Assembly: GCA_963733095.1 (NCBI GenBank)
Contig: CAVTBV010000001.1
Location: forward strand, 1 to 64,000
DNA length: 64,000 nt
Source of the DNA: Candidatus Bathyarchaeota archaeon
GTDB taxonomy: Archaea > Thermoproteota > Bathyarchaeia > Bathyarchaeales > Bathycorpusculaceae
Reading direction: 5' to 3'
In this document: positions 1 to 64,000 of the stretch, one piece after another
How the letters are laid out: each line of letters opens with the position of its first letter
Numbering within the stretch: the first letter of the stretch is position 1
Notes under the pieces: model-generated
Databases searched by the model: none
What the model saw: only the letters and a program-made list of their open reading frames with translations
What the model was told of the DNA's origin: nothing
Position numbers and translations under genes: made by a program

Positions 1-65
1 CCCACGAACCCCTGCGGGATAGGAGCCTCAGTCCTACGCCTTTGGCCATGCTGGGCGACCTCCGC
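1..65 (-). tRNA. tRNA-Leu(GAG), 3' end cut off by the window edge
   Basis: Reverse complement reads GCGGAGGTCGCCCAGCATGGCCAAAGGCG-TAGGA-CTGAGGC-TCCTA-TCCCGCAGGGGTTCGTGGG: D-loop GG, anticodon stem TAGGA/TCCTA with GAG, long variable arm. TTTAAA box at 98-103 upstream. Confidence 0.93.
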
Positions 66-144
66 GTTGTGTTGCGGAAATATAGGAACATGGGTCATTT
101 AAAGGCTTTACTTGTTGTTTGGGCGGAAGTGTTTTAGGTTATGT

Positions 145-203
145 GTGTTATAGTGTTTTGTGTGTTGTGGCAAGGTTTATACCACACTATAACACTGTTA
201 TAG
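145..203. promoter_or_regulatory. cysK promoter region: TATA-like TTTATA (176-181), perfect palindrome CTATAACA-C-TGTTATAG (187-203) and an extra half-site repeat (145-156)
   Basis: Directly visible inverted repeats. GTGTTATAGTGT (145-156) is the reverse complement of ACACTATAACAC (184-195). Confidence 0.6.
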
Positions 204-217
204 AATAAGGTGTTAAC

Positions 218-1150
218 ATGAAAATCTACAAAAACGTCTTAGAAACAATCGGAAAAACACCCCTCGTCCAGATAAACAAACTAACTAAAGGCGCCAAAGC
301 CACCGTAGTCGCCAAGCTGGAAGCCCGAAACCCAGGCGGCAGCGTCAAAGACCGCATCTGCAAAGCCATGATTGAAGAAGCAGAAAAAATGGGCCTTAAA
401 CCCGGCGGAACCCTCATCGAACCAACAAGCGGCAACACCGGCATAGGCTTAGCCATGGTAGCAGCCGTAAAAGGTTACAAACTAATCCTCACCATGCCCG
501 AAACCATGAGTGTAGAACGCCGCAATCTCCTCAAAGCCTACGGAGCCCAGCTCGTCCTCACGCCAGGCTCAGAAGGAATGGGCGGTGCCATCAAAAAAGC
601 TGAAGAACTCATCGTAGCCACACCAAACAGCTTCATGCCCCAACAATTCAAAAACCCAGCCAACCCCAAAGTCCACCGTGAAACCACAGGACCTGAAATC
701 TGGGAGGACACCGATGGCAAAGTAGACATCGTCGTCGCAGGTGTAGGCACAGGGGGAACCATAACAGGCATAGCCCAATACATCAAACCCCTAAAACCAG
801 ATTTCAAGGCAGTCGCCGTGGAACCAGCCACCTCAGCCGTGCTGAGTGGTGGACCGAAGGGTCCCCATAAAATCCAGGGCATAGGAGCAGGCTTCAAACC
901 TGACGTATTACAACTTGATCTGGTGGATGAAATATTCAAAGTTACCGACGACCAGGCACTACAAACCGCTAGACAACTTGCACAAAAAGAAGGAATGCTG
1001 GTCGGTATCTCCTCTGGAGCAGCCGTTTATGCAGCCATAGAAATTGCGAAGAGAGCCGAAAACAAGGGCAAACTCATCGTCGTCATTTTCCCAGATACAG
1101 GCGAACGCTACCTAAGCACCGCACTATTCCAAGAGCCATCCACCGTCTAA
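218..1150 (+). CDS. cysK: cysteine synthase A (O-acetylserine sulfhydrylase)
   Basis: [12 protein letters not shown]-lysine motif, [28 protein letters not shown]. Confidence 0.97.
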
Positions 1151-1215
1151 ACTGCGCCTAAAAGACGCTTTTCTTATATTCCCCCTTTTAACATTAGTAG
1201 ATAAAGGGAAACAAA

Positions 1216-2277
1216 ATGTCTACAAACCCAAAGCAGCCAACACCTAAAGAATGCCAAGAATGCAAAGACAAAAACAGGGACGTTGACTGCTGGAACCCAG
1301 ACAGGATGCTAGCCACCCTCATGTGCACCCATGACAAAGTAGACCACGACTGGGTTGAGAAAGGTCTACCAAAACTAGTCGATGAAGTTATGAATAGCTA
1401 CCAAAAGTTTGGCGGCATGGACCACCTTGAAGGACGAGACCTTCCCTCAAAAAAAGTAGTAATCGATGTTCTGGAAGATTTAGTCACAGTTCTTTTCCCA
1501 GGATATCTGGGCGATTCAGAAATCACTAAAGCCAACATAAAGTACCACCTGGGAAACACTCTGACATCGGTTTACACGCGGCTTACGCAGGAAGTTGAAC
1601 GCAGCCTAAAATACATCTGCAGAAAAGTCAGCGAGTGCCCACAGGACGTCTGCCAAAAACGTGCACACGTTGTGGTCAAGGAACTTCTTGAAAAACTACC
1701 AGAAATCCGCTCGATGCTAAGTAGCGATATTGAAGCTGCGTACAGCGGTGACCCGGCGGCAGTAAGCACCGAAGAAGTAATCCTTAGCTATCCCTGCGTG
1801 TTGGCAATTACCACTTACCGAATTGCACATGAACTCTACCTCAGCGGCGTACCATTAATTCCAAGAATAATGAGCGAACACATCCACTCCCAAACAGGCA
1901 TAGACATCCACCCGGGCGCCAAAATCGGCAAGAGCTTCTTTATCGACCACGGCACAGGCGTCGTCATAGGCGAAACCGCAGAAATCGGCGACAACGTCAA
2001 ACTCTACCAAGGCGTAACCCTAGGCGCATTAAGCTTTCCAAAAGACGAGAAAGGCAACATCATCAAAGGTCGTAAACGCCATCCAACAATAGGCAACAAC
2101 GTCGTTATCTATTCAGGTGCAACATTGCTGGGCGCTGAAACAGTTATTGGCGATAACGTAATCATCGGCGGAAACGTATGGATAACTTCCTCTGTCCCAT
2201 CAGGAACAAGAATCACCATCGCTGCTCCAGAGCTAAAATATAAAATGGAGAACCATACTCCAAAAGCTAACCACTAA
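1216..2277 (+). CDS. cysE: serine O-acetyltransferase
   Basis: [34 protein letters not shown] hexapeptide repeats; downstream of cysK. Confidence 0.95.
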
Positions 2278-2292
2278 TTTTGCAGGTTTCTT

Positions 2293-2754
2293 TTAGAGCA
2301 GGCGGAAGTTTTCTTTCACAGTAGTTAAGACTACATGCGTGTTTGTTCGTTCAATGTATGGTAGAGAGAGCAGTTTTTTGGTAAACCATCCGAGTTCTTC
2401 TCGGCTCTTGAATTTGGCAACGATGATGGCGTCGGTTAAGCCTGTGACATCGTAGACTCCGCAGACGTTTGGGATTTTGGCTATTTCATTCTCTGTTTCG
2501 ACGAGTCTGCCTTTGGAAACTGTGATTTCGGTAACTACGGTTAGTTGGTAGCCTAGTTTTTCATGGTCCAAAATAACTGAGTAGCCTTTGATTAATCCGT
2601 CTTCTTCCATCTTTTTTATTCTTGATAAAACGGTGCCGACTGAAACGCCAACGTTCTTGGCGATTTGTCTACTCGAGAACCTTGCATCCTCTAAGAGACC
2701 TTTAAGAATTTTTACGTCAGTTTCATTTAATTCCATAATCATCTTGTCCTGCAC
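2293..2754 (-). CDS. Lrp/AsnC family transcriptional regulator
   Basis: N-terminal HTH (DARFSSRQIAKNVGVSVGTVLSRIKKMEEDGLIKGY) plus RAM domain with VTG motif. Confidence 0.93.
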   Translation of the reverse strand: MQDKMIMELNETDVKILKGLLEDARFSSRQIAKNVGVSVGTVLSRIKKMEEDGLIKGYSVILDHEKLGYQLTVVTEITVSKGRLVETENEIAKIPNVCGVYDVTGLTDAIIVAKFKSREELGWFTKKLLSLPYIERTNTHVVLTTVKENFRLL

Positions 2755-2948
2755 GTTTTTTCAATTTAACCCTGTTTTTTGGGACAGCCTTTTGATAATC
2801 AGCTTACTAAGTTAATAAAAGTTTAGCTATTTCCCTCAATCAATAAAACGTCAATTAGTGAAGCAATATCAAAGGGCACGTTTTTAGCTAAAAGCAGATA
2901 GTAATGTTAAATTAGAGCCTAAACCCCAATAGTTCTGAGCCACCTACA

Positions 2949-4499
2949 ATGCAAACAAAATACGACACCATACTCGTCTTGGATTTCGGCGGACAATACT
3001 GCCACCTCATCGGCAGAAGAATCAGAGAACACGGTGTCTACTCCGAAATCGTTCCCCACGACATATCCCCCGAAGAAGTAGCGGCTCTAAACGAGAAATT
3101 CAACGTTAAAGGCTTAATATTTTCAGGCGGACCCTCAAGCGTCTACGAACCAAACGCGCCAAGACTCCACCCGCGCATCTTAGAGGTTAACTTGCCAATT
3201 TTGGGATTATGTTATGGTCACCAGCTCTTAGCCCAATTAACCGGCAGCAAGGTTGAGCCTGCAACCTGCAAAGAATACGGCATCGCCCAAGTCGCAATCG
3301 ACAAGCCAGTCGGCGTGTTAGAGGGGTTAAGTGAGAGTGAGCAAGTTTGGATGAGCCATGGCGACACCGTCTTCGCGACTCCGCCAGAGTTCGAAGCTCT
3401 GGCTCACACAGACAACTGCCCTGTTGCCGCGTTCCGTCACAAAACAAAACCCATCTACGGTCTCCAATGGCACCCAGAGGTAATCCACACCCCCAACGGT
3501 ACGCGGATGCTTCAAAACTTCATATTCCAAGTCTGCAAATGCCAAGCCAACTGGCAGATGGAAGACCTCATACCCAAAATGATTAAAGAACTCCAGACGG
3601 AAACCGGCGGAAGCACAGCCATAATTGGGTTAAGCGGAGGCATAGATTCAAGCGTTGCCACAGCTCTTGCCGCTCAAGCGTTGGGAGAAAAGTTAACAGC
3701 GGTCTATGTTGACCACGGTTTCATGCGTGAAGGCGAAACAGAAGCAATCCGCGAAACCTTCGGAAAATTCAACATACGTTTCATCGTTGCCAACGCTCAG
3801 GACAGGTTCATGGCTAAACTTAAAGGAGTCAGTGAACCTGAAACTAAACGAAAGAGTATGGGGGAAGAGTTCATCAGGGTTTTTGAGGAATTCGCGATTG
3901 AATCTGGTGCAGAGTACCTCATTCAAGGAACCATTTATCCAGACAGGATTGAGTCAGGATTCCGCAAAAACTCTGACAAAATCAAATCCCATCACAACGT
4001 GGCAGGGTTGCCCGAGAAGATAAAGTTCAAAAAAATCCTCGAACCCCTCCGCGACCTCTACAAAGACGAAGTGCGCAAAGTCGCAAGAATGCTTGAGTTA
4101 CCCAAAGAAATCGTGAATCGCCAGCCGTTTCCTGGACCAGGCTTAGCAGTCAGGATAATCGGAACCTTAAATGAGGAAAAGGTTTCAATCGCGAAGAAAG
4201 CTGACAAAATTGTTCGCGAAGAGATTGAACGGAACAATTTAGCAGAGAATCTGTGGCAGTACTTTGCTGTGTTAACAGATACCAAAGCTACGGGTGTTAA
4301 GGGTGATGCACGCGCTTATGGTTATGTTGTCGCCGTGCGGGCGATGGAGAGTCGTGAAGCCATGACTGCGAGCTTTGCAAAGATTCCATATGTTGTCCTT
4401 GAAAAGATTTCGACAAGAATAACCAACGAGATTCCTCAGGTTACCCGAGTGGTCTATGACGTTACGCATAAGCCACCTGCAACCATCGAGTGGGAATGA
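2949..4499 (+). CDS. guaA: GMP synthase (glutamine-hydrolysing), fused GATase and synthetase
   Basis: LDFGGQY, GLCYGHQ, QWHPEV, SGGIDS, KSHHNV, KPPATIEWE. Confidence 0.97.
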   Translation: MQTKYDTILVLDFGGQYCHLIGRRIREHGVYSEIVPHDISPEEVAALNEKFNVKGLIFSGGPSSVYEPNAPRLHPRILEVNLPILGLCYGHQLLAQLTGSKVEPATCKEYGIAQVAIDKPVGVLEGLSESEQVWMSHGDTVFATPPEFEALAHTDNCPVAAFRHKTKPIYGLQWHPEVIHTPNGTRMLQNFIFQVCKCQANWQMEDLIPKMIKELQTETGGSTAIIGLSGGIDSSVATALAAQALGEKLTAVYVDHGFMREGETEAIRETFGKFNIRFIVANAQDRFMAKLKGVSEPETKRKSMGEEFIRVFEEFAIESGAEYLIQGTIYPDRIESGFRKNSDKIKSHHNVAGLPEKIKFKKILEPLRDLYKDEVRKVARMLELPKEIVNRQPFPGPGLAVRIIGTLNEEKVSIAKKADKIVREEIERNNLAENLWQYFAVLTDTKATGVKGDARAYGYVVAVRAMESREAMTASFAKIPYVVLEKISTRITNEIPQVTRVVYDVTHKPPATIEWE

Positions 4500-4537
4500 C
4501 TACTGGTTTTTCAACATGCTAACCGCTTGAAAAATCG

Positions 4538-4620
4538 CTAATAGGACCCTTACCCTATTAGGCTCTGACACCCCATCTACTGTTTCTGCATAGAACCACA
4601 AATAGGCTCCAAATAGACTA
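4538..4620 (+). repeat. dispersed intergenic repeat, copy 1 (contains inverted repeat CTAATAGG/CCTATTAG)
   Basis: Aligns by eye to the reverse complement of 43007-43085 and to 14633-14682. Confidence 0.55.
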
Positions 4621-4686
4621 CAAATTCAAGGCACCTGTATAATTGTTTATATAAAAAAGAGCTAATACTGTAAGAGCATACTCAAG

Positions 4687-5757
4687 GTGACACCTCTGAA
4701 AGCATTGATTTTAGCCGGTGGTTTCGCCACAAGGCTACGACCCCTAAGTTGCTCCCGACCCAAAACTCTCTTCCCCATTGTAAACAAGCCACTACTACAG
4801 TGGATTTTTGAACGGTTAGCAGAGGGCGGCGTAGACGAAGCAGTTCTCGCAGTCAATGCACTCACCCAATTCTACATTCGGCAACACAAACCTTCAAAAT
4901 GTGGTCTTAGGGTCCGGTTTTCCGTTGACCCCCCAAAGATGCCGCTGGGAACGGGCGGTCCACTAAAGAAAGCAGAGAAACTGATTGGACACGATGAACC
5001 GTTTTTTATGCTCAACGGCGACATTTATGCAGACATAAACTACCGCGAACTAATGGAGACCCACAAAAAATCAGGCGCATTAGCCACTATTGCGCTCTGC
5101 AAAGTCCAAGATCCATGTAGTTTTGGCGTGGCAGACCTGAAGGGTAATGCAATCAAACGATTTGTGGAGAAGCCACCTAAAGGTCAAGCACCCAGCAACC
5201 TCATAAACGCAGGAGCCTACGTTCTCAGCCCAGAAGTATTCGGGTATATTCCGGAAGGAAGAACAGTTTCTATTGAGCGAGAAGTCTTTCCCAAGCTAGC
5301 TGAGGAAGGAAAGCTATTTGGTCACTGCATTGAGGGTTTATGGATAGACATTGGCAAGCCCCAAGAGTACCTTGAGGCAAACAAGAGAGTGCTTGAGTCT
5401 CTCTCAAAAAAAGCCCAACAAGATAACTCTGAACCTTATGTGAAAGGTCCAGTTGCCTTAGACACCGGAGTTTTGGTCGGCGAAAAATCGGTAATTGGAC
5501 CCTACACAATCCTTGGCAAAAACGTAAAAGTCGGCTCAAACGTAAAAATCTCCAATTCAGTCATCTTTGCCGAAGCCCACATAGCCGATGACGCCGTCCT
5601 CAACGGAGCAATCGTTGGCGAAGGAGCCAAAATAGGTAAAGGCGTTAGGCTAACAAAGGGCTGTGTTGTTGGCGATCTCGCTAAGGTTAAAGACAGCGTT
5701 CACATGCATGTTGGACAAGTGGTATGTCCAGCAAAAGAAGTCACTGAAACATTTTAA
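4687..5757 (+). CDS. NDP-sugar pyrophosphorylase (mannose-1-phosphate guanylyltransferase-like) with C-terminal left-handed beta-helix
   Basis: ILAGGFATRLRPL, PK, GTGG, NGD, EKP, WIDIG; hexapeptide tail. Confidence 0.9.
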   Translation: MTPLKALILAGGFATRLRPLSCSRPKTLFPIVNKPLLQWIFERLAEGGVDEAVLAVNALTQFYIRQHKPSKCGLRVRFSVDPPKMPLGTGGPLKKAEKLIGHDEPFFMLNGDIYADINYRELMETHKKSGALATIALCKVQDPCSFGVADLKGNAIKRFVEKPPKGQAPSNLINAGAYVLSPEVFGYIPEGRTVSIEREVFPKLAEEGKLFGHCIEGLWIDIGKPQEYLEANKRVLESLSKKAQQDNSEPYVKGPVALDTGVLVGEKSVIGPYTILGKNVKVGSNVKISNSVIFAEAHIADDAVLNGAIVGEGAKIGKGVRLTKGCVVGDLAKVKDSVHMHVGQVVCPAKEVTETF

Positions 5758-5797
5758 AACCTAGACTTCCTTGTTAACTGGTACGAGTTGAATTTAC

Positions 5798-7171
5798 ATG
5801 AGTGCACGAAAACTTTTTGGAACTAATGGTGTACGCGGCCTAGTCAACATAGAGTTGACGCCTGAAATGGCCATAAAAATCGGGTCTTCAATTGGAACTT
5901 TTTTTGGAAAAGAAAAAAACTTGCTTTTGGGATATGACGCTCGAACCAGCGGTCCCATGTTTGCTAAAGCAGTAATCTCAGGCTTAATAGCTACTGGATG
6001 CAACGTGTTCTTCGCTGGAATGGCACCTACCCCATCCTTGCAGTTTGCGGTGAAAAATCACAAGATGGATGGCGGAGTAATTATCACTGCGTCCCACAAT
6101 CCGCCAGAATACAACGGCATCAAGGTTATTTGGAGTGACGGAATCGAAACCTCACACGAGCAAGAGGTTGAGATAGAGAACATTTACTTTGACAACAAAA
6201 TCGTCTTCGCTCAATGGGACAAACTCGGCGAGAAACGAGAGTTGGCCGGAATCAACAATGAATACATTCAAGCCATAAAAAAACATGTTAACAAAACAAA
6301 AATCGCCAATGCCCACTTCCACGTCGTCGTCGATGCTGCAAACAGCGTAGGCGGATTAACCGCGCCCCCACTGCTAAGAGAACTCGGCTGCAAAATCACA
6401 AGCATAAATGCAAACATCGACGGAACCTTCCCCGGAAGATTACCCGAACCACGCCCAGAAAGCTTAGGTGACTTAGCTTCAACGGTAAAGGCGCTTAAAG
6501 CAGACATGGGTGTAGCTTTCGATGGCGACGCTGACCGCTCAATCTTCGTTGACGCCACCGGCGAGATTTACTGGGGAGACAAAACCTTTGCAATAATCAT
6601 CAAACAATACCTGCAAAAGAACCCAGGTGCCAAAATAGTCACGCCAGTAAGTTCATCGACCCTGATCAAGGACACTGTTGAGGCTTACAAGGGCGAGTTA
6701 ATCTGGACCAAAGTTGGAAGCGTCACTGTCTCTGAAACGATGAAAGAGCAAAACGCCAGTTTAGGGGGCGAAGAGAACGGCGGAGTATTCTATGGTCCCC
6801 ACCAAGCTGTCCGAGATGGAGCAATGACAACGTCGCTATTGCTAAATATCATGGCTGAAACGGGACAAACGCTTAGGCAACTCGTCGCTGAACAACCACA
6901 GTACTTCATAGAAAAAGGAAAAATCGAATGCCCAGACGACAAAAAAGAACTATTACAACAAAAAATCTTTGAACAAGTTAAAGGAGAGAACGTCAGCACT
7001 ATTGACGGTGTTAAGATATGGTTTAGCGACGCCAGCGCTATCTTGATTCGGCCAAGCGGTACTGAACCAGTCTTCCGTTTATACGCTGAGGCGAAGAACC
7101 CAGAAAAAGCATTGAAGCTAGTGGAAGACTATAGTTTAAGGCTTAAGAAAATATTAGAAACCATTCAGTAA
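5798..7171 (+). CDS. glmM: phosphoglucosamine mutase / phosphomannomutase
   Basis: FGTNGVRG, TASHNP, DGDADR, GEENG, RPSGTEP. Confidence 0.9.
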   Translation: MSARKLFGTNGVRGLVNIELTPEMAIKIGSSIGTFFGKEKNLLLGYDARTSGPMFAKAVISGLIATGCNVFFAGMAPTPSLQFAVKNHKMDGGVIITASHNPPEYNGIKVIWSDGIETSHEQEVEIENIYFDNKIVFAQWDKLGEKRELAGINNEYIQAIKKHVNKTKIANAHFHVVVDAANSVGGLTAPPLLRELGCKITSINANIDGTFPGRLPEPRPESLGDLASTVKALKADMGVAFDGDADRSIFVDATGEIYWGDKTFAIIIKQYLQKNPGAKIVTPVSSSTLIKDTVEAYKGELIWTKVGSVTVSETMKEQNASLGGEENGGVFYGPHQAVRDGAMTTSLLLNIMAETGQTLRQLVAEQPQYFIEKGKIECPDDKKELLQQKIFEQVKGENVSTIDGVKIWFSDASAILIRPSGTEPVFRLYAEAKNPEKALKLVEDYSLRLKKILETIQ

Positions 7172-7204
7172 GAAAAAAAGCCTTCCTCTGGAGAAAATCC
7201 GCCG

Positions 7205-8533
7205 ATGCCCACAGTCCTAAACCTCAAACCCGAAGAGGTAGATTCCAATGAGAAACGCTCAAAATATACTGTGAGCGTTATCGGATGTGGACAAAAAGGA
7301 ATTCTCTATGCTAACGCATTCGCCGAAGCAGGATACCAAGTCGTATGTACTGACGCGAACCCGACGGTTATAAAGAAAGTTGCTAAGGGAAAAACTCCCC
7401 GTTCACGAACCCAAGAGGAAGCAAAGCTCAAAAGCAACCTTAACTTAGGAAAAATAAGCGTCAGTGACGAAAGAAAAAAAGCTGTTTCTCAAAGCGACAT
7501 CATAATAGTAGCTATTGGCGCAAAAGTGGATGATCAGAAGAAAACAGATTATTCTCAAGTTGTGAGCGCTTGCAAACAAGTCGGCGCAGCCCTTCAAAAG
7601 GGTACGCTGGTTGTTTATGGTGGTGTTGCAGGTATCGGTTTTACTGAGGGAACTGTAAAAGAAACGTTGGAGAACACGTCGGGACTTAAGATGGGACAGG
7701 ATTTTGGTTTAGCTTACAACCCTATCTTATCGGTGGATGCATCGATTGCTAACGTGGAGTTGCAGGTTGCAGCTGCCGACCAAGCAAGTCTAAATGCAGC
7801 ATCAACTATTCTAAAAACAATTACAAAGAAAATCAAGGAAATCACTGACATAAAACTGGCAGAGACAGCTACACTCTTCACCGTCGCAAAGCAAGATGCT
7901 AACCAGGCGTTAGCTAACGAGTTGGCGGTTTTCTGTGAAAACGCAAACATCGACTACTTCAAGGTCTTAAAACTACTCAACTTCAACGATCCAAGTTTTT
8001 GGCCAACCATCGTGGAAGAAGAACGCAGCAAAGAAGCTTATCTGCTGCTTGACAGCGCGGAAAACTTGAATACTAAGCTGAGACTTCCAAGCTTGGCTAG
8101 GCAAATTAACGAGGATATGGTTAAACACGCAGTTAATCTGACGCAGGATGCACTAAGACGCGCCGGCAAACCCTTGAGGAGAGCAAAAATCGCTGTTTTA
8201 GGCACCGCTAACCCTGCGACAGCTACAGGCGTTTTCGTTATAATGATCGAGCAAAAAGGCGCTAAACCCAGCCTGTATGACCCAGTTTCAAAGATGGGAC
8301 CACAGGATTGGCGCGTTGTGAAGACAAGTTTGAATGATGCGGTCGAGGGCACAGACTGCTTAGTAATCTTGACGGGGCAGGACCAATTTAAAAACTTGAA
8401 TCTAAAAAAACTAAAAGTCCTCATGAAAAAGCCCTCGGTGATCGTGGATTTAATCGGTATTTTTGACCCTAAAAAAGTTGAAGCAGAAGGCTTCATATAT
8501 TGTGGCTTGGGTAGAGGATGGGATAAAAATTGA
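7205..8533 (+). CDS. UDP-glucose/GDP-mannose (UDP-ManNAc) dehydrogenase-fold protein, catalytically degenerate
   Basis: Rossmann GCGQKG, SGL..G.DF.LAY, ANELA and C-terminal UDP-binding domain present; catalytic GGHC and PER motifs absent. Confidence 0.8.
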   Translation: MPTVLNLKPEEVDSNEKRSKYTVSVIGCGQKGILYANAFAEAGYQVVCTDANPTVIKKVAKGKTPRSRTQEEAKLKSNLNLGKISVSDERKKAVSQSDIIIVAIGAKVDDQKKTDYSQVVSACKQVGAALQKGTLVVYGGVAGIGFTEGTVKETLENTSGLKMGQDFGLAYNPILSVDASIANVELQVAAADQASLNAASTILKTITKKIKEITDIKLAETATLFTVAKQDANQALANELAVFCENANIDYFKVLKLLNFNDPSFWPTIVEEERSKEAYLLLDSAENLNTKLRLPSLARQINEDMVKHAVNLTQDALRRAGKPLRRAKIAVLGTANPATATGVFVIMIEQKGAKPSLYDPVSKMGPQDWRVVKTSLNDAVEGTDCLVILTGQDQFKNLNLKKLKVLMKKPSVIVDLIGIFDPKKVEAEGFIYCGLGRGWDKN

Positions 8534-9480
8534 ACAAGCTTGGCGTAGCAGTAATTGGAACTGGGCAATGGGGAAAAAACCATGCAAGAGTCTACACGGA
8601 ACTACCTTCAACAGAACTTGTTGCTGTATGCGATGTTAACCCTGAGAGAGCCAAAGCCATGGCAGCCCAGTACGGGGTAAAAGCGTATTCAGATAGCACA
8701 CAAATGTTAAAAGACAAATCCGTCGAAGCCGTAAACGTCTGCACGTGGTCAACGATTCTAGCTAAAGAAGCCCTCAAAGCGCTGAGAGCCGGAAAACACG
8801 TATTAGTCGAAAAACCAATGGCGACGAACCCCCAGCAAGCCCAGAAACTGGTTCAAACCGCACAGGAAAATGGGCTACACTTAACAGTGGGTTTTTTGAT
8901 GCGGTTCATACCTGGACTGCAAAGCATCCGCCAGTCGGTCGAAAATAAAAAAATCGGAGAATTAGTCTGTGCAACCGCCAAACGCGTTTCCCAGTGGCCC
9001 GAGCGAATCGGCGACGTCGGCGTAGTCAAAGACACCGCCATCCACGACATCGATGTTATGCGGTTTATTTCTGGCGAAGACCCAATTTCCGTTTACGCAA
9101 AGATGGGCAGTATGAGGATTAAAAAGTTCGAGGACTACGCCCACATCATGCTCACCTACAAAGATGGCAAAAGTGCATTCATCGAATCCAACTGGCTCAC
9201 ACCCTACAAAACCCGCTCGTTGACCGTTACTGGAAGTGACGCCATAATGCGGCTCGATTACATCACGCAGGATTTATGGATCGAACAGCAAAAAGAATCC
9301 GTGCAGCCAAGGTACCCCTTCCAAGAACCCTTAAAAGCTGAACTCCAACACTTCGTCGATTGCATCGTAGAAAAAAAGAAACCTCTCATAACAGGCGAAG
9401 ACGGCGTGAGAGCACTAGAAGTCGCAACCGCGGCAATGCAATCATCAGCAAAAAACAAAGCAATACAAATAAAAAGATAA
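8530..9480 (+). CDS. Gfo/Idh/MocA family oxidoreductase (UDP-GlcNAc 3-dehydrogenase-like)
   Basis: GTGQWG, HVLVEKP, DTAIHDID. Confidence 0.9.
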   Translation: MNKLGVAVIGTGQWGKNHARVYTELPSTELVAVCDVNPERAKAMAAQYGVKAYSDSTQMLKDKSVEAVNVCTWSTILAKEALKALRAGKHVLVEKPMATNPQQAQKLVQTAQENGLHLTVGFLMRFIPGLQSIRQSVENKKIGELVCATAKRVSQWPERIGDVGVVKDTAIHDIDVMRFISGEDPISVYAKMGSMRIKKFEDYAHIMLTYKDGKSAFIESNWLTPYKTRSLTVTGSDAIMRLDYITQDLWIEQQKESVQPRYPFQEPLKAELQHFVDCIVEKKKPLITGEDGVRALEVATAAMQSSAKNKAIQIKR

Positions 9481-9481
9481 A

Positions 9482-9751
9482 TTATTTCAAGTTGAAGGGC
9501 TTGCCTTCAGAAACAATTTTCTGAGGCGCTTTTTCCTTCCACTTCTTCAGAAAAGGCAAATCATCATCCGCTTTACGCAGTTCGTCGGGCAACATTTCCG
9601 GAATTTCGTCGCGGATCGGGTACCAACGCAGACATTTTGGGCAAACGATTAAGCCTTCCACTATTTCGTCTTTTTCTTCGAAAACGTGAAGCTCCAACGG
9701 ATGATACTTATCGATTGGGCAAGCGAGAATTTCCATTAATTTTCGTTTCAT
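9482..9751 (-). CDS. trm112: Trm112 family methyltransferase activator
   Basis: LMEILACP..., CPKCLRWYPIRDEIPEMLP. Confidence 0.9.
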   Translation of the reverse strand: MKRKLMEILACPIDKYHPLELHVFEEKDEIVEGLIVCPKCLRWYPIRDEIPEMLPDELRKADDDLPFLKKWKEKAPQKIVSEGKPFNLK

Positions 9752-9803
9752 CGAATTCCACGAAATAGAATAGTTGCTTGTTGTGTTATTAAAACTTGCT
9801 CGG

Positions 9804-10649
9804 CTACCCTTTTATCTCAATGTCCAGCACAGTTTGGTACCAGTTTGGACCGGTAGGGCGCATCACACGAGAATTTGCTAGCACGTAACTAACCCTTAAG
9901 CTATCAAGTTTTTTGGCGACCATACACTTTGTTTTTTCCACTGGATTCTCCTTTCCGGGCGCATGTTGGAAGTCGTAGAAGTGAATCCATCCGCCTGTCT
10001 TTTTGAGAGCCAACAGTGCAAAGTGGAGATATTCAAGGGCTTTTTCGGGAAGGGGCATCAGAACCCGATCTGCGACTCCCTGCAACTGAGCTTGGATGAT
10101 GTCTTTTGAATCACCCAGCAAGGGAATAACGCTTCCGCTAACCTGATTGATTTTTACGTTCTCTTCCATGTACTGAAATGCGGTTGGGTTAACATCAATC
10201 GAGTAAACTCTGCTTTGATTTTGGGTTTTGGAGATGAGTATGCTAAAGCTACCCACCCCTGCAAACATGTTAACAACCACCTCTCCGGGCGCAACAAGTT
10301 TTGCAATGCGTAAATGTTCGTGGGATAATCTAGGCGAAAAATAGCATTTCTCGACATCAACCCTGAACATGCAACCTGACTCTTTGTGGGTTGTAATTGT
10401 CTTGTTTTCGCCAGCTAAAAGTTTTAGCTCTCTTACTCTAAAATCGCCGGTAATGCGGGTAACTGGGGTGAGGACCGTTTTTATGTTTCCGTGGCTCCCC
10501 ATGATTTGTTTTGCAATGGCTTCTGAGTTTGGCAGGTTGTTGTGCTTGATTATCGCTATGTTACCTATTATGTCGAAGGAATTGTAAACTTTTCCCAACT
10601 GATCCGGGGGAAGAGCAGCAGAAAGTTTGTCGCGGAGCCGTTTCTTCAA
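9804..10649 (-). CDS. Trm5/Taw2 (Met-10+) family tRNA methyltransferase
   Basis: FDIIGNIAI, YFSPRL, NMFAGVGSF, DRVLMPLP. Confidence 0.88.
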   Translation of the reverse strand: MKKRLRDKLSAALPPDQLGKVYNSFDIIGNIAIIKHNNLPNSEAIAKQIMGSHGNIKTVLTPVTRITGDFRVRELKLLAGENKTITTHKESGCMFRVDVEKCYFSPRLSHEHLRIAKLVAPGEVVVNMFAGVGSFSILISKTQNQSRVYSIDVNPTAFQYMEENVKINQVSGSVIPLLGDSKDIIQAQLQGVADRVLMPLPEKALEYLHFALLALKKTGGWIHFYDFQHAPGKENPVEKTKCMVAKKLDSLRVSYVLANSRVMRPTGPNWYQTVLDIEIKG

Positions 10650-10726
10650 CTATTCATCCTCATTGTGGGCAAGTATTGGAAATGTTTAAAAGTAAAATGC
10701 TTTTCTTTGTAGGAACAGGCGTTCCT

Positions 10727-10888
10727 ATGGAAAAATCTGGAATTGTTTATGAATGCATGAGATGCGGCTCAAGAGTGCCCTCAGAAGAGTTAGAGTTGCG
10801 TGGCGGAGAAACCAAATGTATCATATGTGGGTACAGAATTCTAAAGAAGGTTAAGCCGCCAGTTGTGAAACGGGTTAAATCTAAATAA
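10727..10888 (+). CDS. rpoP: RNA polymerase subunit P (Rpo12)
   Basis: YECMRCG...KCIICGYRILKKVKPP zinc ribbon; start moved to ATG 10727. Confidence 0.92.
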   Translation: MEKSGIVYECMRCGSRVPSEELELRGGETKCIICGYRILKKVKPPVVKRVKSK

Positions 10889-10942
10889 TAAGGGAACTCG
10901 TGCGTTTGCACGAGCAAGTTTGTTTTGTTTTAACTGTTTATT

Positions 10943-11236
10943 TTAATAGAAGTCTTGGTCTCCGAGTTTGCGCAGTGCCTTTCCTTTCAGTTTAACAGCT
11001 GATTCGTCAGGGAACGCGTCTTCGATTTCTTTTTCAACTGTTTTGCGTTTGACAGTTTCGCCGCAGATTCCGCCCGGCAACATGCGTCTCTTAAAGCACA
11101 TTGAGTATGTGCAGTTTGCGACGTTGCATTGTTCCTCGGTTTCTCTACACCAAACAGAGTCTCTTCGGTATATTACAGAGTTTTTTGCGCACTTGAAAGA
11201 GTTACATGCTGGAGAACAAGCTTTTGATTGAGCCAA
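10943..11236 (-). CDS. small Cys-rich hypothetical protein
   Basis: 8 Cys; GAGGTG SD-like sequence before the TTG at 11236. Confidence 0.7.
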   Translation of the reverse strand: MAQSKACSPACNSFKCAKNSVIYRRDSVWCRETEEQCNVANCTYSMCFKRRMLPGGICGETVKRKTVEKEIEDAFPDESAVKLKGKALRKLGDQDFY

Positions 11237-11342
11237 CAGATACACCTCAATTGTCAAATCAAAATATTGTGTTTTGTGTGGTCCTTGGTTTCTTAGATTG
11301 ATTTGGAAACCATATAAACTTTATTCCATTAAAGGGTGAAAT

Positions 11343-13424
11343 TTAGGTTGCAGTTATGTGTTTAACTCTTCTTCGCCTGAAGACTTCAACTATGACAAGC
11401 ACGAATATGGCAACCAATATTATCAGTATCGAGATAAGCAAACTTGTTTGAATGAGCAGTGAACCCAACGCAACATATTTTTCCATTTTTACCTGAACAG
11501 AAGTCGGCTGGTTAACTGTTAGTTTGACCGCTTGGGTAGCGTCCTTTGTGCCTGAAGATTGGGTGATTATCTGTATGTTTCCGCCTATGATGTCGTTGAA
11601 TGTAGCTGTTCCATCGCCTTTGGTAGAAGCTGAGACTGTCATTGGCCCCGTTAAGGTGACGTTAACGTTTGAGATAGGTGAACCAAAGAAATCCACAACT
11701 TTGACGGAAAGTTGGATGCCATATAGTGTGCAACGGATTTGTTGTTGACTGCTGCTGAAGACATCTACGTTTGTTTCGTTAATTAGAGTAGTGTCCTTGT
11801 AGACCCGTGCTCGATACTGTCCGAATGTTGCTTGGATTGTGGCTGCCCCGTTGCTGTCGGCTGTTGCAGAATAGAACAAGCCATTTGACAACTCGACTAG
11901 TTCTATGCGTGCACCTGAGATAGCTTCTTGGTTATAACCGACTACACTTAGGGTAACGGTTTCGCTTGGAGCAATTATGAATACCTGTGCTGTTGACTGT
12001 GTGGGAAGACTGCTAACTGTGTTGTTGCCTGCATTGAATATTTGATCGTGGACTGAGGCATCGATGGTGTAACTCGCTCCCGGCAAAGTCGATTTTAATA
12101 TGTAGCTTCCTGTTGAGTCTGTTTGGCCTGAAGCGTTTCCTGTTTTCGCACCATCGCTAGCTTGGTATCGGTAAATTATGTTCAGGTCAACAAACGGCAT
12201 TACTATTCCATCAGTATTCTTAACGGTGATTTTAAGGTCAGTTAATTGGACTTGAATAGTAAAAGTTGTGTCCCCGCTGACAGTTATGTTTGTCTGTCCA
12301 ACGTTCACGCCGTTCCAAAGTGCGGTTAGAACTTGGGTGCCTTTTTCAAGCTTAAAGTTTGCAGTTCCGTCAGGTCCGCTCACTGCATTGTACACGGTGT
12401 TGGTTGCGCCATCTTGAGCCTGAAGGGATATATCAGAGACAACTTCACCGGCCAAGTTAGTAGTTTGAACCTTGATTGAGTAACCAGATATGGTGAAGTC
12501 TTGTGAATCAGGTACCAATTTGTGGGTATTTTGCGGAGTTATTTTGATAGTGTATTCGCCTATGTCTGCAGCTGAGGAAACTACCCAAGTTGTGCTAATT
12601 ACGCCGTCTGCTGAAGCAGTTACCGAACCCGTGTCAAGAGTTGAACCTGACTTGACGCTTGTAACGGTTAGGGTTGCAGGTTCGTTAGGCTGGTAACCTG
12701 TTGCACGGACTACTATGGTGTTCCCTCTATGGTAGGTGGTTGAATCGATAAAGTTTACTGAAAACGTGCTTTGTGCGAGGGATTGAGATTCGTTAAGGTT
12801 AACTGTGTAAGTCCCTGCGTAATCGGTGAGTGAACCGCTGGGTAGAAAACTGCTGTCAGGAAAAGTTACCTGTGCACTCGCCGTCCCTTTTGCATTGGCG
12901 GTTCCCAGAGCGACCGTTTTTGTGTATACAGTGCCAGCCGGGCTTGGGAGAGTAACCGAGATGTTCGCGTTGTATGAAGTGCCTATTGTGCCACCCGTAA
13001 CGCTGACATTTAACACTAAACTGTTTCCTTCCTGAACCGATGAAGGCACAGAATTTACTGAGTATCCTGTGTTAATGGTAAACTGCTGTGTGGAGTTAAC
13101 GTTGATGTCGACATCCCTTAGAATCAACGAATAGGTACCTGCAGGCAGTTCAGGAACTGAAAAGTTCGCATAAACATAGTATCCTTGAGATATGCCGCTT
13201 GTAACGACGGTTGAGCCGACTATAATTTGGTAGGTACCATTAGAAGTGTAGATGGTTCCTTGAACAGTTGCTGCGGTCCCCACCGTTCCAGTTGCGTCTG
13301 TTGGGGTCACCGTGATAATCGTTACTCCAAGGTTTGTGTTCTGTGCGTTGACTGCAAGAGGCGTGATCACCGCTGCGAACGCCATGAGAAATAGGATGGT
13401 AACTGCCATAATTTTCTTGTCCAA
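11343..13424 (-). CDS. secreted, C-terminally membrane-anchored surface protein with Ig-like / carboxypeptidase-regulatory-like repeats
   Basis: Signal peptide; Thr/Ser/Val-rich beta repeats (e.g. TDSTGSY, TADSNGAATI); many N-x-S/T sequons; C-terminal TM followed by RRRR. Confidence 0.8.
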   Translation of the reverse strand: MDKKIMAVTILFLMAFAAVITPLAVNAQNTNLGVTIITVTPTDATGTVGTAATVQGTIYTSNGTYQIIVGSTVVTSGISQGYYVYANFSVPELPAGTYSLILRDVDINVNSTQQFTINTGYSVNSVPSSVQEGNSLVLNVSVTGGTIGTSYNANISVTLPSPAGTVYTKTVALGTANAKGTASAQVTFPDSSFLPSGSLTDYAGTYTVNLNESQSLAQSTFSVNFIDSTTYHRGNTIVVRATGYQPNEPATLTVTSVKSGSTLDTGSVTASADGVISTTWVVSSAADIGEYTIKITPQNTHKLVPDSQDFTISGYSIKVQTTNLAGEVVSDISLQAQDGATNTVYNAVSGPDGTANFKLEKGTQVLTALWNGVNVGQTNITVSGDTTFTIQVQLTDLKITVKNTDGIVMPFVDLNIIYRYQASDGAKTGNASGQTDSTGSYILKSTLPGASYTIDASVHDQIFNAGNNTVSSLPTQSTAQVFIIAPSETVTLSVVGYNQEAISGARIELVELSNGLFYSATADSNGAATIQATFGQYRARVYKDTTLINETNVDVFSSSQQQIRCTLYGIQLSVKVVDFFGSPISNVNVTLTGPMTVSASTKGDGTATFNDIIGGNIQIITQSSGTKDATQAVKLTVNQPTSVQVKMEKYVALGSLLIQTSLLISILIILVAIFVLVIVEVFRRRRVKHITAT

Positions 13425-13631
13425 ACACTCAGCTCTCCTAAACGATAGCCATCATTACTCGATGCTGATGATTTAACTAAGTGATGATTTTAAACTTTAC
13501 CTTTCAAACACCAAACCTACCACCTAAAGGGGCAAAACAGCTTAGGCGCCCATCCATGGAGAAAACCGCTCGTAGACGTAGGACTTTTTAAAAGACGCTT
13601 TTTCTAATGTTACAGAAACTCGGTGTAAGCT

Positions 13632-14594
13632 TTGGAAAACAGTGTTGCCTCCCCGCTTTTAGGCGCCCTTAAGAAGCAGAAATACCATTTAATCGGAAGC
13701 CACTCCGCGGTTAAACGGTGCAAGTGGCTCTACGAATCCATAGTTAACGGCAGAGTATGCTATAAACAAAAGTTTTACGGCATCCAATCCCACCGATGCA
13801 TCCAGATGACGCCATCCCTCTATTCCTGCACACACCAATGCCTGTTTTGCTGGAGAGCACAGAGTGGGGATTTGCAGGTTACGTGGGATGAGATGAAGAA
13901 CCCAAACAAGGACACGCCTGAAGAGATTGTTGAGGGGTGTTTTAGGGCGCAGGAAAAAATCTTGACGGGGTATAAGGGTAATGAGAAGGCGGATTGGCGC
14001 AAGTTTCAAGAAGCGCAAAGACCCAAACAAGTGGCGATTAGTCTAACTGGGGAACCTACCCTCTATGAGCCGTTGGGCGAGTTAATCCGCACCTTCCACC
14101 ATAAGGGTTTAACGACGTTTCTAGTTTCAAACGGTACTTTGCCAGCTAAACTTTCAAAGTTAAGCCAAGAACCCACCCAACTCTACATTTCGCTCTGCGC
14201 GCCCAATGAGGAAGTTTACAAGCGAGTCTGCAGACCCCTATTCCCAGGGGCATGGACAAAACTAAACGAAACCCTCGGTTTACTGCAGAGTTTCAGTTGT
14301 CCCACGGTAGTTCGTATGACACTGGTTAAAGAGTACAACATGAGCCGAATCGACGAATATGCTAAACTCGTAGTAAAGACCAACCCAACCTACATTGAAG
14401 CCAAAGCCTACATGCATATTGGCTTTTCAAACCTACGCTTGGGTTTTGACCACATGCCCATGCATCAAGAAGTTAAGGATTTTGCAGCTCAATTAGCCGA
14501 AAAAACCGGTTACAGAATTATCAATGAGGCACCTGAGAGCCGTGTAGTCTTGTTGAGTAGGCTGGAGAAGCCTATTCAGGTCGGAGTAAAATAG
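13632..14594 (+). CDS. taw1: 4-demethylwyosine synthase Taw1/TYW1 (radical SAM)
   Basis: HSAVKRCKW, CYKQKFYGIQSHRC, CTHQCLFC, ISLTGEPT. Confidence 0.95.
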   Translation: MENSVASPLLGALKKQKYHLIGSHSAVKRCKWLYESIVNGRVCYKQKFYGIQSHRCIQMTPSLYSCTHQCLFCWRAQSGDLQVTWDEMKNPNKDTPEEIVEGCFRAQEKILTGYKGNEKADWRKFQEAQRPKQVAISLTGEPTLYEPLGELIRTFHHKGLTTFLVSNGTLPAKLSKLSQEPTQLYISLCAPNEEVYKRVCRPLFPGAWTKLNETLGLLQSFSCPTVVRMTLVKEYNMSRIDEYAKLVVKTNPTYIEAKAYMHIGFSNLRLGFDHMPMHQEVKDFAAQLAEKTGYRIINEAPESRVVLLSRLEKPIQVGVK

Positions 14595-14632
14595 CAATTT
14601 ACATAATAATGGCTGCTTAAATCTCCAATACT

Positions 14633-14682
14633 GACCTACCCCTCTATCTTTCCGCAATGAGTTCCTAATAGGATCCAAATAT
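14633..14682 (+). repeat. dispersed intergenic repeat, copy 2
   Basis: CCTACCCCTCTATCTTTCCGCAATGAGTTCCTAATAGGATCCAAATA resembles copies 3 and 4. Confidence 0.5.
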
Positions 14683-14749
14683 GTCAAGCTTCAGGGCTGG
14701 ATAAATTTAAATTCTTAATTGTCTGCCCTTTGTTCAATCGAGCGGTTGT

Positions 14750-14928
14750 ATGCTAGTGGTAAGCGAAGGAAAAGGCAGATTATTCCGAAGAAAAGACGGG
14801 AAATACCTAGTTTACTTACCTAAGGACCTAGCAGAAGACAGCATGTTCCCCTTCAAAGGCGGAGACACCATCTTTGTGTGAAAGTAAGCTTCGCATTGGG
14901 CGACAGCAAACTACTCGTTAAGAATTAG
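14750..14928 (+). pseudogene. small AbrB/swapped-hairpin-like protein with a 2-nt frameshift
   Basis: MLVVSEGKGRLFRRKDGKYLVYLPKDLAEDSMFPFKGGDTIFV stops at TGA 14879-81. Removing a duplicated TG (GTGTGAAA) continues KVSFALGDSKLLVKN*. Confidence 0.65.
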
Positions 14929-14990
14929 GCAGGTCCCCAACAGCCATAAGCGATCAGTAATTGAAATAAACAACCAGACCAATCCTTCTT

Positions 14991-15659
14991 GTGGGTTCAG
15001 TTTTGTCGTCTCTAGAAATAGTCATACAAACCATAAAGAACGAGCTTATGGAGAAAAACCAGATTCGCGAGGAAACCCATGAGAACATGCGCAAAGCCAC
15101 CAGCCTCTCCAAACAGGCCATCCTGCTCATTCATCAAAAAAGGCTCGACGACGCATCAGAAATGCTTGCAGGCGCTAAACAAAAAATCATAAACCTCCAA
15201 ACCCAAGCTAAACAATACCCCGAAATCATCTACGGCGGCATGCTAAGCGCGGCATTTCAAGAGTACTCGGAAGCCAACATTTTCTTGGTGTTAGTTAAGG
15301 AAGACCGATTTGTGACTCCAGTCGAGATAAATGTGCCTTCCGTCGATTACGTTTTGGGCTTAGCCGATGCCATAGGTGAATACAGACGCTTAGCCCTCGA
15401 CAACCTAAGGGAAGGCGAAGTAGAAAAGGGCGAAAAATGCCTCAAAATCATGGACAACATCTTCATTCAGCTGTTAGCCTTGGATGAGGCGTACATGCTT
15501 GTTCCTGGACTCAGACACAAATCAGACATTGCAAGAAGAATAATCGAGTCCACACGCGGCGACATTACATTGGAAGTGCGTAGAAAATCCCTTGAGGACC
15601 AGCTAAAACGGTTTGACCCAGTGAAAAACATAGTTAAACGTAAGACCAAAAAGAGCTAA
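14991..15659 (+). CDS. translin family protein (archaeal C3PO-like)
   Basis: QEYSEA, DYVLGLADAIGEYRR, LRHKSDIAR. Confidence 0.88.
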   Translation: MGSVLSSLEIVIQTIKNELMEKNQIREETHENMRKATSLSKQAILLIHQKRLDDASEMLAGAKQKIINLQTQAKQYPEIIYGGMLSAAFQEYSEANIFLVLVKEDRFVTPVEINVPSVDYVLGLADAIGEYRRLALDNLREGEVEKGEKCLKIMDNIFIQLLALDEAYMLVPGLRHKSDIARRIIESTRGDITLEVRRKSLEDQLKRFDPVKNIVKRKTKKS

Positions 15660-15667
15660 TCTTAAAA

Positions 15668-16339
15668 TTGCCCAAACTATCCAAGAATTTCTCGGTTAAA
15701 AAAGCCCACAATACCCAGGTTTGCCTATCAAAAAATTTGATTTTAGAGGACAGATTGCCAAGGAAAATCAGAATGGTCGGCGGCGTGGACGTTTCATACG
15801 TTGGCAAAGTCGGCATCGGGGTGGTAACTGTTTTAGATTATAATTCTTTGGAATGCATGGAAGCTCAAGTGGCAACCTGCGAAGTAAAGATGCCATACAT
15901 CCCAACGTTGCTGTCTTTTCGGGAAATTCCTCCAGCAGTTGCCACCATTAAAAAGTTGGAGTTACAGCCCGATGTTTTTCTGGTCGACGCTCAAGGCTTC
16001 GCCCATCCTTACAGGTGCGGGTTCGCCAGTCACCTTGGTTTAGCATTGGGAATACCGACAGTTGGGGTAGCAAAGAGCAGGTTGATTGGCGTGCCAGTTG
16101 AGAAGGACGGCAGAACCTTGCTATTTGACAAAGGCGAGGTAATCGGGGAGGAAGTCATAACTAAACCTGGCGCCAAACCCATCTACGTCAGCATTGGCCA
16201 CAGGGTATCTCGTGAAACTGCTGTAAAAATCGTAAAACACTGCTCGAAAACCAGAATCCCCCAGCCAACCCTGCAAGCCCACAATTTAGCAACAAAAGTA
16301 AGAATCAAACTTACTAGCGAAAGCAAAGTAAATATCTAA
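15668..16339 (+). CDS. nfi: endonuclease V
   Basis: GGVDVSY, PYIPTLLSFRE, DAQGFAHP, GVAKSRL, YVSIGH. Confidence 0.95.
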   Translation: MPKLSKNFSVKKAHNTQVCLSKNLILEDRLPRKIRMVGGVDVSYVGKVGIGVVTVLDYNSLECMEAQVATCEVKMPYIPTLLSFREIPPAVATIKKLELQPDVFLVDAQGFAHPYRCGFASHLGLALGIPTVGVAKSRLIGVPVEKDGRTLLFDKGEVIGEEVITKPGAKPIYVSIGHRVSRETAVKIVKHCSKTRIPQPTLQAHNLATKVRIKLTSESKVNI

Positions 16340-16368
16340 ATGCAGCCTAAACTAACGCTGAGCGTGAA

Positions 16369-16704
16369 ATGGTGACTGAAGAAATAACATTTACAGACTT
16401 CGAAAAATTAGATTTACGCATAGGAAAAATTATCGAGGCAACCCAAGTTCCCGAATCAAAAAAACTCATTAAAATTCTGGTTGATTTTGGCTCGGAGAAG
16501 CGTCAAGCTGTTGCTGGTTTGCTCAAGTACTACAAACCTGAGGAACTTGTGGACAAAAAATGCGTTTTCCTCCTAAACTTACAGAGACGGATGCTTGCGG
16601 GCGTTGAATCGCAATGTATGGTTTTAGCCGCCGAAGACGAAGCGGGCAACGTTACGGTTTTACAGCCTGAGAAAGACATTGCTGAAGGCAGCAAAATAGG
16701 CTAA
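16369..16704 (+). CDS. tRNA-binding OB-fold protein (MetG C-terminal / CsaA / Trbp111 family)
   Basis: DFEKLDLRIGKI, GVESQCMVLAA. Confidence 0.9.
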   Translation: MVTEEITFTDFEKLDLRIGKIIEATQVPESKKLIKILVDFGSEKRQAVAGLLKYYKPEELVDKKCVFLLNLQRRMLAGVESQCMVLAAEDEAGNVTVLQPEKDIAEGSKIG

Positions 16705-16792
16705 ACACGCCACAGATTCCTTTTTTGTTGCTAGGAAAGATAAAATAGTAATTAGAGCAAGTATTGTATGATTTATTGTGGAAGGTTAACTT

Positions 16793-17800
16793 ATGGCTGT
16801 TAATGAAGAAGCACTTATGTGGGTTGAGAAGTACCGTCCCAAAACCCTCGACGACGTCATCGGCTTAAAGGACATCACCGATAGCCTCAAGGCATTTATG
16901 AAAAACCCAAAAAACATGCCGCATTTGATGCTGGCAGGGATTCCTGGGACAGGAAAAACAACCATCGCCCTCTGCATAGCCCATGAACTCTACGGAGCAA
17001 ACTGGAGAAACTTTACCTTAGAACTTAACGCCTCAGACGAGCGAGGCATAGACACGGTACGTGACCGAATAAAAGATTTCTCACGTTACAGCCGCACAGG
17101 ATTCGGCGACATACCCTTCGCACTTATAATTCTAGACGAATGCGACCAGATGACAGGACCAGCTCAAACCGCCTTAAGACGCATAATGGAGATAGGCTCA
17201 CGCACATCCAGGTTCATATTGATTTGTAACCAATCCAGCAAAATCATCGAGCCCATCCAGAGTCGCTGCGCAATCTTCCGCTTCTCAAGGCTCGACAAAC
17301 AAGCCATGAAAGAACACCTGCAATGCATAGCCAAAAAAGAAAACGTAACCCTGCTACCTGAAGCGGCGGAACGAATCGTGGATTACGCCGAAGGTGACTT
17401 GCGACACGCTATAAACGCTCTGCAAACAGCCTCAGCCTACAAGCAAGGCTTCGTAGATGAGAAGACAGTTTCACTGGTCATCGGCGAAGCAAGCCCCATG
17501 CAAGTCCAAAAAATGATACGCAAAGCCCTCTACGGCGAATTCATCGAATCCCGAAAAACCATGTATGAAATCATGGGCAACTTTGGGTTCTCAGGCAACG
17601 AAATCATCCGCCAAATCCAACGGGAAATCTTCAAAATGTCCGACCTAACGCCAGAGCAGAAGGCAGACCTCTCAAACATCATCGGCGAATACGACTACCG
17701 CCTAACACAGGGAGCCGACAGCGACATCCAACTAAGCGCACTGTTGGCGCAGTTTGGAAAGTTTGGGAAACATGTAGAGGAAAACTATGCAGCGAAATGA
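16793..17800 (+). CDS. rfcS: replication factor C small subunit
   Basis: WVEKYRP, GIPGTGKT, LNASDERG, DECD, IQSRC; no intein. Confidence 0.96.
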   Translation: MAVNEEALMWVEKYRPKTLDDVIGLKDITDSLKAFMKNPKNMPHLMLAGIPGTGKTTIALCIAHELYGANWRNFTLELNASDERGIDTVRDRIKDFSRYSRTGFGDIPFALIILDECDQMTGPAQTALRRIMEIGSRTSRFILICNQSSKIIEPIQSRCAIFRFSRLDKQAMKEHLQCIAKKENVTLLPEAAERIVDYAEGDLRHAINALQTASAYKQGFVDEKTVSLVIGEASPMQVQKMIRKALYGEFIESRKTMYEIMGNFGFSGNEIIRQIQREIFKMSDLTPEQKADLSNIIGEYDYRLTQGADSDIQLSALLAQFGKFGKHVEENYAAK

Positions 17801-19025
17801 ATTGCTGTGGGTTGAAAAGTACCGCCCCAAAAGAATCGAAGACATAGTTGGAAATGAAGAAGCCAAAGCGGCCTTTGTTGAGTGGCTAAAGAACAAGCGC
17901 CACACCAAAAAAGCCATGCTCTTGTATGGTCCACCTGGCGTGGGAAAAACCGCGCTTATCAACGCTGCTGCCCGCGAGTTCGGTTTCTCAATAATCGAAA
18001 TGAACGCCAGCGACACCCGCTCCGAGAAAGCCGTAAACGCAGTCGCCAAACCAGCCACCTCCTACGTTGCACTCGACAATTTTTCGGGTTCACCCAAAAA
18101 AGGCGGCAACCTTTTGTTCTTAGATGAAGTCGACGGAATCGCGGGCAACGAAGACCGCGGAGGCGTCAGCGCAATAATCAAGATTGTGGAAGAATCGCTG
18201 GTTCCAGTCATCATGGCAGCAAACAATCCCGACATAGATAAACTCCGCCCACTCAAGAAAGTTTGTTTTCTTGTGCGTTTCCAGCAGGTACGCATCCCAC
18301 TAATCATTGCGTTGCTGCAGAAAATCTGTCTGCTTGAGCATGTGAAAGCCGAGTTTGAAGCGCTTGAGCGAATTGCCCAAAACAGCCGCGGCGACGTACG
18401 CTCCGCCATCAATGACCTGCAGAGCTTAAGCGAACAAAACCACTCCTTAACCCTCCAAGACACTGTGATGCTGAGTTCCCGAAACAAAGACATCAGCATG
18501 GACGAAACGTTACGTGGATACTTTTCAACTAAATCCATCGCTGAAGTCTCCAGTTTGCTTAGCTACTCGGGTGTGGACTACGACGATTTTCTGCTCTCAG
18601 TCAGCGACAACCTGCCAAAACGTTACCCCGACCCCGATGAGTTGGCAGCAGCCTACGATTTTATCAGCAAAGCCGACATGTTCCGAGGCAGAATCGGAAC
18701 CGAACATTGGCACCTGCTCAAATACTTCTTCAACGAACTCTCACAAGCAGCCGCAGTAAACCCCCAATCCTACAAGCCATTCGGGCTCATATCACCCCCA
18801 ATACGCATAATCACCCTGTTCTGGACAAAAGGAAAAAGAACCATGCTAAACGGCATATGCAGCAAAATCGGAGCACAATGCCATGTTTCCATCGTAACCG
18901 CCAAACACGATTTTGTACCTTACATAAAATTGATTCTGCAAAAACAGAAAACCAACCCGCTAATCGAATGGTTCAAGTTCACGCCAGAAGAGGTTGATTT
19001 CCTAATCAAAATGAACAGGTTTTGA
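17787..19025 (+). CDS. rfcL: replication factor C large subunit
   Basis: WVEKYRP, GPPGVGKT, MNASD, DEVDG. Confidence 0.95.
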   Translation: MQRNELLWVEKYRPKRIEDIVGNEEAKAAFVEWLKNKRHTKKAMLLYGPPGVGKTALINAAAREFGFSIIEMNASDTRSEKAVNAVAKPATSYVALDNFSGSPKKGGNLLFLDEVDGIAGNEDRGGVSAIIKIVEESLVPVIMAANNPDIDKLRPLKKVCFLVRFQQVRIPLIIALLQKICLLEHVKAEFEALERIAQNSRGDVRSAINDLQSLSEQNHSLTLQDTVMLSSRNKDISMDETLRGYFSTKSIAEVSSLLSYSGVDYDDFLLSVSDNLPKRYPDPDELAAAYDFISKADMFRGRIGTEHWHLLKYFFNELSQAAAVNPQSYKPFGLISPPIRIITLFWTKGKRTMLNGICSKIGAQCHVSIVTAKHDFVPYIKLILQKQKTNPLIEWFKFTPEEVDFLIKMNRF

Positions 19026-19369
19026 ACATCATGGTCGCAGTCTTAAACAAGAAAGCCTTCAAGCTTCCCCGTGTTGACAGAGAAAAATTTGTCTCACTAA
19101 TGCACTTGGGCTTGGACTATAACCGTGAAGCAGGCGTGTTCTCCATAAAAAACTGCAATGACATCGAGAAACTTATGGATACTATAACGAGTGTTTTGGG
19201 ATGTGAGGTTGTGTTTCTTCAAAGTTGCATGCGGTGTGGAAAGGATTTCCCTTGCGCTAACTGCAATTACTTTGAGATGTGCACTACTAAGAATTTGCCC
19301 TTTTCCTGTGTTTGCCCACAATGTTTGAAGGATAGAAAGCAGTTTGAAGAATTTCTTGGAAGGTTCTGA
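19022..19369 (+). CDS. hypothetical protein with C-terminal multi-Cys zinc-binding region
   Basis: CxxC, CxxC-x4-C and CxCxxC motifs; overlaps the rfcL stop (TTGA). Confidence 0.75.
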   Translation: MNIMVAVLNKKAFKLPRVDREKFVSLMHLGLDYNREAGVFSIKNCNDIEKLMDTITSVLGCEVVFLQSCMRCGKDFPCANCNYFEMCTTKNLPFSCVCPQCLKDRKQFEEFLGRF

Positions 19370-19603
19370 GGCTCTGGCGAACGATTTGATGTTTTTTAAT
19401 TATTGCCATATTTGCTAATTATTTAATATAATATAGAACTATCTTCTAATGCATTTAGGTTAAAAATCATGTTGCCAAACTCTAAAATGAGAGAGAAGCA
19501 GGTCAAAGCGCAAAATCAATCCTGTATACGAACGCAGCAACAAAACACACAAAATTCTTATCTAGTCATTCCACTTTAACAGTTGTCTATAGAAGGCTTG
19601 CTT

Positions 19604-20854
19604 ATGGCGGAAGAACATACAGCGCTAACCGTTGCCTTATCACAGCTAAAGTTAGCGTCGAAAAAGCTGGGACTCGATTCAGGCATGCACAAGATGCTCA
19701 GCCAACCCAAACGCTCAATCTCTGTGAGCATCGACGTCCGCATGGACAATGGGGCAGTTAATGTTTTCAATGGTGTCCGGGTTCAACATTGGGATGCACG
19801 TGGACCCTTCAAGGGCGGAATCCGCTATTTCCCCGACATCACTCTCGATGAAGTCACAGCACTTGCTATGCTTATGACTTGGAAATGCGCCATTGCTGAC
19901 ATTCCCTTTGGAGGAGCCAAAGGAGGAGTATGCGTTGACAGCAAAAAACTAAGCACACACGAACTCGAACGTTTAACAAGAAGGTATGTGAGCCTAATCG
20001 TTGATTACCTTGGCCCCCACCGCGACATTCCAGCACCCGACATGTACACTGATGCTCAAACCATGGCATGGATAATGGACACCTACAGTCAACTAAAAGG
20101 CTACATGATCCCAGAGAGCGCAACTGGCAAACCCGTGGAAATCGGCGGTTCCTGGGGCAGAACGGAAGCCACCGGAAGAGGAGTTGTCCACTGCATAAAA
20201 CAAGCTTCAAAGAATAACGGCTTAAAACTTAAAAACGCTACAGTCGCCGTTCAGGGCTTTGGAAATGTGGGTTATCATGCTGCGCTGGCTGCGCAGGAAA
20301 TCGGCTGCAAAGTCGTAGCAGTCAGCGATTCGACAGGCGGAATCTACTGTCCAGACGCATTAATACCGCAAGATGTTTTGGAGCATAAGGAGAAAACCAA
20401 AAGCGTTCAGAATTACAAAGGATGCAAGAATATATCCAACGAAGAATTGCTCGAGTTGCCATGTGACGTGCTCATTCCCGCAGCACTTGCAAACCAAATA
20501 ACCAGAAGCAACGGCAACAAAATCAAGGCAAAAATGGTTGCTGAAGCAGCCAACGGACCAACCACAACCGAAGCTGACAAAATCCTTTATGAAAAAGAAA
20601 TCTGCCTCATCCCAGACATCCTCGCCAACAGCGGCGGCGTAACCGTCAGCTACTTTGAATGGGTACAAAACCTAACCCGCGAACAATGGCCGCTGGAAAA
20701 AGTCAACCGAAAACTCGAAGAAAAAATGACAAAAGCCTTCAACGACGTCGAAACGATTGTAGCAAAAGAAGAGAGCGACATGCGAACGGGAGCTCTTATG
20801 CTGGGCGTCGGCAGAGTAGCGAATGCGATTAAAGTATTGGGACTTTGGCCATAA
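19604..20854 (+). CDS. gdhA: glutamate dehydrogenase (Glu/Leu/Phe/Val family)
   Basis: GPFKGGIRY, PFGGAKGG, IPAPD, QGFGNVG, EAANGP, ANSGGV. Confidence 0.95.
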   Translation: MAEEHTALTVALSQLKLASKKLGLDSGMHKMLSQPKRSISVSIDVRMDNGAVNVFNGVRVQHWDARGPFKGGIRYFPDITLDEVTALAMLMTWKCAIADIPFGGAKGGVCVDSKKLSTHELERLTRRYVSLIVDYLGPHRDIPAPDMYTDAQTMAWIMDTYSQLKGYMIPESATGKPVEIGGSWGRTEATGRGVVHCIKQASKNNGLKLKNATVAVQGFGNVGYHAALAAQEIGCKVVAVSDSTGGIYCPDALIPQDVLEHKEKTKSVQNYKGCKNISNEELLELPCDVLIPAALANQITRSNGNKIKAKMVAEAANGPTTTEADKILYEKEICLIPDILANSGGVTVSYFEWVQNLTREQWPLEKVNRKLEEKMTKAFNDVETIVAKEESDMRTGALMLGVGRVANAIKVLGLWP

Positions 20855-21089
20855 TTGTGCCTTAGCAGCTTGTGACAGCCTACGCAACCAGTTTGCCACC
20901 CGCTACTAATTCAGAACACAAAAAACATTCGATGTCTTAGTCGGTTGGTTGTTGTGGTATAGGGAGTTTTCGGTTACAACTATTAAAGAAAAAAACAGAG
21001 CCACAACACTGTACACTGTTAGTTTTTGCTTTAAAAGTCATAAAGTATAAGAATAGGTATGTTTCTTTTATGCAAAGCTGGTCGATACC

Positions 21090-21365
21090 GTGAACGTTCC
21101 TAAAGAAGTAAAAACTTACTGTCCAAAATGTAAAGCTCACCAACTTCACAGTGTAACTCTCTACAAACCTGGAAAGCGCAGAGCCTTAGCTAGAGGCGAA
21201 CGCCACCATGAACGTGAAAAAGAGGGTTACGGTGGACAAAAATATCCACTGCAACATGAATTCGCAAAAACTACCAAGAAACAAACTCTGCGCTTAAAAT
21301 GCAAAGTTTGCAGTTACATGCGTCACAAAGACGGCATCCGACTACGAAAACTAGCTATAGTGTAG
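21090..21365 (+). CDS. rpl44e: 50S ribosomal protein L44e
   Basis: TYCPKCKAH, GYGGQKYP, KTTKK..L.LKC. Confidence 0.96.
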   Translation: MNVPKEVKTYCPKCKAHQLHSVTLYKPGKRRALARGERHHEREKEGYGGQKYPLQHEFAKTTKKQTLRLKCKVCSYMRHKDGIRLRKLAIV

Positions 21366-21384
21366 AATTAACGGAGAGAAAATT

Positions 21385-21582
21385 ATGTCTGAATGGAATA
21401 AACTCATCCCCAAACCACGAAGCGTCTTCCTGCGGGTTAAATGCCAAAAATGCGGCAACGAACAACTAATCTTCAGCAATGCAGTCAACAAAATAACCTG
21501 CAACGTCTGCGGAGACTTATTAGCTGAACCCAGCGGCGGAAGAGCAAAAATTAACGGTGACGTCCAAGCGGTTCTTGAGTAG
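21385..21582 (+). CDS. rps27e: 30S ribosomal protein S27e
   Basis: PRSVFLRVKCQKCGNEQ, CNVCG...PSGGRA. Confidence 0.96.
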   Translation: MSEWNKLIPKPRSVFLRVKCQKCGNEQLIFSNAVNKITCNVCGDLLAEPSGGRAKINGDVQAVLE

Positions 21583-21596
21583 AGATGAACGGTGAA

Positions 21597-21644
21597 ATGG
21601 CTGAGCGTAAGCCACAATTGACCGTTTTTAGAAGGGACCACTAA
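21597..21644 (+). pseudogene. 15-codon mini-ORF (MAERKPQLTVFRRDH) at the canonical aIF2-alpha position; probable deletion remnant
   Basis: GGTGA SD at 21591-95; lies between rps27e and nop10; its stop abuts the nop10 TTG. Confidence 0.6.
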
Positions 21645-21815
21645 TTGGTTTGGCAAATGCGCAAATGCGTAAAATGCGAAAAATACACTTTAAACAAAAC
21701 TAGTTGCCCCTACTGTGGAGGACCCGTGAGGATTCCTCATCCACCGAAATTTTCCCCAGATGATAAATACCTAAAGTACAGAATGGCTATGAAAAGGAGC
21801 GCACAAACAAAATGA
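21645..21815 (+). CDS. nop10: H/ACA RNP protein Nop10 (missed by the ORF track)
   Basis: MVWQMRKCVKCEKYTL...CPYCGG...PHPPKFSPDDKYLKYR; stop overlaps the next ATG. Confidence 0.95.
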   Translation: MVWQMRKCVKCEKYTLNKTSCPYCGGPVRIPHPPKFSPDDKYLKYRMAMKRSAQTK

Positions 21816-22582
21816 AAGAAACCTACATCAAAGAATTCAGTGAAATCCACCCCAACAACCCAATCTTAATCGAGGGTCTTCCAGGCCTTGGCTTAGTAGG
21901 AAAAATCGCGCTCCGCTACCTAATCAAACAACTAAAACCCAAAAAAGTCGCCTACCTCTACTCACCGCATTTCCCATACTTCGTATTAGTCAACAAGAAG
22001 GGAAACGTGCGTCTTCTAAGGGGAGCATTCTACTACTACCAAAACCCCAAAGGCAGCGATATAATACTCTTCACGGGCGATAGTCAATCACAAACCATCG
22101 AAGGACAATACGAAATCGCCGACCGAATGCTCGACTTCTCCGAAAAACATGGCGTAAAAACAATCGCAACAATCGGCGGCTACCGCATGGAACCCCAAGA
22201 AAAACCCAAAGTCTTCATAGCATCCACCTCACAAGACGTCCTACATAAAGCACTGGAAGCAGGTGCAACTCTAAGCGCATCAGGCAGCCCAATCGTCGGA
22301 ACAGCTGGACTTATTCTTGGTTTGGCAAAATTCAAAAAAATAAATGCCCTCTGCCTGCTGGGCGAAACACGAGGTTACCTACCTGACCCCTTAGCAGCTA
22401 AAAGCGTCTTAGAAGTGTTAAAATCAACGTTCAACTTCGACTTAGATCTCACTGGCTTAAACGAAGAAATCACCAAAGCAGAAACGATGGTTACCCGCCT
22501 ACAGCAAATCGAAGAAAAACGCGCCGTCCAAGCAGAAGAAACACGAAAACAAGAAGATAAGAAAACCACCTATATTTCTTAA
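21812..22582 (+). CDS. PAC2 family proteasome assembly chaperone
   Basis: IEGLPGLGLVGKIA, TIGGY, LLGETRGYLPDP; canonical position after nop10. Confidence 0.92.
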   Translation: MKETYIKEFSEIHPNNPILIEGLPGLGLVGKIALRYLIKQLKPKKVAYLYSPHFPYFVLVNKKGNVRLLRGAFYYYQNPKGSDIILFTGDSQSQTIEGQYEIADRMLDFSEKHGVKTIATIGGYRMEPQEKPKVFIASTSQDVLHKALEAGATLSASGSPIVGTAGLILGLAKFKKINALCLLGETRGYLPDPLAAKSVLEVLKSTFNFDLDLTGLNEEITKAETMVTRLQQIEEKRAVQAEETRKQEDKKTTYIS

Positions 22583-23676
22583 ACAAAATCTTTCTTTATA
22601 ATTTCAATCGTCTTTAGGGCTGCTTTGCCGTCCCCGAAGGGCGAAACAGAAGGCAATTTTGTCTCTTCCTCAAGTGCTTCATGCATGGCGGCTAAAATGT
22701 TGTTCTTGTTTGTTCCAACGATTTTTGCGAAACCTGCTTCAACAGCTTCCTGACGCTCAGTAGACAAACGAATAACCAGCACTTTTTTTCTCATTCTAGG
22801 TGCAGTTGCTTCTTCCTGTATGCCACCGGAGTCAGTGAGGATTAGACGGCAGTTCTTCATCAAGACCAAGAAATCCAAGTAGCCCAACGGGGGAAGAATC
22901 ATTACATTCTTCATGTCTTCCAGTTTAGACAGCAGGCTGTTTTCTTGCAGACGTTTTTTTGTTCGTGGATGCATGGGGTAAACGATTGGAAGGGGCGATT
23001 TAGAGAAAACCTCCATAAACGACTCAAGAAATTCAGCATCATCAACGTTTTCTGCTCGATGCGCAGTGGCTAAAATGAAATCTTTGAATGGGATTTTTTC
23101 CATAATGGTAGATTTTTTCTCGGCGAGCGGCAGATGCTGGATTACCGCATCGATGGCTGTGTTTCCTGTAAGGTAGATTTTGCCCCAAACATTTTCTTTC
23201 AAAAGATTAGCCTTCGCCCTTTCTGTGGGTGCAAACATGTAGTCGGATATGTGATCGGTCAAACGTCGGTTGTGTTCTTCGGGCATCCGAAGGTCAAAGC
23301 TTCTCAGACCAGCTTCCACATGACCAATTGGTATAACACGTTTGTTAGCTGCCAATGCTGCTGATAAGACAGTGTTTGTGTCCCCTTCAACCAAAACGAT
23401 GGATGACTCAATCTTCTCCAGCAACTGGTCCATCTTCAACATAATCTCAGCAGTTTGTGCTCCAGGCGAAGAAGCCTCAATTTTTAATGCGAAATCCGGT
23501 GCTGATAGTTCAAGGTTTTCGATAAATTGCTGGGACATGTTATAGTCGTAGTGTTGGCCGCAGTGGACAAAAATCAAGGGCAATTTGGCTTGGTTGAGGG
23601 CACGGATTATCGGGGCCATCTTGATTATTTCTGGTCTAGTTCCAGCAACCACTACAACTGGCTTCATAGCTATCAT
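22579..23676 (-). CDS. wecB: UDP-N-acetylglucosamine 2-epimerase (non-hydrolysing)
   Basis: GTRPEIIK, GQHYD, GDTNT, HVEAGLRS, PEEHNR, TDSGGIQEEA. Confidence 0.96.
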   Translation of the reverse strand: MIAMKPVVVVAGTRPEIIKMAPIIRALNQAKLPLIFVHCGQHYDYNMSQQFIENLELSAPDFALKIEASSPGAQTAEIMLKMDQLLEKIESSIVLVEGDTNTVLSAALAANKRVIPIGHVEAGLRSFDLRMPEEHNRRLTDHISDYMFAPTERAKANLLKENVWGKIYLTGNTAIDAVIQHLPLAEKKSTIMEKIPFKDFILATAHRAENVDDAEFLESFMEVFSKSPLPIVYPMHPRTKKRLQENSLLSKLEDMKNVMILPPLGYLDFLVLMKNCRLILTDSGGIQEEATAPRMRKKVLVIRLSTERQEAVEAGFAKIVGTNKNNILAAMHEALEEETKLPSVSPFGDGKAALKTIEIIKKDFV

Positions 23677-23681
23677 CCTGC

Positions 23682-25715
23682 TTATGTTTTCTTAAGGCAT
23701 CCTTCCCGCGGCTCATAAATTGTTCCTTCCCGCAGAAGTTGGCTTATCATCCGTTCGACTTCGCCCCTTGGAATCTTTTGTTTGGTTTCCAACTCATTCA
23801 CAAGCGAGTCTTTCTCCACGATGCCCGTTATCTTTTCCATGTCCATAAGCGTTGACAATACCACATGTAATTTGTCCCGGATGCTCTTTGGCCTGCCTGT
23901 CATAATCAAGTCAATGTCCACTTTGTAGCTGGACATGTCGATTCCAACTTCCTCCAACGACCGCTTCATAATGGCAATAGCTGCATCTGCATCTTCCGCA
24001 GTGACTTCTTTGCGTAGCGCCACGCGAGCTCTCGCTTCGGCAACCCGAACCAGAGATTCCAGTTGACGTGCGGTGATGGCTACTGGTGAGCCTTCTGTTT
24101 CGCTTGCTGAACGCATTGCTAAGTAGAAGTCGCTTAAGCGGTTTAATGCCTCCATGCTGAGTTCTGGGTGTACACTTTTCGCAAAACTAACGTATTTGCG
24201 CAGAAGCTCTGCGTCAACCTGTGCTTCTACGGGGCTTACTCCTCTTCGGTGGATTTCCAAGATGTGTCTTGACATTTTGTTGTCGGATTCTTTGTTCGGG
24301 ATGTCTCGGAGAACGAAGATTAAGTCAAAACGTGACAGGATAGTTACTGGCAGGGAAATGTTTTCTGCGACGGTTCGGTTTGGTTCATACCTGCCCAGTG
24401 ATGGATTAGCGGCTGCAAGAACCGCCGTCCTTGCGTTCAATGTTGCAACGATGCCTCCTTTTGCAACTGAAACTGTATGTTGTTCCATGGCTTCGTGGAT
24501 GGCAACGCGGTCTTCGGGACGCATTTTGTCCATTTCGTCGATGCATGCGATGCCTTTGTCAGCGAGGACGAGTGCGCCTGCTTCAAGGCTCATGCTTCCA
24601 CCTTTCTCTCGAACTACTGCAGCAGTTAAGCCTGCGGCAGTGGTTCCTCTACCTGAAGTATACAAGCCTCTTGGCGCAATTCTTGCCACATATTGGAGAA
24701 GCTGCGATTTGGCTGTACCTGGGTCACCGATGAGTAATGCGTTCATTTCGCCCCTTACATTAACGTCTGGCAGGGTCTTTGAAACGCCGCCAAAGAGAAG
24801 ATACATTATTGCTTCTTTGATGTGTTCTAAGCCGAAGATTGAGGGCGCGATGGAGGTCAAGATTTTTTTGTGTACCAATGGATCTTTGGATAGTTGGATC
24901 ATTTTTGCTTCTTCTTCGGGTGTGGGCGGCGAGGTTTCGGGTTCTTTGCCTAAAACTTCTATGGAGTTTGCGTCTAATTGAAGGATGAATGTGCGGAGTT
25001 TTCCCATGCCCATCAGTGAAGGCGCAAAAGCGCGGACGATGCCAACTATGGAAACGTGGTCTCCTGGTCTTGCAACATCCACTATTTCATCGCCAATAAG
25101 TTTCACCGCTAAAACCCGCGGTAACTGTCCAGGGGGCAAATCCTCAGGTTTTTCTTGGAGTCTTAGATCCTGTGAATCTATAAACGTAGATTCTTCTTGG
25201 CTAAACTCGAATGGTCCGTCTCGTCCACAGTCAGGAGCAACACAGACCGCGGGCGCCTTCAAAAATTGCCCCGTTTGTTCAACTTGGTTTATGGTGCCAC
25301 AGCGTTTGCATTTGAAGGCAGCTACCTGAACCATCGGACGCACTGGCGTTGCCCGAACAACTATGCCTTCAATCATGATTAACTTGCTCATCTGTCTTGA
25401 GCCGAGCTTTCGAAGTACTTCTTTGCCCAGAAGCTTTACGATTCTGACAATAACTTTCTCTATTTTCTCAGCGTACTCAGCATCTTCAATTCGGAGTTGC
25501 TCATAAGCTCCTTTGCCTGAATGCACCAAATATTCTTCAGGTCTGTTGAGCAGTTGCTCCGCGAGTGCTTGATCGAATCCATAAAGCTCCTCAAAATTTA
25601 TAGTTAACGAGCCTTTGCCCGAGATGGCTAACTGAGCGATTCTTTGGCGGTATTTTTCTTTTTTGAAGAATTCTTGAAAACGCTGCTGAGGATCTATTGT
25701 TTCAAGCTTCGCCAT
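23682..25715 (-). CDS. mcm: MCM replicative helicase
   Basis: GDPGTAKSQ, CIDEMDKM, SRFD, Zn finger, C-terminal wH; no intein. Confidence 0.98.
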   Translation of the reverse strand: MAKLETIDPQQRFQEFFKKEKYRQRIAQLAISGKGSLTINFEELYGFDQALAEQLLNRPEEYLVHSGKGAYEQLRIEDAEYAEKIEKVIVRIVKLLGKEVLRKLGSRQMSKLIMIEGIVVRATPVRPMVQVAAFKCKRCGTINQVEQTGQFLKAPAVCVAPDCGRDGPFEFSQEESTFIDSQDLRLQEKPEDLPPGQLPRVLAVKLIGDEIVDVARPGDHVSIVGIVRAFAPSLMGMGKLRTFILQLDANSIEVLGKEPETSPPTPEEEAKMIQLSKDPLVHKKILTSIAPSIFGLEHIKEAIMYLLFGGVSKTLPDVNVRGEMNALLIGDPGTAKSQLLQYVARIAPRGLYTSGRGTTAAGLTAAVVREKGGSMSLEAGALVLADKGIACIDEMDKMRPEDRVAIHEAMEQHTVSVAKGGIVATLNARTAVLAAANPSLGRYEPNRTVAENISLPVTILSRFDLIFVLRDIPNKESDNKMSRHILEIHRRGVSPVEAQVDAELLRKYVSFAKSVHPELSMEALNRLSDFYLAMRSASETEGSPVAITARQLESLVRVAEARARVALRKEVTAEDADAAIAIMKRSLEEVGIDMSSYKVDIDLIMTGRPKSIRDKLHVVLSTLMDMEKITGIVEKDSLVNELETKQKIPRGEVERMISQLLREGTIYEPREGCLKKT

Positions 25716-25716
25716 C

Positions 25717-26277
25717 TTACTTTTCTCCAGCGTTCTCTAAGATTTTAGTTTTCCATCCAGAAATGATTTTGACAAGTTGCTCATAGACTATTCTTTCTTC
25801 GCTTGTAAACTTCTTTAATACTTGGTCACTTTGGGCTGGAGCAGCAGATATGGCGACAATTTTTTTTAGTCTAGAGTTTACGATGTCGCGTGCTAGTTGC
25901 CTTGCGCGGTCGTACTCTTGGAATCTGATTGCGTCAGGTTGTTTTGAGGTTTGGTCTTTTAGGTCAGCTATGAATCTGCGGAGTTTAGGGTAAAAGTCGC
26001 CCGGTAACTCGGAGATCTGCCCCGGAATCTGGACGCCTTCCTTCCATTGCAACTGAAAGAGTTTAGTGGCGTCAAGCATTTCGCCTTCCCGAAAATGAAC
26101 CATTCCTGCAGTGGCGAGTTGTTTTGCTACCCAAAAATAAATTTCATACTCGTTTCCTTCATCAAAAGGGCCAACTGTTAATCCGGCAAGTCTGATTTCT
26201 GGGCAGTTGCGGTTCGCTATGATTTTAACCAGTGAGTTCTCGTAGCAAAAGTCCAAGGTACATATTTTCGCTGCCAA
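25717..26277 (-). CDS. GINS subunit (Gins23 type)
   Basis: N-terminal beta domain, LPGDFY, RLKKIV, EER..Y; immediately upstream of mcm. Confidence 0.85.
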   Translation of the reverse strand: MAAKICTLDFCYENSLVKIIANRNCPEIRLAGLTVGPFDEGNEYEIYFWVAKQLATAGMVHFREGEMLDATKLFQLQWKEGVQIPGQISELPGDFYPKLRRFIADLKDQTSKQPDAIRFQEYDRARQLARDIVNSRLKKIVAISAAPAQSDQVLKKFTSEERIVYEQLVKIISGWKTKILENAGEK

Positions 26278-26727
26278 AGCCTATTCCCTCTCAATCCGAT
26301 TGCCCTTTGCGGATTCACAGATATAGCGAAAGGGGTTTTAAGGGTTTGCACTAGAAGCGTTGAACCGTTAAAAATGGAATTTTGACGTGTTTTTCGATTG
26401 TACTAATTATTTTTCTAATGGATGCGGGGAGTCGGATTTCATAGGCTCAATGGAAGGCTAAAAAGGCACATTCCGAAATACGTCAAATTTTGAAAAAATA
26501 GATGACATATAAAGATTAGAACAACCTGAGTTTCAACAGAAACAACTTGGAGTTATTTCAATTATTTTCGGTGACACAGCAGGCATTAACCACCAAATTT
26601 ACTGATTCCTAGTTTCTGATGTCAAACGCTCGTTTCCAAGTTTGAGTAGGAACAATTTTATTAACTCAAAGCGTAATCAATAGCTATATAAATTTACAAT
26701 GCATGATTAAGCGAGGAAGAGGGTAAT

Positions 26728-27483
26728 ATGTTCAAGCTTAAAGTGTCTGACGCTAAACTCTTAAGAGATATGGCTACCGCCATTTCAATTCTTGTTGATG
26801 AAGCAACCTTCAAAATTGATGCCGAAGGCTTAAAACTTCGAGCTATGGATCCATCACGCGTAGCCATGATCGATTTTGAATGGCCCAAAACTATCTTCCA
26901 AGAATTCATCTGCACTGAACCCACAAAAATCTGCTTGAACATAAGTGAATTACTCAAGCTCCTCAAACGTGCAGGAAAAGAAGAAGCAGTCGAATTGGCC
27001 CTAGATGATAAAACTGGACGATTACTTGTAACAATAACCGGAAAGTACAACAGAAACTTTACGATGCCAACACTTGAAGCCTCCGAGGAAGAAGTCCCAA
27101 CACCAAAAATCAGCTTCAACGTTAAAGCCAAAACCACAACCCAAGGCTTAAGCCAAGCAATCGAAGACGCCCAACTTGTAAGCGACCACGTTAAAATCGA
27201 GGCAGAACCAGAAAAACTGACCCTCAGCGCCTCAGGCGATTTGATGGGAGCAACCATTACACTCCAAAAAGGCAATGACGCATTGTTGGATTTAGAAGTT
27301 AAAGAAAATGCTAAAGCAACCTTTAGCCTAAGTTACCTCTCAGAAATCATAAAAGCAGCTTCAGCAACCTCAGACATTGCAACCCTTGAATTCTCAAGTG
27401 ACATGCCAGTGCGAATCGATTTCCAGCAAACCAAAGAGGGAAAGTTAACCTTCTTTTTGGCGCCAAGAATCGAAACAGAGTAA
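26728..27483 (+). CDS. pcn: PCNA sliding clamp
   Basis: LRAMDPSRVAM, FSLSYL, FFLAPRIE. Confidence 0.97.
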   Translation: MFKLKVSDAKLLRDMATAISILVDEATFKIDAEGLKLRAMDPSRVAMIDFEWPKTIFQEFICTEPTKICLNISELLKLLKRAGKEEAVELALDDKTGRLLVTITGKYNRNFTMPTLEASEEEVPTPKISFNVKAKTTTQGLSQAIEDAQLVSDHVKIEAEPEKLTLSASGDLMGATITLQKGNDALLDLEVKENAKATFSLSYLSEIIKAASATSDIATLEFSSDMPVRIDFQQTKEGKLTFFLAPRIETE

Positions 27484-27492
27484 GACATTAAA

Positions 27493-28524
27493 TTGCAGAT
27501 GGAATCGGCATTATCTTCTGAAGATTTTGCCAAATACCCATTTCTAAAACAAGCCTCCAAACAAATAGAAGAGTTGCAGTTTACAATTGCAAGCTTGGTT
27601 TCTGAAAAAAATGTTTTTGACCGTGCTCAGGAACGTGCAGAAAAAGCGATTTTAGAAGTTAATACCGGCATCATGGTTAGGGATAGACCCACTGAAATTT
27701 CATCGTTCGCTGCATCACTCGTTTTGGTAATTGCTACGAAGAACGCATGGGTAAAAAAAAGATATGCACTGGCTGTAGCAAAAACTGCTTATGCTGAAAT
27801 GCGTAAACAAGAAACAACCAATGAAAAAATTGTTAGTTTAGCTAAAGACTTTGATTGGGATATTAGCGTTGGAACCCCATACAAGGATTTTCGGTTAGGA
27901 TTCTCTATTTATTTGAAGAATGCGGCTCATATGCATGGTTCTGAATGGAAGTTGGTTAACCAAATCATGGATAAGGGCATGGTTTATCTAAACAAGGATA
28001 AAGTTGTTCGTTTGCTTCAGGAGGAAGTGAAGAATCGGGTGGAGAAGAGGTTGGATGTTTCAGAAATCAAAAATCTCCCCGAAGAGATAACAGTCGTAGC
28101 TGACCGATTAACAAAGTTGGCTCAGGAGATAATGGGACAAGAAATAGAAGAAATGCCCAAAGTCGTCGTCCAAGCTGCTTTTCCACCATGCATAAACGCG
28201 CTCTACGCAGATGCAGCCCAAGCCCATCATCTTTCCCACATCGGACGCTTCACATTAACATCATTTTTAGTAAACATCGGAATGACTCCAGAGGGTCTCA
28301 ATGAAATGTTCAAGACATTCTCAGATTACAACGAACGCTTGACCCGCTACCAAATTGAGCACATCGCAGGAGAACGCGGCTCAGGAACAAAATACACATG
28401 TCCCCAATGCTCAGTATTGCAGACTCATGGTGTATGTAAAAATCGGGATGATTTATGCCGCTGGATTTATCATCCACTAGCATATTATAAGAGAAAACAG
28501 AAGACAATGACCAAGGCGGAATGA
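27493..28524 (+). CDS. priL: DNA primase large subunit
   Basis: AKYPF, FPPCI, HIGRF, YQIEHIAG, Fe-S cluster cysteines, HPLAYY. Confidence 0.95.
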   Translation: MQMESALSSEDFAKYPFLKQASKQIEELQFTIASLVSEKNVFDRAQERAEKAILEVNTGIMVRDRPTEISSFAASLVLVIATKNAWVKKRYALAVAKTAYAEMRKQETTNEKIVSLAKDFDWDISVGTPYKDFRLGFSIYLKNAAHMHGSEWKLVNQIMDKGMVYLNKDKVVRLLQEEVKNRVEKRLDVSEIKNLPEEITVVADRLTKLAQEIMGQEIEEMPKVVVQAAFPPCINALYADAAQAHHLSHIGRFTLTSFLVNIGMTPEGLNEMFKTFSDYNERLTRYQIEHIAGERGSGTKYTCPQCSVLQTHGVCKNRDDLCRWIYHPLAYYKRKQKTMTKAE

Positions 28525-28562
28525 TTTGTTAATCTTTATTAGTTCATTAAACTCTTGTAAGG

Positions 28563-29321
28563 ATGGCAAAATTTTTTATGGCTTATCAGTTAATTGGTAA
28601 CTCGATGTCAAACTCTGAAGTCGGCGTGATTCTTCCTACTTATGGAGAAGCCGAGAATATCTCGAAGTTGATCGAGGATATTGAAGCTTTGAAGTTGGAT
28701 GCCTCCATCCTGGTTATCGATGATTCCAGTCCTGATGGAACAGCAGAAATTGTGCAGGAAAAACAGAAAAAATACCCCAACATCCAGCTTTACGTGCGCC
28801 CCAAAAAAACGGGTTTGGGCACAGCTATAACGGACGGATTCAAAATTTTCCTCTCAGCCCAAGAACCCCCAAAATACGTCTTCACCATGGACGCCGACTA
28901 CTCTCACAACCCTCAAGATATTCCACAACTGTTAGCGACCATGAAAGAGTGCGATTGTGGAATCGTCATAGGTAGCAGATACGTTAAAGGAGGCAAAATT
29001 GCCGGGTGGCCATTTTCAAGAAAGATAATCAGCAAAACAGCCAACTACATCGCAAGAGCCTCTTTAGGCTTAAAACTTAAGGATTGCACAAGCGGCTATC
29101 GCTGCTACTCCACAAAATTCCTCAAAGAAGCCATAGGCAACCTACACAGCCACACGTATGAAATCCAGATAGAAACAGTAAGGCAAGCTGCGCTGAGAAA
29201 CTTTAACGTCAAAGAAACGCCAATACTGTTTGTGAATAGGAAACGTGGAAAATCCAAGCTTTCATGGACAGAAATCAAAAGTTATCTGTCATACACTATG
29301 AAGGCAGTTTGGCGGTCATAG
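28563..29321 (+). CDS. polyprenol-phosphate mannose synthase (GT2, Dpm1-like)
   Basis: LPTYGE, IDDSSPDGT, MDADYSH, GSRY, DCTSGYR; true start may be a downstream ATG. Confidence 0.9.
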   Translation: MAKFFMAYQLIGNSMSNSEVGVILPTYGEAENISKLIEDIEALKLDASILVIDDSSPDGTAEIVQEKQKKYPNIQLYVRPKKTGLGTAITDGFKIFLSAQEPPKYVFTMDADYSHNPQDIPQLLATMKECDCGIVIGSRYVKGGKIAGWPFSRKIISKTANYIARASLGLKLKDCTSGYRCYSTKFLKEAIGNLHSHTYEIQIETVRQAALRNFNVKETPILFVNRKRGKSKLSWTEIKSYLSYTMKAVWRS

Positions 29322-29393
29322 AAGAAGTACCTTGAGCTATCGCTTCTTTGTTAAGCAGAATTAAATACGGGTTGAAACCTATTTTTAAGGGAC

Positions 29394-31073
29394 ATGAAGG
29401 TAAGTGTGAAGAGGCTTGATAGAGCTAAGATACTGCTCTTAGTCGCAACTATGTTCTTAGTACTGAGCGTGGTTCTATCGATAGTAAGCTTATTTCCTGT
29501 GGTTACAGGCAGCAACCAAAAAAACACATTCATAGACGATTCCTTTAGGCTAAGCCAAAACGAAGTGTACAGACAGGGCTTAGGAGCCTTCCGCCATGGA
29601 GAAAACATCTCACTAACAGTTGAATGCCAAACCGTTTTTATGAAGAACTTTTCCATCGTAACCTCCAACAACACAATCTACTCCAACCAAACAAACCAAA
29701 ACATAACCTGTACCTTCACGACGGGCACCAACTATTACGAAGTTATTTTCTACTCCAATGATTCAAACGCAAGTTGGATTCACTTCCAAGCAACTGTTGA
29801 GAAACCACAAGTCCTCTATCCACTCTCTTGGCTTAACACTTCAGCCAAAATCATGTTTATAATAAGCACAGTATCCGCTCTGGTAATCACCTTAAAGTTG
29901 ACTTATCCTAAGCTTACAGAGAAAAAAGAAACCACCTCTCATTTACCCTCCATCGACAAAACTTTCCGCAACTGTCTATTGGCTTTTCTTTTGCTATCGC
30001 TGATTCTTTGGCTGGTTTTTTTAGCATTGAACTCTAATCCGCTTGCAACGTTCAACAACTGGTACACTGACCACGTCAGAGACAATTATGTTTCCAGCCT
30101 GTTCCTCAAAGATGGCTTCTCAGTGTTTAACCAACCTTTAGGTACCCTCGCAAGCCAAGACCACTCCTACTACATGTTTGTAACTTGGCCCGAAATGCCC
30201 CATCTGTACCCATTAGGCAGCATCCTGGTTTTTCTACCCTTTGGCGCCCTGTTGCAGAGCGGCTTTGACCCCGTTTTGGTCTACAAACTAGAGATTGCCC
30301 TCTTCCTTGTCTTTGCTCACGTTTGCCTCTACTTCTTCCTCAGAGATTTTCTGAAGAAAAAGTCACATTTGTTCTGGAAAATCGCGGGACTCTACATCAT
30401 CTACGTGTCGCTGGTACTGTATGCAGCGGGAGGCATGTTTGATTCAATAGCATTCCTCTTTGCTCTGATTGCGGTCACGATGTTTTTGAGCGAACGGTAC
30501 GACTTCTTCTTTTTGTCCATGGGAGTTTCCGCCTTTTTCAAGTATCAGGCGGTCATTTTCCTCTTGCCACTCATAATCGTTGGTGTATTGAAGGTTCATG
30601 AAAAAAAGCTCCTTGGAAGCTTCATTCGAAATAAAACGGTTATCGTTAGCATTGTTTTAATGGTGGTTAGTGGGTTTACGGCTTTCTTGAGTGCGCCGTT
30701 TCTGATTCAAACTAGACAGGAGTTAGTTATGAACGTCATCAACGCTTTCGCGCCGCATGCCCAAATAAGCTGGAACTACCAATCTGCTGGGATTTTGTTG
30801 ACGCTTGTAGTCACATTGGTCTATGCAGCTTACATGCTTAACAAAAACAGTTTACTTTCCGTGTCCGCGATTTTTCTGCTTCTGCCCAGTTTTATGCTAC
30901 CGTACTTCCAATACTGGTACATTCCGTATTTTTTTGTGTATGCGCTGATTCCTCAACATAAAAAAGAGTTAGAAATCACTGTCCTGTGGCTGATGTTTAT
31001 GATTGTTATGCTTTGTTTTAGCGGTAATCCTCTGCAGATTTTTAGTTCCTTCCAAGGCATACTTAAAATCTAA
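29394..31073 (+). CDS. multi-pass membrane protein, probable GT-C (GT87/PIG-M-like) lipid-linked sugar transferase
   Basis: About 11-12 hydrophobic segments, luminal loop with WYTDH...YPLG, GMFD and FKYQ motifs; next to a Dpm1-like GT2. Confidence 0.6.
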   Translation: MKVSVKRLDRAKILLLVATMFLVLSVVLSIVSLFPVVTGSNQKNTFIDDSFRLSQNEVYRQGLGAFRHGENISLTVECQTVFMKNFSIVTSNNTIYSNQTNQNITCTFTTGTNYYEVIFYSNDSNASWIHFQATVEKPQVLYPLSWLNTSAKIMFIISTVSALVITLKLTYPKLTEKKETTSHLPSIDKTFRNCLLAFLLLSLILWLVFLALNSNPLATFNNWYTDHVRDNYVSSLFLKDGFSVFNQPLGTLASQDHSYYMFVTWPEMPHLYPLGSILVFLPFGALLQSGFDPVLVYKLEIALFLVFAHVCLYFFLRDFLKKKSHLFWKIAGLYIIYVSLVLYAAGGMFDSIAFLFALIAVTMFLSERYDFFFLSMGVSAFFKYQAVIFLLPLIIVGVLKVHEKKLLGSFIRNKTVIVSIVLMVVSGFTAFLSAPFLIQTRQELVMNVINAFAPHAQISWNYQSAGILLTLVVTLVYAAYMLNKNSLLSVSAIFLLLPSFMLPYFQYWYIPYFFVYALIPQHKKELEITVLWLMFMIVMLCFSGNPLQIFSSFQGILKI

Positions 31074-31154
31074 TCGAGAAAAATTAGTTTTTTTATCGGT
31101 ATAAGTTAAATTTAGGGTAATCGAGTATCTACTGTGTCAATCTGAGGGTAGGGT

Positions 31155-32390
31155 ATGGAGGCTTCTAGGGAATTCGTTTACCAAAAATTCGCCGAATACT
31201 ACCAAGACCCCCGTACAGTGATTCCGCCGGTCTCCCTTCCTGAGCAACGAGAATTCGGCTACCTCATGTTCAAGGAACGATTCATGGTTAGGCACCGAAG
31301 GTTCTCTGAATTCGAAAACCTAAGAGCCACACTCGCCGAAACCATACCCTCAGACGTTTACCACTCCTGCGCCTACTACCAAAACCCAGACTACGACATG
31401 GACAAAAAAGGCTGGATAGGCTCCGACTTGGTCTTCGACATAGACGCAGACCACATACCCACTTCATGCAATAAAATCCACGATGAATTCAGATGCGCAA
31501 AATGCGGTTTTGAAGGCCGAGGAATCACCCCAGAAATTTGCCCCTGTTGTGAAGCAACAAAGTTTGACACCAAAATTTGGGCCTGCGACTTGTGCATTCA
31601 ATCCGCCCGAGAAGAAACCGCCAAGCTCCTCGACATGTTGGAGAACGACTTTGGCTTTTCCCAAGATGAGCTGCACGTGTACTTTTCAGGCCATCGCGGC
31701 TACCACGTCCACATTGAGAACGAATCGGTAAGGTCACTGGATGCGATGGCGAGAAAGGAAATCGTTGATTACGTGACTGGGTTGGGGATTAGTATTCTCA
31801 ATAAAGAGGCAAAAGAGAAACGTGGCAGACGTGGAAAACGTTCCTCAGCGAAAAAGTTTAGTCTGCATGATTTCGGTTGGAACCGACGCTTGAAAGTGGG
31901 AATGCAGAATTTTCTTTTAAACGCCACCAAAGAAGACCTGAAAGCGGTTGGATTAAAGAACAAGGCTGTACTGCACAACAAGGACACCATCATTAAACGC
32001 GCCATCAACGAGGGCAGATGGGAAAGCATCAATGGCGTAAGCGAACAAACTTGGCTAAAACTAGCAGAATACATAAGAGAAACCCAATCCTCAAAAATCG
32101 ATACAGTCGTTACAACCGACATTCATCGCCTAATTCGAATGAACGGCACCTTACACGGCAAAACAGGACTAAAAAAAGTCGAGTTCCCCGCAAATAAATT
32201 GCAGGATTTTGACCCATTCACGGGAGCCGTAGCTTTTAAAAAGGGCACAGCTAAAGTGTTGGTGTTTGATGCGCCAGAGTTTAGGTTGAGTGGGGAAACG
32301 TTGGGTCCATACAAGAACCAGACTGTTGAGTTGCCTGTTGCTGCAGCGGTTATGCTAATATGTAAACGAAGAGCGGAGGTGGCAGAGTAA
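31155..32390 (+). CDS. priS: DNA primase small (catalytic) subunit with inserted Zn ribbon
   Basis: REFG, DLVFDIDAD, FSGHRGYH, IDTVVTTDIHRLIR, LHGKTG. Confidence 0.96.
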   Translation: MEASREFVYQKFAEYYQDPRTVIPPVSLPEQREFGYLMFKERFMVRHRRFSEFENLRATLAETIPSDVYHSCAYYQNPDYDMDKKGWIGSDLVFDIDADHIPTSCNKIHDEFRCAKCGFEGRGITPEICPCCEATKFDTKIWACDLCIQSAREETAKLLDMLENDFGFSQDELHVYFSGHRGYHVHIENESVRSLDAMARKEIVDYVTGLGISILNKEAKEKRGRRGKRSSAKKFSLHDFGWNRRLKVGMQNFLLNATKEDLKAVGLKNKAVLHNKDTIIKRAINEGRWESINGVSEQTWLKLAEYIRETQSSKIDTVVTTDIHRLIRMNGTLHGKTGLKKVEFPANKLQDFDPFTGAVAFKKGTAKVLVFDAPEFRLSGETLGPYKNQTVELPVAAAVMLICKRRAEVAE

Positions 32391-32983
32391 TGTACAAAGA
32401 ACTCTACGCGGCATGGCAAAGAGAAATCGACGACCCTACCCTTGGAGCGTTACCCTTAGACTTCTACGCCAAAATCGCCGAGTACCTACGGCGCATAAAA
32501 AACGAAGACCAGATTCTTGAAAAGAAATCTGTAAAAATGAACTTACTTGAACATGAAGCACAAAACGTTGGGCGGATGCTTGAAGAACTACTTGAGTCAA
32601 GGTACAGAAAAATCATCAAAACCATGACCAAAACCCAAAAGTTGCCATCTGAACTACTTACGGCTGAGGAAACCACGATGGGTCAAACCTTCGCCGACTT
32701 CACAAGGGCTTATCGCAAGTTTTCTGACGACTTAAAGCAGGGACAACTGACTGTTGAACCGATTAAAGTCAAAGTTAAAATCGAAGCTAACCCTGCTGCC
32801 GCGCCCGCACCCCAATCCCATAAACGGACAACCATACGGTTCCTGAAAAATATTCCAGCCATCATGGGTGCCGACCTGAAGTCATATGGCCCGTTTGTGG
32901 CAGAGGATGTTGCTTCGTTGCCGCCTCAAAACGCCCAAATTTTGGTTAAACAGGGCTTAGCTGTGCTAATTGAGGTTTCGTAG
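32390..32983 (+). CDS. GINS subunit (Gins15/Gins51 type)
   Basis: LPLDFY helical A domain plus C-terminal B domain (IRFLKNIPAIMGADLKSYGPF); follows priS. Confidence 0.88.
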   Translation: MYKELYAAWQREIDDPTLGALPLDFYAKIAEYLRRIKNEDQILEKKSVKMNLLEHEAQNVGRMLEELLESRYRKIIKTMTKTQKLPSELLTAEETTMGQTFADFTRAYRKFSDDLKQGQLTVEPIKVKVKIEANPAAAPAPQSHKRTTIRFLKNIPAIMGADLKSYGPFVAEDVASLPPQNAQILVKQGLAVLIEVS

Positions 32984-34060
32984 TTTTCTGTTTTTGATTT
33001 TCCTCCATAAACCTAAGCATCCCATAATAATCAGCGGGTAAGAAATAATCCATGCCATCGCATACAGGGGACCATAATAATAGTGGAATGCTTGTACCTG
33101 TGGAGAGTCAACGCCATACTGGACGCCAATAGTGAAGATAGTTGCAATTCGCAAGACATTGATAAAGTATGTAATTGCAGCGCCGAAAGCGAAGAATCCT
33201 ATTTTGGCTTTCCAAGAAATATTCATTCGCTTCAAAAACAGCAGAGCCACAGCCGTAAATATAAGCAGGCTCTCTATACCTGCACAAGGCCACGCTACCG
33301 CAAACTTGGCCGTCCCCAAAGCGCCAGTAACTTGCAAGGTCGGCATCCCTGTTCCGATTTCGATTCCCTGTACAACGCCGTATCCCATCAACCCCAAAAC
33401 GCCAGCCGCAAGAGAAGCCGTTGTGGGAACAAGAATCTGGAAGGGCGTGAATTGTCCATATGGAAAGAAGTTGTCGATGGTATAGATAACTCCGACTAAT
33501 GCTACAAAGAGGGCGGGCAAAGCAAAACCCGTCAAACCTTTCTTCCCAAACGAGAGATAAACTGTCACACAAAAGACAAGCGAAAAAACGAGGTACTCGA
33601 GTGCAAGCGGCATAGAATCAGCGAAGGCAACGCCGCTTTGTGTTGCCCAGCTTGCAATGGCACCGTTTAGCCCCAAATAATACTCGAACACAACGTATAT
33701 GGTGGGAAACAGCAAAACAACGCCAAACGCGACAACGCCAGACTTATTTTGCTTATTTATCTTTAGCTTGATAGTTTCCCAACTTAAAATAAACTCCAAA
33801 GCTACCAGCCAAACGAAGAATAACTGGAACGTTCGGCCCTTCCACATCAACTGAAAAGAATCCTGAGCAGAAACCTTCAGGAACGAATCCATCGGATTTA
33901 GAAGAAACAGTAGAACTAATGGAGCCGTGAAGGCGATGAGCGGCAGAATTTTTATGAGACTGTCTGTAGGGACTTTACTTTTTACCGAAGTTGAGTCGTT
34001 ATTCATGCCACGCACTACCTTATCGAAGTAGTCTCGATTTAAAAAGAATGTCCTATCCAC
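32966..34060 (-). CDS. archaeosortase/exosortase family membrane transpeptidase
   Basis: Multi-TM protein with PCAGIES (Cys), NVLRI (Arg) and FH (His) triad. Confidence 0.85.
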   Translation of the reverse strand: MDRTFFLNRDYFDKVVRGMNNDSTSVKSKVPTDSLIKILPLIAFTAPLVLLFLLNPMDSFLKVSAQDSFQLMWKGRTFQLFFVWLVALEFILSWETIKLKINKQNKSGVVAFGVVLLFPTIYVVFEYYLGLNGAIASWATQSGVAFADSMPLALEYLVFSLVFCVTVYLSFGKKGLTGFALPALFVALVGVIYTIDNFFPYGQFTPFQILVPTTASLAAGVLGLMGYGVVQGIEIGTGMPTLQVTGALGTAKFAVAWPCAGIESLLIFTAVALLFLKRMNISWKAKIGFFAFGAAITYFINVLRIATIFTIGVQYGVDSPQVQAFHYYYGPLYAMAWIISYPLIIMGCLGLWRKIKNRKLRNLN

Positions 34061-34116
34061 ATCAATTAATCGATTCTTTGGTTGAGAGCAAAAATAAAGA
34101 AAAAAGTAGGAACTGC

Positions 34117-34473
34117 TTAGCTATACTCTCTAAATGTGTAATTGCATTTAGTGCAGCGCATAAACTGGGTGGAAGACTCATCTGCTCCGCGAGTTTGAAC
34201 TTGCCAAACATAAGCCGTATTGTTCCCACACCTTGGACACTCAATACGAGCAGTCGGCAACGTGTTCAACTTCTGCTCCTCTTTACCAATCACAGCTACA
34301 AACTGCTGAGGAGAATGCTGAATAACTTTGGGTGACAATTTAGGCTCAACTTTTTTGTCTGCTTCGGGTTTTTTGTAGCCGCATTTGGGGCAGGCAAGAA
34401 CCAAAGTTGCTTCTTTTCCACTCTTAGATTTCTTTGGTTCAAGACGTGAACCGCATTTTGGGCAGAATTCCAT
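34117..34473 (-). CDS. tfs: transcription factor S (TFS/RpoM)
   Basis: MEFCPKCG...CPKCG; CPRCG...QTRGADE...CTKC; GAGGT SD before ATG 34473. Confidence 0.95.
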   Translation of the reverse strand: MEFCPKCGSRLEPKKSKSGKEATLVLACPKCGYKKPEADKKVEPKLSPKVIQHSPQQFVAVIGKEEQKLNTLPTARIECPRCGNNTAYVWQVQTRGADESSTQFMRCTKCNYTFREYS

Positions 34474-34546
34474 ATACCTCAATCCACATCCGTTTTGGGA
34501 TTCCCTTAGCTTTGTACCTTTTAAACTTTTTCTAATTCGCCCAACG

Positions 34547-35146
34547 TCAGTCGGTGACGCCGGAAGCGATAAGATGCGCCACACGCAGCGGTTCGGGCAA
34601 ACTTGACCTTGTTGAAGTTAACTTTATTATGTCTTTTGCGTCGTTAAGTGAAAGTCCAGCGAGCTCCACGTAGACTTTAGCGTCTTTGTTGGTTATCTCA
34701 TGGATTTCGCCCGCTTCAAGAACAATACGCCATCGCTCTTCACTCTGAGGCAAATTCTTGAGTGCTGAACAAACCGCATCCAAATCTGGCTTATCATGCG
34801 TCAAAGCAATAACAGGCAGCCCAGTTGCCGAACTCAATTTTTTAATGTCAACCACGTTAAAGCCTGCATATGTTATTCCGTTCAACATAATTAACCGCAA
34901 CTGTCCACGGTGGGGGGAAGCGTTAATCATTGAGGCAAACTGCTCATTGGCATCTAAACCGTCAATTGCAATTGTTGTATGCATAATGCCGTCAACGGAG
35001 TAGCCACCGCGAAAAACGACACCTACGACAATCACGCTGCCCTTGGTATGTGGAATAAATTTTCCATCATCTATTCCGAGCACTCGAATTTCCGGTTTTA
35101 TAACTCGAAATTCTTTTCGGCGACTCAAAGCGTCTCCCTTAAACAC
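34547..35146 (-). CDS. DUF99 family (endonuclease V-like) protein
   Basis: RVLGIDDG, GITYAGFNVVD, PEPLRVAHLIA. Confidence 0.9.
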   Translation of the reverse strand: MFKGDALSRRKEFRVIKPEIRVLGIDDGKFIPHTKGSVIVVGVVFRGGYSVDGIMHTTIAIDGLDANEQFASMINASPHRGQLRLIMLNGITYAGFNVVDIKKLSSATGLPVIALTHDKPDLDAVCSALKNLPQSEERWRIVLEAGEIHEITNKDAKVYVELAGLSLNDAKDIIKLTSTRSSLPEPLRVAHLIASGVTD

Positions 35147-35251
35147 AGGATAGTAAGGAGACTTTTAATTTAAAACCAACTATCAAGAAACGTCAAGGAA
35201 ATCAGGCATTAAGCAGAATAAAATAAAAAGAAATAAAAAAAGCTAGTTTGA

Positions 35252-35533
35252 TTAAGCTTTGAGGACGCGTTCAAGCTCTTTGCTGAATGCATCGTTTGAT
35301 TCTCGAACTTTTTGTGTAGCCTCAATCAATGCGTCTTCGGGTTTGTTGTCGCCTTTCATTCTAATGTAGATGATGGGGCTTGAAGCTAATGGATGTGGTA
35401 TGTCGTAGCCGGCGAACTCTACTTTTTTGTCGTCTAGGAGTCGCTTGGCTATTAAGTTGCAGAGACCGTGGCTTGAGCCTACGATTTCGATCTTGAGTTC
35501 GTTTTCGGATTTTTTTAACACTTTAACGTTCAT
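35252..35533 (-). CDS. rpoL: RNA polymerase subunit L (Rpo11)
   Basis: HGLCNL, FAGYDIPHPL; conserved csl4-rpoL-DUF99-tfs order. Confidence 0.93.
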   Translation of the reverse strand: MNVKVLKKSENELKIEIVGSSHGLCNLIAKRLLDDKKVEFAGYDIPHPLASSPIIYIRMKGDNKPEDALIEATQKVRESNDAFSKELERVLKA

Positions 35534-35549
35534 TATGTTTTTCGCCTTG

Positions 35550-36131
35550 TTAAACTTGTTCTTTGCCGTAATCTGGAGCTATTTTACGTGTTTCGACGTT
35601 GCCGTCCTTTGGGCATTTGAGGTCGTACCCGTTCTGCTCAAGCAGGGTGCCGCATCGTGAACAGAACCCGTACAAGACACCCAAGCCCTTATCGTTCATC
35701 GATAAGTGATAGACTTGGTTTTTGTCGCTTATGACTTTAGCTCGTATGATGTCGCCTGGCTTACATACATCGCTTATTTGGTCAACGTACCTGTCAGAAA
35801 CATCCGAAACATGCAAAATACCTCCAAAGTTCCCTGAGAGCTTCTTGTTTCCAATCCTGAATATTTTTACTAAGACATTGTCAGATTGTGCGTTACCGAC
35901 TTGTCCGACGACAACTGTCGAAACCTTTGGCACAACTACGCGCTCAACAACTGGATAAACAGAGACACGCCTGGTTTGCAAGTCTACTAGTGAACGACCA
36001 ACAACCTTTGAGAAGATAACACCGTCTTTAACGTATGTTCCAGCGTCAGGAACGAATTCTTCAATAACGCCCAGGCGTTCGCCAGGCAATACTAAATGAC
36101 CGCTTTTTTGTTCTGGAGATTTTAAGCTCAT
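35550..36131 (-). CDS. csl4: exosome RNA-binding subunit Csl4
   Basis: VLPGERLGVIEEF, S1 domain GDIIRAKV, CSRCG..CPKDG..ETRKIA; start moved to ATG 36131. Confidence 0.93.
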   Translation of the reverse strand: MSLKSPEQKSGHLVLPGERLGVIEEFVPDAGTYVKDGVIFSKVVGRSLVDLQTRRVSVYPVVERVVVPKVSTVVVGQVGNAQSDNVLVKIFRIGNKKLSGNFGGILHVSDVSDRYVDQISDVCKPGDIIRAKVISDKNQVYHLSMNDKGLGVLYGFCSRCGTLLEQNGYDLKCPKDGNVETRKIAPDYGKEQV

Positions 36132-36261
36132 GATGGTTCCCTTTACTTGTAAATAAGCTTGATTTTGATAAATGCATATGCTTAGTTTCGATTCTGCGCA
36201 ATAAACCTTTTGATTAATAAACAAAAAACAGTTTTTTTCAGGCCAATAAGAAATAGGATGG

Positions 36262-36951
36262 CTACTTTTTAATGATGTACAAGTCAACGACGAAGTCATA
36301 TCGTGCCTTTCTGTGGAAATCAAACATACGTGGGATAGTCATGAGCATAGCGTAGACGCCGGTGACTGTGCCACCTTGTTTTGCCACGAACCTTTCCAAA
36401 AAAGGAGAAGCAGGAACCTGCAAAAATCCTTGGCTGGCTTTTAGCTGCTTTATCAATCGAGTGTCTACCTCGGGGTGGTTGTGAAGTGAGTAAACGGAAT
36501 CTGCGAATTCAAGGGCTTTTTCTAAGAATACCCTATCAGCCTCGCGTCTTTGCACTCCAAAAGGGGGATTCTGCAGAACAGTATCGAAGCATCCATTGAC
36601 TGCGTTTATGTCGCCAAGAACCCATTGCACATCACCCAAGCCAGCTCTCTTAGAGTTTGCGGATGCAGTTTGAACGGCTAATCTATCGATGTCAACACCC
36701 ACAACCTCCTCGGCTTCAAGGTACAAAGCACCTAAAGCAAGCCTACCTGTTCCGCACGCTAAATCCAAAACAGACTTCCCCACGATATCATCGTTTGCGT
36801 AGGCGGCGATATACAACATGTTTGCAGCTATCTGGACCGAGAGCGTGTACTGTTCCAAATGAACTTTCGGGTTAGGCTGCACGGTAACTGTTGAGAGGAA
36901 CCGTTCCAAGTCTAGTTTTCGAATAAGCCTTTTTTGAGCATTTTCTCCCAT
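36262..36951 (-). CDS. METTL5-like rRNA N6-adenine methyltransferase
   Basis: LEQY, DLACGTG, NPPFG, YSLH, FHRK. Confidence 0.9.
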   Translation of the reverse strand: MGENAQKRLIRKLDLERFLSTVTVQPNPKVHLEQYTLSVQIAANMLYIAAYANDDIVGKSVLDLACGTGRLALGALYLEAEEVVGVDIDRLAVQTASANSKRAGLGDVQWVLGDINAVNGCFDTVLQNPPFGVQRREADRVFLEKALEFADSVYSLHNHPEVDTRLIKQLKASQGFLQVPASPFLERFVAKQGGTVTGVYAMLMTIPRMFDFHRKARYDFVVDLYIIKK

Positions 36952-37913
36952 GAAACCTCGCCGCAAACCACCATAAACTCGTTAGCCGTCAAAACAGGTT
37001 TCCCGAACTTTCCTGTGGCTTCAAGTGAAACCCGTGGGCAAGCCGTGTTAACATAGGCGTCTATGGAGGGGAATTCTAAAAGGGTCTCGGGGTTAATTTC
37101 CCTTGCCGCCAACAAATATGCGGTTTTGCCTTTTTTCTCCGCCAACTCCTTTAGCTGCAATGCGTTATCGAGATGTTTTTGTCCTAGTTTTAAACCTACA
37201 AAAATTCCGAATTTCTTTGCTTCTTTGGCTTCTTGGATGCTTGCAAAGCGCTGTTTGAGAACCTTTTGAGCCTCGGCACTGATTGGGTAAGCCCTGTTGT
37301 CGTAGGGGTCTGCGATTATTGTCAACTTGGAAGTGCTCAGGGCGATGCCGAGTGCGTGGAACATGCCGCCGCCGACAAAAAGGAAAACCTCAACTTCGTC
37401 GGCTATTGATTTGGCGTTGCTGTAGTTGCAGCCGCTAACTTGTCCTGGGTAGCCCATTTGTCCACTGTCTCCGATGATGACGATTTTTCCTGCGCGAGTC
37501 AGAATTTCTCTTGCTTGATTCAACAGTTGCAGGTGCTGAATGGATGTTGCTAAACCAACCCTATTGTAGTCTTTCAATAGTTCGAGCGATTGTTCAGCTA
37601 CCGTGTCGATTGTAATTGTGGCCCTTGTTTCCACATAAATCGTTGGAATCGGCTCATGCTTAACCATCTTGGCATGTCCAAAATGAACGATTAAATCCAC
37701 CCCCAAACTCTCCGCTTCACTAACCGCAATGTCGCAGGCCCCGTAGCAGGGGTCAGCAGAAATAATTGCGAGCGCCCCACATTTCTCGACGAATTTTGCA
37801 AGCTTGGGACCTACAGGTTTTAATCCTTCAGGCATCTGAAGCAGAACACGTTTGGCACCTAATTTGGTGATTTCTTGTCTAATTCTTTCCTCTTCAAAAT
37901 CAAAACCTAACAT
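36912..37913 (-). CDS. dph2: diphthamide biosynthesis enzyme Dph2
   Basis: LQMPEGLK, CYGACD, HFGH, GC, TACPR. Confidence 0.95.
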   Translation of the reverse strand: MLGFDFEEERIRQEITKLGAKRVLLQMPEGLKPVGPKLAKFVEKCGALAIISADPCYGACDIAVSEAESLGVDLIVHFGHAKMVKHEPIPTIYVETRATITIDTVAEQSLELLKDYNRVGLATSIQHLQLLNQAREILTRAGKIVIIGDSGQMGYPGQVSGCNYSNAKSIADEVEVFLFVGGGMFHALGIALSTSKLTIIADPYDNRAYPISAEAQKVLKQRFASIQEAKEAKKFGIFVGLKLGQKHLDNALQLKELAEKKGKTAYLLAAREINPETLLEFPSIDAYVNTACPRVSLEATGKFGKPVLTANEFMVVCGEVSWEKMLKKGLFEN

Positions 37914-37988
37914 ACTTTGCCTTCACTTTTTTTATAAAAGAAAATAAAATGAGAAAAGAATAGTTCAGTGGTTGCATGGACTTATGGC

Positions 37989-40418
37989 TTATAGTTGCCA
38001 TTCCCAGTCTTGCGTTGGCTTCTTTAGGGGTTGCCCGCGTGATAGTGCCGCTTGTTCGGCGAGGCGTTCAAGGATTATTTTTTGTTCTACGCTGGCAACG
38101 TGTTTTCGGGTTGCGACTACGGCGTCGTTGTTGACGGATATGCTATCGATTCCAGCGCGGACGAGGAATTCTGCGAAGTCAGGCAAGTTTGACGGGCCTT
38201 CGCCGCAGATAGATACTGTGCAACCGTTTTCGTGTGCGGCTTTAATGAGGTGCGCAATAATGCGTTTTACTGCTGGGTCACGTTCGTCAAAGTATCCCAT
38301 TTGTCCTAAGCGTTCTGAGTCGCGGTCAATCATCAAAACTCCCTGGGTCATGTCGTTTGAGCCGATGCTGAAGCCGTCGACGAGTTTGCTGAATTCGTCA
38401 GCCATAATTCCGATAGCTGGAGTTTCAGCCATGAACCATACTTTGAAGTCCTTGTTGCGCTCTAACCCTTCTTCTTTCATGATTTGGAGAACCGCTTTTG
38501 CTTCCCAGAGAGTGCGGACCATGGGTAACATAACGTAGACGTTTTTGAGCGCCCATTCCTTGCGGCATTTTACGATTGCTTGACATTCAAGCCGGAAGGC
38601 TTTGTCGTACCATTTGCTTATGTAGCGGCTGCATCCTCTCCAACCCAACATGGGGTTTTCTTCGACGATTTCGTATTTTTCTCCGCCTTTTAAGCCTCGG
38701 TACTCGTTGGTTTTGAAGTCGCTTAAGCGTACTACGACTGGTTTTGGCTGAATTGCGCGGGCGACGGTTGCTATGCCGTCGGCGAGTTTGTCGACGAATT
38801 GTTGGCTTTGGCCTGCATCGACAAATGCCATGGGGTGTGTTCCGATGGCGCTGGCTAAGATGAATTCTGTACGCATCAAGCCTATGCCTTCGAAGGGTAA
38901 GTTCTTGTATTGTTCAATCATCTCGGGGGTTCCGAGGTTCATGTAAATCTTTGTGGCTGTCACTGGAGCTGCTTCTGCAACCTGAGCATATTCTCCGCCG
39001 TTGTTTGATGCGGGTGTCTGCACTGCCTGAGCAATTATGCCTTCGTAGATAACTCCGTTTCTTGAATCTACCGTATATTCTTTGCCGGTCTTCATTATTT
39101 GCGTTGCGTTCTCTGTGCCTACAACGCATGGAATGTTGAGTTCTCGGCTTACGATGGCTGCGTGTGAGGTGATTCCACCTTTATCAGTTACGATGGCGCT
39201 TGCCATTTTCATGAAAGGAACAAAGTCAGGGTCAGTCATACCTGTGACGAGGATAGCTCCTTTTTTCATATTTTTGTTTGCGTCATCAGGGTTTAGCACA
39301 ACTGTTGCTTTGCCTATGCCGTAGCCTCTTCGCCCAGCAGAGATTCCTCTTACTACGACTTTTAGTTGTTCTTGGGCTTTTGTATCTTCCATTTTAGGTG
39401 CTTCCATATCTTTTGTACCAAAAACTGTTTCTGGTCTGGCTTGAACGATAAACATGTTCTGTGGATATGAAAGGTCTTGGTCGATTGCCCATTCAATATC
39501 CATAGGTTTGCCGTAATGCTTCTCGATTCGTTTTGCAAGTTCAGCAAGCGTCAAAAGTTCACGGTCGTCTATACAGGTTACTTTCTGCTTTTCCGCTGGC
39601 ACTTCTAAATGCACTGTTTTACCTGTCTTAGGGTCACGGATATACTCTATCGTCTTGCGAGCAATCCTTCGCTCCTTAATTGTGGTTGAAGCTTTGTCAA
39701 TAACAAAGTCGTCAGGGTTAACAACGCCTGAAACAACAGTTTCCCCTAACCCATAATTGCCTTCGATGACAATCTCATCACGATTTCCCGTCACGGGATT
39801 TATAGTGAACATAACTCCGGCGCATCCAGAGTTAACCATTTTTTGGACGCCGACGCTTATGAAAACTTTATCGTGTGGGAAGCCCTTTTCGTTGCGATAA
39901 AAGATTGCGCGTGGCGTAAAGAGGCTTGACCAGCATTTCCTCACTTTATCAATGAGGTCGTCTGCTCCTTTCACGTTTAGGTAAGTTTCCTGTTGACCCG
40001 CAAACGATGCATCAGGCAAATCTTCGGCTGTAGCGCTTGACCGCACTGCAACAAAGGTGTCTTTCAGTTCAAGGCGTTTGTTTAGGTCCCTGTAAGCGGT
40101 CCTTATGGCGGTTTCTATGTCCTTTGGCATATCAGTTTTTTCGATGAGTTCACGAATTTTCTTTGACGCAGTATCATATTGTTTGGGGTCGTTTGGGTTT
40201 GTGACAGTTTCCGCAATAATCTTGTAAATCTGATCGGCAATTTTCTTCTCTTGAATATAACGTTCATACGAAAAAGCAGTTACTGCAAAACCGGGAGGAA
40301 CAGGTAGCCCCGAACTAATCATTTCACCGAGACTGGCGTTTTTACCGCCTACAATAGAAACGTCATCATTTCTTACATCTTCAAACCATAAAACGAGCTC
40401 TTTCTCTTTTACGGTCAA
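37989..40418 (-). CDS. ppsA: phosphoenolpyruvate synthase
   Basis: VGGKNASLGE, RSSATAED, GGITSHAAI phospho-His, SIGSND, ICGE. Confidence 0.97.
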   Translation of the reverse strand: MTVKEKELVLWFEDVRNDDVSIVGGKNASLGEMISSGLPVPPGFAVTAFSYERYIQEKKIADQIYKIIAETVTNPNDPKQYDTASKKIRELIEKTDMPKDIETAIRTAYRDLNKRLELKDTFVAVRSSATAEDLPDASFAGQQETYLNVKGADDLIDKVRKCWSSLFTPRAIFYRNEKGFPHDKVFISVGVQKMVNSGCAGVMFTINPVTGNRDEIVIEGNYGLGETVVSGVVNPDDFVIDKASTTIKERRIARKTIEYIRDPKTGKTVHLEVPAEKQKVTCIDDRELLTLAELAKRIEKHYGKPMDIEWAIDQDLSYPQNMFIVQARPETVFGTKDMEAPKMEDTKAQEQLKVVVRGISAGRRGYGIGKATVVLNPDDANKNMKKGAILVTGMTDPDFVPFMKMASAIVTDKGGITSHAAIVSRELNIPCVVGTENATQIMKTGKEYTVDSRNGVIYEGIIAQAVQTPASNNGGEYAQVAEAAPVTATKIYMNLGTPEMIEQYKNLPFEGIGLMRTEFILASAIGTHPMAFVDAGQSQQFVDKLADGIATVARAIQPKPVVVRLSDFKTNEYRGLKGGEKYEIVEENPMLGWRGCSRYISKWYDKAFRLECQAIVKCRKEWALKNVYVMLPMVRTLWEAKAVLQIMKEEGLERNKDFKVWFMAETPAIGIMADEFSKLVDGFSIGSNDMTQGVLMIDRDSERLGQMGYFDERDPAVKRIIAHLIKAAHENGCTVSICGEGPSNLPDFAEFLVRAGIDSISVNNDAVVATRKHVASVEQKIILERLAEQAALSRGQPLKKPTQDWEWQL

Positions 40419-40963
40419 ATAATCTCCGTCTCCGCTTCGGGTTCCGCCGTTTCGGCAATCATTGGAGCAACTTTGATTTTTGAGATAACTATCTTGCAGG
40501 GTATTGGAAGTTTTGCGCTGCCTCTTTTAAGCGATTCTTTGGCTATTGCCTCTTGACCTGCTTTGACTTTGACGGTTATAAGCGGTTGTCCTACCTCAAC
40601 TTTTGCGGCAGTGCCGATTGCGGTCCCAAAGGAACGTCTCATTCCTTGCTGAAGACGGTCAGCGTGAGCACCAAAGATCATTTTGTTTTCCCTCAAGATA
40701 ATATGAGGGTATGGATGAACAACCATAAGATAATCGTTAATGAGCTTATCCATCAAGATACGGTTTGTAGCTACACGTGCTGCTTCTAAAGCACTGTGGC
40801 GGATTTGAGCCCGTTCTTGTCCGATGAGTTGACCTTGGATTTCGAAAGTTCCCTTTGTGTCACCCATAGTGAATTTTACTATTTTTGGTGGTGGAAAACC
40901 TCTAGCGTATTTCTTTCTAGTGTATGGTCTATTTTTTACGTGCCTGTAGTTTCGAGCTTGCAT
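40415..40963 (-). CDS. rpl10e: 50S ribosomal protein L16/L10e
   Basis: PYTRKKY, ALEAARV, LRENK, ADRLQQGMRRSFG. Confidence 0.96.
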   Translation of the reverse strand: MQARNYRHVKNRPYTRKKYARGFPPPKIVKFTMGDTKGTFEIQGQLIGQERAQIRHSALEAARVATNRILMDKLINDYLMVVHPYPHIILRENKMIFGAHADRLQQGMRRSFGTAIGTAAKVEVGQPLITVKVKAGQEAIAKESLKRGSAKLPIPCKIVISKIKVAPMIAETAEPEAETEII

Positions 40964-41129
40964 GCAGCATCCCTTTTTAACCTACATATTTTAGCGATAT
41001 TTAAACGATGTGTAAATCTGAGGTGATACGTCCGTGCATTTTCCATCTTAGGGGGATTTACTTAAAACCCATTATTCAAGTTGTTGCGGTCATCTACTTA
41101 TATAGTTAGTTTACTCTTGATTTCCAGAA

Positions 41130-42428
41130 ATGCCAACTAAACTGTTTATCTCGGGGAAAAACTGGATGCTCTCACTAGCTGAGCTTATGGCTTATTTTAA
41201 CACAAGAGAAATCGGATTTGAGGTCCAATTTTTTTCCGGAGAATTCTTTGCTCTATCCTTTGAAAAAGACTTCGACGCCTCTGCAGTCTCTGACTTAGGC
41301 GGAACAATAAAAATTGCAGAAGTAAAAACCAAGTTTCCCACTGAAACTGTCAAAGAAGCCTTCTTGAAAAAAAACAAGCAAGCCAAATCCCAAATAATCG
41401 AGTCTTTGGCGTCAAGCGGTTTAGTCGATGAGATGACTAAATCTGAAGAGAAAATGATGTTTGGTGTTAGTGTATACTGTACTGAAAGCACCCTGCGCTC
41501 TTCATCTGGGGGTATTCAACGGTTTGTCGGAAGCGCCGTTAAAGACGAATTGGCAGTTTTAGGCCAAAAATCAAGTTTCATGGGTTTCGGCAATGATAGA
41601 AAACTTGCCCAGCTAAGCCACGTTGAAGTGTTAAAGAAGAATTTAGTTGAAAACAGAGCCGAAGTATTATTTTGTATCGGCAGAAAAGAAACATGGGTAG
41701 CCGTCACAGTTGCTGTGCATAATCCGTTTGAATTCCAAAAAAGAGACATCTACAAACCTAATCAACGAAAAATCTTCGGGATGCCACCACGTTTAGCCAG
41801 AATGATGGTTAACTTGTCAGCCTGCACCCCAAAAAAAACCTTGCTGGACCCGTTCTGCGGTGTAGGCACAATTCTTCAGGAAGCACTTCTGGGGAAGGCA
41901 ACGGTTGTGGGCATAGATGTTAACCCGTGGTGTGTCAAAGCTGCAACCGAGAACCTCGAATGGCTAGTTCAAGAATATGGGCTTGAGAATTCGGATTTTC
42001 GAGTTCTCCAAGGAGACGTGGGCAGGTTGGTTGAGAAGATAGGGCAGGAAATGGTGGACTGTATTGTTTGTGAGCCCGATTTGGGTCCAGCCCTGCGTCA
42101 AGTGCCCACGGGTCCGTATGCTGAAAAGATTATTCAAAAGTTGAAGCCGCTGTTCTTTGGCTTTGCAGAGCAAGCTTATATAGCACTAAAGCCAGGGGGG
42201 CGTTTGGTGCTGGTTACGCCCTACATTAAGACGCGTTCTGGACAAGCGGTAACGATGCCCATCAGCAAAAAACTTGACAGTTTAGGATTCAAAAAGATTT
42301 ATGCATTCTCAAAAAACATGTTCGCCCAGACCGCAGGTGGGCTTGAACGTTTGATTAACACTTCCTCCTTAATTGAAATGGATGAACACCACATGATTGG
42401 CCGAGAAATCCATATCGCAGAAAAATAG
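41130..42428 (+). CDS. Trm11/TrmG10-like SAM-dependent RNA methyltransferase
   Basis: MPPRLARMMVNL, LDPFCGVGTILQE, EPDLG. Confidence 0.75.
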   Translation: MPTKLFISGKNWMLSLAELMAYFNTREIGFEVQFFSGEFFALSFEKDFDASAVSDLGGTIKIAEVKTKFPTETVKEAFLKKNKQAKSQIIESLASSGLVDEMTKSEEKMMFGVSVYCTESTLRSSSGGIQRFVGSAVKDELAVLGQKSSFMGFGNDRKLAQLSHVEVLKKNLVENRAEVLFCIGRKETWVAVTVAVHNPFEFQKRDIYKPNQRKIFGMPPRLARMMVNLSACTPKKTLLDPFCGVGTILQEALLGKATVVGIDVNPWCVKAATENLEWLVQEYGLENSDFRVLQGDVGRLVEKIGQEMVDCIVCEPDLGPALRQVPTGPYAEKIIQKLKPLFFGFAEQAYIALKPGGRLVLVTPYIKTRSGQAVTMPISKKLDSLGFKKIYAFSKNMFAQTAGGLERLINTSSLIEMDEHHMIGREIHIAEK

Positions 42429-42499
42429 CTGCAGGTTTGCAGATACAATTTATTAATTTGTTGGTGAACTATGTTTCTAAAACTGGGAGGCAGAAATAA

Positions 42500-42985
42500 G
42501 TGAGCACTAATCCAAGACCCAATTGGGACAGGTACTTTTTAGATATGTGTGAAGCGGTGGCTAGACGGGCAACCTGTGACCGTGGAAGAAGCGGCTGCGT
42601 CATCGTCAAGGACAAACGAATCATGACTACGGGCTATGTTGGTGCTCCAGCAGGGTTACCCCACTGTGACGAAGCAGGACATGACATGCGTAAAGTATTC
42701 AACTCCAACGGAGAAGTCACCCAGCACTGTGTACGAACACTTCATGCAGAGCAGAACGCAATTATTCAAGCCGCAAGGTTTGGAATCCCACTTGAGGGAG
42801 CGACGCTTTTCTGCAAAATGACTCCATGCCGAACTTGCGCCATGATGATAATTAATGCGGGAATCAAAAGGGTAGTTTGCGAGAAACGCTACCACGCCGA
42901 CGCCGACACCATTGAAATGTTCAAGCAAGCAGGGATAGAGCTATCCATCGTAAATAATGAATTCGAAAAATACGATAAACAATAA
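42500..42985 (+). CDS. dCMP deaminase family protein
   Basis: RPNWDRYF, RATC, HAEQNA, PCRTC. Confidence 0.93.
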   Translation: MSTNPRPNWDRYFLDMCEAVARRATCDRGRSGCVIVKDKRIMTTGYVGAPAGLPHCDEAGHDMRKVFNSNGEVTQHCVRTLHAEQNAIIQAARFGIPLEGATLFCKMTPCRTCAMMIINAGIKRVVCEKRYHADADTIEMFKQAGIELSIVNNEFEKYDKQ

Positions 42986-43006
42986 CCTCCTATTTGATCG
43001 TACACT

Positions 43007-43085
43007 AACCTATTTGGATTCTAATAGGTTCTAGCAGAAAAGATACAGGGGATCAAAAGCCCTAAAAGGGGCAGGGTCTTATTGG
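43007..43085 (-). repeat. dispersed intergenic repeat, copy 3
   Basis: Reverse complement CCAATAAGACCCTGCCCCTTTTAGGGCTTTTGATCCCCTGTATCTTTTCTGCTAGAACCTATTAGAATCCAAATAGG is colinear with 4538-4620. Confidence 0.55.
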
Positions 43086-43166
43086 TGAGTTATACATCAA
43101 TATCATGTTGACCAGTATTTAAAATAAAAAAAGAAAAAAGAACCACTTCAAGTATTAACTGGCGAC

Positions 43167-43505
43167 TTATCGTTTTGTTGGAACAACAAGCCACTTAACA
43201 TTATCAAGCCCATACTTCGTCACAAGCGGGTCAATGAAGTTTGGGGATAAGTCGTCGTCGATTTCTGAGAAAGCCACGGTATCGCCGATTCTGTAAGCGA
43301 TGCATATGATTGTAACGTCTTTTAATGCGGCGTACTTGCCCTTGATTTCCCAGTATCCAGGTTCATCCCGTCCGGGCTCAATTACCCAAGAATACTTGTC
43401 TTCAGGATGCTGCCCCTGCATAAAGTTGAAGGCGCAAACAACATCGCCCACAGCTTTTGGGTCCTCATTTGTTTTGACATAGAACCAAAGAGTCATAATT
43501 AACAC
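43167..43505 (-). CDS. hypothetical protein
   Basis: 112-aa ORF with its own TTTAAA box (~43532); no family recognised. Confidence 0.7.
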   Translation of the reverse strand: MLIMTLWFYVKTNEDPKAVGDVVCAFNFMQGQHPEDKYSWVIEPGRDEPGYWEIKGKYAALKDVTIICIAYRIGDTVAFSEIDDDLSPNFIDPLVTKYGLDNVKWLVVPTKR

Positions 43506-43546
43506 CAGTACATACTGAGTTGGTTTGTGGCTTTAAATTGTTTCGT

Positions 43547-44167
43547 CTACTCGCCCGCTCGAGCTTCTATTAGAGTCAGGGTTTCAAAAAAAGGCAGCTT
43601 TTGTTCAGCTTTCACAAATGCTTTCAGATTGTTTTCGCTGAATTTTTGAAGGGTTTCCTCGACGCCAGTGAGCGTAGACTGCATCAGTAGAACTCGACCG
43701 TACGGCTTCAAATACCGTGGGACTTCAGAGATAAAACGGTCAACCACTTCCCTTCCGTTAACGCCTCCTGCCCAAGCACGGTCAATCCAAGAAGTGATTT
43801 CCTGTTCTTCAGAGGGCAAGTAGGGTGCGTTAAACAGGATTAGGTTAAAAGCATTGGTTGGGTTTAGTGCCGTGAAGAGACTTGCTTGAATAAAGCCAAC
43901 TCTGCTATTCACTCCGTTGAGCGTTGAATTGTTCTTTGCGCAACGGATGGCAAAAGGGTTTAAGTCCACCGCAACCACACCTCCAGCATGCTTCGCAGCA
44001 ATAACAGCAAGCATCCCAGAACCAGTACCAACATCCAAAACCCGCTCGCCTTCTTTAACAACAAGGTTTTTGGCAAAAAGAAAAGAGTCCTCGGCAGGCT
44101 CATATACATTATCGTAAACGTCAAAAGTGTATTCTCCAAAAAGGATTCTTTTACTGGGGCAGAGCAT
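43547..44167 (-). CDS. HemK2/PrmC family (release factor) methyltransferase
   Basis: VYEPAEDSFL, DVGTGSG, FNAPYLP, WAGG. Confidence 0.9.
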   Translation of the reverse strand: MLCPSKRILFGEYTFDVYDNVYEPAEDSFLFAKNLVVKEGERVLDVGTGSGMLAVIAAKHAGGVVAVDLNPFAIRCAKNNSTLNGVNSRVGFIQASLFTALNPTNAFNLILFNAPYLPSEEQEITSWIDRAWAGGVNGREVVDRFISEVPRYLKPYGRVLLMQSTLTGVEETLQKFSENNLKAFVKAEQKLPFFETLTLIEARAGE

Positions 44168-44969
44168 TTGCTATGGCTCCAAATTCCTTTGGGGACAACT
44201 CTCTCACGCGCCTATCATGAAAAGACAGCTCGAGAGCTAATTTTTCTGAATCGTGTTTGTTTAGCTTAAAGTTGTCTCTGACAAATGGAGCCAGTGCTTT
44301 GCCCAACTTTTTATTGCGTTGGGTAAAGAGCCACTTCATCAAGCGGATAAAAAACTGTGTGTCCTTCACTTCGAAAGGCTGAGTACTCCAGGGTTTTAGG
44401 CGAAGGATTATCGAATCTACTTCAGGTTGAGGATAAAACATGTCTTGGGAAACAGAGTCCAAGAGCTCAGCTTCGGCACACTGATTAGTAACAACCGTTA
44501 ACCAACCGTACATTTCACTGCCTACAGAAGCGACAAGGCGTTCAGCGAACTCTTTTTGCAAAATCAAAACTGCACAATCAACCTTACGCTCAAGAATCCA
44601 CAGCACCAGCTGGGAAGACAAATAGTATGGGGGAATCGCTATGACCTTGTTGAACTCAGGTAACTCCGTTTTCAACACATCGCCTTCAACGATCGTCACG
44701 TTGCCCAATCCCTTGACGTTTTCAAGGAGCACGAGCACAATTTGCGGGTCCTTCTCAACAGCAACTACAGCCTTGCATTTTTCAGCCAAAAAACAAGTTA
44801 ACCAACCGAATCCTGCGCCAGCATCCAAAACCACATCCGCCCTACTAAGCGCTGCATAAGTGCATAGTTTATTGTAAAGTGACGGCTCAACCATAAAGTT
44901 TTGCCCCAAAAGCTTGTTTGGGGAAATTCTGTGGGTTTGAAGGAACTGCTTTGTTTCCTCAAGATTCAT
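44151..44969 (-). CDS. rsmA: 16S rRNA dimethyladenosine transferase
   Basis: LGQNF, GAGFG, LQKEFAERL, FYPQPEVDS. Confidence 0.93.
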   Translation of the reverse strand: MNLEETKQFLQTHRISPNKLLGQNFMVEPSLYNKLCTYAALSRADVVLDAGAGFGWLTCFLAEKCKAVVAVEKDPQIVLVLLENVKGLGNVTIVEGDVLKTELPEFNKVIAIPPYYLSSQLVLWILERKVDCAVLILQKEFAERLVASVGSEMYGWLTVVTNQCAEAELLDSVSQDMFYPQPEVDSIILRLKPWSTQPFEVKDTQFFIRLMKWLFTQRNKKLGKALAPFVRDNFKLNKHDSEKLALELSFHDRRVRELSPKEFGAIANALPQ

Positions 44970-44978
44970 GCGTATGCC

Positions 44979-45554
44979 TTACTGGGCTCGTGTGAATAAC
45001 CGGTACTTACTGTCACCCTCAAGCTCTTCCATAATCCGCTTTGTAATCAGCTTTACAGGGTTTGGCAACTCGGTACGTTTTTGTAGGTCATCGAAGCTTT
45101 CAAACGGTTTGTGCTCACGCATGTTTATGACCTGCCACATGTATTTCTTGCCGATGCCTGGAACAAGCTCTAAAGCGTGCATTCGAGGGGTAATAGCGCG
45201 GGCGGTGTTGAAAAAGTTGACAAACCATTTTTCCCGGTTCGCCACTATTTTGCTTATGACGCTTGGAAGTTCAGCTTTTGCTGAGGCGGTTAATTCTTCA
45301 TAGCCAATTCTGCCTATGATGTAGGTTACTTCTTCACGTGAATCTTTGCCGACATACACGCGGTCGCCAGGCTTCAAAAGCAACTCTTCTTTTACTAAAG
45401 CTTCCAAAAGGGTAAAGAATTCTTCGCCGACACATTGAATTAGAGCGCCCGCTCGGTAACCTGCTCGTCCTGTGGGGCGAAATCCTGGCTTGCCGTGCTG
45501 AAGGAAATCTAACACGTAAGCATGCTCTTCATACCGCTTTTCCATAACAGTCAC
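44979..45554 (-). CDS. DUF655 family nucleic-acid-binding protein
   Basis: EEHAYVLDFL, FTLLE, RMHALELVPGIGKK; conserved operon position. Confidence 0.92.
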   Translation of the reverse strand: MTVMEKRYEEHAYVLDFLQHGKPGFRPTGRAGYRAGALIQCVGEEFFTLLEALVKEELLLKPGDRVYVGKDSREEVTYIIGRIGYEELTASAKAELPSVISKIVANREKWFVNFFNTARAITPRMHALELVPGIGKKYMWQVINMREHKPFESFDDLQKRTELPNPVKLITKRIMEELEGDSKYRLFTRAQ

Positions 45555-45612
45555 TGAGTCCGTCAGCTAGTCTATTCTCGCTTAGTGCTTAAAAATACTT
45601 AGTCGCTTCCCA

Positions 45613-45951
45613 CTACTTCAACGTTCGGTTCTCATTCAAAAGTTCAACAATCGTGTGTAATTTTGAGGTTTCAATGATTTTTCGTCCCCCAGCCAAGAAC
45701 ACGCGCAACTCGTCAACAGTCTCAGGCATACAGTTGATAATTTGAACTGCTTCAGCCTCGTCAAGTTCGTATTCTTTTAGGAGGGTTTGCAAGAGTTCTT
45801 CAGCTTTATCTGGATCACATTTGGAGAATTTGCTGACGTAGTCGAGTGTGCGGCGTTGAAACTGGTCAAGGTTTTCTTCGCCAATGGTTTCCAGAACCTT
45901 CTTAACCTGTGGAAGGGTTAAGCGGCTTTCGCTTACTTCTCTCTTGCTCAT
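45613..45951 (-). CDS. rpoF: RNA polymerase subunit F (Rpo4)
   Basis: QRRTLDYVSKFSK, AVQIINCMPETVDELR. Confidence 0.92.
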   Translation of the reverse strand: MSKREVSESRLTLPQVKKVLETIGEENLDQFQRRTLDYVSKFSKCDPDKAEELLQTLLKEYELDEAEAVQIINCMPETVDELRVFLAGGRKIIETSKLHTIVELLNENRTLK

Positions 45952-45958
45952 GTTTCTC

Positions 45959-46255
45959 TCACTTACCTGTGTATGGTTCTAGATGTTCAGGACGAGTAAT
46001 TATTTCTTTAATAGCATTACCCTGCGGAACACTGACGACGTATCCGCGGCCTCGTTTTTCCACTATGACACCTATTTTGCCGTGGAAACGTTTATGGGGC
46101 ATACTCTTCTGAGTGCTAGAATCCATCTTTATGATTACTTGAGAACCAGGAGTATAATCTTCAAGGATTTTACCTATGTGTGGTTTACCTTTTGCTCGAG
46201 TTGGTTTACGCAGAAGACTGCGAGTTCCAGTGTAGTAGCCTTTTGAACCTCTCAT
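45959..46255 (-). CDS. rpl21e: 50S ribosomal protein L21e
   Basis: MPHKRFHGKIG, RPEHL. Confidence 0.95.
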   Translation of the reverse strand: MRGSKGYYTGTRSLLRKPTRAKGKPHIGKILEDYTPGSQVIIKMDSSTQKSMPHKRFHGKIGVIVEKRGRGYVVSVPQGNAIKEIITRPEHLEPYTGK

Positions 46256-46266
46256 TCAATTTTCAC

Positions 46267-47607
46267 CTATACATTATCATCCATTATTACGTTGAGAACG
46301 TCAAGCTTAAGCGTCTTCGCTCGGTTATTGAGCAAATTCGAAACGTTCGGTACTGTTCTTCCTTCATCTCCAGACACCAATTCTTTAACGTAGAGCCCGC
46401 CCTGGCAACGAATTTCCAGCAGAGCCCTCTTAAGCGACACCTTCTTAACTTTAACCTGATATATGTACCTTTCTCGGATTAAATCTGCCCTTCGATGCAA
46501 AACACGCAGAGGCGTCTGCTGTTTAATACATGTACCTGATAGCTGCTCTTCAATCCTGTGCAAATCTTGATCTGTTAATTCATTCTCAAATTCAGCCAAC
46601 AAAGCATATTCTTTCTGCGAGCCCTCACCCTTCTTTAGGCGGCGAACAATTTCCTTGGTTGTGAAATGCAGGTCCGAAACCTCAACTTTCCCAACCGCAT
46701 CAGTATTAACCTGAGATTCAATCACCTGCAAATCAACAAACCGCTTCTTAGGTTTTGAAACCTCAATCACAAAAGGCCTGCCGCTTCCAAGCATTCTTGC
46801 ATCGATGTCTTCTCGACCAGAAGCATGGAAAAACACATCTTCACCGTGGGTAGCTTCAAGCAACTGTTTAGAAGATAACTCTTCCACCGATTCAGGATAC
46901 AACTTTCCTGTTCCGCCGCATTTCTCGCATCCTCTGCCTCGGCAATCTGAGCAGAACCATTTCGACTGAGGAATAGTTCTAAGCAGTTTACGGTATCTCC
47001 CAGCCACGAAAAGAGGGTTAACTTGAAGCCTAACATTCTCGAGAAAAGGATTGAAAACGAAGACCAAATCCGGCTTCAGGTAATCTGCTTCTTTGCCTGT
47101 CCATTTAGCGAGCACTTTGCCGAGTAGTCTGCCGAATTCATGCTTCATGCTTTCGCCATAGCTAACGTTTATGGCAGCTTTGAACTCGTCTTCCCGCTCC
47201 TCAGCTTTGACGGGCAACTCTATTCCAACAAGGAAGGTCGTAAACTCGTAGCCTTCAATGGCTTCCAACGCTTTTTGGGTTAAACTGTCAATAAGCCCGA
47301 ACGTCCCCTCACAGAGGCTACACTTGATTTCTGCATCTTCTTTTGGGAGTCGTTTCTTTAGGTGTTTTAGGGTTTCTTTGGCTTCTCTTGAAAAACCGTT
47401 CGTTGCCAAAACCTTAAGCCGCTTAACACCCTCAGTGTTTTTTTCTACCGTAAGGTCGTTGGCTTGCATGGTTAAAGCGACTTTTAATGCTTGACCGCGA
47501 ACATTGTTTTCCATACTGTAACCAAGCAAAGCAAACTGTCTGCCCAAGCAGTGGTCACAAAGCGGGAAAGTGCTAAGAATTTCGTAGGCTTTCTCTAAAA
47601 CATCCAT
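46267..47607 (-). CDS. pus10: tRNA pseudouridine 54/55 synthase Pus10
   Basis: LCDHCLGR, GRYRKL, ASGREDIDARMLG, QQTPLRV, GGLYVKEL. Confidence 0.96.
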   Translation of the reverse strand: MDVLEKAYEILSTFPLCDHCLGRQFALLGYSMENNVRGQALKVALTMQANDLTVEKNTEGVKRLKVLATNGFSREAKETLKHLKKRLPKEDAEIKCSLCEGTFGLIDSLTQKALEAIEGYEFTTFLVGIELPVKAEEREDEFKAAINVSYGESMKHEFGRLLGKVLAKWTGKEADYLKPDLVFVFNPFLENVRLQVNPLFVAGRYRKLLRTIPQSKWFCSDCRGRGCEKCGGTGKLYPESVEELSSKQLLEATHGEDVFFHASGREDIDARMLGSGRPFVIEVSKPKKRFVDLQVIESQVNTDAVGKVEVSDLHFTTKEIVRRLKKGEGSQKEYALLAEFENELTDQDLHRIEEQLSGTCIKQQTPLRVLHRRADLIRERYIYQVKVKKVSLKRALLEIRCQGGLYVKELVSGDEGRTVPNVSNLLNNRAKTLKLDVLNVIMDDNV

Positions 47608-47617
47608 TGCACTTAGC

Positions 47618-48970
47618 CTACTTCATACCTGGCATACCCATGCCCATGCCTTTACCGCCTAAACCGAACGGCAACTTCTTTTTGTGCTTAAACATCTTGA
47701 GCATCTTACGCATCATAACATACTGCTTGAGAAGTTCCTTGACTTCTTTTTCTGTGGTTCCTGAACCACGGGCGATGCGTCTTGCTCTCGAAGAATTCAA
47801 TAGTTTAGGATTCTCTTTCTCAGCGGGCGTCATGGATTGAATTATGATTCCCCATTTGTCCAGGCGACCTTCAGCAGTGTTCAGCATCTCGTCAGGCACG
47901 TTGGCTGAGGACAGTCCAGGAATCATCTTGAGCACTTTACCGAACGGTCCCATCTTTTTAACCGCTTGGAACTGCTCATACATGTCAGTTAACGTAAAGT
48001 TGCCGCTCATGATGTCTTTGGCTTTCCTTTGAGGAACGCTGATTTCTGCATCTTTGACTTTTTCGAGCAACGTTTCTAAGTCGCCCATGCCTAATAGACG
48101 ACCGACAAATCGTGAAGGAATGAATGCTTCCAAGTCTTCTATTTTTTCGCCTGTGCCGATGAATTTTATGGGTGCACCGGTCGCTGCGACTGCGGATAGT
48201 GCGCCGCCTCCGCGTGAGGACCCATCGAGTTTAGTTACTATGATTGCGCCGATGGGGGTTGCTTCATGGAAGGTTTTGGCTTGCGCAAGCGCCTGCTGTC
48301 CGATGGTACCATCGATAACCATTATGACTTCGTCTGGGTGAATGTTCTTTTCAAGGTCCTTCATTTCCTTGATTAAATCCTTCTCTTCCTTATGTCGACC
48401 CGCTGTGTCAACGATTATCAAATCTTTGTCGCTGAATTGTTTTAGGCCTTCCCTGACAACTTTCACAGGGTCTTTTTGCTTTAAGTCGCCAAAGAATGGG
48501 GTGTTAATTCGAGTTGCGAGTTGTTGAAGTTGGTTGTAGGCGCCGGGGCGGTAAGTATCGGCACAAATTAGCCCTACTCTCAGGCCTCTTTTTTGGAAGT
48601 ACCGCGCCAGTTTAGCAGCGTGGGTGGTTTTTCCTGAACCTTGAATACCGACCAGCATTATGGTTTTCTTTTTACCGGGCTCAACTTTGAGCGGAACAGG
48701 TTTATCGCCGACGAATCGGGTTAATTCTTCGTAGACTACTTTGATGACGTGTTCGCGTCTTGAAACTCCCGGAGGTACCTTCTCCTTTAACGCCCGCTCT
48801 TGTATGCGTTTTGAGATTTCGAGGACAAGCTGCACGTTAACGTCTGCTTGGAGAAGGGCGCGCTGTATGTCGCGGACCAGTTCTTTCACTGCCGCTTCGT
48901 CCACTGCGCCCGCTTTGAAAAGCTTCTTTATTGCGTCGGTTAGAGAAGAACCTAGCTTGTCCAGTGCCAT
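47618..48970 (-). CDS. srp54: signal recognition particle protein SRP54
   Basis: GIQGSGKTT, DTAGRH, TKLD, Met-rich M domain. Confidence 0.97.
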   Translation of the reverse strand: MALDKLGSSLTDAIKKLFKAGAVDEAAVKELVRDIQRALLQADVNVQLVLEISKRIQERALKEKVPPGVSRREHVIKVVYEELTRFVGDKPVPLKVEPGKKKTIMLVGIQGSGKTTHAAKLARYFQKRGLRVGLICADTYRPGAYNQLQQLATRINTPFFGDLKQKDPVKVVREGLKQFSDKDLIIVDTAGRHKEEKDLIKEMKDLEKNIHPDEVIMVIDGTIGQQALAQAKTFHEATPIGAIIVTKLDGSSRGGGALSAVAATGAPIKFIGTGEKIEDLEAFIPSRFVGRLLGMGDLETLLEKVKDAEISVPQRKAKDIMSGNFTLTDMYEQFQAVKKMGPFGKVLKMIPGLSSANVPDEMLNTAEGRLDKWGIIIQSMTPAEKENPKLLNSSRARRIARGSGTTEKEVKELLKQYVMMRKMLKMFKHKKKLPFGLGGKGMGMGMPGMK

Positions 48971-49191
48971 CAGAGTCTCCGCTTAACATTCTATCGTTCT
49001 TTTAAATAAAGATTACAGCGTAAAACCGCGGCAATACAGGTTAATTTCTGGCCGATTACTTTGAAGCCTCAGTTCCCCATTAAAATATTCTTCACAATTC
49101 AGACGGCTCTTCATGCATCATTGGCTTCAAAGCAAAGGCTCCACGCTAGAAAATAAACTTTGATGGAAAAGAATAGAAAATAAATTATTGA

Positions 49192-49584
49192 TTATTTTAC
49201 ACGGACAATTTTTACTTTTCCAAGTATTGCCCAATACTCAATTTCTGCCCCAGCAACGAGTTTCTCTTTAAGTTCAGGTTCATCGGGGAAGGGCGCATCT
49301 AAGTACTCATAAGTTTCTAAATCCATTATTTGCACGCCCGTAGGGTTAACAGCGAAAACTTGACCTGTTCTCTTGTCGATTAAAGGAACTTCTGCGCCTA
49401 GGTCAACTGGCTTTACAAATTGACGTTTCTGACCGTCAAAGATGCCGATTGCGACGATTCTTGCTTTTGCTGATCCGTGTTTTCCTGGTTTAGATTTGGC
49501 GATGTCTACTATTCGGCAGGGTTCACCCTCAATCATCATGTAGCCGCCAACGCGTAAACTTCCGACATCAACTGGTTTACTCAT
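49192..49584 (-). CDS. eif5a: translation factor aIF5A
   Basis: SKPGKHGSAK hypusine motif. Confidence 0.97.
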   Translation of the reverse strand: MSKPVDVGSLRVGGYMMIEGEPCRIVDIAKSKPGKHGSAKARIVAIGIFDGQKRQFVKPVDLGAEVPLIDKRTGQVFAVNPTGVQIMDLETYEYLDAPFPDEPELKEKLVAGAEIEYWAILGKVKIVRVK

Positions 49585-49677
49585 ACGCTCACCACAGTAT
49601 AGTCTCTATTCAATGCAATTTCTTAACAACACCCATATATAGATTAAGGTTTACGCTAGTAGCTGAGCGGTGGAAAA

Positions 49678-50517
49678 ATGTTCAAAACCGTAGGTTTAGT
49701 TGCCCGCTATGACCAAAAAGCTGCTTTGAAGCTTGCTGAAAAACTTGCGGACTACCTCAACGCAAAGGGCTTGAAGGTTTACGTAGAAAACAGCCTTAGC
49801 GACAGAGTATCTTCTCATCAGGAGTTTATTCCACTCTCAGAAATGAAAACTGATTTCATAATAACCATCGGTGGGGATGGAACCATACTTCGAACAGCCA
49901 CAGAGGTGCCTAAGCCTGAACCACCAATCTTAGCCGTCAATATGGGTGTAAGAGGTTTTCTAACCGAAGTGGAGCCACACAAAGCCCTTGAAGCTATAGA
50001 CCGAATTCTAAACGGCGACTATAAAGTTGAAAAATGCAACAAGCTGTGTGTGACGGCTGGTGAGGAAATCTTGCCTGATGCCCTAAACGATGTGGTTGTT
50101 TCGGCTGGTGAACCGTCGAAGATTCTCTATGCAGAGATTCGTAAGGGCGGTAAACCAGTTTTGAAGTGTCAGGCTGACGGGTTAATCGTGGCTACCCCGA
50201 CGGGTTCAACGGGTTATTCTCTCTCTGCAGGTGGACCAGTATTGGATAGCGAGGTGAATGCTTTTGTTATCACTCCAATCTGTTCGCTCACAGTGTTTCA
50301 TTCGCTCGTACTTCCAGCTGACTGCGCCATAACAATCAACGCGCTCAGACCAAACAACATGTATGTTTTGATTGATGGAAATTTTAGAAAACTCTTAACT
50401 GAAAATGAGCCTTCGGTAAGTATTGAGAAATCAAGGAATGTAACCTCGTTTATACGTTTTGAAACTGACTTTTACGATAGATTGCGAAATAGGCTACTGT
50501 TTAAGGGAACAGAATGA
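49678..50517 (+). CDS. nadK: NAD(+) kinase
   Basis: GGDGTIL, GFL, ADGLIVATPTGSTGYSLSAGGP. Confidence 0.95.
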   Translation: MFKTVGLVARYDQKAALKLAEKLADYLNAKGLKVYVENSLSDRVSSHQEFIPLSEMKTDFIITIGGDGTILRTATEVPKPEPPILAVNMGVRGFLTEVEPHKALEAIDRILNGDYKVEKCNKLCVTAGEEILPDALNDVVVSAGEPSKILYAEIRKGGKPVLKCQADGLIVATPTGSTGYSLSAGGPVLDSEVNAFVITPICSLTVFHSLVLPADCAITINALRPNNMYVLIDGNFRKLLTENEPSVSIEKSRNVTSFIRFETDFYDRLRNRLLFKGTE

Positions 50518-51092
50518 AAACTCAAGAGAGCTCTTGTAAGCGAGTGGTTGTTTTAGACACTTCTGCTTTTGTAGCGGGTTTTGACCCTTTCTCATTGGAT
50601 AGCGAACAGTTCACAGTGCCTAAGGTGGAGGAAGAAATCCGACGCAACTCGATGGTTAAAATGCGTTTAGAAATGGCGATTGAAAGCGGAAAACTCAAAG
50701 TTAAAGCGCCCACTCAGGAATTCGAAGTTAATACAGAGAAATCAGCCACTGCAGCCGGAGACTCGTTTAAGCTTTCAGAAGCTGACAAACAGCTTTTGGC
50801 CTTAGCTTTGGAACTTAAAGCCTCAGGGTATGTGCCACAAATCGTTACTGACGATTACTCAATACAGAACGTTGCGACCCAGATGGGGATGGAATTTCTT
50901 TCGCTTGCAACTTTAGGTATCAAACGACTCTTGGAGTGGATACGTTACTGTCCGGCTTGCTACAAAGAGTACGCTGCAGACTCCAAATTCAAGGAATGCC
51001 TAGTCTGCGGAACTGAACTGAAGAGAAAACCGAAAAGACCACAAGCAAATAACTCAGATTTAAAGAAGCAAAAGCAAAATGATAAGCAGTAA
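50514..51092 (+). CDS. nob1: Nob1 rRNA endonuclease (PIN domain plus Zn ribbon)
   Basis: VLDTSAF, LSEAD, TDDYSIQNVA, CPAC...CLVCG. Confidence 0.94.
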   Translation: MKTQESSCKRVVVLDTSAFVAGFDPFSLDSEQFTVPKVEEEIRRNSMVKMRLEMAIESGKLKVKAPTQEFEVNTEKSATAAGDSFKLSEADKQLLALALELKASGYVPQIVTDDYSIQNVATQMGMEFLSLATLGIKRLLEWIRYCPACYKEYAADSKFKECLVCGTELKRKPKRPQANNSDLKKQKQNDKQ

Positions 51093-52868
51093 GCCTTCTG
51101 TTCCAAAGATTGGAGCGATGAGGTGTTTTGCTTTAATGATTGCTTTGTCTACCAAAGTGGTCACTGACTTTAAGCGTTCCTCGCCGATAACTCTGACTTT
51201 AGGCACCACAAAATGCAGGTACCCCGCCGTCGAAGCTTCAAGATTTGCCTCGGCGTTTTTTGCTGCCTCGTTGATGTAGTTTATTAGCAGTTTGTGGTCC
51301 ATGACTTCGCCGACTGGATGGTACCCACGGCGCCCAGTGACAGATGCAGTCACCGAATGAGTGTCAGTTGTGAAGACTTCGCTTAAGTCAAAGCCCATGC
51401 CAGCCAATGAGTCGAGAATGGTTTCCCGAAGTCCAGGAATCATGTTGTTTCCGTCGATGATTACGTAGGCGGTTTTCTGTTTTTCCACCTCTACCACTAT
51501 TGATGTTATTCCGCCCGCACCCATTCCACCTTTAAGGTTAAATTCGGTTGGAAACACCGTAGCTGAGCCGACTTTGAAGGGTTTAGTTGGTAATGAAAGG
51601 GCTTTTTGGAGACATTTCGACGCCGCCACCTTTAACTCGTCAAGATGTTCAGCCGTGTCGATGACTGTGGTTAAGCAGTTATGAGTGTTCACGACCACGG
51701 CGTTCTTGAGTCCGAGAGTTTTTGCTTCCTCGCTGACGATGCGGCCTAACTCTTGGGGTAAATCTTCTGTTGTGTTAGGAGCCAGCGAGAAGGAGAGGAA
51801 GGCGGTGTCTCCGAAAATCTGGCAGGAAGCCGTGGCTGTACCTTCTTTGACGCGAACAAGATGGGACGCTTGTGCATCTTGGGCGTCAAATTTGGCGGAA
51901 TCTACTGTTTGAGCGATTATTTTTCTATTCTGTACTTGCGAAGCTAAGTCAAGTTCATGACCCAGTATGCCTAAGGGAACGCAGGCGTTGCCGCCGAATT
52001 CTTGCTCGTAGCCTTTCTTCAAGAGTGAGGGCAGAAGGCTACTTCCAATGTTCTTGAATGGTCCAGGATGTACCTGTGGAACGATTACGGCTGCTTTGGG
52101 TTTTGAGGCGGCGTCAAACTTTAGCAGTGTAACTTCAATGTCTGCATTAGTACCCATTGTTTCGAGGTGTTTTTCGAGGGGTTCGTTTTGGTCGGTGACC
52201 CAGTTGAGTAGAAAGGCTCTAAACAGGGGCAATGCTGGTAGGGAGTAGGTTCTGCCTAAACGGTCGATTGAGGATAGCAGCAAATAAACCGCGGTATACC
52301 CGATTATGGGCGAGAACACTGCGAAGAGTAAAACTTGCAAGACAACTGCGCTTGAGATACCCATCCAAAAAATCGCAAACGCTGCTATGGATAGAACAGG
52401 CCCGAGCAAGATGGATAGCGCCTGCCGCCATGTGGATGCCGAGGAAGTTGCGTTGAATGCGAGGAAGCGAAGGGTTACAACTGCAGCAAACCCCAAGAGC
52501 GTAAGTTTGACCCAGAGAAGCCAGCTGAAGGCATAGCTTAAGCCTACGCCTAAAACGATGAAGACCAGCCAGATTACCCAGCAGACTAATGACAAGGCGA
52601 GGGTTCGTCTCATCGAAAAGATGGGGTCGCTTTTGAGGATTAATTTGCTTACGATTGTGTCGGTTATGTACGTGATGGCGAAGAGGGAAATGCCCAGTGC
52701 CAAAGTGCCCAGCGAGGGAAAGAGTAGGAGGGTGGTCAGGTTGACGGCGATTATGCAGGTTGCGGCGACTGCTAAGAGTGCTGTTTTGTATGATGGAAGG
52801 GAAAACATGGAGGAATAGTGTTTGGTTGCCCTGTCCATAGATTGGTTTAAGGAACTCTCTTTCGCCAT
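51060..52868 (-). CDS. DUF2070 family membrane protein
   Basis: N-terminal TMs; HPGPFKNIGSS, DGNNM, TTDTH. Confidence 0.88.
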   Translation of the reverse strand: MAKESSLNQSMDRATKHYSSMFSLPSYKTALLAVAATCIIAVNLTTLLLFPSLGTLALGISLFAITYITDTIVSKLILKSDPIFSMRRTLALSLVCWVIWLVFIVLGVGLSYAFSWLLWVKLTLLGFAAVVTLRFLAFNATSSASTWRQALSILLGPVLSIAAFAIFWMGISSAVVLQVLLFAVFSPIIGYTAVYLLLSSIDRLGRTYSLPALPLFRAFLLNWVTDQNEPLEKHLETMGTNADIEVTLLKFDAASKPKAAVIVPQVHPGPFKNIGSSLLPSLLKKGYEQEFGGNACVPLGILGHELDLASQVQNRKIIAQTVDSAKFDAQDAQASHLVRVKEGTATASCQIFGDTAFLSFSLAPNTTEDLPQELGRIVSEEAKTLGLKNAVVVNTHNCLTTVIDTAEHLDELKVAASKCLQKALSLPTKPFKVGSATVFPTEFNLKGGMGAGGITSIVVEVEKQKTAYVIIDGNNMIPGLRETILDSLAGMGFDLSEVFTTDTHSVTASVTGRRGYHPVGEVMDHKLLINYINEAAKNAEANLEASTAGYLHFVVPKVRVIGEERLKSVTTLVDKAIIKAKHLIAPIFGTEGLLLIILLLLL

Positions 52869-53113
52869 AAGACGTCAAAGTATGAAACTGGATAGCCATA
52901 TTAAAATTTAGCTAACTTGATACTTGCGTCAGAGAACACAAAAGACATTTATTTGATTAACATAAAAATGTCAAAGGTTGATTTTTGCATAAAAAAAGGC
53001 TAAGTGCAAAGCCAATACCACTGGATATGAGACTTTGAGCCTATAAAGCAACATATGGCTGCAGGGGAACCGTTTTATGTTTAGAGGCACAATCATATTA
53101 ACTTGCGAAGTTT

Positions 53114-53404
53114 ATGCCCGATCAAGATTTGCCCCCATCGATCTTCCACATGCTGGAGAAAAACTTGGGCAAAAAAATCAGAGTAATTTTAGACCCAGCT
53201 TACGGATTCGAAGGAACCTTAACCGCGGTAACGCATGAACCGTCAGGAATCTGGCTTTCCGATGCTGAAGCAATCGTTTTAAGGTCAACGATTGCGCAGC
53301 CTATCCCGCAGGTTGCAAGCCGAGAAGAAAGAAGCGAGTTATTTCTCCATCTAAATTCAGTTCAAAGAATAGAAGTCTTGCATCCAACACCCGCAAGACG
53401 ATAA
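53114..53404 (+). CDS. divergent Sm/LSm-fold protein
   Basis: LGKKIRVIL...FEGTLTAV...IWLSDAE (Sm1-like) and LFLHLNSVQRIE (Sm2-like). Confidence 0.65.
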   Translation: MPDQDLPPSIFHMLEKNLGKKIRVILDPAYGFEGTLTAVTHEPSGIWLSDAEAIVLRSTIAQPIPQVASREERSELFLHLNSVQRIEVLHPTPARR

Positions 53405-53410
53405 AAAAAA

Positions 53411-53587
53411 TTATACTGGGAAGAAGACTTTTGCGAGAACGGATACGACTATAAGTGAAACCGAAAAGACCACGAGCAATTCAGGACGGATTTTGACGCC
53501 TTCGGTCTCTTCTTCAAAGAACCTAAGCAAACCTGCACTTGCGGCAGGCATTGGACCGGTATCTTTCTTTTTCCTTCTTCCGCTCAT
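53411..53587 (-). CDS. secG: preprotein translocase subunit Sec61beta (missed by the ORF track)
   Basis: MSGRRKKKDTGPMPAASAGLLRFFEEETEGVKIRPELLVVFSVSLIVVSVLAKVFFPV: AGL.RFF motif, KI.P, C-terminal TM. Confidence 0.93.
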   Translation of the reverse strand: MSGRRKKKDTGPMPAASAGLLRFFEEETEGVKIRPELLVVFSVSLIVVSVLAKVFFPV

Positions 53588-53698
53588 CAAATATCCCTAT
53601 CCAAGTTAATGTGATACATGCCTTATATTTTCTTAGCTAATTAATCTTGCGCCAAACTAAGAAAACTTCCACTTAAAATTCGGCTGTATTCCCCGAGT

Positions 53699-53751
53699 GC
53701 CTATTGGAAATTAATAGGATATCATTGCAAAAACCTGTAGAGGGTAGGTGC
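53699..53751 (-). repeat. dispersed intergenic repeat, copy 4
   Basis: Reverse complement CACCTACCCTCTACAGGTTTTTGCAATGATATCCTATTAATTTCCAATAGG is colinear with 14633-14682. Confidence 0.5.
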
Positions 53752-53900
53752 CATAACATTTTCAGAACCAATAGATCAAAGTTAGTTTTTGACACTTAGG
53801 ACATTTTTTTGGATTTTTGTATACGGAAGCATCAACCAAACCAAGCAAAATCAGCTTCAACTTTATAACCGCCAAAAACACCCTCTCTGTCGTGAGCTAT

Positions 53901-54188
53901 ATGGAAATCCATAGATTCCAAGAAATGATGAAACGCCTCTACTATAAACGCGACCGCGAACGGGGAATAGATGGCACCTTCAACTGGTTAGTCGACGAAG
54001 TTCACGAATTAGGTGCCGAACTCAAAGGTTCAGATAGAGAAGCCACCGAAAAAGAGTTCGCCGACGTCTTCGCATGGCTTGCATCGCTTGCTAACATAAT
54101 GGGAATAGACCTTGAACGTGCAGCCCTGAACAAATACAACAACAAATGCCCAAAATGCCAAAGCTCACCCTGCGCTTGCACATTCTAA
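53901..54188 (+). CDS. MazG nucleotide pyrophosphohydrolase domain protein
   Basis: WLVDEVHEL, EFADVFAWLASLAN, C-terminal CPKC..PC.C; start moved to ATG 53901. Confidence 0.9.
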   Translation: MEIHRFQEMMKRLYYKRDRERGIDGTFNWLVDEVHELGAELKGSDREATEKEFADVFAWLASLANIMGIDLERAALNKYNNKCPKCQSSPCACTF

Positions 54189-54481
54189 TCCAGACGCTTC
54201 TGACCTAAACCCGTTGCCAACCAAACATACCGCCCGCTGCCCTTACGGGCGACGGTGCCTTCGTTCTTCAGCAACCTAAGATGATAAACAACCACACCAT
54301 AAGACAAGGCAGTCTGTTTAGCAATCTTGGAAGCACTACAACCTTGCTTTTCGAGCAAGACCAAGATTTTTGATCGCGCCTTAAGACCACACTTTACGTT
54401 TCGTATGTTCTTTAAGTAGGCGTTAGGATGCAGGGTTTCCTTGATGGTCTCTTCACCGCTAAGCAAATGTACAGTCTGCAT
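54185..54481 (-). CDS. ArsR-like winged-helix protein
   Basis: RSKILVLLEK...SASKIAKQTALSYGVVVYHLRLLKNEGTV. Confidence 0.8.
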   Translation of the reverse strand: MQTVHLLSGEETIKETLHPNAYLKNIRNVKCGLKARSKILVLLEKQGCSASKIAKQTALSYGVVVYHLRLLKNEGTVARKGSGRYVWLATGLGQKRLD

Positions 54482-54495
54482 TGAAAAGCTTTAGT

Positions 54496-57400
54496 CTAAT
54501 TAAAATCAAAAAGCTTGGCTTGCTTTGGCTTTTTATTGTCAAACATGGTAGCTATCTCTTCCTTGATTAAGTCCATGCGTTGTGTGTAGTATTTTGGCAA
54601 ACCGTACTTGTCAACTAGTTCCTGCGCTGCGACAAGATACTTTTCTATTCCGCCACGATAAACGGTAAGCGTAAGTTTTCCACCGCAAAAGGGGCATTTT
54701 CCTTTTAGGGGCAAGCGACGAAACTTTTTGTTACAAGACTTGCACCTAAATCCCTGCGTTGAGAAAGCCCGCATGTTCCCAGCAATGTCACGCATGAAAT
54801 GTGTGTTCAAAACTTTCAGCGCCACACGCCTAGCATCAACAGCATCGATCTTTTCACCCAGCTCCAACTGCATGTGGAGCTTATCTATCATGGATTTGAA
54901 TTCTTTGTAGGAGCTGTTGGCGTTTCCGAGGTTGATGTTTGTGCAGGGGGTCGTGTATTGGAAGCCTTCGAATTGTGCTTCTGTGCCTAATCGGTGGCTT
55001 ATGACATCCATCATGGCGCTGGCGGGTCTAGCGTCAAACTTTTCTTGGGTTTTCTTGTAGAATTCAAGGGGGTAGGTGGCGCTAACGTCGAAATCGTGGG
55101 CTTGGCGCTGGACCTCCTTGGTGTTGACGAAGGGAATGAGCAAAATGGGGGCATCCATAATTCCGCCTATCTGCGCAGGCAAAAACACTCTTGAAAAGTT
55201 AAGAAGTGTATCCAAGGCAAGCATGATGGCGTCTTCGTCGCCGTCACAATCCCGACGTTTCGCAGAATGCCAAACTGGATGAGCATAAATCACATTACGG
55301 TCAGTGAAGCCGACCACTCTGCCCAAAATGCATGCACACGTGTGAGGAGCCAACCCAAAAAGCAAGTGACCAACCAAATCTTCAGCTTTTTTGACATTGT
55401 AGTATGCGGGTTGTTTGTAGACGCGCAAAAGGAGGTCATCGATGAAAGCTGCGATTTGGACAAAATAGTCTGCTGCACGCCAAGGAATAACGACGTCTTG
55501 GATTTTTAGTTCGCAGACTTGATTAGGATCAGATAGGGGCAGGCCATGCGCATCAGCCAAATAACCCATTTGATGCATCTTTTCGACAGAGACTCCAACC
55601 TCGAATGGTGTGATATGCGTCAATGGGGCATTTGTGGCGTCAAAACGTATGGTACCATCCTTGTAAACTGAGAGCCCATGCTTTGCCCTCAAGACACCCT
55701 TTTCGATGCTTTCAGGGGTTTTATCGAGATTTGTTAGACCCTTAACACCACGCAACATTTTAGGAGCGGGGTAGCCAAGGTCTCGGCTGGCGGTTTCGAT
55801 TAACTCTTTGAAGTTGATGGGTTGACGCTGATACATGATGCCGTCGGTCTTGCAGGTTGGGCAAACAACGTCTCTTACGGTTCTGCCGCATCTTGGACAA
55901 AACTTCTCAGATATTGTTTCGCATTCACAGGTAGGACATTTGACTTTTATGGTGTAGCTTTTGCAGTTGGGGCATTTACGCTTAGCCAACTCAACAAAGA
56001 CGGGTCCTTGCCGCGAGGCTTCCACGAGGTCTCGATGTGAACCTCCCTTCAAACCGACTGGAAATAATACATGGACAAGGGGCTTCATCTCTCTATGTTT
56101 TGCTTTTTCTGGTCTTCCCATTCGCCCTCCCACATAGGTTGGGGCTTTATCTTTGATTTGCACACCCGAGAGCAGGCTCAGCATTTCCAGAACAGAACTT
56201 GCTTGAACAGCATCGTTTTTGCCAAAGCCAAGAGAAAACGCAAAGGCAGCTGCATCCTCACTCACCAGAGTGATTTTTCCGTCTGCCATTTTGTGTTGCA
56301 CAAAGATTTTTCGAAGGATACTTACCACTGCATCGTTAGCGTCTCCCTTTATTTTGCTTGCAAAGCCATCTTCCACTGTTACCTCGCAGGATTGCAGCCA
56401 CTTTCTCAGCATCTCGACGTCTTGAACGTCACATAGGTTTCCCCAAAATAAGGTACTACTCGGAGCAAGCGGGATATCTAAACAGGAACTCAATGTCACA
56501 GATTCTTTGATGTTTGATTTGTTCACAAATGGATCCAACAGGAAACTCTCTATCTTCTCTTTGGAAAGGTTTGTTGCTTGAGCAACCTTCCGACAATCCG
56601 AACCATACTTTGCTTGGATAGCGCTTTGGAGGTCTTTTGCCCACCATTCCTCCACGTATCCCGAAGGGGGAAGCGGTTTGTTGCAATAGAGGAAATCGCC
56701 AAAATCTATTAGCATATCTCCCAAGAACAGGATTTTTTTAACCTTGCCTTTTACCTCTGCATAGCTTTCGAGCGACACCCGAACAACAGAGTCATCCTTG
56801 AGCAAAACGACGGGTTTTTCAACGCTATCTACAGGCATCGTGACGCCGCCTTTGCCAGGCAACTCAAGACGCATCTGTGTGCCCGCTGCAAGGAAACTTT
56901 CAACCACAAGCATCGTGGCAGGATGAATCCCTACAGCTGAGAGCCCAGTGTTCCGTGACCTACCATACCTTAGGCGAAAACCGCCCCGTGTGGAGGGAAA
57001 AGCGAAAATGGGCCTGCCAGCAATCACATCATCCATAAACCCGCCTGATTTCTTCTCAGATTTCTTTTTGAAATTCTTGAGCCATTCCCAACCTTGAAAG
57101 CCCAGCTTATCAATTATCACATAGACTTTCTGGGCACGCCCCACGATTCCGTCGTTGACAACTCGCAACGCTCCACCTCTGACACGGTTGGTTTCCACTC
57201 TTTCCAAGTTCCGATATGACGAAACTTCAACGGGGTCTGATTCCGTTCCTGTACATTCAACCGGGATTAGGTTGAGAGCTTTTCTTAGTTCTTCGTCAGG
57301 TATATGATATTGAAAACGTCCTACTGAGCGTTCGTAGAGTCTTAGTTCTTCGATGAAGCGGGAGACTTCTTCCTCGGTGGGTTTGTACTTGTCTAAATTT

Positions 57401-57900
57401 AGCTGTCGGCGTACGTAGTCGCCTACTACAAGGGTTAAGGCTTGATCCGTTCCGCCCGCTGAACGGATTGGCCCAGCAAAGTAAACCCCTAAGTAGCGGG
57501 TTCGGTCAGCGTTGGTTTTTATTTTAACTTGAGCTATACCCTGAATTGGCGCTGCAGTTAAGCCTTCAGTGAAGATTGCAAGCGCCGTTCTAATGGCCTG
57601 CTCAGCCATTTTCTCAGGATTCTCCTCGCTGCCAAATTTGCCCTGAGCGATTTCTTCGGCGACTTTGAAGGCTATTTCTTCCCTTGGCATCTTGGTGCTC
57701 CAATCCCTGATGCTCAGAGCAACACCTTTGGGTCCAACCAAGCCTTCCACTAAGTCTGCGATATCCTGGGCGATGATGCATTCGGTTTTTAGGGCTGGGT
57801 CTAAGCCTTTGGATCTGGCGCTGTCGCTTATCGAATATAACCGCTTAAGTTCAGTTTCCATTGTTTCGATGTAGTTTTGATAGCCCTTGCTGATTTTCAA
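54496..57900 (-). CDS. polC: DNA polymerase D large subunit DP2
   Basis: AGPIRSAGGT, GFRLRYGRSR, RMGRPEKA, KRRDCDGDED, Zn fingers; no intein. Confidence 0.98.
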   Translation of the reverse strand: MKISKGYQNYIETMETELKRLYSISDSARSKGLDPALKTECIIAQDIADLVEGLVGPKGVALSIRDWSTKMPREEIAFKVAEEIAQGKFGSEENPEKMAEQAIRTALAIFTEGLTAAPIQGIAQVKIKTNADRTRYLGVYFAGPIRSAGGTDQALTLVVGDYVRRQLNLDKYKPTEEEVSRFIEELRLYERSVGRFQYHIPDEELRKALNLIPVECTGTESDPVEVSSYRNLERVETNRVRGGALRVVNDGIVGRAQKVYVIIDKLGFQGWEWLKNFKKKSEKKSGGFMDDVIAGRPIFAFPSTRGGFRLRYGRSRNTGLSAVGIHPATMLVVESFLAAGTQMRLELPGKGGVTMPVDSVEKPVVLLKDDSVVRVSLESYAEVKGKVKKILFLGDMLIDFGDFLYCNKPLPPSGYVEEWWAKDLQSAIQAKYGSDCRKVAQATNLSKEKIESFLLDPFVNKSNIKESVTLSSCLDIPLAPSSTLFWGNLCDVQDVEMLRKWLQSCEVTVEDGFASKIKGDANDAVVSILRKIFVQHKMADGKITLVSEDAAAFAFSLGFGKNDAVQASSVLEMLSLLSGVQIKDKAPTYVGGRMGRPEKAKHREMKPLVHVLFPVGLKGGSHRDLVEASRQGPVFVELAKRKCPNCKSYTIKVKCPTCECETISEKFCPRCGRTVRDVVCPTCKTDGIMYQRQPINFKELIETASRDLGYPAPKMLRGVKGLTNLDKTPESIEKGVLRAKHGLSVYKDGTIRFDATNAPLTHITPFEVGVSVEKMHQMGYLADAHGLPLSDPNQVCELKIQDVVIPWRAADYFVQIAAFIDDLLLRVYKQPAYYNVKKAEDLVGHLLFGLAPHTCACILGRVVGFTDRNVIYAHPVWHSAKRRDCDGDEDAIMLALDTLLNFSRVFLPAQIGGIMDAPILLIPFVNTKEVQRQAHDFDVSATYPLEFYKKTQEKFDARPASAMMDVISHRLGTEAQFEGFQYTTPCTNINLGNANSSYKEFKSMIDKLHMQLELGEKIDAVDARRVALKVLNTHFMRDIAGNMRAFSTQGFRCKSCNKKFRRLPLKGKCPFCGGKLTLTVYRGGIEKYLVAAQELVDKYGLPKYYTQRMDLIKEEIATMFDNKKPKQAKLFDFN

Positions 57901-57979
57901 GTTTGTGACTCACCCGCAAGATATGGCTGGATGGGTTATTTTGGTTTTCTAAAAGAAACAGAAAAGCTTGAATGAAACT

Positions 57980-58744
57980 TTAGGACTTGATGCTCTTTAT
58001 GGCTTTGACGATTTCTGAAACCCGCTGTGCAGCATCGCTTGATTCGGTGACGTTCCCTGTGACGATTACGTCTGCACCCGCTGAAGCTGCGACTAACGCT
58101 TGCTCCTTGGTTTTTATTCCACCGCCAACGATTAAGGGAATATCAATCAGATGTTTGACTGCCCGAATCATTTCAGAGGGAACAGGGTGTGCCGCTCCCG
58201 AGCCGCCTTCAAGATAGATGAAACGCATTCCAAGGTATTGTCCTGCGAGGGCATGTGCAGCTGCAAGGTCAGGCTTGTTGTAGGGTACGGTGATTGCTTT
58301 GCCCACTATGCCAGCGGTACCTCCGTCTCCAACGATTATGTAACCCATAGAAATCGGTTCTAAGCCATATTTCTTGACTAGTGGAGCGCCCAAGATTTGT
58401 GCGCCTATCAAAAAGTAGGGGTCAACAGAGTTTAGCAGGGACATGAACCATATTGCGTCTGCGTGGCAACTTATGCCTGTGACGTTGTTAGGAAATAGAA
58501 TTGTGGGAAGGTCTATTTTGGATTTGATGGCTTTAACCACTTCGTTTAGATGATTCTCAGAAACAAAGGTAGAGCCACCAATCATTATGGCTGTGGTGCC
58601 GCTATTCTTGGAGCTTTCAGCAATCCGCGAAGCATCCTTAGCCGAAACCTTTTCGGGGTCTATGAGGGTTATATGGATTGAACCATCAGTTTTTATTTTT
58701 TCAAGCAAGTACCGTTCAATAGGCCCTAGCATGGTATCCTTCAA
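57980..58744 (-). CDS. geranylgeranylglyceryl phosphate synthase
   Basis: TLIDPEK, IMIGGST, FMSLLNS, IYLEGGSG, VGGGI. Confidence 0.94.
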   Translation of the reverse strand: MKDTMLGPIERYLLEKIKTDGSIHITLIDPEKVSAKDASRIAESSKNSGTTAIMIGGSTFVSENHLNEVVKAIKSKIDLPTILFPNNVTGISCHADAIWFMSLLNSVDPYFLIGAQILGAPLVKKYGLEPISMGYIIVGDGGTAGIVGKAITVPYNKPDLAAAHALAGQYLGMRFIYLEGGSGAAHPVPSEMIRAVKHLIDIPLIVGGGIKTKEQALVAASAGADVIVTGNVTESSDAAQRVSEIVKAIKSIKS

Positions 58745-59014
58745 CTACTCTTTTTTAACGCTTGTTACAGGCGTTCGTTTTTGTGTGCCGTAAACGCGGT
58801 CGGTTAACATACAGTAAACGTCAACTTCGCCCTGCGCAGATTTAATTGGAAATTCTTCTTTAAGACCACAACTGCTACATTGTGCAATAGAATGTCCGCC
58901 GTCTTCTCTGGAAATTTCCACTCGCACGGTTTCTTTTCCGCATTTAGGGCAAGAGAAGAATTTAGGTAACCGTTTCTTGGGAATATGAACAACTTTTTTC
59001 CTTCTTCGCCCCAT
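58745..59014 (-). CDS. elf1: transcription elongation factor Elf1
   Basis: MGRRRKK...LPKFFSCPKCG...CSSCG...VDVY. Confidence 0.9.
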   Translation of the reverse strand: MGRRRKKVVHIPKKRLPKFFSCPKCGKETVRVEISREDGGHSIAQCSSCGLKEEFPIKSAQGEVDVYCMLTDRVYGTQKRTPVTSVKKE

Positions 59015-59112
59015 ACAATAACCTTCTACATCGTCTGGTAATGTTCATTAGTATTTATGCTTGTCCTTAAATACTTGCCTACTAACCATCAATATTGAGG
59101 CTGCATTCGTAA

Positions 59113-59955
59113 GTGAAGTTGACACCTTCCCTGTTAGAGATAGATTTTTCTGAGACACAAAAAAGAATTTGTCGTTTCATCAAAGAATACGTCGAGAACG
59201 CTGGGGCCAAAGGAATCGTGCTTGGGCTCTCAGGAGGAATCGACAGTGGAACCATAGCGGCCCTGTCAAGCCTTGCCATCGGAGGCGAAAACGTTTTAGG
59301 GCTTATGCTGCCAGAGAAAGAGAATTTCAAACAAAAAGACATCGATGACGCCAAGGTTGTAGCTGAGCAGTTTCATTTGCAAACGCAGGTCTGTGAAATG
59401 TCAGATGCCGTCAGCGGCCTCTATAGAGCTATTCCTGTATTTGACCAATCTGACAGACTAAGCAAAGGCAACGTTAAAGCAAGAACAAGAATGATCTACC
59501 TCTACTACTATGCTAACAAACAAAACCGAATAGTCTGCGGCAGCTCCGATAAATCCGAAACAATGATGGGTTACTTCACCAAGTGGGGAGACGCCGCAGC
59601 CGACGTATCGCCAATCATGGATTTGTACAAGACACAAGTTCGCAAACTCGCAATCCATTTAGGAATCCCAAAACAATTGGCGTTGAAGCCTTCTACTCCT
59701 GCGCTTTGGCCAAATCAATTAGCGGAGTCTGAACTTGGGATCAAGTATGAGACGTTGGACCTTATTCTCTGGGGACTCGAGCGATTTATGGCAATTGAGG
59801 ATATTGCCGAACAATTAGGCGTTGAGAAAGCCCTTGTTAATAATGTACAGAAGAGATGGCTCGCAAATGAACATAAGAGAAGAATGCCCCTAGCCCCTAA
59901 AATTGGGTATCGAACCGTGGGAAACGATTTTAGGCTTCCAAGACACACATATTGA
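59113..59955 (+). CDS. nadE: NAD(+) synthetase (synthetase-only form)
   Basis: LSGGIDS, NVKARTRM, GYFTKWGD, LYKTQV, HKR. Confidence 0.95.
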   Translation: MKLTPSLLEIDFSETQKRICRFIKEYVENAGAKGIVLGLSGGIDSGTIAALSSLAIGGENVLGLMLPEKENFKQKDIDDAKVVAEQFHLQTQVCEMSDAVSGLYRAIPVFDQSDRLSKGNVKARTRMIYLYYYANKQNRIVCGSSDKSETMMGYFTKWGDAAADVSPIMDLYKTQVRKLAIHLGIPKQLALKPSTPALWPNQLAESELGIKYETLDLILWGLERFMAIEDIAEQLGVEKALVNNVQKRWLANEHKRRMPLAPKIGYRTVGNDFRLPRHTY

Positions 59956-59967
59956 AAGTGGAACTGC

Positions 59968-60801
59968 ATGAAAGATAAAATTAGGCTTGCTCTCTGTCAG
60001 ATAAGCAGCAAAAGGGAAAACAAACAAGAAAACCTAAAGAAAATAGAAGAACTCACCTTAAAGGCAAAGGAGCAAGGAGCAGACTTAGCAATTTTCCCAG
60101 AGATGTCGCTGACAGGGTATGTGCTCCACGATCAAGTCTACGAGTTAGCAGAAACCATACCTGGTCCAACGGTGGGAAAAGTTGAAGCTTTAACGAAGAC
60201 AACAGGCATGCACGTCATCTTTGGAATGCCTGAGCTGAGCGAGAAAACCCAAGCGACAGTTTTCAACACAGCAGTTTTTGTTGGACCCAGAGGTTTAATC
60301 GGAAAATACCGCAAGATGTACCTTCCAACGCACAGCGTGTTCGAGGAAAAAAGGTACTTCCGGCCAGGATATGAGGCAGCGGGGTTCCAGACTGACATTG
60401 GAAACATCGGATTGTCCATTTGCTATGATGTTTTCTTTCCAGAAGTCTATAGGCTTACACGCCTTAAGGGTGCACAGCTTATGGTTTGTATATCTGCTTC
60501 TCCAGCGGTACGTAGGGGGTACTTTGAAATCCTGACTTCCGCTCGAGCACTGGAGAACACAGCGTTTCTTGCGTATGTTAACCTTGCGGGAGTTGAGGAT
60601 GGATTGCAATTTTGGGGCGGAAGCAGACTTGTAGGTCCAACGGGCGATGTTGTAGCTAAGGCAATGTACGATGAAGAGGATCTTGTTGTCTGCGATGTTG
60701 ATTTTGGCGATTTGAGGTCAGCTGAAACGTTTATTCCAACGATTCGTGACTTGCGTCCTGAACTCTTTGATAAACTAAAGGAATATTCTGAGAAAATATA
60801 G
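59968..60801 (+). CDS. carbon-nitrogen hydrolase (nitrilase superfamily amidase)
   Basis: FPEM, YRKMYL, ICYD catalytic E-K-C triad. Confidence 0.92.
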   Translation: MKDKIRLALCQISSKRENKQENLKKIEELTLKAKEQGADLAIFPEMSLTGYVLHDQVYELAETIPGPTVGKVEALTKTTGMHVIFGMPELSEKTQATVFNTAVFVGPRGLIGKYRKMYLPTHSVFEEKRYFRPGYEAAGFQTDIGNIGLSICYDVFFPEVYRLTRLKGAQLMVCISASPAVRRGYFEILTSARALENTAFLAYVNLAGVEDGLQFWGGSRLVGPTGDVVAKAMYDEEDLVVCDVDFGDLRSAETFIPTIRDLRPELFDKLKEYSEKI

Positions 60802-60803
60802 CG

Positions 60804-60930
60804 TGTCACATCAATTCTTGGGTCATGGAGTTTGGAATCACAGATGTATCACAGCCCTGTGATATCAAGCTTTTTTATGAAGAAATCACGTAAATTGGTG
60901 ATGTCACGGGCTTTTTCGATTTAAATCACA
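60804..60930. repeat. array of RTCAC/GTGAY pentamers (8 copies), including GTGATGTCAC
   Basis: Copies at about 60805, 60837, 60848, 60859, 60885, 60898, 60903 and 60925. Confidence 0.75.
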
Positions 60931-61269
60931 TTTTGATATAAGCTTGGTTTACAAGGTAATATACGGTAAAACTGTGTTTTGTTCGACATAAGTCCGTTAA
61001 ATTTTGCTTGAAACAGAGTAGGTGGTGTTTGTAAAAGTGCCTTTTTTATGTAAAGTTCTGCCTAAAAGCTGGATTTAATATCGAAGATTTTAGCCTTTTA
61101 AATGTTAATCAGCCAGAATTAACCGCAAATTAACCGAAAGCATTTGTTTTAGCTTTAATTTAGCAATCAATCAATAATTTAACCGTTAAATTGTAGCATT
61201 CATGGGTAGGGGCGCTCGGATAAAGGTTAAAAGTTAGGGTGAGTATACAAAATTGTATCCATTTCAAGC

Positions 61270-61767
61270 ATGGAGAGAAACAACAAATTGAAGTTAAAAG
61301 ACGGAGTACAAGCATGGTTAAACGGGGCTTTAAACGACCCCATTGTAGAAATACTGGCAAAAAACAGTCAATTAACAAAAACACAACTCGAAACATACCT
61401 AATAGACGTTTTAGCTGAAAATCTATCAGGTAAACAACTAAAATACGATGAAAAAGCCGCATTAAGGCTAACTAAGGCTAAAATAAGCCGTGGAGCCTTT
61501 AATAGGACATTAAAACAGTCCAAAGAAAACGTTATAAAATCCATATACACAGTATTACTTTTAGGGTATTTGGGTGTGTTTGAGAGCACAACTCTTGACC
61601 CTTACCTCGAAATAGCAAATAAACTGCACGAATATGTGGAAGCTCACCAGGATATGCCCGGTAAAGAAGAGGAACTAAAAGACCATCTAAAAGTCATAGA
61701 AATCATCCGAAACGAGCTCGAAATGAGCTTAAAACGACTTTCTAGCCCATCGAAAGAGGCCCTGTGA
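61270..61767 (+). CDS. hypothetical protein with probable HTH (LTKTQ...KYDEKAALRL...ISRGAFNRTLKQ)
   Basis: 165-aa ORF with a helix-turn-helix-like pattern; flanked on both sides by ATCAC arrays. Confidence 0.75.
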   Translation: MERNNKLKLKDGVQAWLNGALNDPIVEILAKNSQLTKTQLETYLIDVLAENLSGKQLKYDEKAALRLTKAKISRGAFNRTLKQSKENVIKSIYTVLLLGYLGVFESTTLDPYLEIANKLHEYVEAHQDMPGKEEELKDHLKVIEIIRNELEMSLKRLSSPSKEAL

Positions 61768-62074
61768 CATCACAAATCACATATTTTACCAAATTTTTTC
61801 ATTATTTTTACAAATTAATTTATAAAGAATATAAGTCTATTATTCAAGGGCTATTTGTAAAAATACCCCTAATCCTATGGTTATTTGATTCATGGAAAAG
61901 CAGTAGATGAAGCACCTTTAGTAATTTGTGATGTGTGATGTCATAGAAATGATGAGCAAATATCACCATAAACCTTAATAGTTCATGGGAAATATTGTGA
62001 TGTGTGATGCAACCCTTAAAATCACGGTTAAGTCACGTCTAAATCACAGGAGAACACATCACGATAGACCTCAC
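61764..62074. repeat. array of RTCAC/GTGAY pentamers (~12 copies), including GTGACATCAC and two copies of TTGTGATGTGTGATG
   Basis: Direct repeat at 61926-61940 and 61995-62009; 61764-61773 is the reverse complement of 60898-60907. Confidence 0.75.
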
Positions 62075-62843
62075 AACTGTAATCTTTGGCGTTTTATTAG
62101 CAGTCACAGCAGCAACTGCCTTTGAATATTACAGACAAATCCGCAAGGCGCATAAAGAATACGAGAAAGCCAGAGACTTTGTAGAAGATATCGTGTTAAG
62201 TTTCGACCGTGAACTTAAACGTGAATCAAACAGATTTGAGTCGATGGCGTCTAAAGTCGAAGGAAGCTACGCTAAAGCAGATACAAGCCTTAGAAAAATA
62301 GAGAGCCTCGAGAAAAAAATCGGCCCTTTCGAAGATAAGCTTAGTGATTTCAACCAATCATATCAGACTATGTCACAGTCAATCTCACAAACCCTTGCAG
62401 AAAGCACCCAAAACAACACAAAAATACTATCCGATTTGTCAGGGTTAGAAACCAAACTAAGAGATATCGAAGCAACCCAAGAAACTTTAAGAAACAGAAT
62501 AACAGGGGTCGAAGAACAGGTCCAAAAGCTGCCGACCACGCCATCTCAAGAAATAAAAAACGAAATCATGCTACCACCCATTCATATCAAACGTGACAAA
62601 GCATTAGCAGCATTGACAGATACCGAAATTACAGTTTTAGAAATGTTGTCTAAAGAAGGGCCAAAGACAGCTCCTGAAATAAAAGAAAGAGTGACTCTTA
62701 GCAGGGAACATACAGCTAGGTTGATGAAGAAACTCTATGAAGAAGGATACTTGGAGAGGGAATCTGGCAAAATTCCTTTCAGGTACAGCATCAAGATAGA
62801 AATGGAGAACCTCATGCAGAAGGCAGAGAGTAACCAATCATAA
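62058..62843 (+). CDS. membrane-anchored coiled-coil protein with C-terminal winged HTH; start probably non-canonical and upstream of the track's GTG
   Basis: Frame open from TAA 62040 encodes ITIDLTTVIFGVLLAVTAATAFEYYRQIRK (TM then basic), a heptad-rich middle, and LTDTEITVLEML...TAPEIKERVTLSREHTARLMKKLYEEGYLER. Confidence 0.8.
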   Translation: MTIDLTTVIFGVLLAVTAATAFEYYRQIRKAHKEYEKARDFVEDIVLSFDRELKRESNRFESMASKVEGSYAKADTSLRKIESLEKKIGPFEDKLSDFNQSYQTMSQSISQTLAESTQNNTKILSDLSGLETKLRDIEATQETLRNRITGVEEQVQKLPTTPSQEIKNEIMLPPIHIKRDKALAALTDTEITVLEMLSKEGPKTAPEIKERVTLSREHTARLMKKLYEEGYLERESGKIPFRYSIKIEMENLMQKAESNQS

Positions 62844-62882
62844 AACTATAGCATTGATTTGGTAAATTGTTACTCGATGTGA

Positions 62883-63314
62883 TTATTTTATGCGTTGTTT
62901 TAAGGTTGCTTGTGGAATGTTTGGTGCGGTCTTGTACTTTAGGCTGTTTGATCCGCCTGTCCTTAGCAGCATACCTTTTGTAGCCATCCTTGAAAGGTAA
63001 GTTGAAACTGTACTGAGACTAACTGGTTCTTTGAGTTCTTGCTCATAGATTGACTGGATGTCTTTTGATGAGAACCAAATCAAGGGAAAATTCCTCTGGA
63101 TAACTAATTGAACCTTCTCAAAACGAGACAAAATCTTATTTGGTAAGGTGTTTCCTGCACTTGCAGTGGGACCTTCACCAGGTGCACCGCCTAACAATTC
63201 AACCAGATCGAGCAGGCGCAGAGCTTTGTCACGGGTCACTTGACCCTCAAAAGCAATGGTATATCGATTACCATCACTATCGAACAGCTCAACACGCATT
63301 TTACGAGCCGGCAT
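62883..63314 (-). CDS. two-domain protein with C-terminal winged HTH
   Basis: Small N-terminal domain, Gly/Pro linker, WFSSKDIQSIYEQ...VSLSTVSTYLSRMATKGML. Confidence 0.8.
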   Translation of the reverse strand: MPARKMRVELFDSDGNRYTIAFEGQVTRDKALRLLDLVELLGGAPGEGPTASAGNTLPNKILSRFEKVQLVIQRNFPLIWFSSKDIQSIYEQELKEPVSLSTVSTYLSRMATKGMLLRTGGSNSLKYKTAPNIPQATLKQRIK

Positions 63315-63334
63315 CTGGTTACACCTTAAGGTTG

Positions 63335-63743
63335 TTCACAATTTACGCTTCACACCTTATAGCTGTTATGGTGAAACAGGAGATGAAAAATAGCCAGAAT
63401 TGAACCTAAAAATATGTAATAGGTGAATTTTGGAGCTAATTCATTATTACCAGCTTCACAATAAAGTAAAACAGCTGAAGAAATTTAGTTACAGCTTGGA
63501 TTCACTTTTCCAGTAGAAGTGTAGGGGTGCCTTATTCACTTGTAAAAGACAGGAATAAGGTAATTTATCAGAAATGGAACTCAACAACGCGACAATTACA
63601 AAGCTAATTCACATATATTCACAATTTTGTGAACGGAAAAACTCAGAAAAACTCCTGAGAAAAAAAGAAAAGAGAACTTGGCATTTCAACAAGCATGCCA
63701 TGATTAAAACAACCTACCAACCGCTTTTTTCAACATAATTCAC
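63335..63743. repeat. array of TTCAC/GTGAA pentamers (~11 copies), including palindrome TTCACAA-TT-TTGTGAA
   Basis: Copies at about 63335, 63349, 63371, 63423, 63455, 63501, 63535, 63608, 63618, 63629 and 63739. Confidence 0.7.
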
Positions 63744-63972
63744 CATGGAAAAATTCTCGCAGGCACACCCCTATGTTTCCTCTCGAAGCATTTGGGACAA
63801 AAAGAAGTCAGAAGAGGTCGAAAAAATATTTACAGAATGTTTGTCTAAAATCTTGGATAGCAATTATTAATATATAAAATTACGTTTTACCTATCAGAGT
63901 ATATATCTATATATAATATAATTAGTGTTTTTCTTTTAACAAACCTTTTTCTCCAGTAGAAACTTTGGGGTG
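63508..63972 (+). other. putative replication origin: two ORB elements plus an AT-rich DUE-like tract
   Basis: TTCCAGTAGAAGTGTAGGGGTG (63508-29) and CTCCAGTAGAAACTTTGGGGTG (63951-72) match the archaeal ORB pattern TCCA-N3-GAAA...GGGG; near-pure A/T runs at 63863-63925; gene-free for over 680 bp. Confidence 0.72.
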
Positions 63973-64000
63973 TGTCTACTCTTGCTTTATTTAGTCTATG

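Follow-up and report, generated by a model that had tools for sequence, protein, structure and literature searches.

Between the rps27e and nop10 genes of a bathyarchaeal genome lies an open reading frame of 15 codons (the mini-ORF), a remnant of the ancestral operon copy of aIF2-alpha that was probably kept as a ribosome-delivery ORF, coupling the translation of nop10 to its own. The working aIF2-alpha of this organism is a paralogue at another locus, and the operon copy has collapsed recurrently within the genus. Support for selection on the remnant, and for its reading as a delivery ORF, is moderate; that nop10 translation depends on the relic is what we infer from sequence comparison.

Layout of the locus

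The DNA analyzed (the window) is a stretch of 64,000 nt from Candidatus Bathyarchaeota archaeon (GenBank assembly GCA_963733095.1, contig CAVTBV010000001.1, positions 1 to 64,000 of the forward strand). In it, rpl44e, rps27e, nop10 and a PAC2-family gene are co-directional and closely packed, all four with matches above the Pfam cut-offs. The features of the locus are as follows:

21090..21365, + strand: rpl44e (L44e), first gene of the cluster (Pfam PF00935, E 2.3e-25)
21385..21582, + strand: rps27e (S27e), with its stop TAG at 21580-21582 (Pfam PF01667, E 2.6e-20)
21591..21595, + strand: GGTGA, putative Shine-Dalgarno (SD) sequence of the mini-ORF, 1 base 5' of its ATG (complementary to the 3' end of the genome's own 16S rRNA)
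21597..21644, + strand: mini-ORF of 15 codons and a TAA, left over in frame from aIF2-alpha paralogue B, the operon copy (alignment to both ends of full-length slots)
21627..21637, + strand: TTTAGAAGGGA, conserved element within the final codons of both B and the remnant, presumably acting at the RNA level (conservation)
21645..21815, + strand: nop10, with its TTG start right after the mini-ORF stop (Pfam PF04135, matching from residue 1)
21812..22582, + strand: PAC2-family gene, its ATG overlapping the nop10 stop (ATGA) (Pfam PF09754, E 3.2e-44)

The gap between rps27e and nop10 (21583-21644) measures 62 nt. Within it, the mini-ORF starts with ATG at 21597, runs through 15 codons (MAERKPQLTVFRRDH) and ends with TAA at 21642-21644, the nop10 TTG at 21645 following immediately; a second in-frame ATG at 21585 would lengthen it to 19 codons. 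As the 16S rRNA of the same genome ends in ...GGATCACCTCCT, with which GGTGA (21591-21595) pairs in 5 of 5 bases, the latter is a perfect five-base SD sequence. The mini-ORF (21597-21644) is a remnant of aIF2-alpha and not a member of that family, which is defined by an S1 and an EIF_2_alpha domain over about 260 aa. The cluster likewise departs from the definition of the archaeal LSIN cluster (L44E-S27E-aIF2alpha-Nop10): L, S and N are present in order and I is reduced to the 15-codon relic, yielding a derived LS(i)N form. In their geometry, the mini-ORF and nop10 correspond to a termination-reinitiation (TeRe) pair, which consists of same-strand ORFs with an overlap of 4 or 1 nt or with no more than a few nt between them; here TAA abuts TTG.

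The RNA of 21575-21700 is predicted to fold more stably than shuffled sequences (dG -31.5, z -3.4). One hairpin in this fold spans the SD sequence and ATG of the mini-ORF; the stop and the nop10 TTG are covered by a small hairpin formed between GGACCA and UGGUUU, the pairing bases of which vary among relatives. A few kb to either side of the ribosomal cluster lie a gene for an RFC-like AAA+ clamp-loader subunit (17787-19025, + strand) and an MCM helicase gene (23682-25715, - strand), which echo the archaeal replication-translation supercluster as portrayed in the accessible part of Berthon et al. (2008; PMC2643942).

A complete aIF2-alpha at another locus

An intact aIF2-alpha gene, hereafter copy A, was located on a contig other than that of the window (G000:C9:235557-236342, where G000 denotes the window's genome). 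It encodes 262 aa without stops, carries both domains of an aIF2-alpha (PF07541 at 97 bits, cut-off 22.8; S1 domain PF00575 at 46.4 bits, cut-off 22), and is colinear with an operon copy, to which it is 69% identical. In a Pfam search of the 2.84-Mb, 95%-complete assembly it was the sole EIF_2_alpha match above the cut-off; a second match (C13, 14 bits) was rejected as aIF2-alpha, being below the cut-off and devoid of an S1 domain. The genes for the remaining subunits that the aIF2 heterotrimer requires are present as well, beta as a PF01873 match at C7:23541-23876 (126 bits) and gamma as a PF09173 match at C1:111121-111375, inside a 430-aa frame. The window's organism is thus not missing any core initiation-factor subunit; a paralogue serves instead of the operon copy. 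A preliminary description of the locus had considered that aIF2-alpha was either relocated or lost, and had proposed a genome-wide search for the alpha, beta and gamma genes. With all three found, and alpha at another locus, loss is refuted by the intact copy A, and relocation comes close to the actual course, which was duplication first and decay of the operon copy second.

About 12 nt 3' of the copy A stop lies a 124-aa ORF without Pfam match (L001:1939-2313, on contig C9), and 12 of the 17 A loci examined have an ORF of this kind at the corresponding position. It was rejected as a piece of aIF2-alpha, BLASTP giving no similarity (E 2.5). Upstream of copy A, a truncated ORF on the border of the locus (L001:3-314) has a weak, sub-threshold match to a CAP12/Pycsar TIR-domain family (E 0.0029, 18 bits at a cut-off of 24.7).

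Two paralogues across the genus

Operon loci were gathered from 100 congeners and the window's genome (101 loci), and later from 16 further genomes, resulting in a set of 117. The order L44e-S27e-slot-nop10-PAC2 is kept in 101 of 101 loci, with a slot of 795-812 nt in 45 and of 59-300 nt in 56; the 16 further genomes contributed eight long and eight short slots. In total, 53 of the 117 genomes have a full-length operon copy (copy B) and 64 have a short slot (59-300 bp). The long slots carry an aIF2-alpha of the 261-aa class, 59-70% identical to copy A of the window's genome. Outside the genus, 15 genomes of the same taxonomic order had a match; loci from 7 of them were examined, and all 7 harbor a full aIF2-alpha between S27e and nop10. 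The two paralogues can be told apart by their termini, B starting with MAERKP[EQ]WPE and ending in ...GTFRREK, and A starting with MSEHKP and ending in ...SFKREK.

For a quick IQ-TREE phylogeny, 68 proteins were used (17 A, 44 B and 7 outgroups), with 6 in-genus rows that duplicate operon loci excluded. A formed a single clade (SH-aLRT 100) on a long stem (0.36), and A and B together were separated from the outgroups (SH-aLRT 99), from which it follows that A is an in-genus duplicate; its place among the B lineages is not settled in this quick tree.

Copy A accompanies a long B slot in 29 of the 117 genomes (counting G069, whose assembly is error-rich, and G126, with one TGA in its B), and B occurs by itself in 24. 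Another 57 combine A with a short slot, and for the last 7 a short slot was found and no full-length copy, six of these assemblies being 52-75% complete and one 88% complete in 240 contigs. All 73 high-quality genomes have at least one aIF2-alpha copy. Full-length operon copies that carry stops occur in G069 and G126, both of which also have A. Since 29 genomes hold A together with a full-length operon copy, the duplication preceded the decay of the latter.

The operon copy of G126 (G126:C13:102801-103583, locus L221) is full-length and interrupted by one TGA, in frame at codon 136 and 378 nt before nop10. Its identity to A, which this genome also has, is unusually low (57%), and it resembles either a first step in the decay found in other genomes or an assembly error. 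Some assemblies contain two A-type copies, such as G060 (on C8 and C9, both 92% identical to the query; 6% contamination), and one long public contig (L160, L178) carries two with 83% and 75% identity. These may represent further duplication or strain mixtures.

Collapse of the operon copy by internal deletion

When aligned with the full slot of G098, the window slot matches reference positions 1-41 and 779-801 (50 of 62 nt identical), with one gap of 738 nt, which equals 246 codons. Of B, the mini-ORF has kept codons 1-9 and the final 6 and, judged by this sequence, is of the B (operon) type and not of the A type now in use. It is no chance ORF, as a full aIF2-alpha occupies its position in 53 of the 117 genomes and in all 7 out-of-genus loci examined, and as its DNA aligns with both ends of the full gene. 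The preliminary description had the layout right to the base (62 bp gap, SD GGTGA, ATG...TAA abutting the nop10 TTG), and further points that it made on this locus hold as well. The rpl44e-rps27e-aIF2a-nop10-PAC2 order that it regarded as conserved in archaea recurs around the slot in 101 of 101 loci, and 7 of 7 out-of-genus loci have the full gene between S27e and nop10; the in-frame internal deletion, retaining both termini and the stop-start junction, is borne out by the 738-nt gap and by TAA abutting TTG; and the termini it gave (roughly MAERKPEWP, and a basic F-R/K-R tail) agree with those of the operon copies (MAERKP[EQ]WPE...GTFRREK), to which the scar, aligned as it had advised, matches in codons 1-9 and the last 6. 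No result of the analysis favors the link to relaxed start-codon use that it had put forward as speculative.

In the close clade of the window, alignment revealed nested slot lengths of 141, 120, 81/80, 75-70 and 63/62 nt, and the identical 15-codon allele is found in G078 and G125. Some short alleles cannot derive from one another, because the segments they retain differ reciprocally: G051, for example, retains reference positions 146-206, which are absent from G095, and G095 retains 647-755, which are absent from G051. A tree of the flank genes was built from 89 rows, excluding 12 loci whose flank genes were fragmented in tblastn (G067, G023, G016, G072, G089, G075, G044, G092, G083, G080, G113 and G069). 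On this tree the short/full label requires 7 changes, with at least 4 of them forced by branches with SH-aLRT of 95 or above. Operon copy B has therefore collapsed at least 4 times, most parsimoniously 7.

The slot was also checked against public sequencing runs. A 537-nt contig of run X1, which may be the source sample, spans 21441-21977 with 4 differences and no gap; contigs of X2 and X3 cover parts of the stretch, none bridging the slot. The gapless X1 contig, together with the short slots of 63 other assemblies of the genus, excludes the assembly collapse for which the preliminary description had advised a check. That the short slot reflects an artefact of this kind (of about 800 bp), or a true loss of aIF2-alpha, has next to no probability, in view of the X1 contig, of the many different alleles among the 64 short-slot assemblies, and of the intact copy A in the window's genome. 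A contig from an RNA-library run (X10; a close relative with 12 differences) extends from 21324 to 21636, i.e. from the rpl44e 3' end through rps27e into the mini-ORF, and its loose end runs on through a stop into TTGG. As an RNA library can contain DNA, this contig is no proof of transcription.

Reading frame and junction in the short slots

Frame ends were read from the ancestral ATG in all 64 short slots and are given relative to the nop10 start:

Exactly at the nop10 start: 46 of 64
Within 5 nt of the nop10 start: 6 of 64
12-13 nt upstream of the nop10 start: 8 of 64
28 nt inside nop10: 3 of 64
38 nt upstream of nop10 (G127): 1 of 64

In G127, an ATG located 4 nt upstream opens a 20-codon frame that reaches the ancestral stop; the frame of G101 is without a canonical start. 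The tight junction is ancestral, given that the stop of the full-length B lies at most 2 nt from the nop10 start in 44 of 45 long slots. Among relatives, the remnant frames range from 14 to 94 codons. The smallest slot measures 59 nt, with none shorter among the 117 genomes, and two separate clades have converged on 14-15 codons.

Ahead of the B start, in the stretch that follows the rps27e stop, many relatives (e.g. L082, L067 and L222) have a two-codon ORF (ATG ACG TAA) and a ATGAATGG double start, an arrangement that places an ATG in two of the three frames there. A looser criterion for the remnant frame, accepting an ATG anywhere within the slot's first 25 nt, was dropped, as ATGAATGG covers two of three frames and the null is about 2/3.

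The aligned first codon of nop10 is TTG in 78, GTG in 16 and ATG in 6 of 101 loci, a start codon being present in 100 of the 101. It is preceded by a partial SD sequence only (GAAGG); with this possible SD of its own, some de novo initiation of nop10 is likely. Five of the 6 loci with an ATG-starting nop10 have a short slot (G080, G021, G009, G056 and G083). The ATG starts might be a compensation after loss of B, in numbers too small to carry a conclusion.

Probable selection on the remnants

Full-length and short loci both show hardly any variation in the last 17 nt or so of the slot (TTTAGAAGGGA.AAATAA) or in the nop10 start, while the interior of the short slots is not conserved. The TTTAGAAGGGA element reaches about 2 bits per position over 18 full-length and 36 short loci, and no other 15-nt window in the alignment of the whole B gene is as conserved as that of this element. 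The 5' start region of the slots is conserved in addition to the 3' end; in the remnant frame this corresponds to the first about 6 and last about 5 residues. In intact B genes the conservation of the ends holds at synonymous sites, too, which points to RNA-level signals. GAAGG in the TTTAGAAGGGA element matches 4 of 5 bases of the SD core, and the element may be a weak SD sequence or a reinitiation element for nop10.

Across 7 allele groups (26 sequences), 34 synonymous and 102 nonsynonymous changes were counted. The resulting N/(N+S) of 0.75 equals the neutral expectation, so the peptide itself is unconstrained. A functional micropeptide, that is, a new small protein that joins both ends of aIF2-alpha, would agree with the open frame and with the conserved first and last residues. 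We consider it very improbable, as the length varies between 14 and 94 codons among relatives, the interior evolves at the neutral N/(N+S), and the ends are conserved at synonymous sites in intact B, as expected for RNA-level signals.

For a test on stop codons, 48 quality-filtered remnants with 1223 retained in-phase codons were compared to 41 intact B genes, in which 164 distinct amino-acid states of the remnants are absent. No stop was found where 9.7 were expected (P 6e-5; stop:missense 0.059), the test being a parsimony lower bound under an assumed mutation spectrum (ts/tv 2). Stricter trimming left 121 novel states and again 0 stops, with 7.1 expected (P 8e-4); novel states then amount to 0.155 per codon, about 14 times the 0.011 private states per codon of intact B. 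By these counts, the remnants look selected to stay translatable, and the avoidance of stops lends indirect support to a dependence of nop10 translation on that of the mini-ORF.

The length of the deletions is less telling. When the unflagged short slots were grouped by hand, 21 of 32 length alleles kept the ancestral frame and stop (P 1.9e-4 for a null of 1/3). Owing to codon periodicity, 46-58% of the direct repeats within B that are 4-7 nt long and spaced at deletion size are in phase; under the corresponding microhomology null the in-frame excess has a P of 0.02-0.25. With such in-phase repeats, the frame count is no independent proof of selection and was not used as one. Frameshifted alleles persist, with a 217-nt allele in 3 genomes and a 55-nt allele in 2, and several 1-nt frameshifts in or near an A5 run may be assembly errors, with an effect either way.

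The frame data are also compatible with a neutral scar, i.e. a real remnant without function, its frame and junction inherited from B and so far undecayed, and its conserved 3' end simply the ribosome-binding site of nop10 itself. The in-frame excess is not significant if the deletions were microhomology-mediated, a frame as short as 15 codons will often be open by chance, 2-3 genomes have frameshifted alleles in common, G126 has an early stop, and the peptide evolves neutrally. We regard a neutral scar as possible, yet doubtful: with 121-164 independent missense states, 7-10 stops were expected and none was observed; frames of 50-94 codons are still open; the 5' start region is conserved besides the 3' end; and none of the 64 cases is a removal of the full slot, two clades sharing the minimal size.

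Discussion

aIF2-alpha was duplicated early in the bathyarchaeal genus, and the new copy A, situated on another contig and preceded by an upstream region of its own, took over. B then became dispensable, and independent internal deletions collapsed it in several lineages; in that of the window, this was one in-frame deletion of 246 codons, or a nested series adding up to that length. The remnant has kept the ribosome-binding site and start of B as well as its last 17 nt or so, with the stop abutting the weak TTG. In the mechanism that we propose for the delivery ORF, ribosomes would enter at the former start of aIF2-alpha and read through the short frame; having terminated at TAA|TTG, they would reinitiate on nop10, or at least unmask its start. 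Selection would then act on an open frame ending at the junction rather than on the peptide. We also lean towards the wider statement that a core gene has been whittled down in at least 4 (most parsimoniously 7) lineages, two of them converging on 14-15 codons, and selected solely as a device that hands ribosomes over to nop10.

Berthon et al. (2008; PMC2643942) describe the LSIN cluster as almost universal among archaea; partial clusters occur in some lineages, and the accessible part of that account reports no remnant of the mini-ORF kind. Compared to the LSIN cluster as given there, the window has the identical gene order and the COG2047/PAC2 gene next to it, but its I member comprises only 15 codons, the working aIF2-alpha being a paralogue at another locus (PMC2643942).

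In the portion of Huber et al. (2023; PMC10666635) available to us, reinitiation in Haloferax volcanii is put at 40-60% at a distance of 13-14 nt and about zero at 22-23 nt, and for Escherichia coli the terminal 15 nt of the upstream gene are stated to suffice. Like such TeRe pairs, the window has two same-strand ORFs, with a stop-start distance of 0 nt, and TeRe needs no more of the upstream gene than a short 3' piece (PMC10666635). The stop positions in the genus (0, ±1-5 and some -13) fit the fall-off measured there (PMC10666635). In contrast to the TeRe gene pairs of that study, the upstream partner in the window is a 15-codon relic instead of a gene (PMC10666635).

Short upstream ORFs have been proposed to 'deliver' ribosomes to a coupled downstream gene, according to the accessible part of a review (PMC12548453). 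The mini-ORF resembles these delivery uORFs in being short, and would also share with them an irrelevant product and a translation that drives the next gene; it differs from those covered there in its visible origin, namely the collapsed body of a displaced core gene, recurrent in several lineages (PMC12548453). In H. volcanii, aIF2alpha can be deleted at a severe growth cost, as stated in the available part of Gabel et al. (2013; PMC3828320). The in-frame deletions engineered there in aIF genes share the architecture of the remnant, with the 5' and 3' gene ends kept; unlike those alleles, the mini-ORF is natural, and aIF2-alpha function is kept by the paralogue (PMC3828320).

No earlier account of aIF2-alpha being duplicated in Bathyarchaeia, or of gene remnants retained for coupling, was found in the literature searched, which consisted of main texts, mostly outside subscription journals. 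Replacement by a paralogue and TeRe coupling are known; what is added here is that a displaced gene has repeatedly collapsed into a mini-ORF that is open and preserves the junction. The genus provides a clean case of aIF2-alpha duplication followed by loss of either copy. If the coupling is true, its members hold about thirty natural deletion alleles of one junction, which would yield data on what archaeal termination-reinitiation needs of an upstream ORF, and the deletion series would show the birth of a 'delivery' uORF from a gene. Relics of operon genes could then be kept for the act of translation alone, in DNA that annotators would discard as intergenic.

Follow-up and report, generated by a model that had tools for sequence, protein, structure and literature searches.

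The 1963 replicon model reportedly postulated an anchor between the replication origin and the membrane. RicO is a bacterial protein whose reported role, supported by ChIP-seq, EMSA and genetics, is to anchor origins at the membrane for segregation; it unites sequence-specific DNA binding, a coiled coil and a membrane-binding element in a single chain, and its sites lie near the replication origin. In Bacillus subtilis, RacA (with ram sites and DivIVA) and Noc (with NBS sites) are dedicated proteins that link origin-proximal or chromosome-wide sites to the membrane or pole. In parC/ParR, tubC/TubR and Sulfolobus SegAB, short repeats arrayed in front of the binder's own gene act as both operator and centromere, and TubR is a winged-helix protein. 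Archaeal origins of the oriC1 type (Sulfolobus, Pyrococcus) have inverted ORBs flanking an A+T-rich core by orc1/cdc6, with PolD genes nearby. The haloarchaeal genes for OapA, OapB and OapC are conserved beside the main origin and are named for that position.

Passages of a 2024 review describe the mechanism and essentiality of Sulfolobus SegAB as open (PMC7617429). At Sulfolobus oriC1, according to portions of one report, the non-initiator protein UBP binds a conserved motif, ucm, inside an archaeal origin next to its ORBs; the same portions present UBP as a nucleoid protein rich in beta structure that has hundreds of sites across the genome (PMC12141716). Two further papers, in excerpt, link OapA, a small GTPase, to vesicle formation (PMC10927574, PMC7002104).

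The locus described here lies at the end of the window, that is, the whole stretch of 64,000 nucleotides analysed from the genome of an uncultured member of the Bathyarchaeia. Three small genes, g1, g2 and g3, fill the interval between a nitrilase gene and orc1/cdc6; the latter starts at 64124, past the window end, and its product matches the Cdc6_lid, Cdc6_C and AAA families. Searches of full-text literature returned no description of these genes or their motifs. The features are as follows.

60837..60929, no strand: ATCAC array A, six ATCAC/GTGAT, 345-430 bp upstream of g1
61243..61260, plus strand: single site GTATAC-N6-GTATCC, with a TTAAAA box on one side and the start codon of g1 on the other
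61270..61767, plus strand: g1, 165 aa, ATG start, in the ORF list; all-helical, uncharacterised family
61764..62062, no strand: ATCAC array B, 10 ATCAC/GTGAT plus GTCAC variants, spanning the g2 promoter region and start codon
62058..62843, plus strand: g2, N-terminal membrane helix, coiled coil of about 130 aa, C-terminal MarR/TrmB-type winged helix
62883..63314, minus strand: g3, 143 aa, ATG start, in the ORF list; N-domain of beta-hairpin and helix, linker, C-terminal winged helix
63335..63743, no strand: TTCACA array, 11 TTCAC/GTGAA, with palindrome TTCACAATTTTGTGAA at 63618
63506..63539, plus strand: composite element of ORB-a (box 63506-63529) and a TTCAC 7 nt past its G-string
63761..63787, minus strand: ORB-b, inverted and degenerate, conserved in the genus
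63860..63945, no strand: A+T-rich candidate unwinding element, between ORB-b and ORB-c
63949..63975, plus strand: ORB-c, direct box

Transcription of g3 points away from the origin. Searching Rfam with 60700-64200 gave no match at E up to 1, and a scan for sigma-70 promoters and terminators was set aside as inapplicable to archaea. From one sediment RNA library, 5% of sampled words were present. Metatranscriptome contigs from relatives at 85-99% likeness cover 62107-62335 (g2, reaching upstream of the GTG discussed below) and 62952-63275 (g3), which establishes presence in the RNA library, and that only, for those stretches.

A membrane-anchored winged-helix protein

The ORF list begins g2 at a GTG at 62193, and the reading frame is open from 62043. 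Read from 62058, residues 1-19 form a hydrophobic helix (Kyte-Doolittle 19-residue mean 2.05); the start codon is non-canonical in this genus (ATC or ACG), and orthologues align from residue 1 on. Because dN/dS is 0.09-0.21 over the 45 codons preceding GTG 62193, measured against five genus orthologues, the membrane helix is translated. These values place it under purifying selection, and it is kept in all families aligned and in Nitrosotalea. Residues from about 26 to 170 give coiled-coil-type matches only, and residues 186-244 score above the Pfam gathering cut-offs of MarR (31.6 bits against 24.6), TrmB (28.9 against 25.6) and HTH_27 (27 against 22.2). In its sequence, g2 has no domain outside the membrane and no sensor domain there. 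The order of membrane helix, coiled coil and winged helix that the initial annotation had proposed is, by Pfam, hydropathy and alignments reaching to Nitrosotalea, both real and old.

Regulators of the MarR/TrmB type are soluble dimers in which dimerisation helices flank the winged helix, often with a ligand pocket. The predicted build of g2 is unlike this, its winged helix being C-terminal and following a membrane helix and about 130 residues of coiled-coil type. In public records, relatives of g2 carry generic names, none more specific than winged-helix, HxlR or MarR regulator. From Bathyarchaeia to Nitrosotalea the recognition helix, REHT.R..K.L, is invariant, and ATCACA is likewise invariant.

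As far as sequence alone can tell, g2 joins a DNA-binding domain to a membrane anchor, as origin-membrane tethers do. The order of parts in RicO is reversed, with an N-terminal DNA-binding domain and a C-terminal amphipathic helix, against the N-terminal transmembrane helix and C-terminal winged helix of g2. RicO has nine sites over about 700 kb; about 16 sites occur here in 1.2 kb, also over the gene's own promoter. RacA and Noc differ from the trio in having MerR-like HTH and ParB-like folds, sites dispersed across large regions, and membrane contact that is indirect or made through an amphipathic helix. In family searches with the whole proteins, neither g2 nor g3, both winged-helix proteins, matched ParB or RHH, the binder types of ParABS and SegAB systems.

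g3 and g1

An AF2 model of g3 (mean pLDDT 69) places a winged helix at residues 64-129, after a beta-beta-alpha N-domain. VIA-align gave Z up to 10.7 to domains of the Fur/BlaI/PadR type, all of them generic winged-helix matches that barely cover the N-domain, with TubR among them at Z 7.8. Foldseek against the PDB returned nothing at E 0.001 or better. The BlaI/MecI/CopY family model, Penicillinase_R (PF03965), scored 19 bits, under its cut-off of 22.6, and a PDB profile search found CopR-like 2k4b at E 0.043. The modelled fold is matched as a generic winged helix. The gene occurs in single copy in 197 of the 301 phylum genomes. When g1 and g3 were used as queries in PDB profile searches at E up to 10, no chain of UBP was listed, although UBP entries are possibly absent from the set searched; g3 differs from UBP in being a winged-helix protein with putatively private sites and a gene at the origin. 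Complex prediction for Orc1/Cdc6 with g3 scored 0.00 in two runs in which the controls did not fold, and is evidence neither way.

The g1 family is present in 158 of 301 phylum genomes. Helix-turn-helix patterns had been claimed for all three proteins, which holds for the winged helices of g2 and g3 and found no support from any tool for g1, where the pattern SRGAFNRTL is what raises the suspicion of an HTH. No Pfam family matched g1 and no Pfam or NCBIfam family reached a meaningful E-value; none of 41 family members matches any HTH family; the PDB profile search gave nothing credible; and the AF2 model (mean pLDDT 57) is too poor for structure search. In the ESM Atlas there were only 'hypothetical' clusters of Bathyarchaeota and one lead, at 0.79, to a cluster in which Sigma70_r4 accounts for 14%.

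At the site upstream of g1, 20 of 21 loci carry an exact GTATAC, the full GTATAC-N6-GTATCC element occurs once in the genome, and all seven Nitrosopumilaceae loci carry the form TATACA-N4-TGTATA at the g1 5' end. We suggest that g1 would be controlled through this one unique site at its transcription start. An operator shared by g1 and cdc6 was considered and rejected, the GTATCC-like words upstream of cdc6 being conserved in few genus members and not beyond them.

Arrays of ATCAC and TTCAC

Between 60802 and 64123 there are 19 ATCAC/GTGAT (six in array A, at 60837-60925, and 10 in array B, at 61769-62058) and 14 TTCAC/GTGAA, of which 11 lie in 63335-63739; about 20 and about 11 had been first reported. 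Genome rates of these pentamers are 1.25/kb for ATCAC and 2.04/kb for TTCAC. Array B is the densest ATCAC cluster of the 2.84-Mb genome, array A the second densest, and the TTCACA array the densest TTCAC cluster, so that the density attributed to the repeat arrays is borne out genome-wide, and the sites are conserved.

Array B has the consensus A-N-ATCAC-R with 7-bp tandem pairs, and its sites fall at steps of about 11 bp across the g2 core promoter and start codon. Three of the five genome copies of ATCAC-NN-ATCAC are at this locus, as is the single copy of TTCACA-N2-6-TGTGAA; no further composite sites suggestive of a regulon were found in the genome. In 10 genus loci the array sites are the sole conserved blocks of otherwise free spacers. 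Among 6-mers, ATCACA ranks first in the g1-g2 spacer at 21 of 21 loci (117 copies, 16x); in the g3-cdc6 spacer TGTGAA comes second in enrichment at 18 of 18 (99 copies, 8x), behind the ORB core CACCCC. The TTCACA sites bracket a putative g3 TATA box (63349-63375) and also lie between and beside the ORBs.

The ATCAC arrays follow g2. At least five ATCAC per 300 bp occur at 11 of 12 phylum-level loci with g2, against none of eight without it; one locus, L065, has g2 and lacks the array. With a g3 helix of sequence LSTVSTYLSR, the motif on the origin side is TTCACA; at all seven Nitrosopumilaceae loci the helix is LS[VI]ISTYLSR and the motif is TGTTAA, in 7-12 copies. From such pairings we infer that g2 would bind the A-N-ATCAC-R sites that flank g1 and cover its own promoter and start codon, and that g3 would bind the TTCACA sites around its own TATA box, leading to autoregulation. 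Plain autoregulation could account for part of the arrays, given that they overlie the promoters of these same genes.

Conservation of the block

The origin linkage first proposed for this genome extends to relatives: cdc6 is adjacent at 17 of 20 order-level loci, the other three being cut by contig ends. Genes g1 and g2 are adjacent at all 20, and the order g1-g2-g3-cdc6 is kept across the order. Nitrosopumilaceae keep PolD_S-cdc6-g3-g2-g1-GGGPS-PolD_L together with ATCACA arrays; Methanomethylicia retain g2, g3 and both arrays, with g1 in none of 25 genomes. Identity drops with host distance, from 94% in the genus to about 50% in the order and about 36% in Nitrosopumilaceae, and on these alignments we take the block to be ancient and vertically inherited. 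It is not indivisible, since the genes are dispersed in some lineages: g3 stands alone at four of 20 phylum-level loci, g1 and g3 are hundreds of kb apart or on other contigs in family f26, and they are 13 kb apart in part of f31. The locus counts overstate independence because the genomes are kin.

These data bear on two alternatives. The three genes may encode unremarkable autoregulated transcription factors that stand beside the origin for historical reasons (frozen order, early-replication dosage, low recombination) and have their true function elsewhere. Synteny extends to the housekeeping genes on the flanks (PolD subunits, GGGPS, NadE, nitrilase), so the linkage may in part be frozen gene order; the genes are retained where dispersed, in f26 and part of f31; and the public names of g2 relatives are the generic ones given above. 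Haloarchaeal OapA, as excerpted from PMC10927574, offers a precedent: it has no likeness to g1-g3 by name or domain, and it warns that position is not function. We nevertheless consider this reading unlikely. The linkage outlives reshuffled neighbours (L024, L026, L029-31) and spans Bathyarchaeia, Nitrosopumilaceae and Methanomethylicia; g3 keeps adjoining ORB-like boxes even where cdc6 is not adjacent (L072, L067, L060); TTCACA is interleaved with ORBs at fixed spacing; and the size of the arrays is extreme for the genome.

The second alternative, a remnant of an integrated plasmid or viral replication-partition cassette made up of an iteron-like array and a Rep or centromere-binding protein, is very improbable, the genes being single-copy and fixed in position, with identity that falls with host distance as above, and no integrase, tRNA border or break in composition having been noted in the ORF lists. 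It would account for direct repeats in the origin with an inverted repeat at the binder's promoter, as in iteron plasmids, for arrays upstream of the binder's own gene, like those of parC/ParR and tubC/TubR, and for TubR among the generic matches of g3.

Plasmid centromeres and SegAB have an adjacent motor (ParM, TubZ or SegA). With g1, g2 and g3 alone between the nitrilase gene and cdc6, the block of this genome has no motor gene, and no ParA/SegA Walker ATPase gene stands beside the predicted site-binding protein genes in that interval. The initial annotation had concluded from the missing ATPase that the design would be a different one, which holds for this genus only. A HerA-like ATPase gene and a NurA-like nuclease gene lie between g2 and g3 at eight of 20 related loci (seven of 11 in other families, one of nine in this genus), and in other families g3 heads an operon with them. 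This pair is ancestral to the block and was lost here, with no tblastn match anywhere in the genome. A different HerA-like/NurA-like pair is found on contig C3.

The replication origin

Two ORB boxes had been noted at this locus. Both are present as direct boxes (63506-63529 and 63949-63975), and a third, inverted and degenerate, lies at 63761-63787. G+C falls to 16.3% over the 80 bp of 63860-63939, against 43.9% for the contig. Inverted ORBs around an A+T-rich core, with orc1/cdc6 adjoining and PolD genes in the vicinity, fit an archaeal Orc1/Cdc6-ORB origin; cumulative G-C skew of the contig is flat and uninformative. The origin differs from the oriC1 type in its second conserved repeat, TTCACA, interleaved with the ORBs and with one copy at a fixed ORB offset: the spacing GGGG-N7-TTCAC at ORB-a is fixed in 12 of 18 loci. 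With TTCACA sites between and beside the Orc1/Cdc6 boxes, g3 would share the origin with the initiator. Alternatively, Orc1/Cdc6 or its paralogue (C13) could recognise a longer site that takes in the TTCAC at the fixed offset.

The same arrangement could belong to a circuit for replication or cell-cycle control that has no structural role. Here g3, with g1 and g2, would be a transcription factor or occluder setting how strongly g3 itself, cdc6 and any nurA-herA-like operon are expressed, and may gate the access of Orc1/Cdc6 to ORB-a, much as CtrA, Spo0A and SeqA gate bacterial origins; anchoring by g2 would sequester or release a regulator. TTCAC sites both bracket the g3 TATA box and abut ORB-a, the ATCAC steps of about 11 bp lie over the g2 core promoter and start codon, g3 leads the operon with NurA-like and HerA-like genes in other families, and the region is a regulatory hub in that the cdc6 promoter carries a mini-ORB. 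We regard this circuit as possible, if somewhat unlikely: 16 ATCAC over 1.2 kb and 11 TTCAC over 400 bp exceed usual operator needs, g3 and its array persist in the genus despite the loss of the nurA-herA-like pair, the genome search gave no sign of a regulon, and g2 has no sensor domain outside the membrane.

Discussion

The locus is most likely an origin-organising or origin-controlling module with tight autoregulation. As the explanation that we tentatively favour, while giving it rather less than even chances, an origin-flanking, vertically inherited trio of proteins of DNA-binding type, each with private cis sites, would form a nucleoprotein complex by which the origin region is positioned or attached, and which holds its own components to a narrow dosage. 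Since g2 has an N-terminal membrane helix only and no domain outside, the DNA it holds, 1.5-3 kb away from the ORBs, would be kept at the cell membrane. A bolder version, which we think doubtful, would make g2 an archaeal origin-to-membrane anchor in the sense of the replicon model, g3 a second origin-recognition factor acting on the composite of ORB and TTCACA, and the HerA-like translocase the original motor of a segregation and origin-positioning system common to Bathyarchaeia, Nitrosopumilaceae and Methanomethylicia.

Chromosome positioning and segregation in archaea are largely unknown, and the block supplies concrete, conserved candidates. One is the membrane-anchored, putatively site-specific DNA-binding protein g2, whose putative private array is dense and lies 1.5-3 kb from the ORBs; the other is the winged-helix protein g3, whose putative sites are interleaved with those of the initiator. 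The Nitrosopumilaceae, ammonia oxidisers that can be cultured, carry the same genes and motifs, so the idea is testable without cultivating Bathyarchaeia. Should g1, g2 and g3 prove to be only self-regulating transcription factors, they would still be a clean case of operator arrays conserved across archaeal classes.

Organization of the locus and its origin

Three genes, g1, g2 and g3, sit between a carbon-nitrogen hydrolase gene and orc1/cdc6 in a genome of 2.84 Mb (16 contigs; the window makes up the start of contig C1, 64 kb), and genes for the DNA polymerase D subunits lie on both sides of this region. We tentatively regard the trio as an origin-organising module. The features are as follows.

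54496-57900: DNA polymerase D large subunit
59968-60801: carbon-nitrogen hydrolase gene (CN_hydrolase)
60837-60925: six ATCAC sites
flanked by a TTAAAA box and the start of g1: GTATAC-N6-GTATCC, present in 20 of 21 loci and in one copy in the genome
61270-61767, plus strand: g1, 165 aa
61769-62058: ten ATCAC sites
62058-62843, plus strand: g2
62883-63314, minus strand: g3, 143 aa
63335-63739: eleven TTCAC sites
63506-63529 and 63949-63975: two direct ORB boxes, exact core TCCAGTAGAA
63761-63787: third ORB box, inverted and degenerate
64124-65365, just past the window end: orc1/cdc6 (Cdc6_lid, Cdc6_C and AAA matches)
65367-66956: DNA polymerase D small subunit

The origin in the 809-bp g3-cdc6 spacer is of the ordinary oriC1 type. 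The two ORB boxes described in the initial annotation are present as direct boxes with the exact core, and the degenerate third box is an addition to them. All three are conserved across ten genus loci, and the full ORB pattern has one further occurrence in the genome, on contig C16. The 80 bp between the last two boxes have a G+C content of 16.3%, against 43.9% for the contig; GC skew was uninformative. Two short ORFs lie inside the origin between ORB boxes (63574-63738, 54 aa, and 63745-63870, 41 aa); these are probably not genes, and their conservation tracks DNA motifs and not the reading frame.

The cdc6 promoter region (C1 64040-64095, beyond the window; 4040-4095 in L001, the fetched copy of this locus) is strongly conserved, and a mini-ORB-like word, TTCCACACGAAAT (TTCCAGTCGAAAT in relatives), directly follows its CTTTATC TATA-like box, which suggests that cdc6 is autoregulated by its own product. 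A second Orc1/Cdc6 paralogue, with 29% identity to the origin-linked copy, is encoded at C13:144161-145261, and no full ORB consensus was seen on that contig.

Repeat arrays

The region 60802-64123 holds 19 ATCAC/GTGAT and 14 TTCAC/GTGAA pentamers, compared with 1.25 and 2.04 per kb for the genome as a whole. In a density scan of about 18,900 half-overlapping windows of 300 bp, clusters at the locus rank first and second for ATCAC and first for TTCAC, which bears out the pentamer excess noted from the sequence; at least five ATCAC occur in only 4 of those windows. The extended consensus of the ATCAC sites is A-N-ATCAC-R, and the sites frequently form 7-bp tandem pairs or the palindrome GTGATATCAC; the second array motif is TTCACA. 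The composite forms are almost private to the locus.

Within the genus, array sites are the sole conserved blocks of the spacers. ATCACA is the top-enriched 6-mer of the g1-g2 spacer in 21/21 loci, and TGTGAA is the runner-up in the g3-cdc6 spacer in 18/18, behind the ORB core CACCCC. An ATCAC array upstream of g1 (at least five within 500 bp) is found in 14 of 21 loci. The upstream spacer of g1 also contains three TTAACCG words (61117-61192), which are not conserved among genus loci.

Properties of the three proteins

Databases name these proteins "hypothetical protein" or give them generic winged-helix labels, and the sole RNA evidence is the presence, in one metatranscriptome, of contigs from relatives that match the locus.

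In this genus no ATG, GTG or TTG stands ahead of the g2 membrane helix, except for a TTG in locus L021. A conserved ATCACG with a GGAG-like word ahead of it (62040-62066) opens the frame in all eight genus loci without a canonical start (L014-L020, L033), with ATC or ACG as the likely start codon in the genus; other families have ATG or TTG. The 45 g2 codons ahead of a GTG show dN/dS of 0.09-0.21 and are therefore translated. This likely start codon shares bases with an ATCAC site in the genus, and in Nitrosotalea the overlap has the opposite orientation (GTGATG). Residues 1-19 of g2 form a transmembrane-grade helix, and the remainder would be cytoplasmic, given the basic stretch after the helix and the positive-inside rule. 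Residues from about 26 to 170 have matches of coiled-coil type only, and residues 186-244 exceed the MarR, TrmB and HTH_27 cut-offs. Two parts are conserved, the recognition helix REHTARLMKKL and a juxtamembrane motif, AK..VEDIVLSFNRQL.

The AF2 model of g3 (pLDDT 69) joins a beta-hairpin and helix (3-41) through a disordered linker to a winged helix (64-129), which as modelled is generic: VIA-align Z scores reach 10.7 against Fur, BlaI/MecI, PadR and ArsR, and 7.8 against TubR. The best Foldseek E-value is 3e-3, and the match to Pfam Penicillinase_R is under cut-off.

For g1, the helix-turn-helix proposed in the initial annotation was not recovered by any tool (family, PDB profile and family-member searches). 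The protein is all-helical with a poor model (pLDDT 57), and SRGAFNRTLKQ is a suspected turn and recognition helix, read by eye. Its family is small and self-contained, comprising 318 representative clusters up to an E-value of 0.001.

Conservation and synteny

Within the order, 35 of 41 related genomes carry g2 (27 of 30 of good quality). In the 20 fetched order-level loci, g1 and g2 are always neighbours, g3 is present in 19 (the remaining locus stops at a contig end), and cdc6 comes next in 17, the other three being cut by contig ends; these counts support the proposed linkage of the genes to an origin. Two further genes, one NurA-like (333 aa, weak PF09376) and one for a HerA-like ATPase (519 aa; DUF87 E 1.4e-7, HerA_Thermprot 1e-14, CedD 7e-14), lie between g3 and g2, on the strand of g3, in 7/11 loci of other families and 1/9 genus loci. 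This divergent pair occupies 6299-8831 in L022 and the corresponding position in L017, L023, L024, L026, L027, L028 and L032; in L027 the matches are split over several frames. The genome under study has no match anywhere to this pair. It has a different HerA-like (DUF87, 54.8 bits) and NurA-like (19.1 bits, under cut-off) pair at C3:66168-68058.

Across the phylum, g3 is single copy in 197/301 genomes (172/263 good ones), and g1 occurs in 158/301. Both are present in 43/43 Nitrosopumilaceae genomes (f18) and, among the families searched, both are absent from f19, f27, f28, f32, f33 and f35; Methanomethylicia (f24) have g3 in 19/25 genomes and g1 in 0/25. The 20 phylum-level g3 loci comprise 10 with all three genes, 4 with g1 and g3, 2 with g2 and g3, and 4 with g3 alone. 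That the trio is a mobile-element remnant is highly improbable. The gene cdc6 adjoins 12 of these 20 loci, and ORB-like boxes stand beside g3 without an adjacent cdc6 in L072, L067 and L060. The Nitrosotalea locus runs cdc6, origin, g3, a small gene, g2, g1, GGGPS and PolD large subunit; its g2 has 186 aa and combines a membrane helix with a short coiled coil and a wHTH, and its g1 has 130 aa. The small gene is on the minus strand (L055, about 2085-2235), and its product looks by eye like an AbrB/SpoVT-type swapped-hairpin protein.

In family f26, g1 and g3 are hundreds of kb apart or on separate contigs, and 13 kb separate the two in one f31 genus; these dispersed genes count against tight linkage. 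An explanation of the trio as ordinary autoregulators in frozen synteny is unlikely, and an origin-organising module is the tentatively preferred reading.

Proposed assignment of sites to proteins

Sites were assigned to proteins by inference from co-occurrence, and since the counts are drawn from kin genomes, none is a statistical test: at least five ATCAC per 300 bp are found in 11/12 phylum-level loci with an adjacent g2 and 0/8 without (L071, whose sole g2-like match is weak and 7 kb off, was counted as without). The exception, L065, has an adjacent g2 and no ATCAC array. From Bathyarchaeia to Nitrosopumilaceae, neither ATCACA nor the recognition helix of g2 changes. On the origin side, TTCACA is replaced by TGTTAA in 7/7 Nitrosopumilaceae loci (7-12 copies in 450 bp), where the g3 helix reads LS[VI]ISTYLSR instead of LSTVSTYLSR; this paired change involves only two lineages and so hints weakly at a link between g3 and these sites. 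TTCAC is kept beside g3 where cdc6 is distant (L067, L059, L060).

At ORB-a, the first direct box, TTCAC lies exactly 7 nt past the G-string in 12/18 loci, and TTAAC or TTTAC has the identical offset in four more. Such an arrangement may reflect either a second protein beside Orc1/Cdc6 or a longer site read by the initiator. That the trio serves purely to control replication or the cell cycle is a somewhat doubtful alternative to the organising module.

Relation to known systems and proposed role

No description of the g1-g3 genes or of the ATCACA and TTCACA motifs was found in full-text literature searches. The trio does not match the partition families in that its block has no motor gene. 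The closest working analogue is RicO/ricS of S. aureus, in which RicO combines a DNA-binding domain and coiled coil with an amphipathic helix, and nine ricS sites lie in the origin-proximal 700 kb; the g2 system differs in domain order, site layout and lineage. UBP/ucm indicates that a binder other than the initiator can be required at archaeal origins (PMC12141716), but UBP is a nucleoid protein, and no UBP chain was among the matches listed in PDB profile searches with g1 and g3.

As an origin-organising module, possibly with a part in positioning or segregation, the trio would be tightly autoregulated through sites over its own promoters, g3 and Orc1/Cdc6 would share the origin, and g2 would hold the ATCACA arrays, and hence the origin flank, at the membrane. 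If g2 does bind the arrays while anchored, the array DNA would be physically attached to the membrane.
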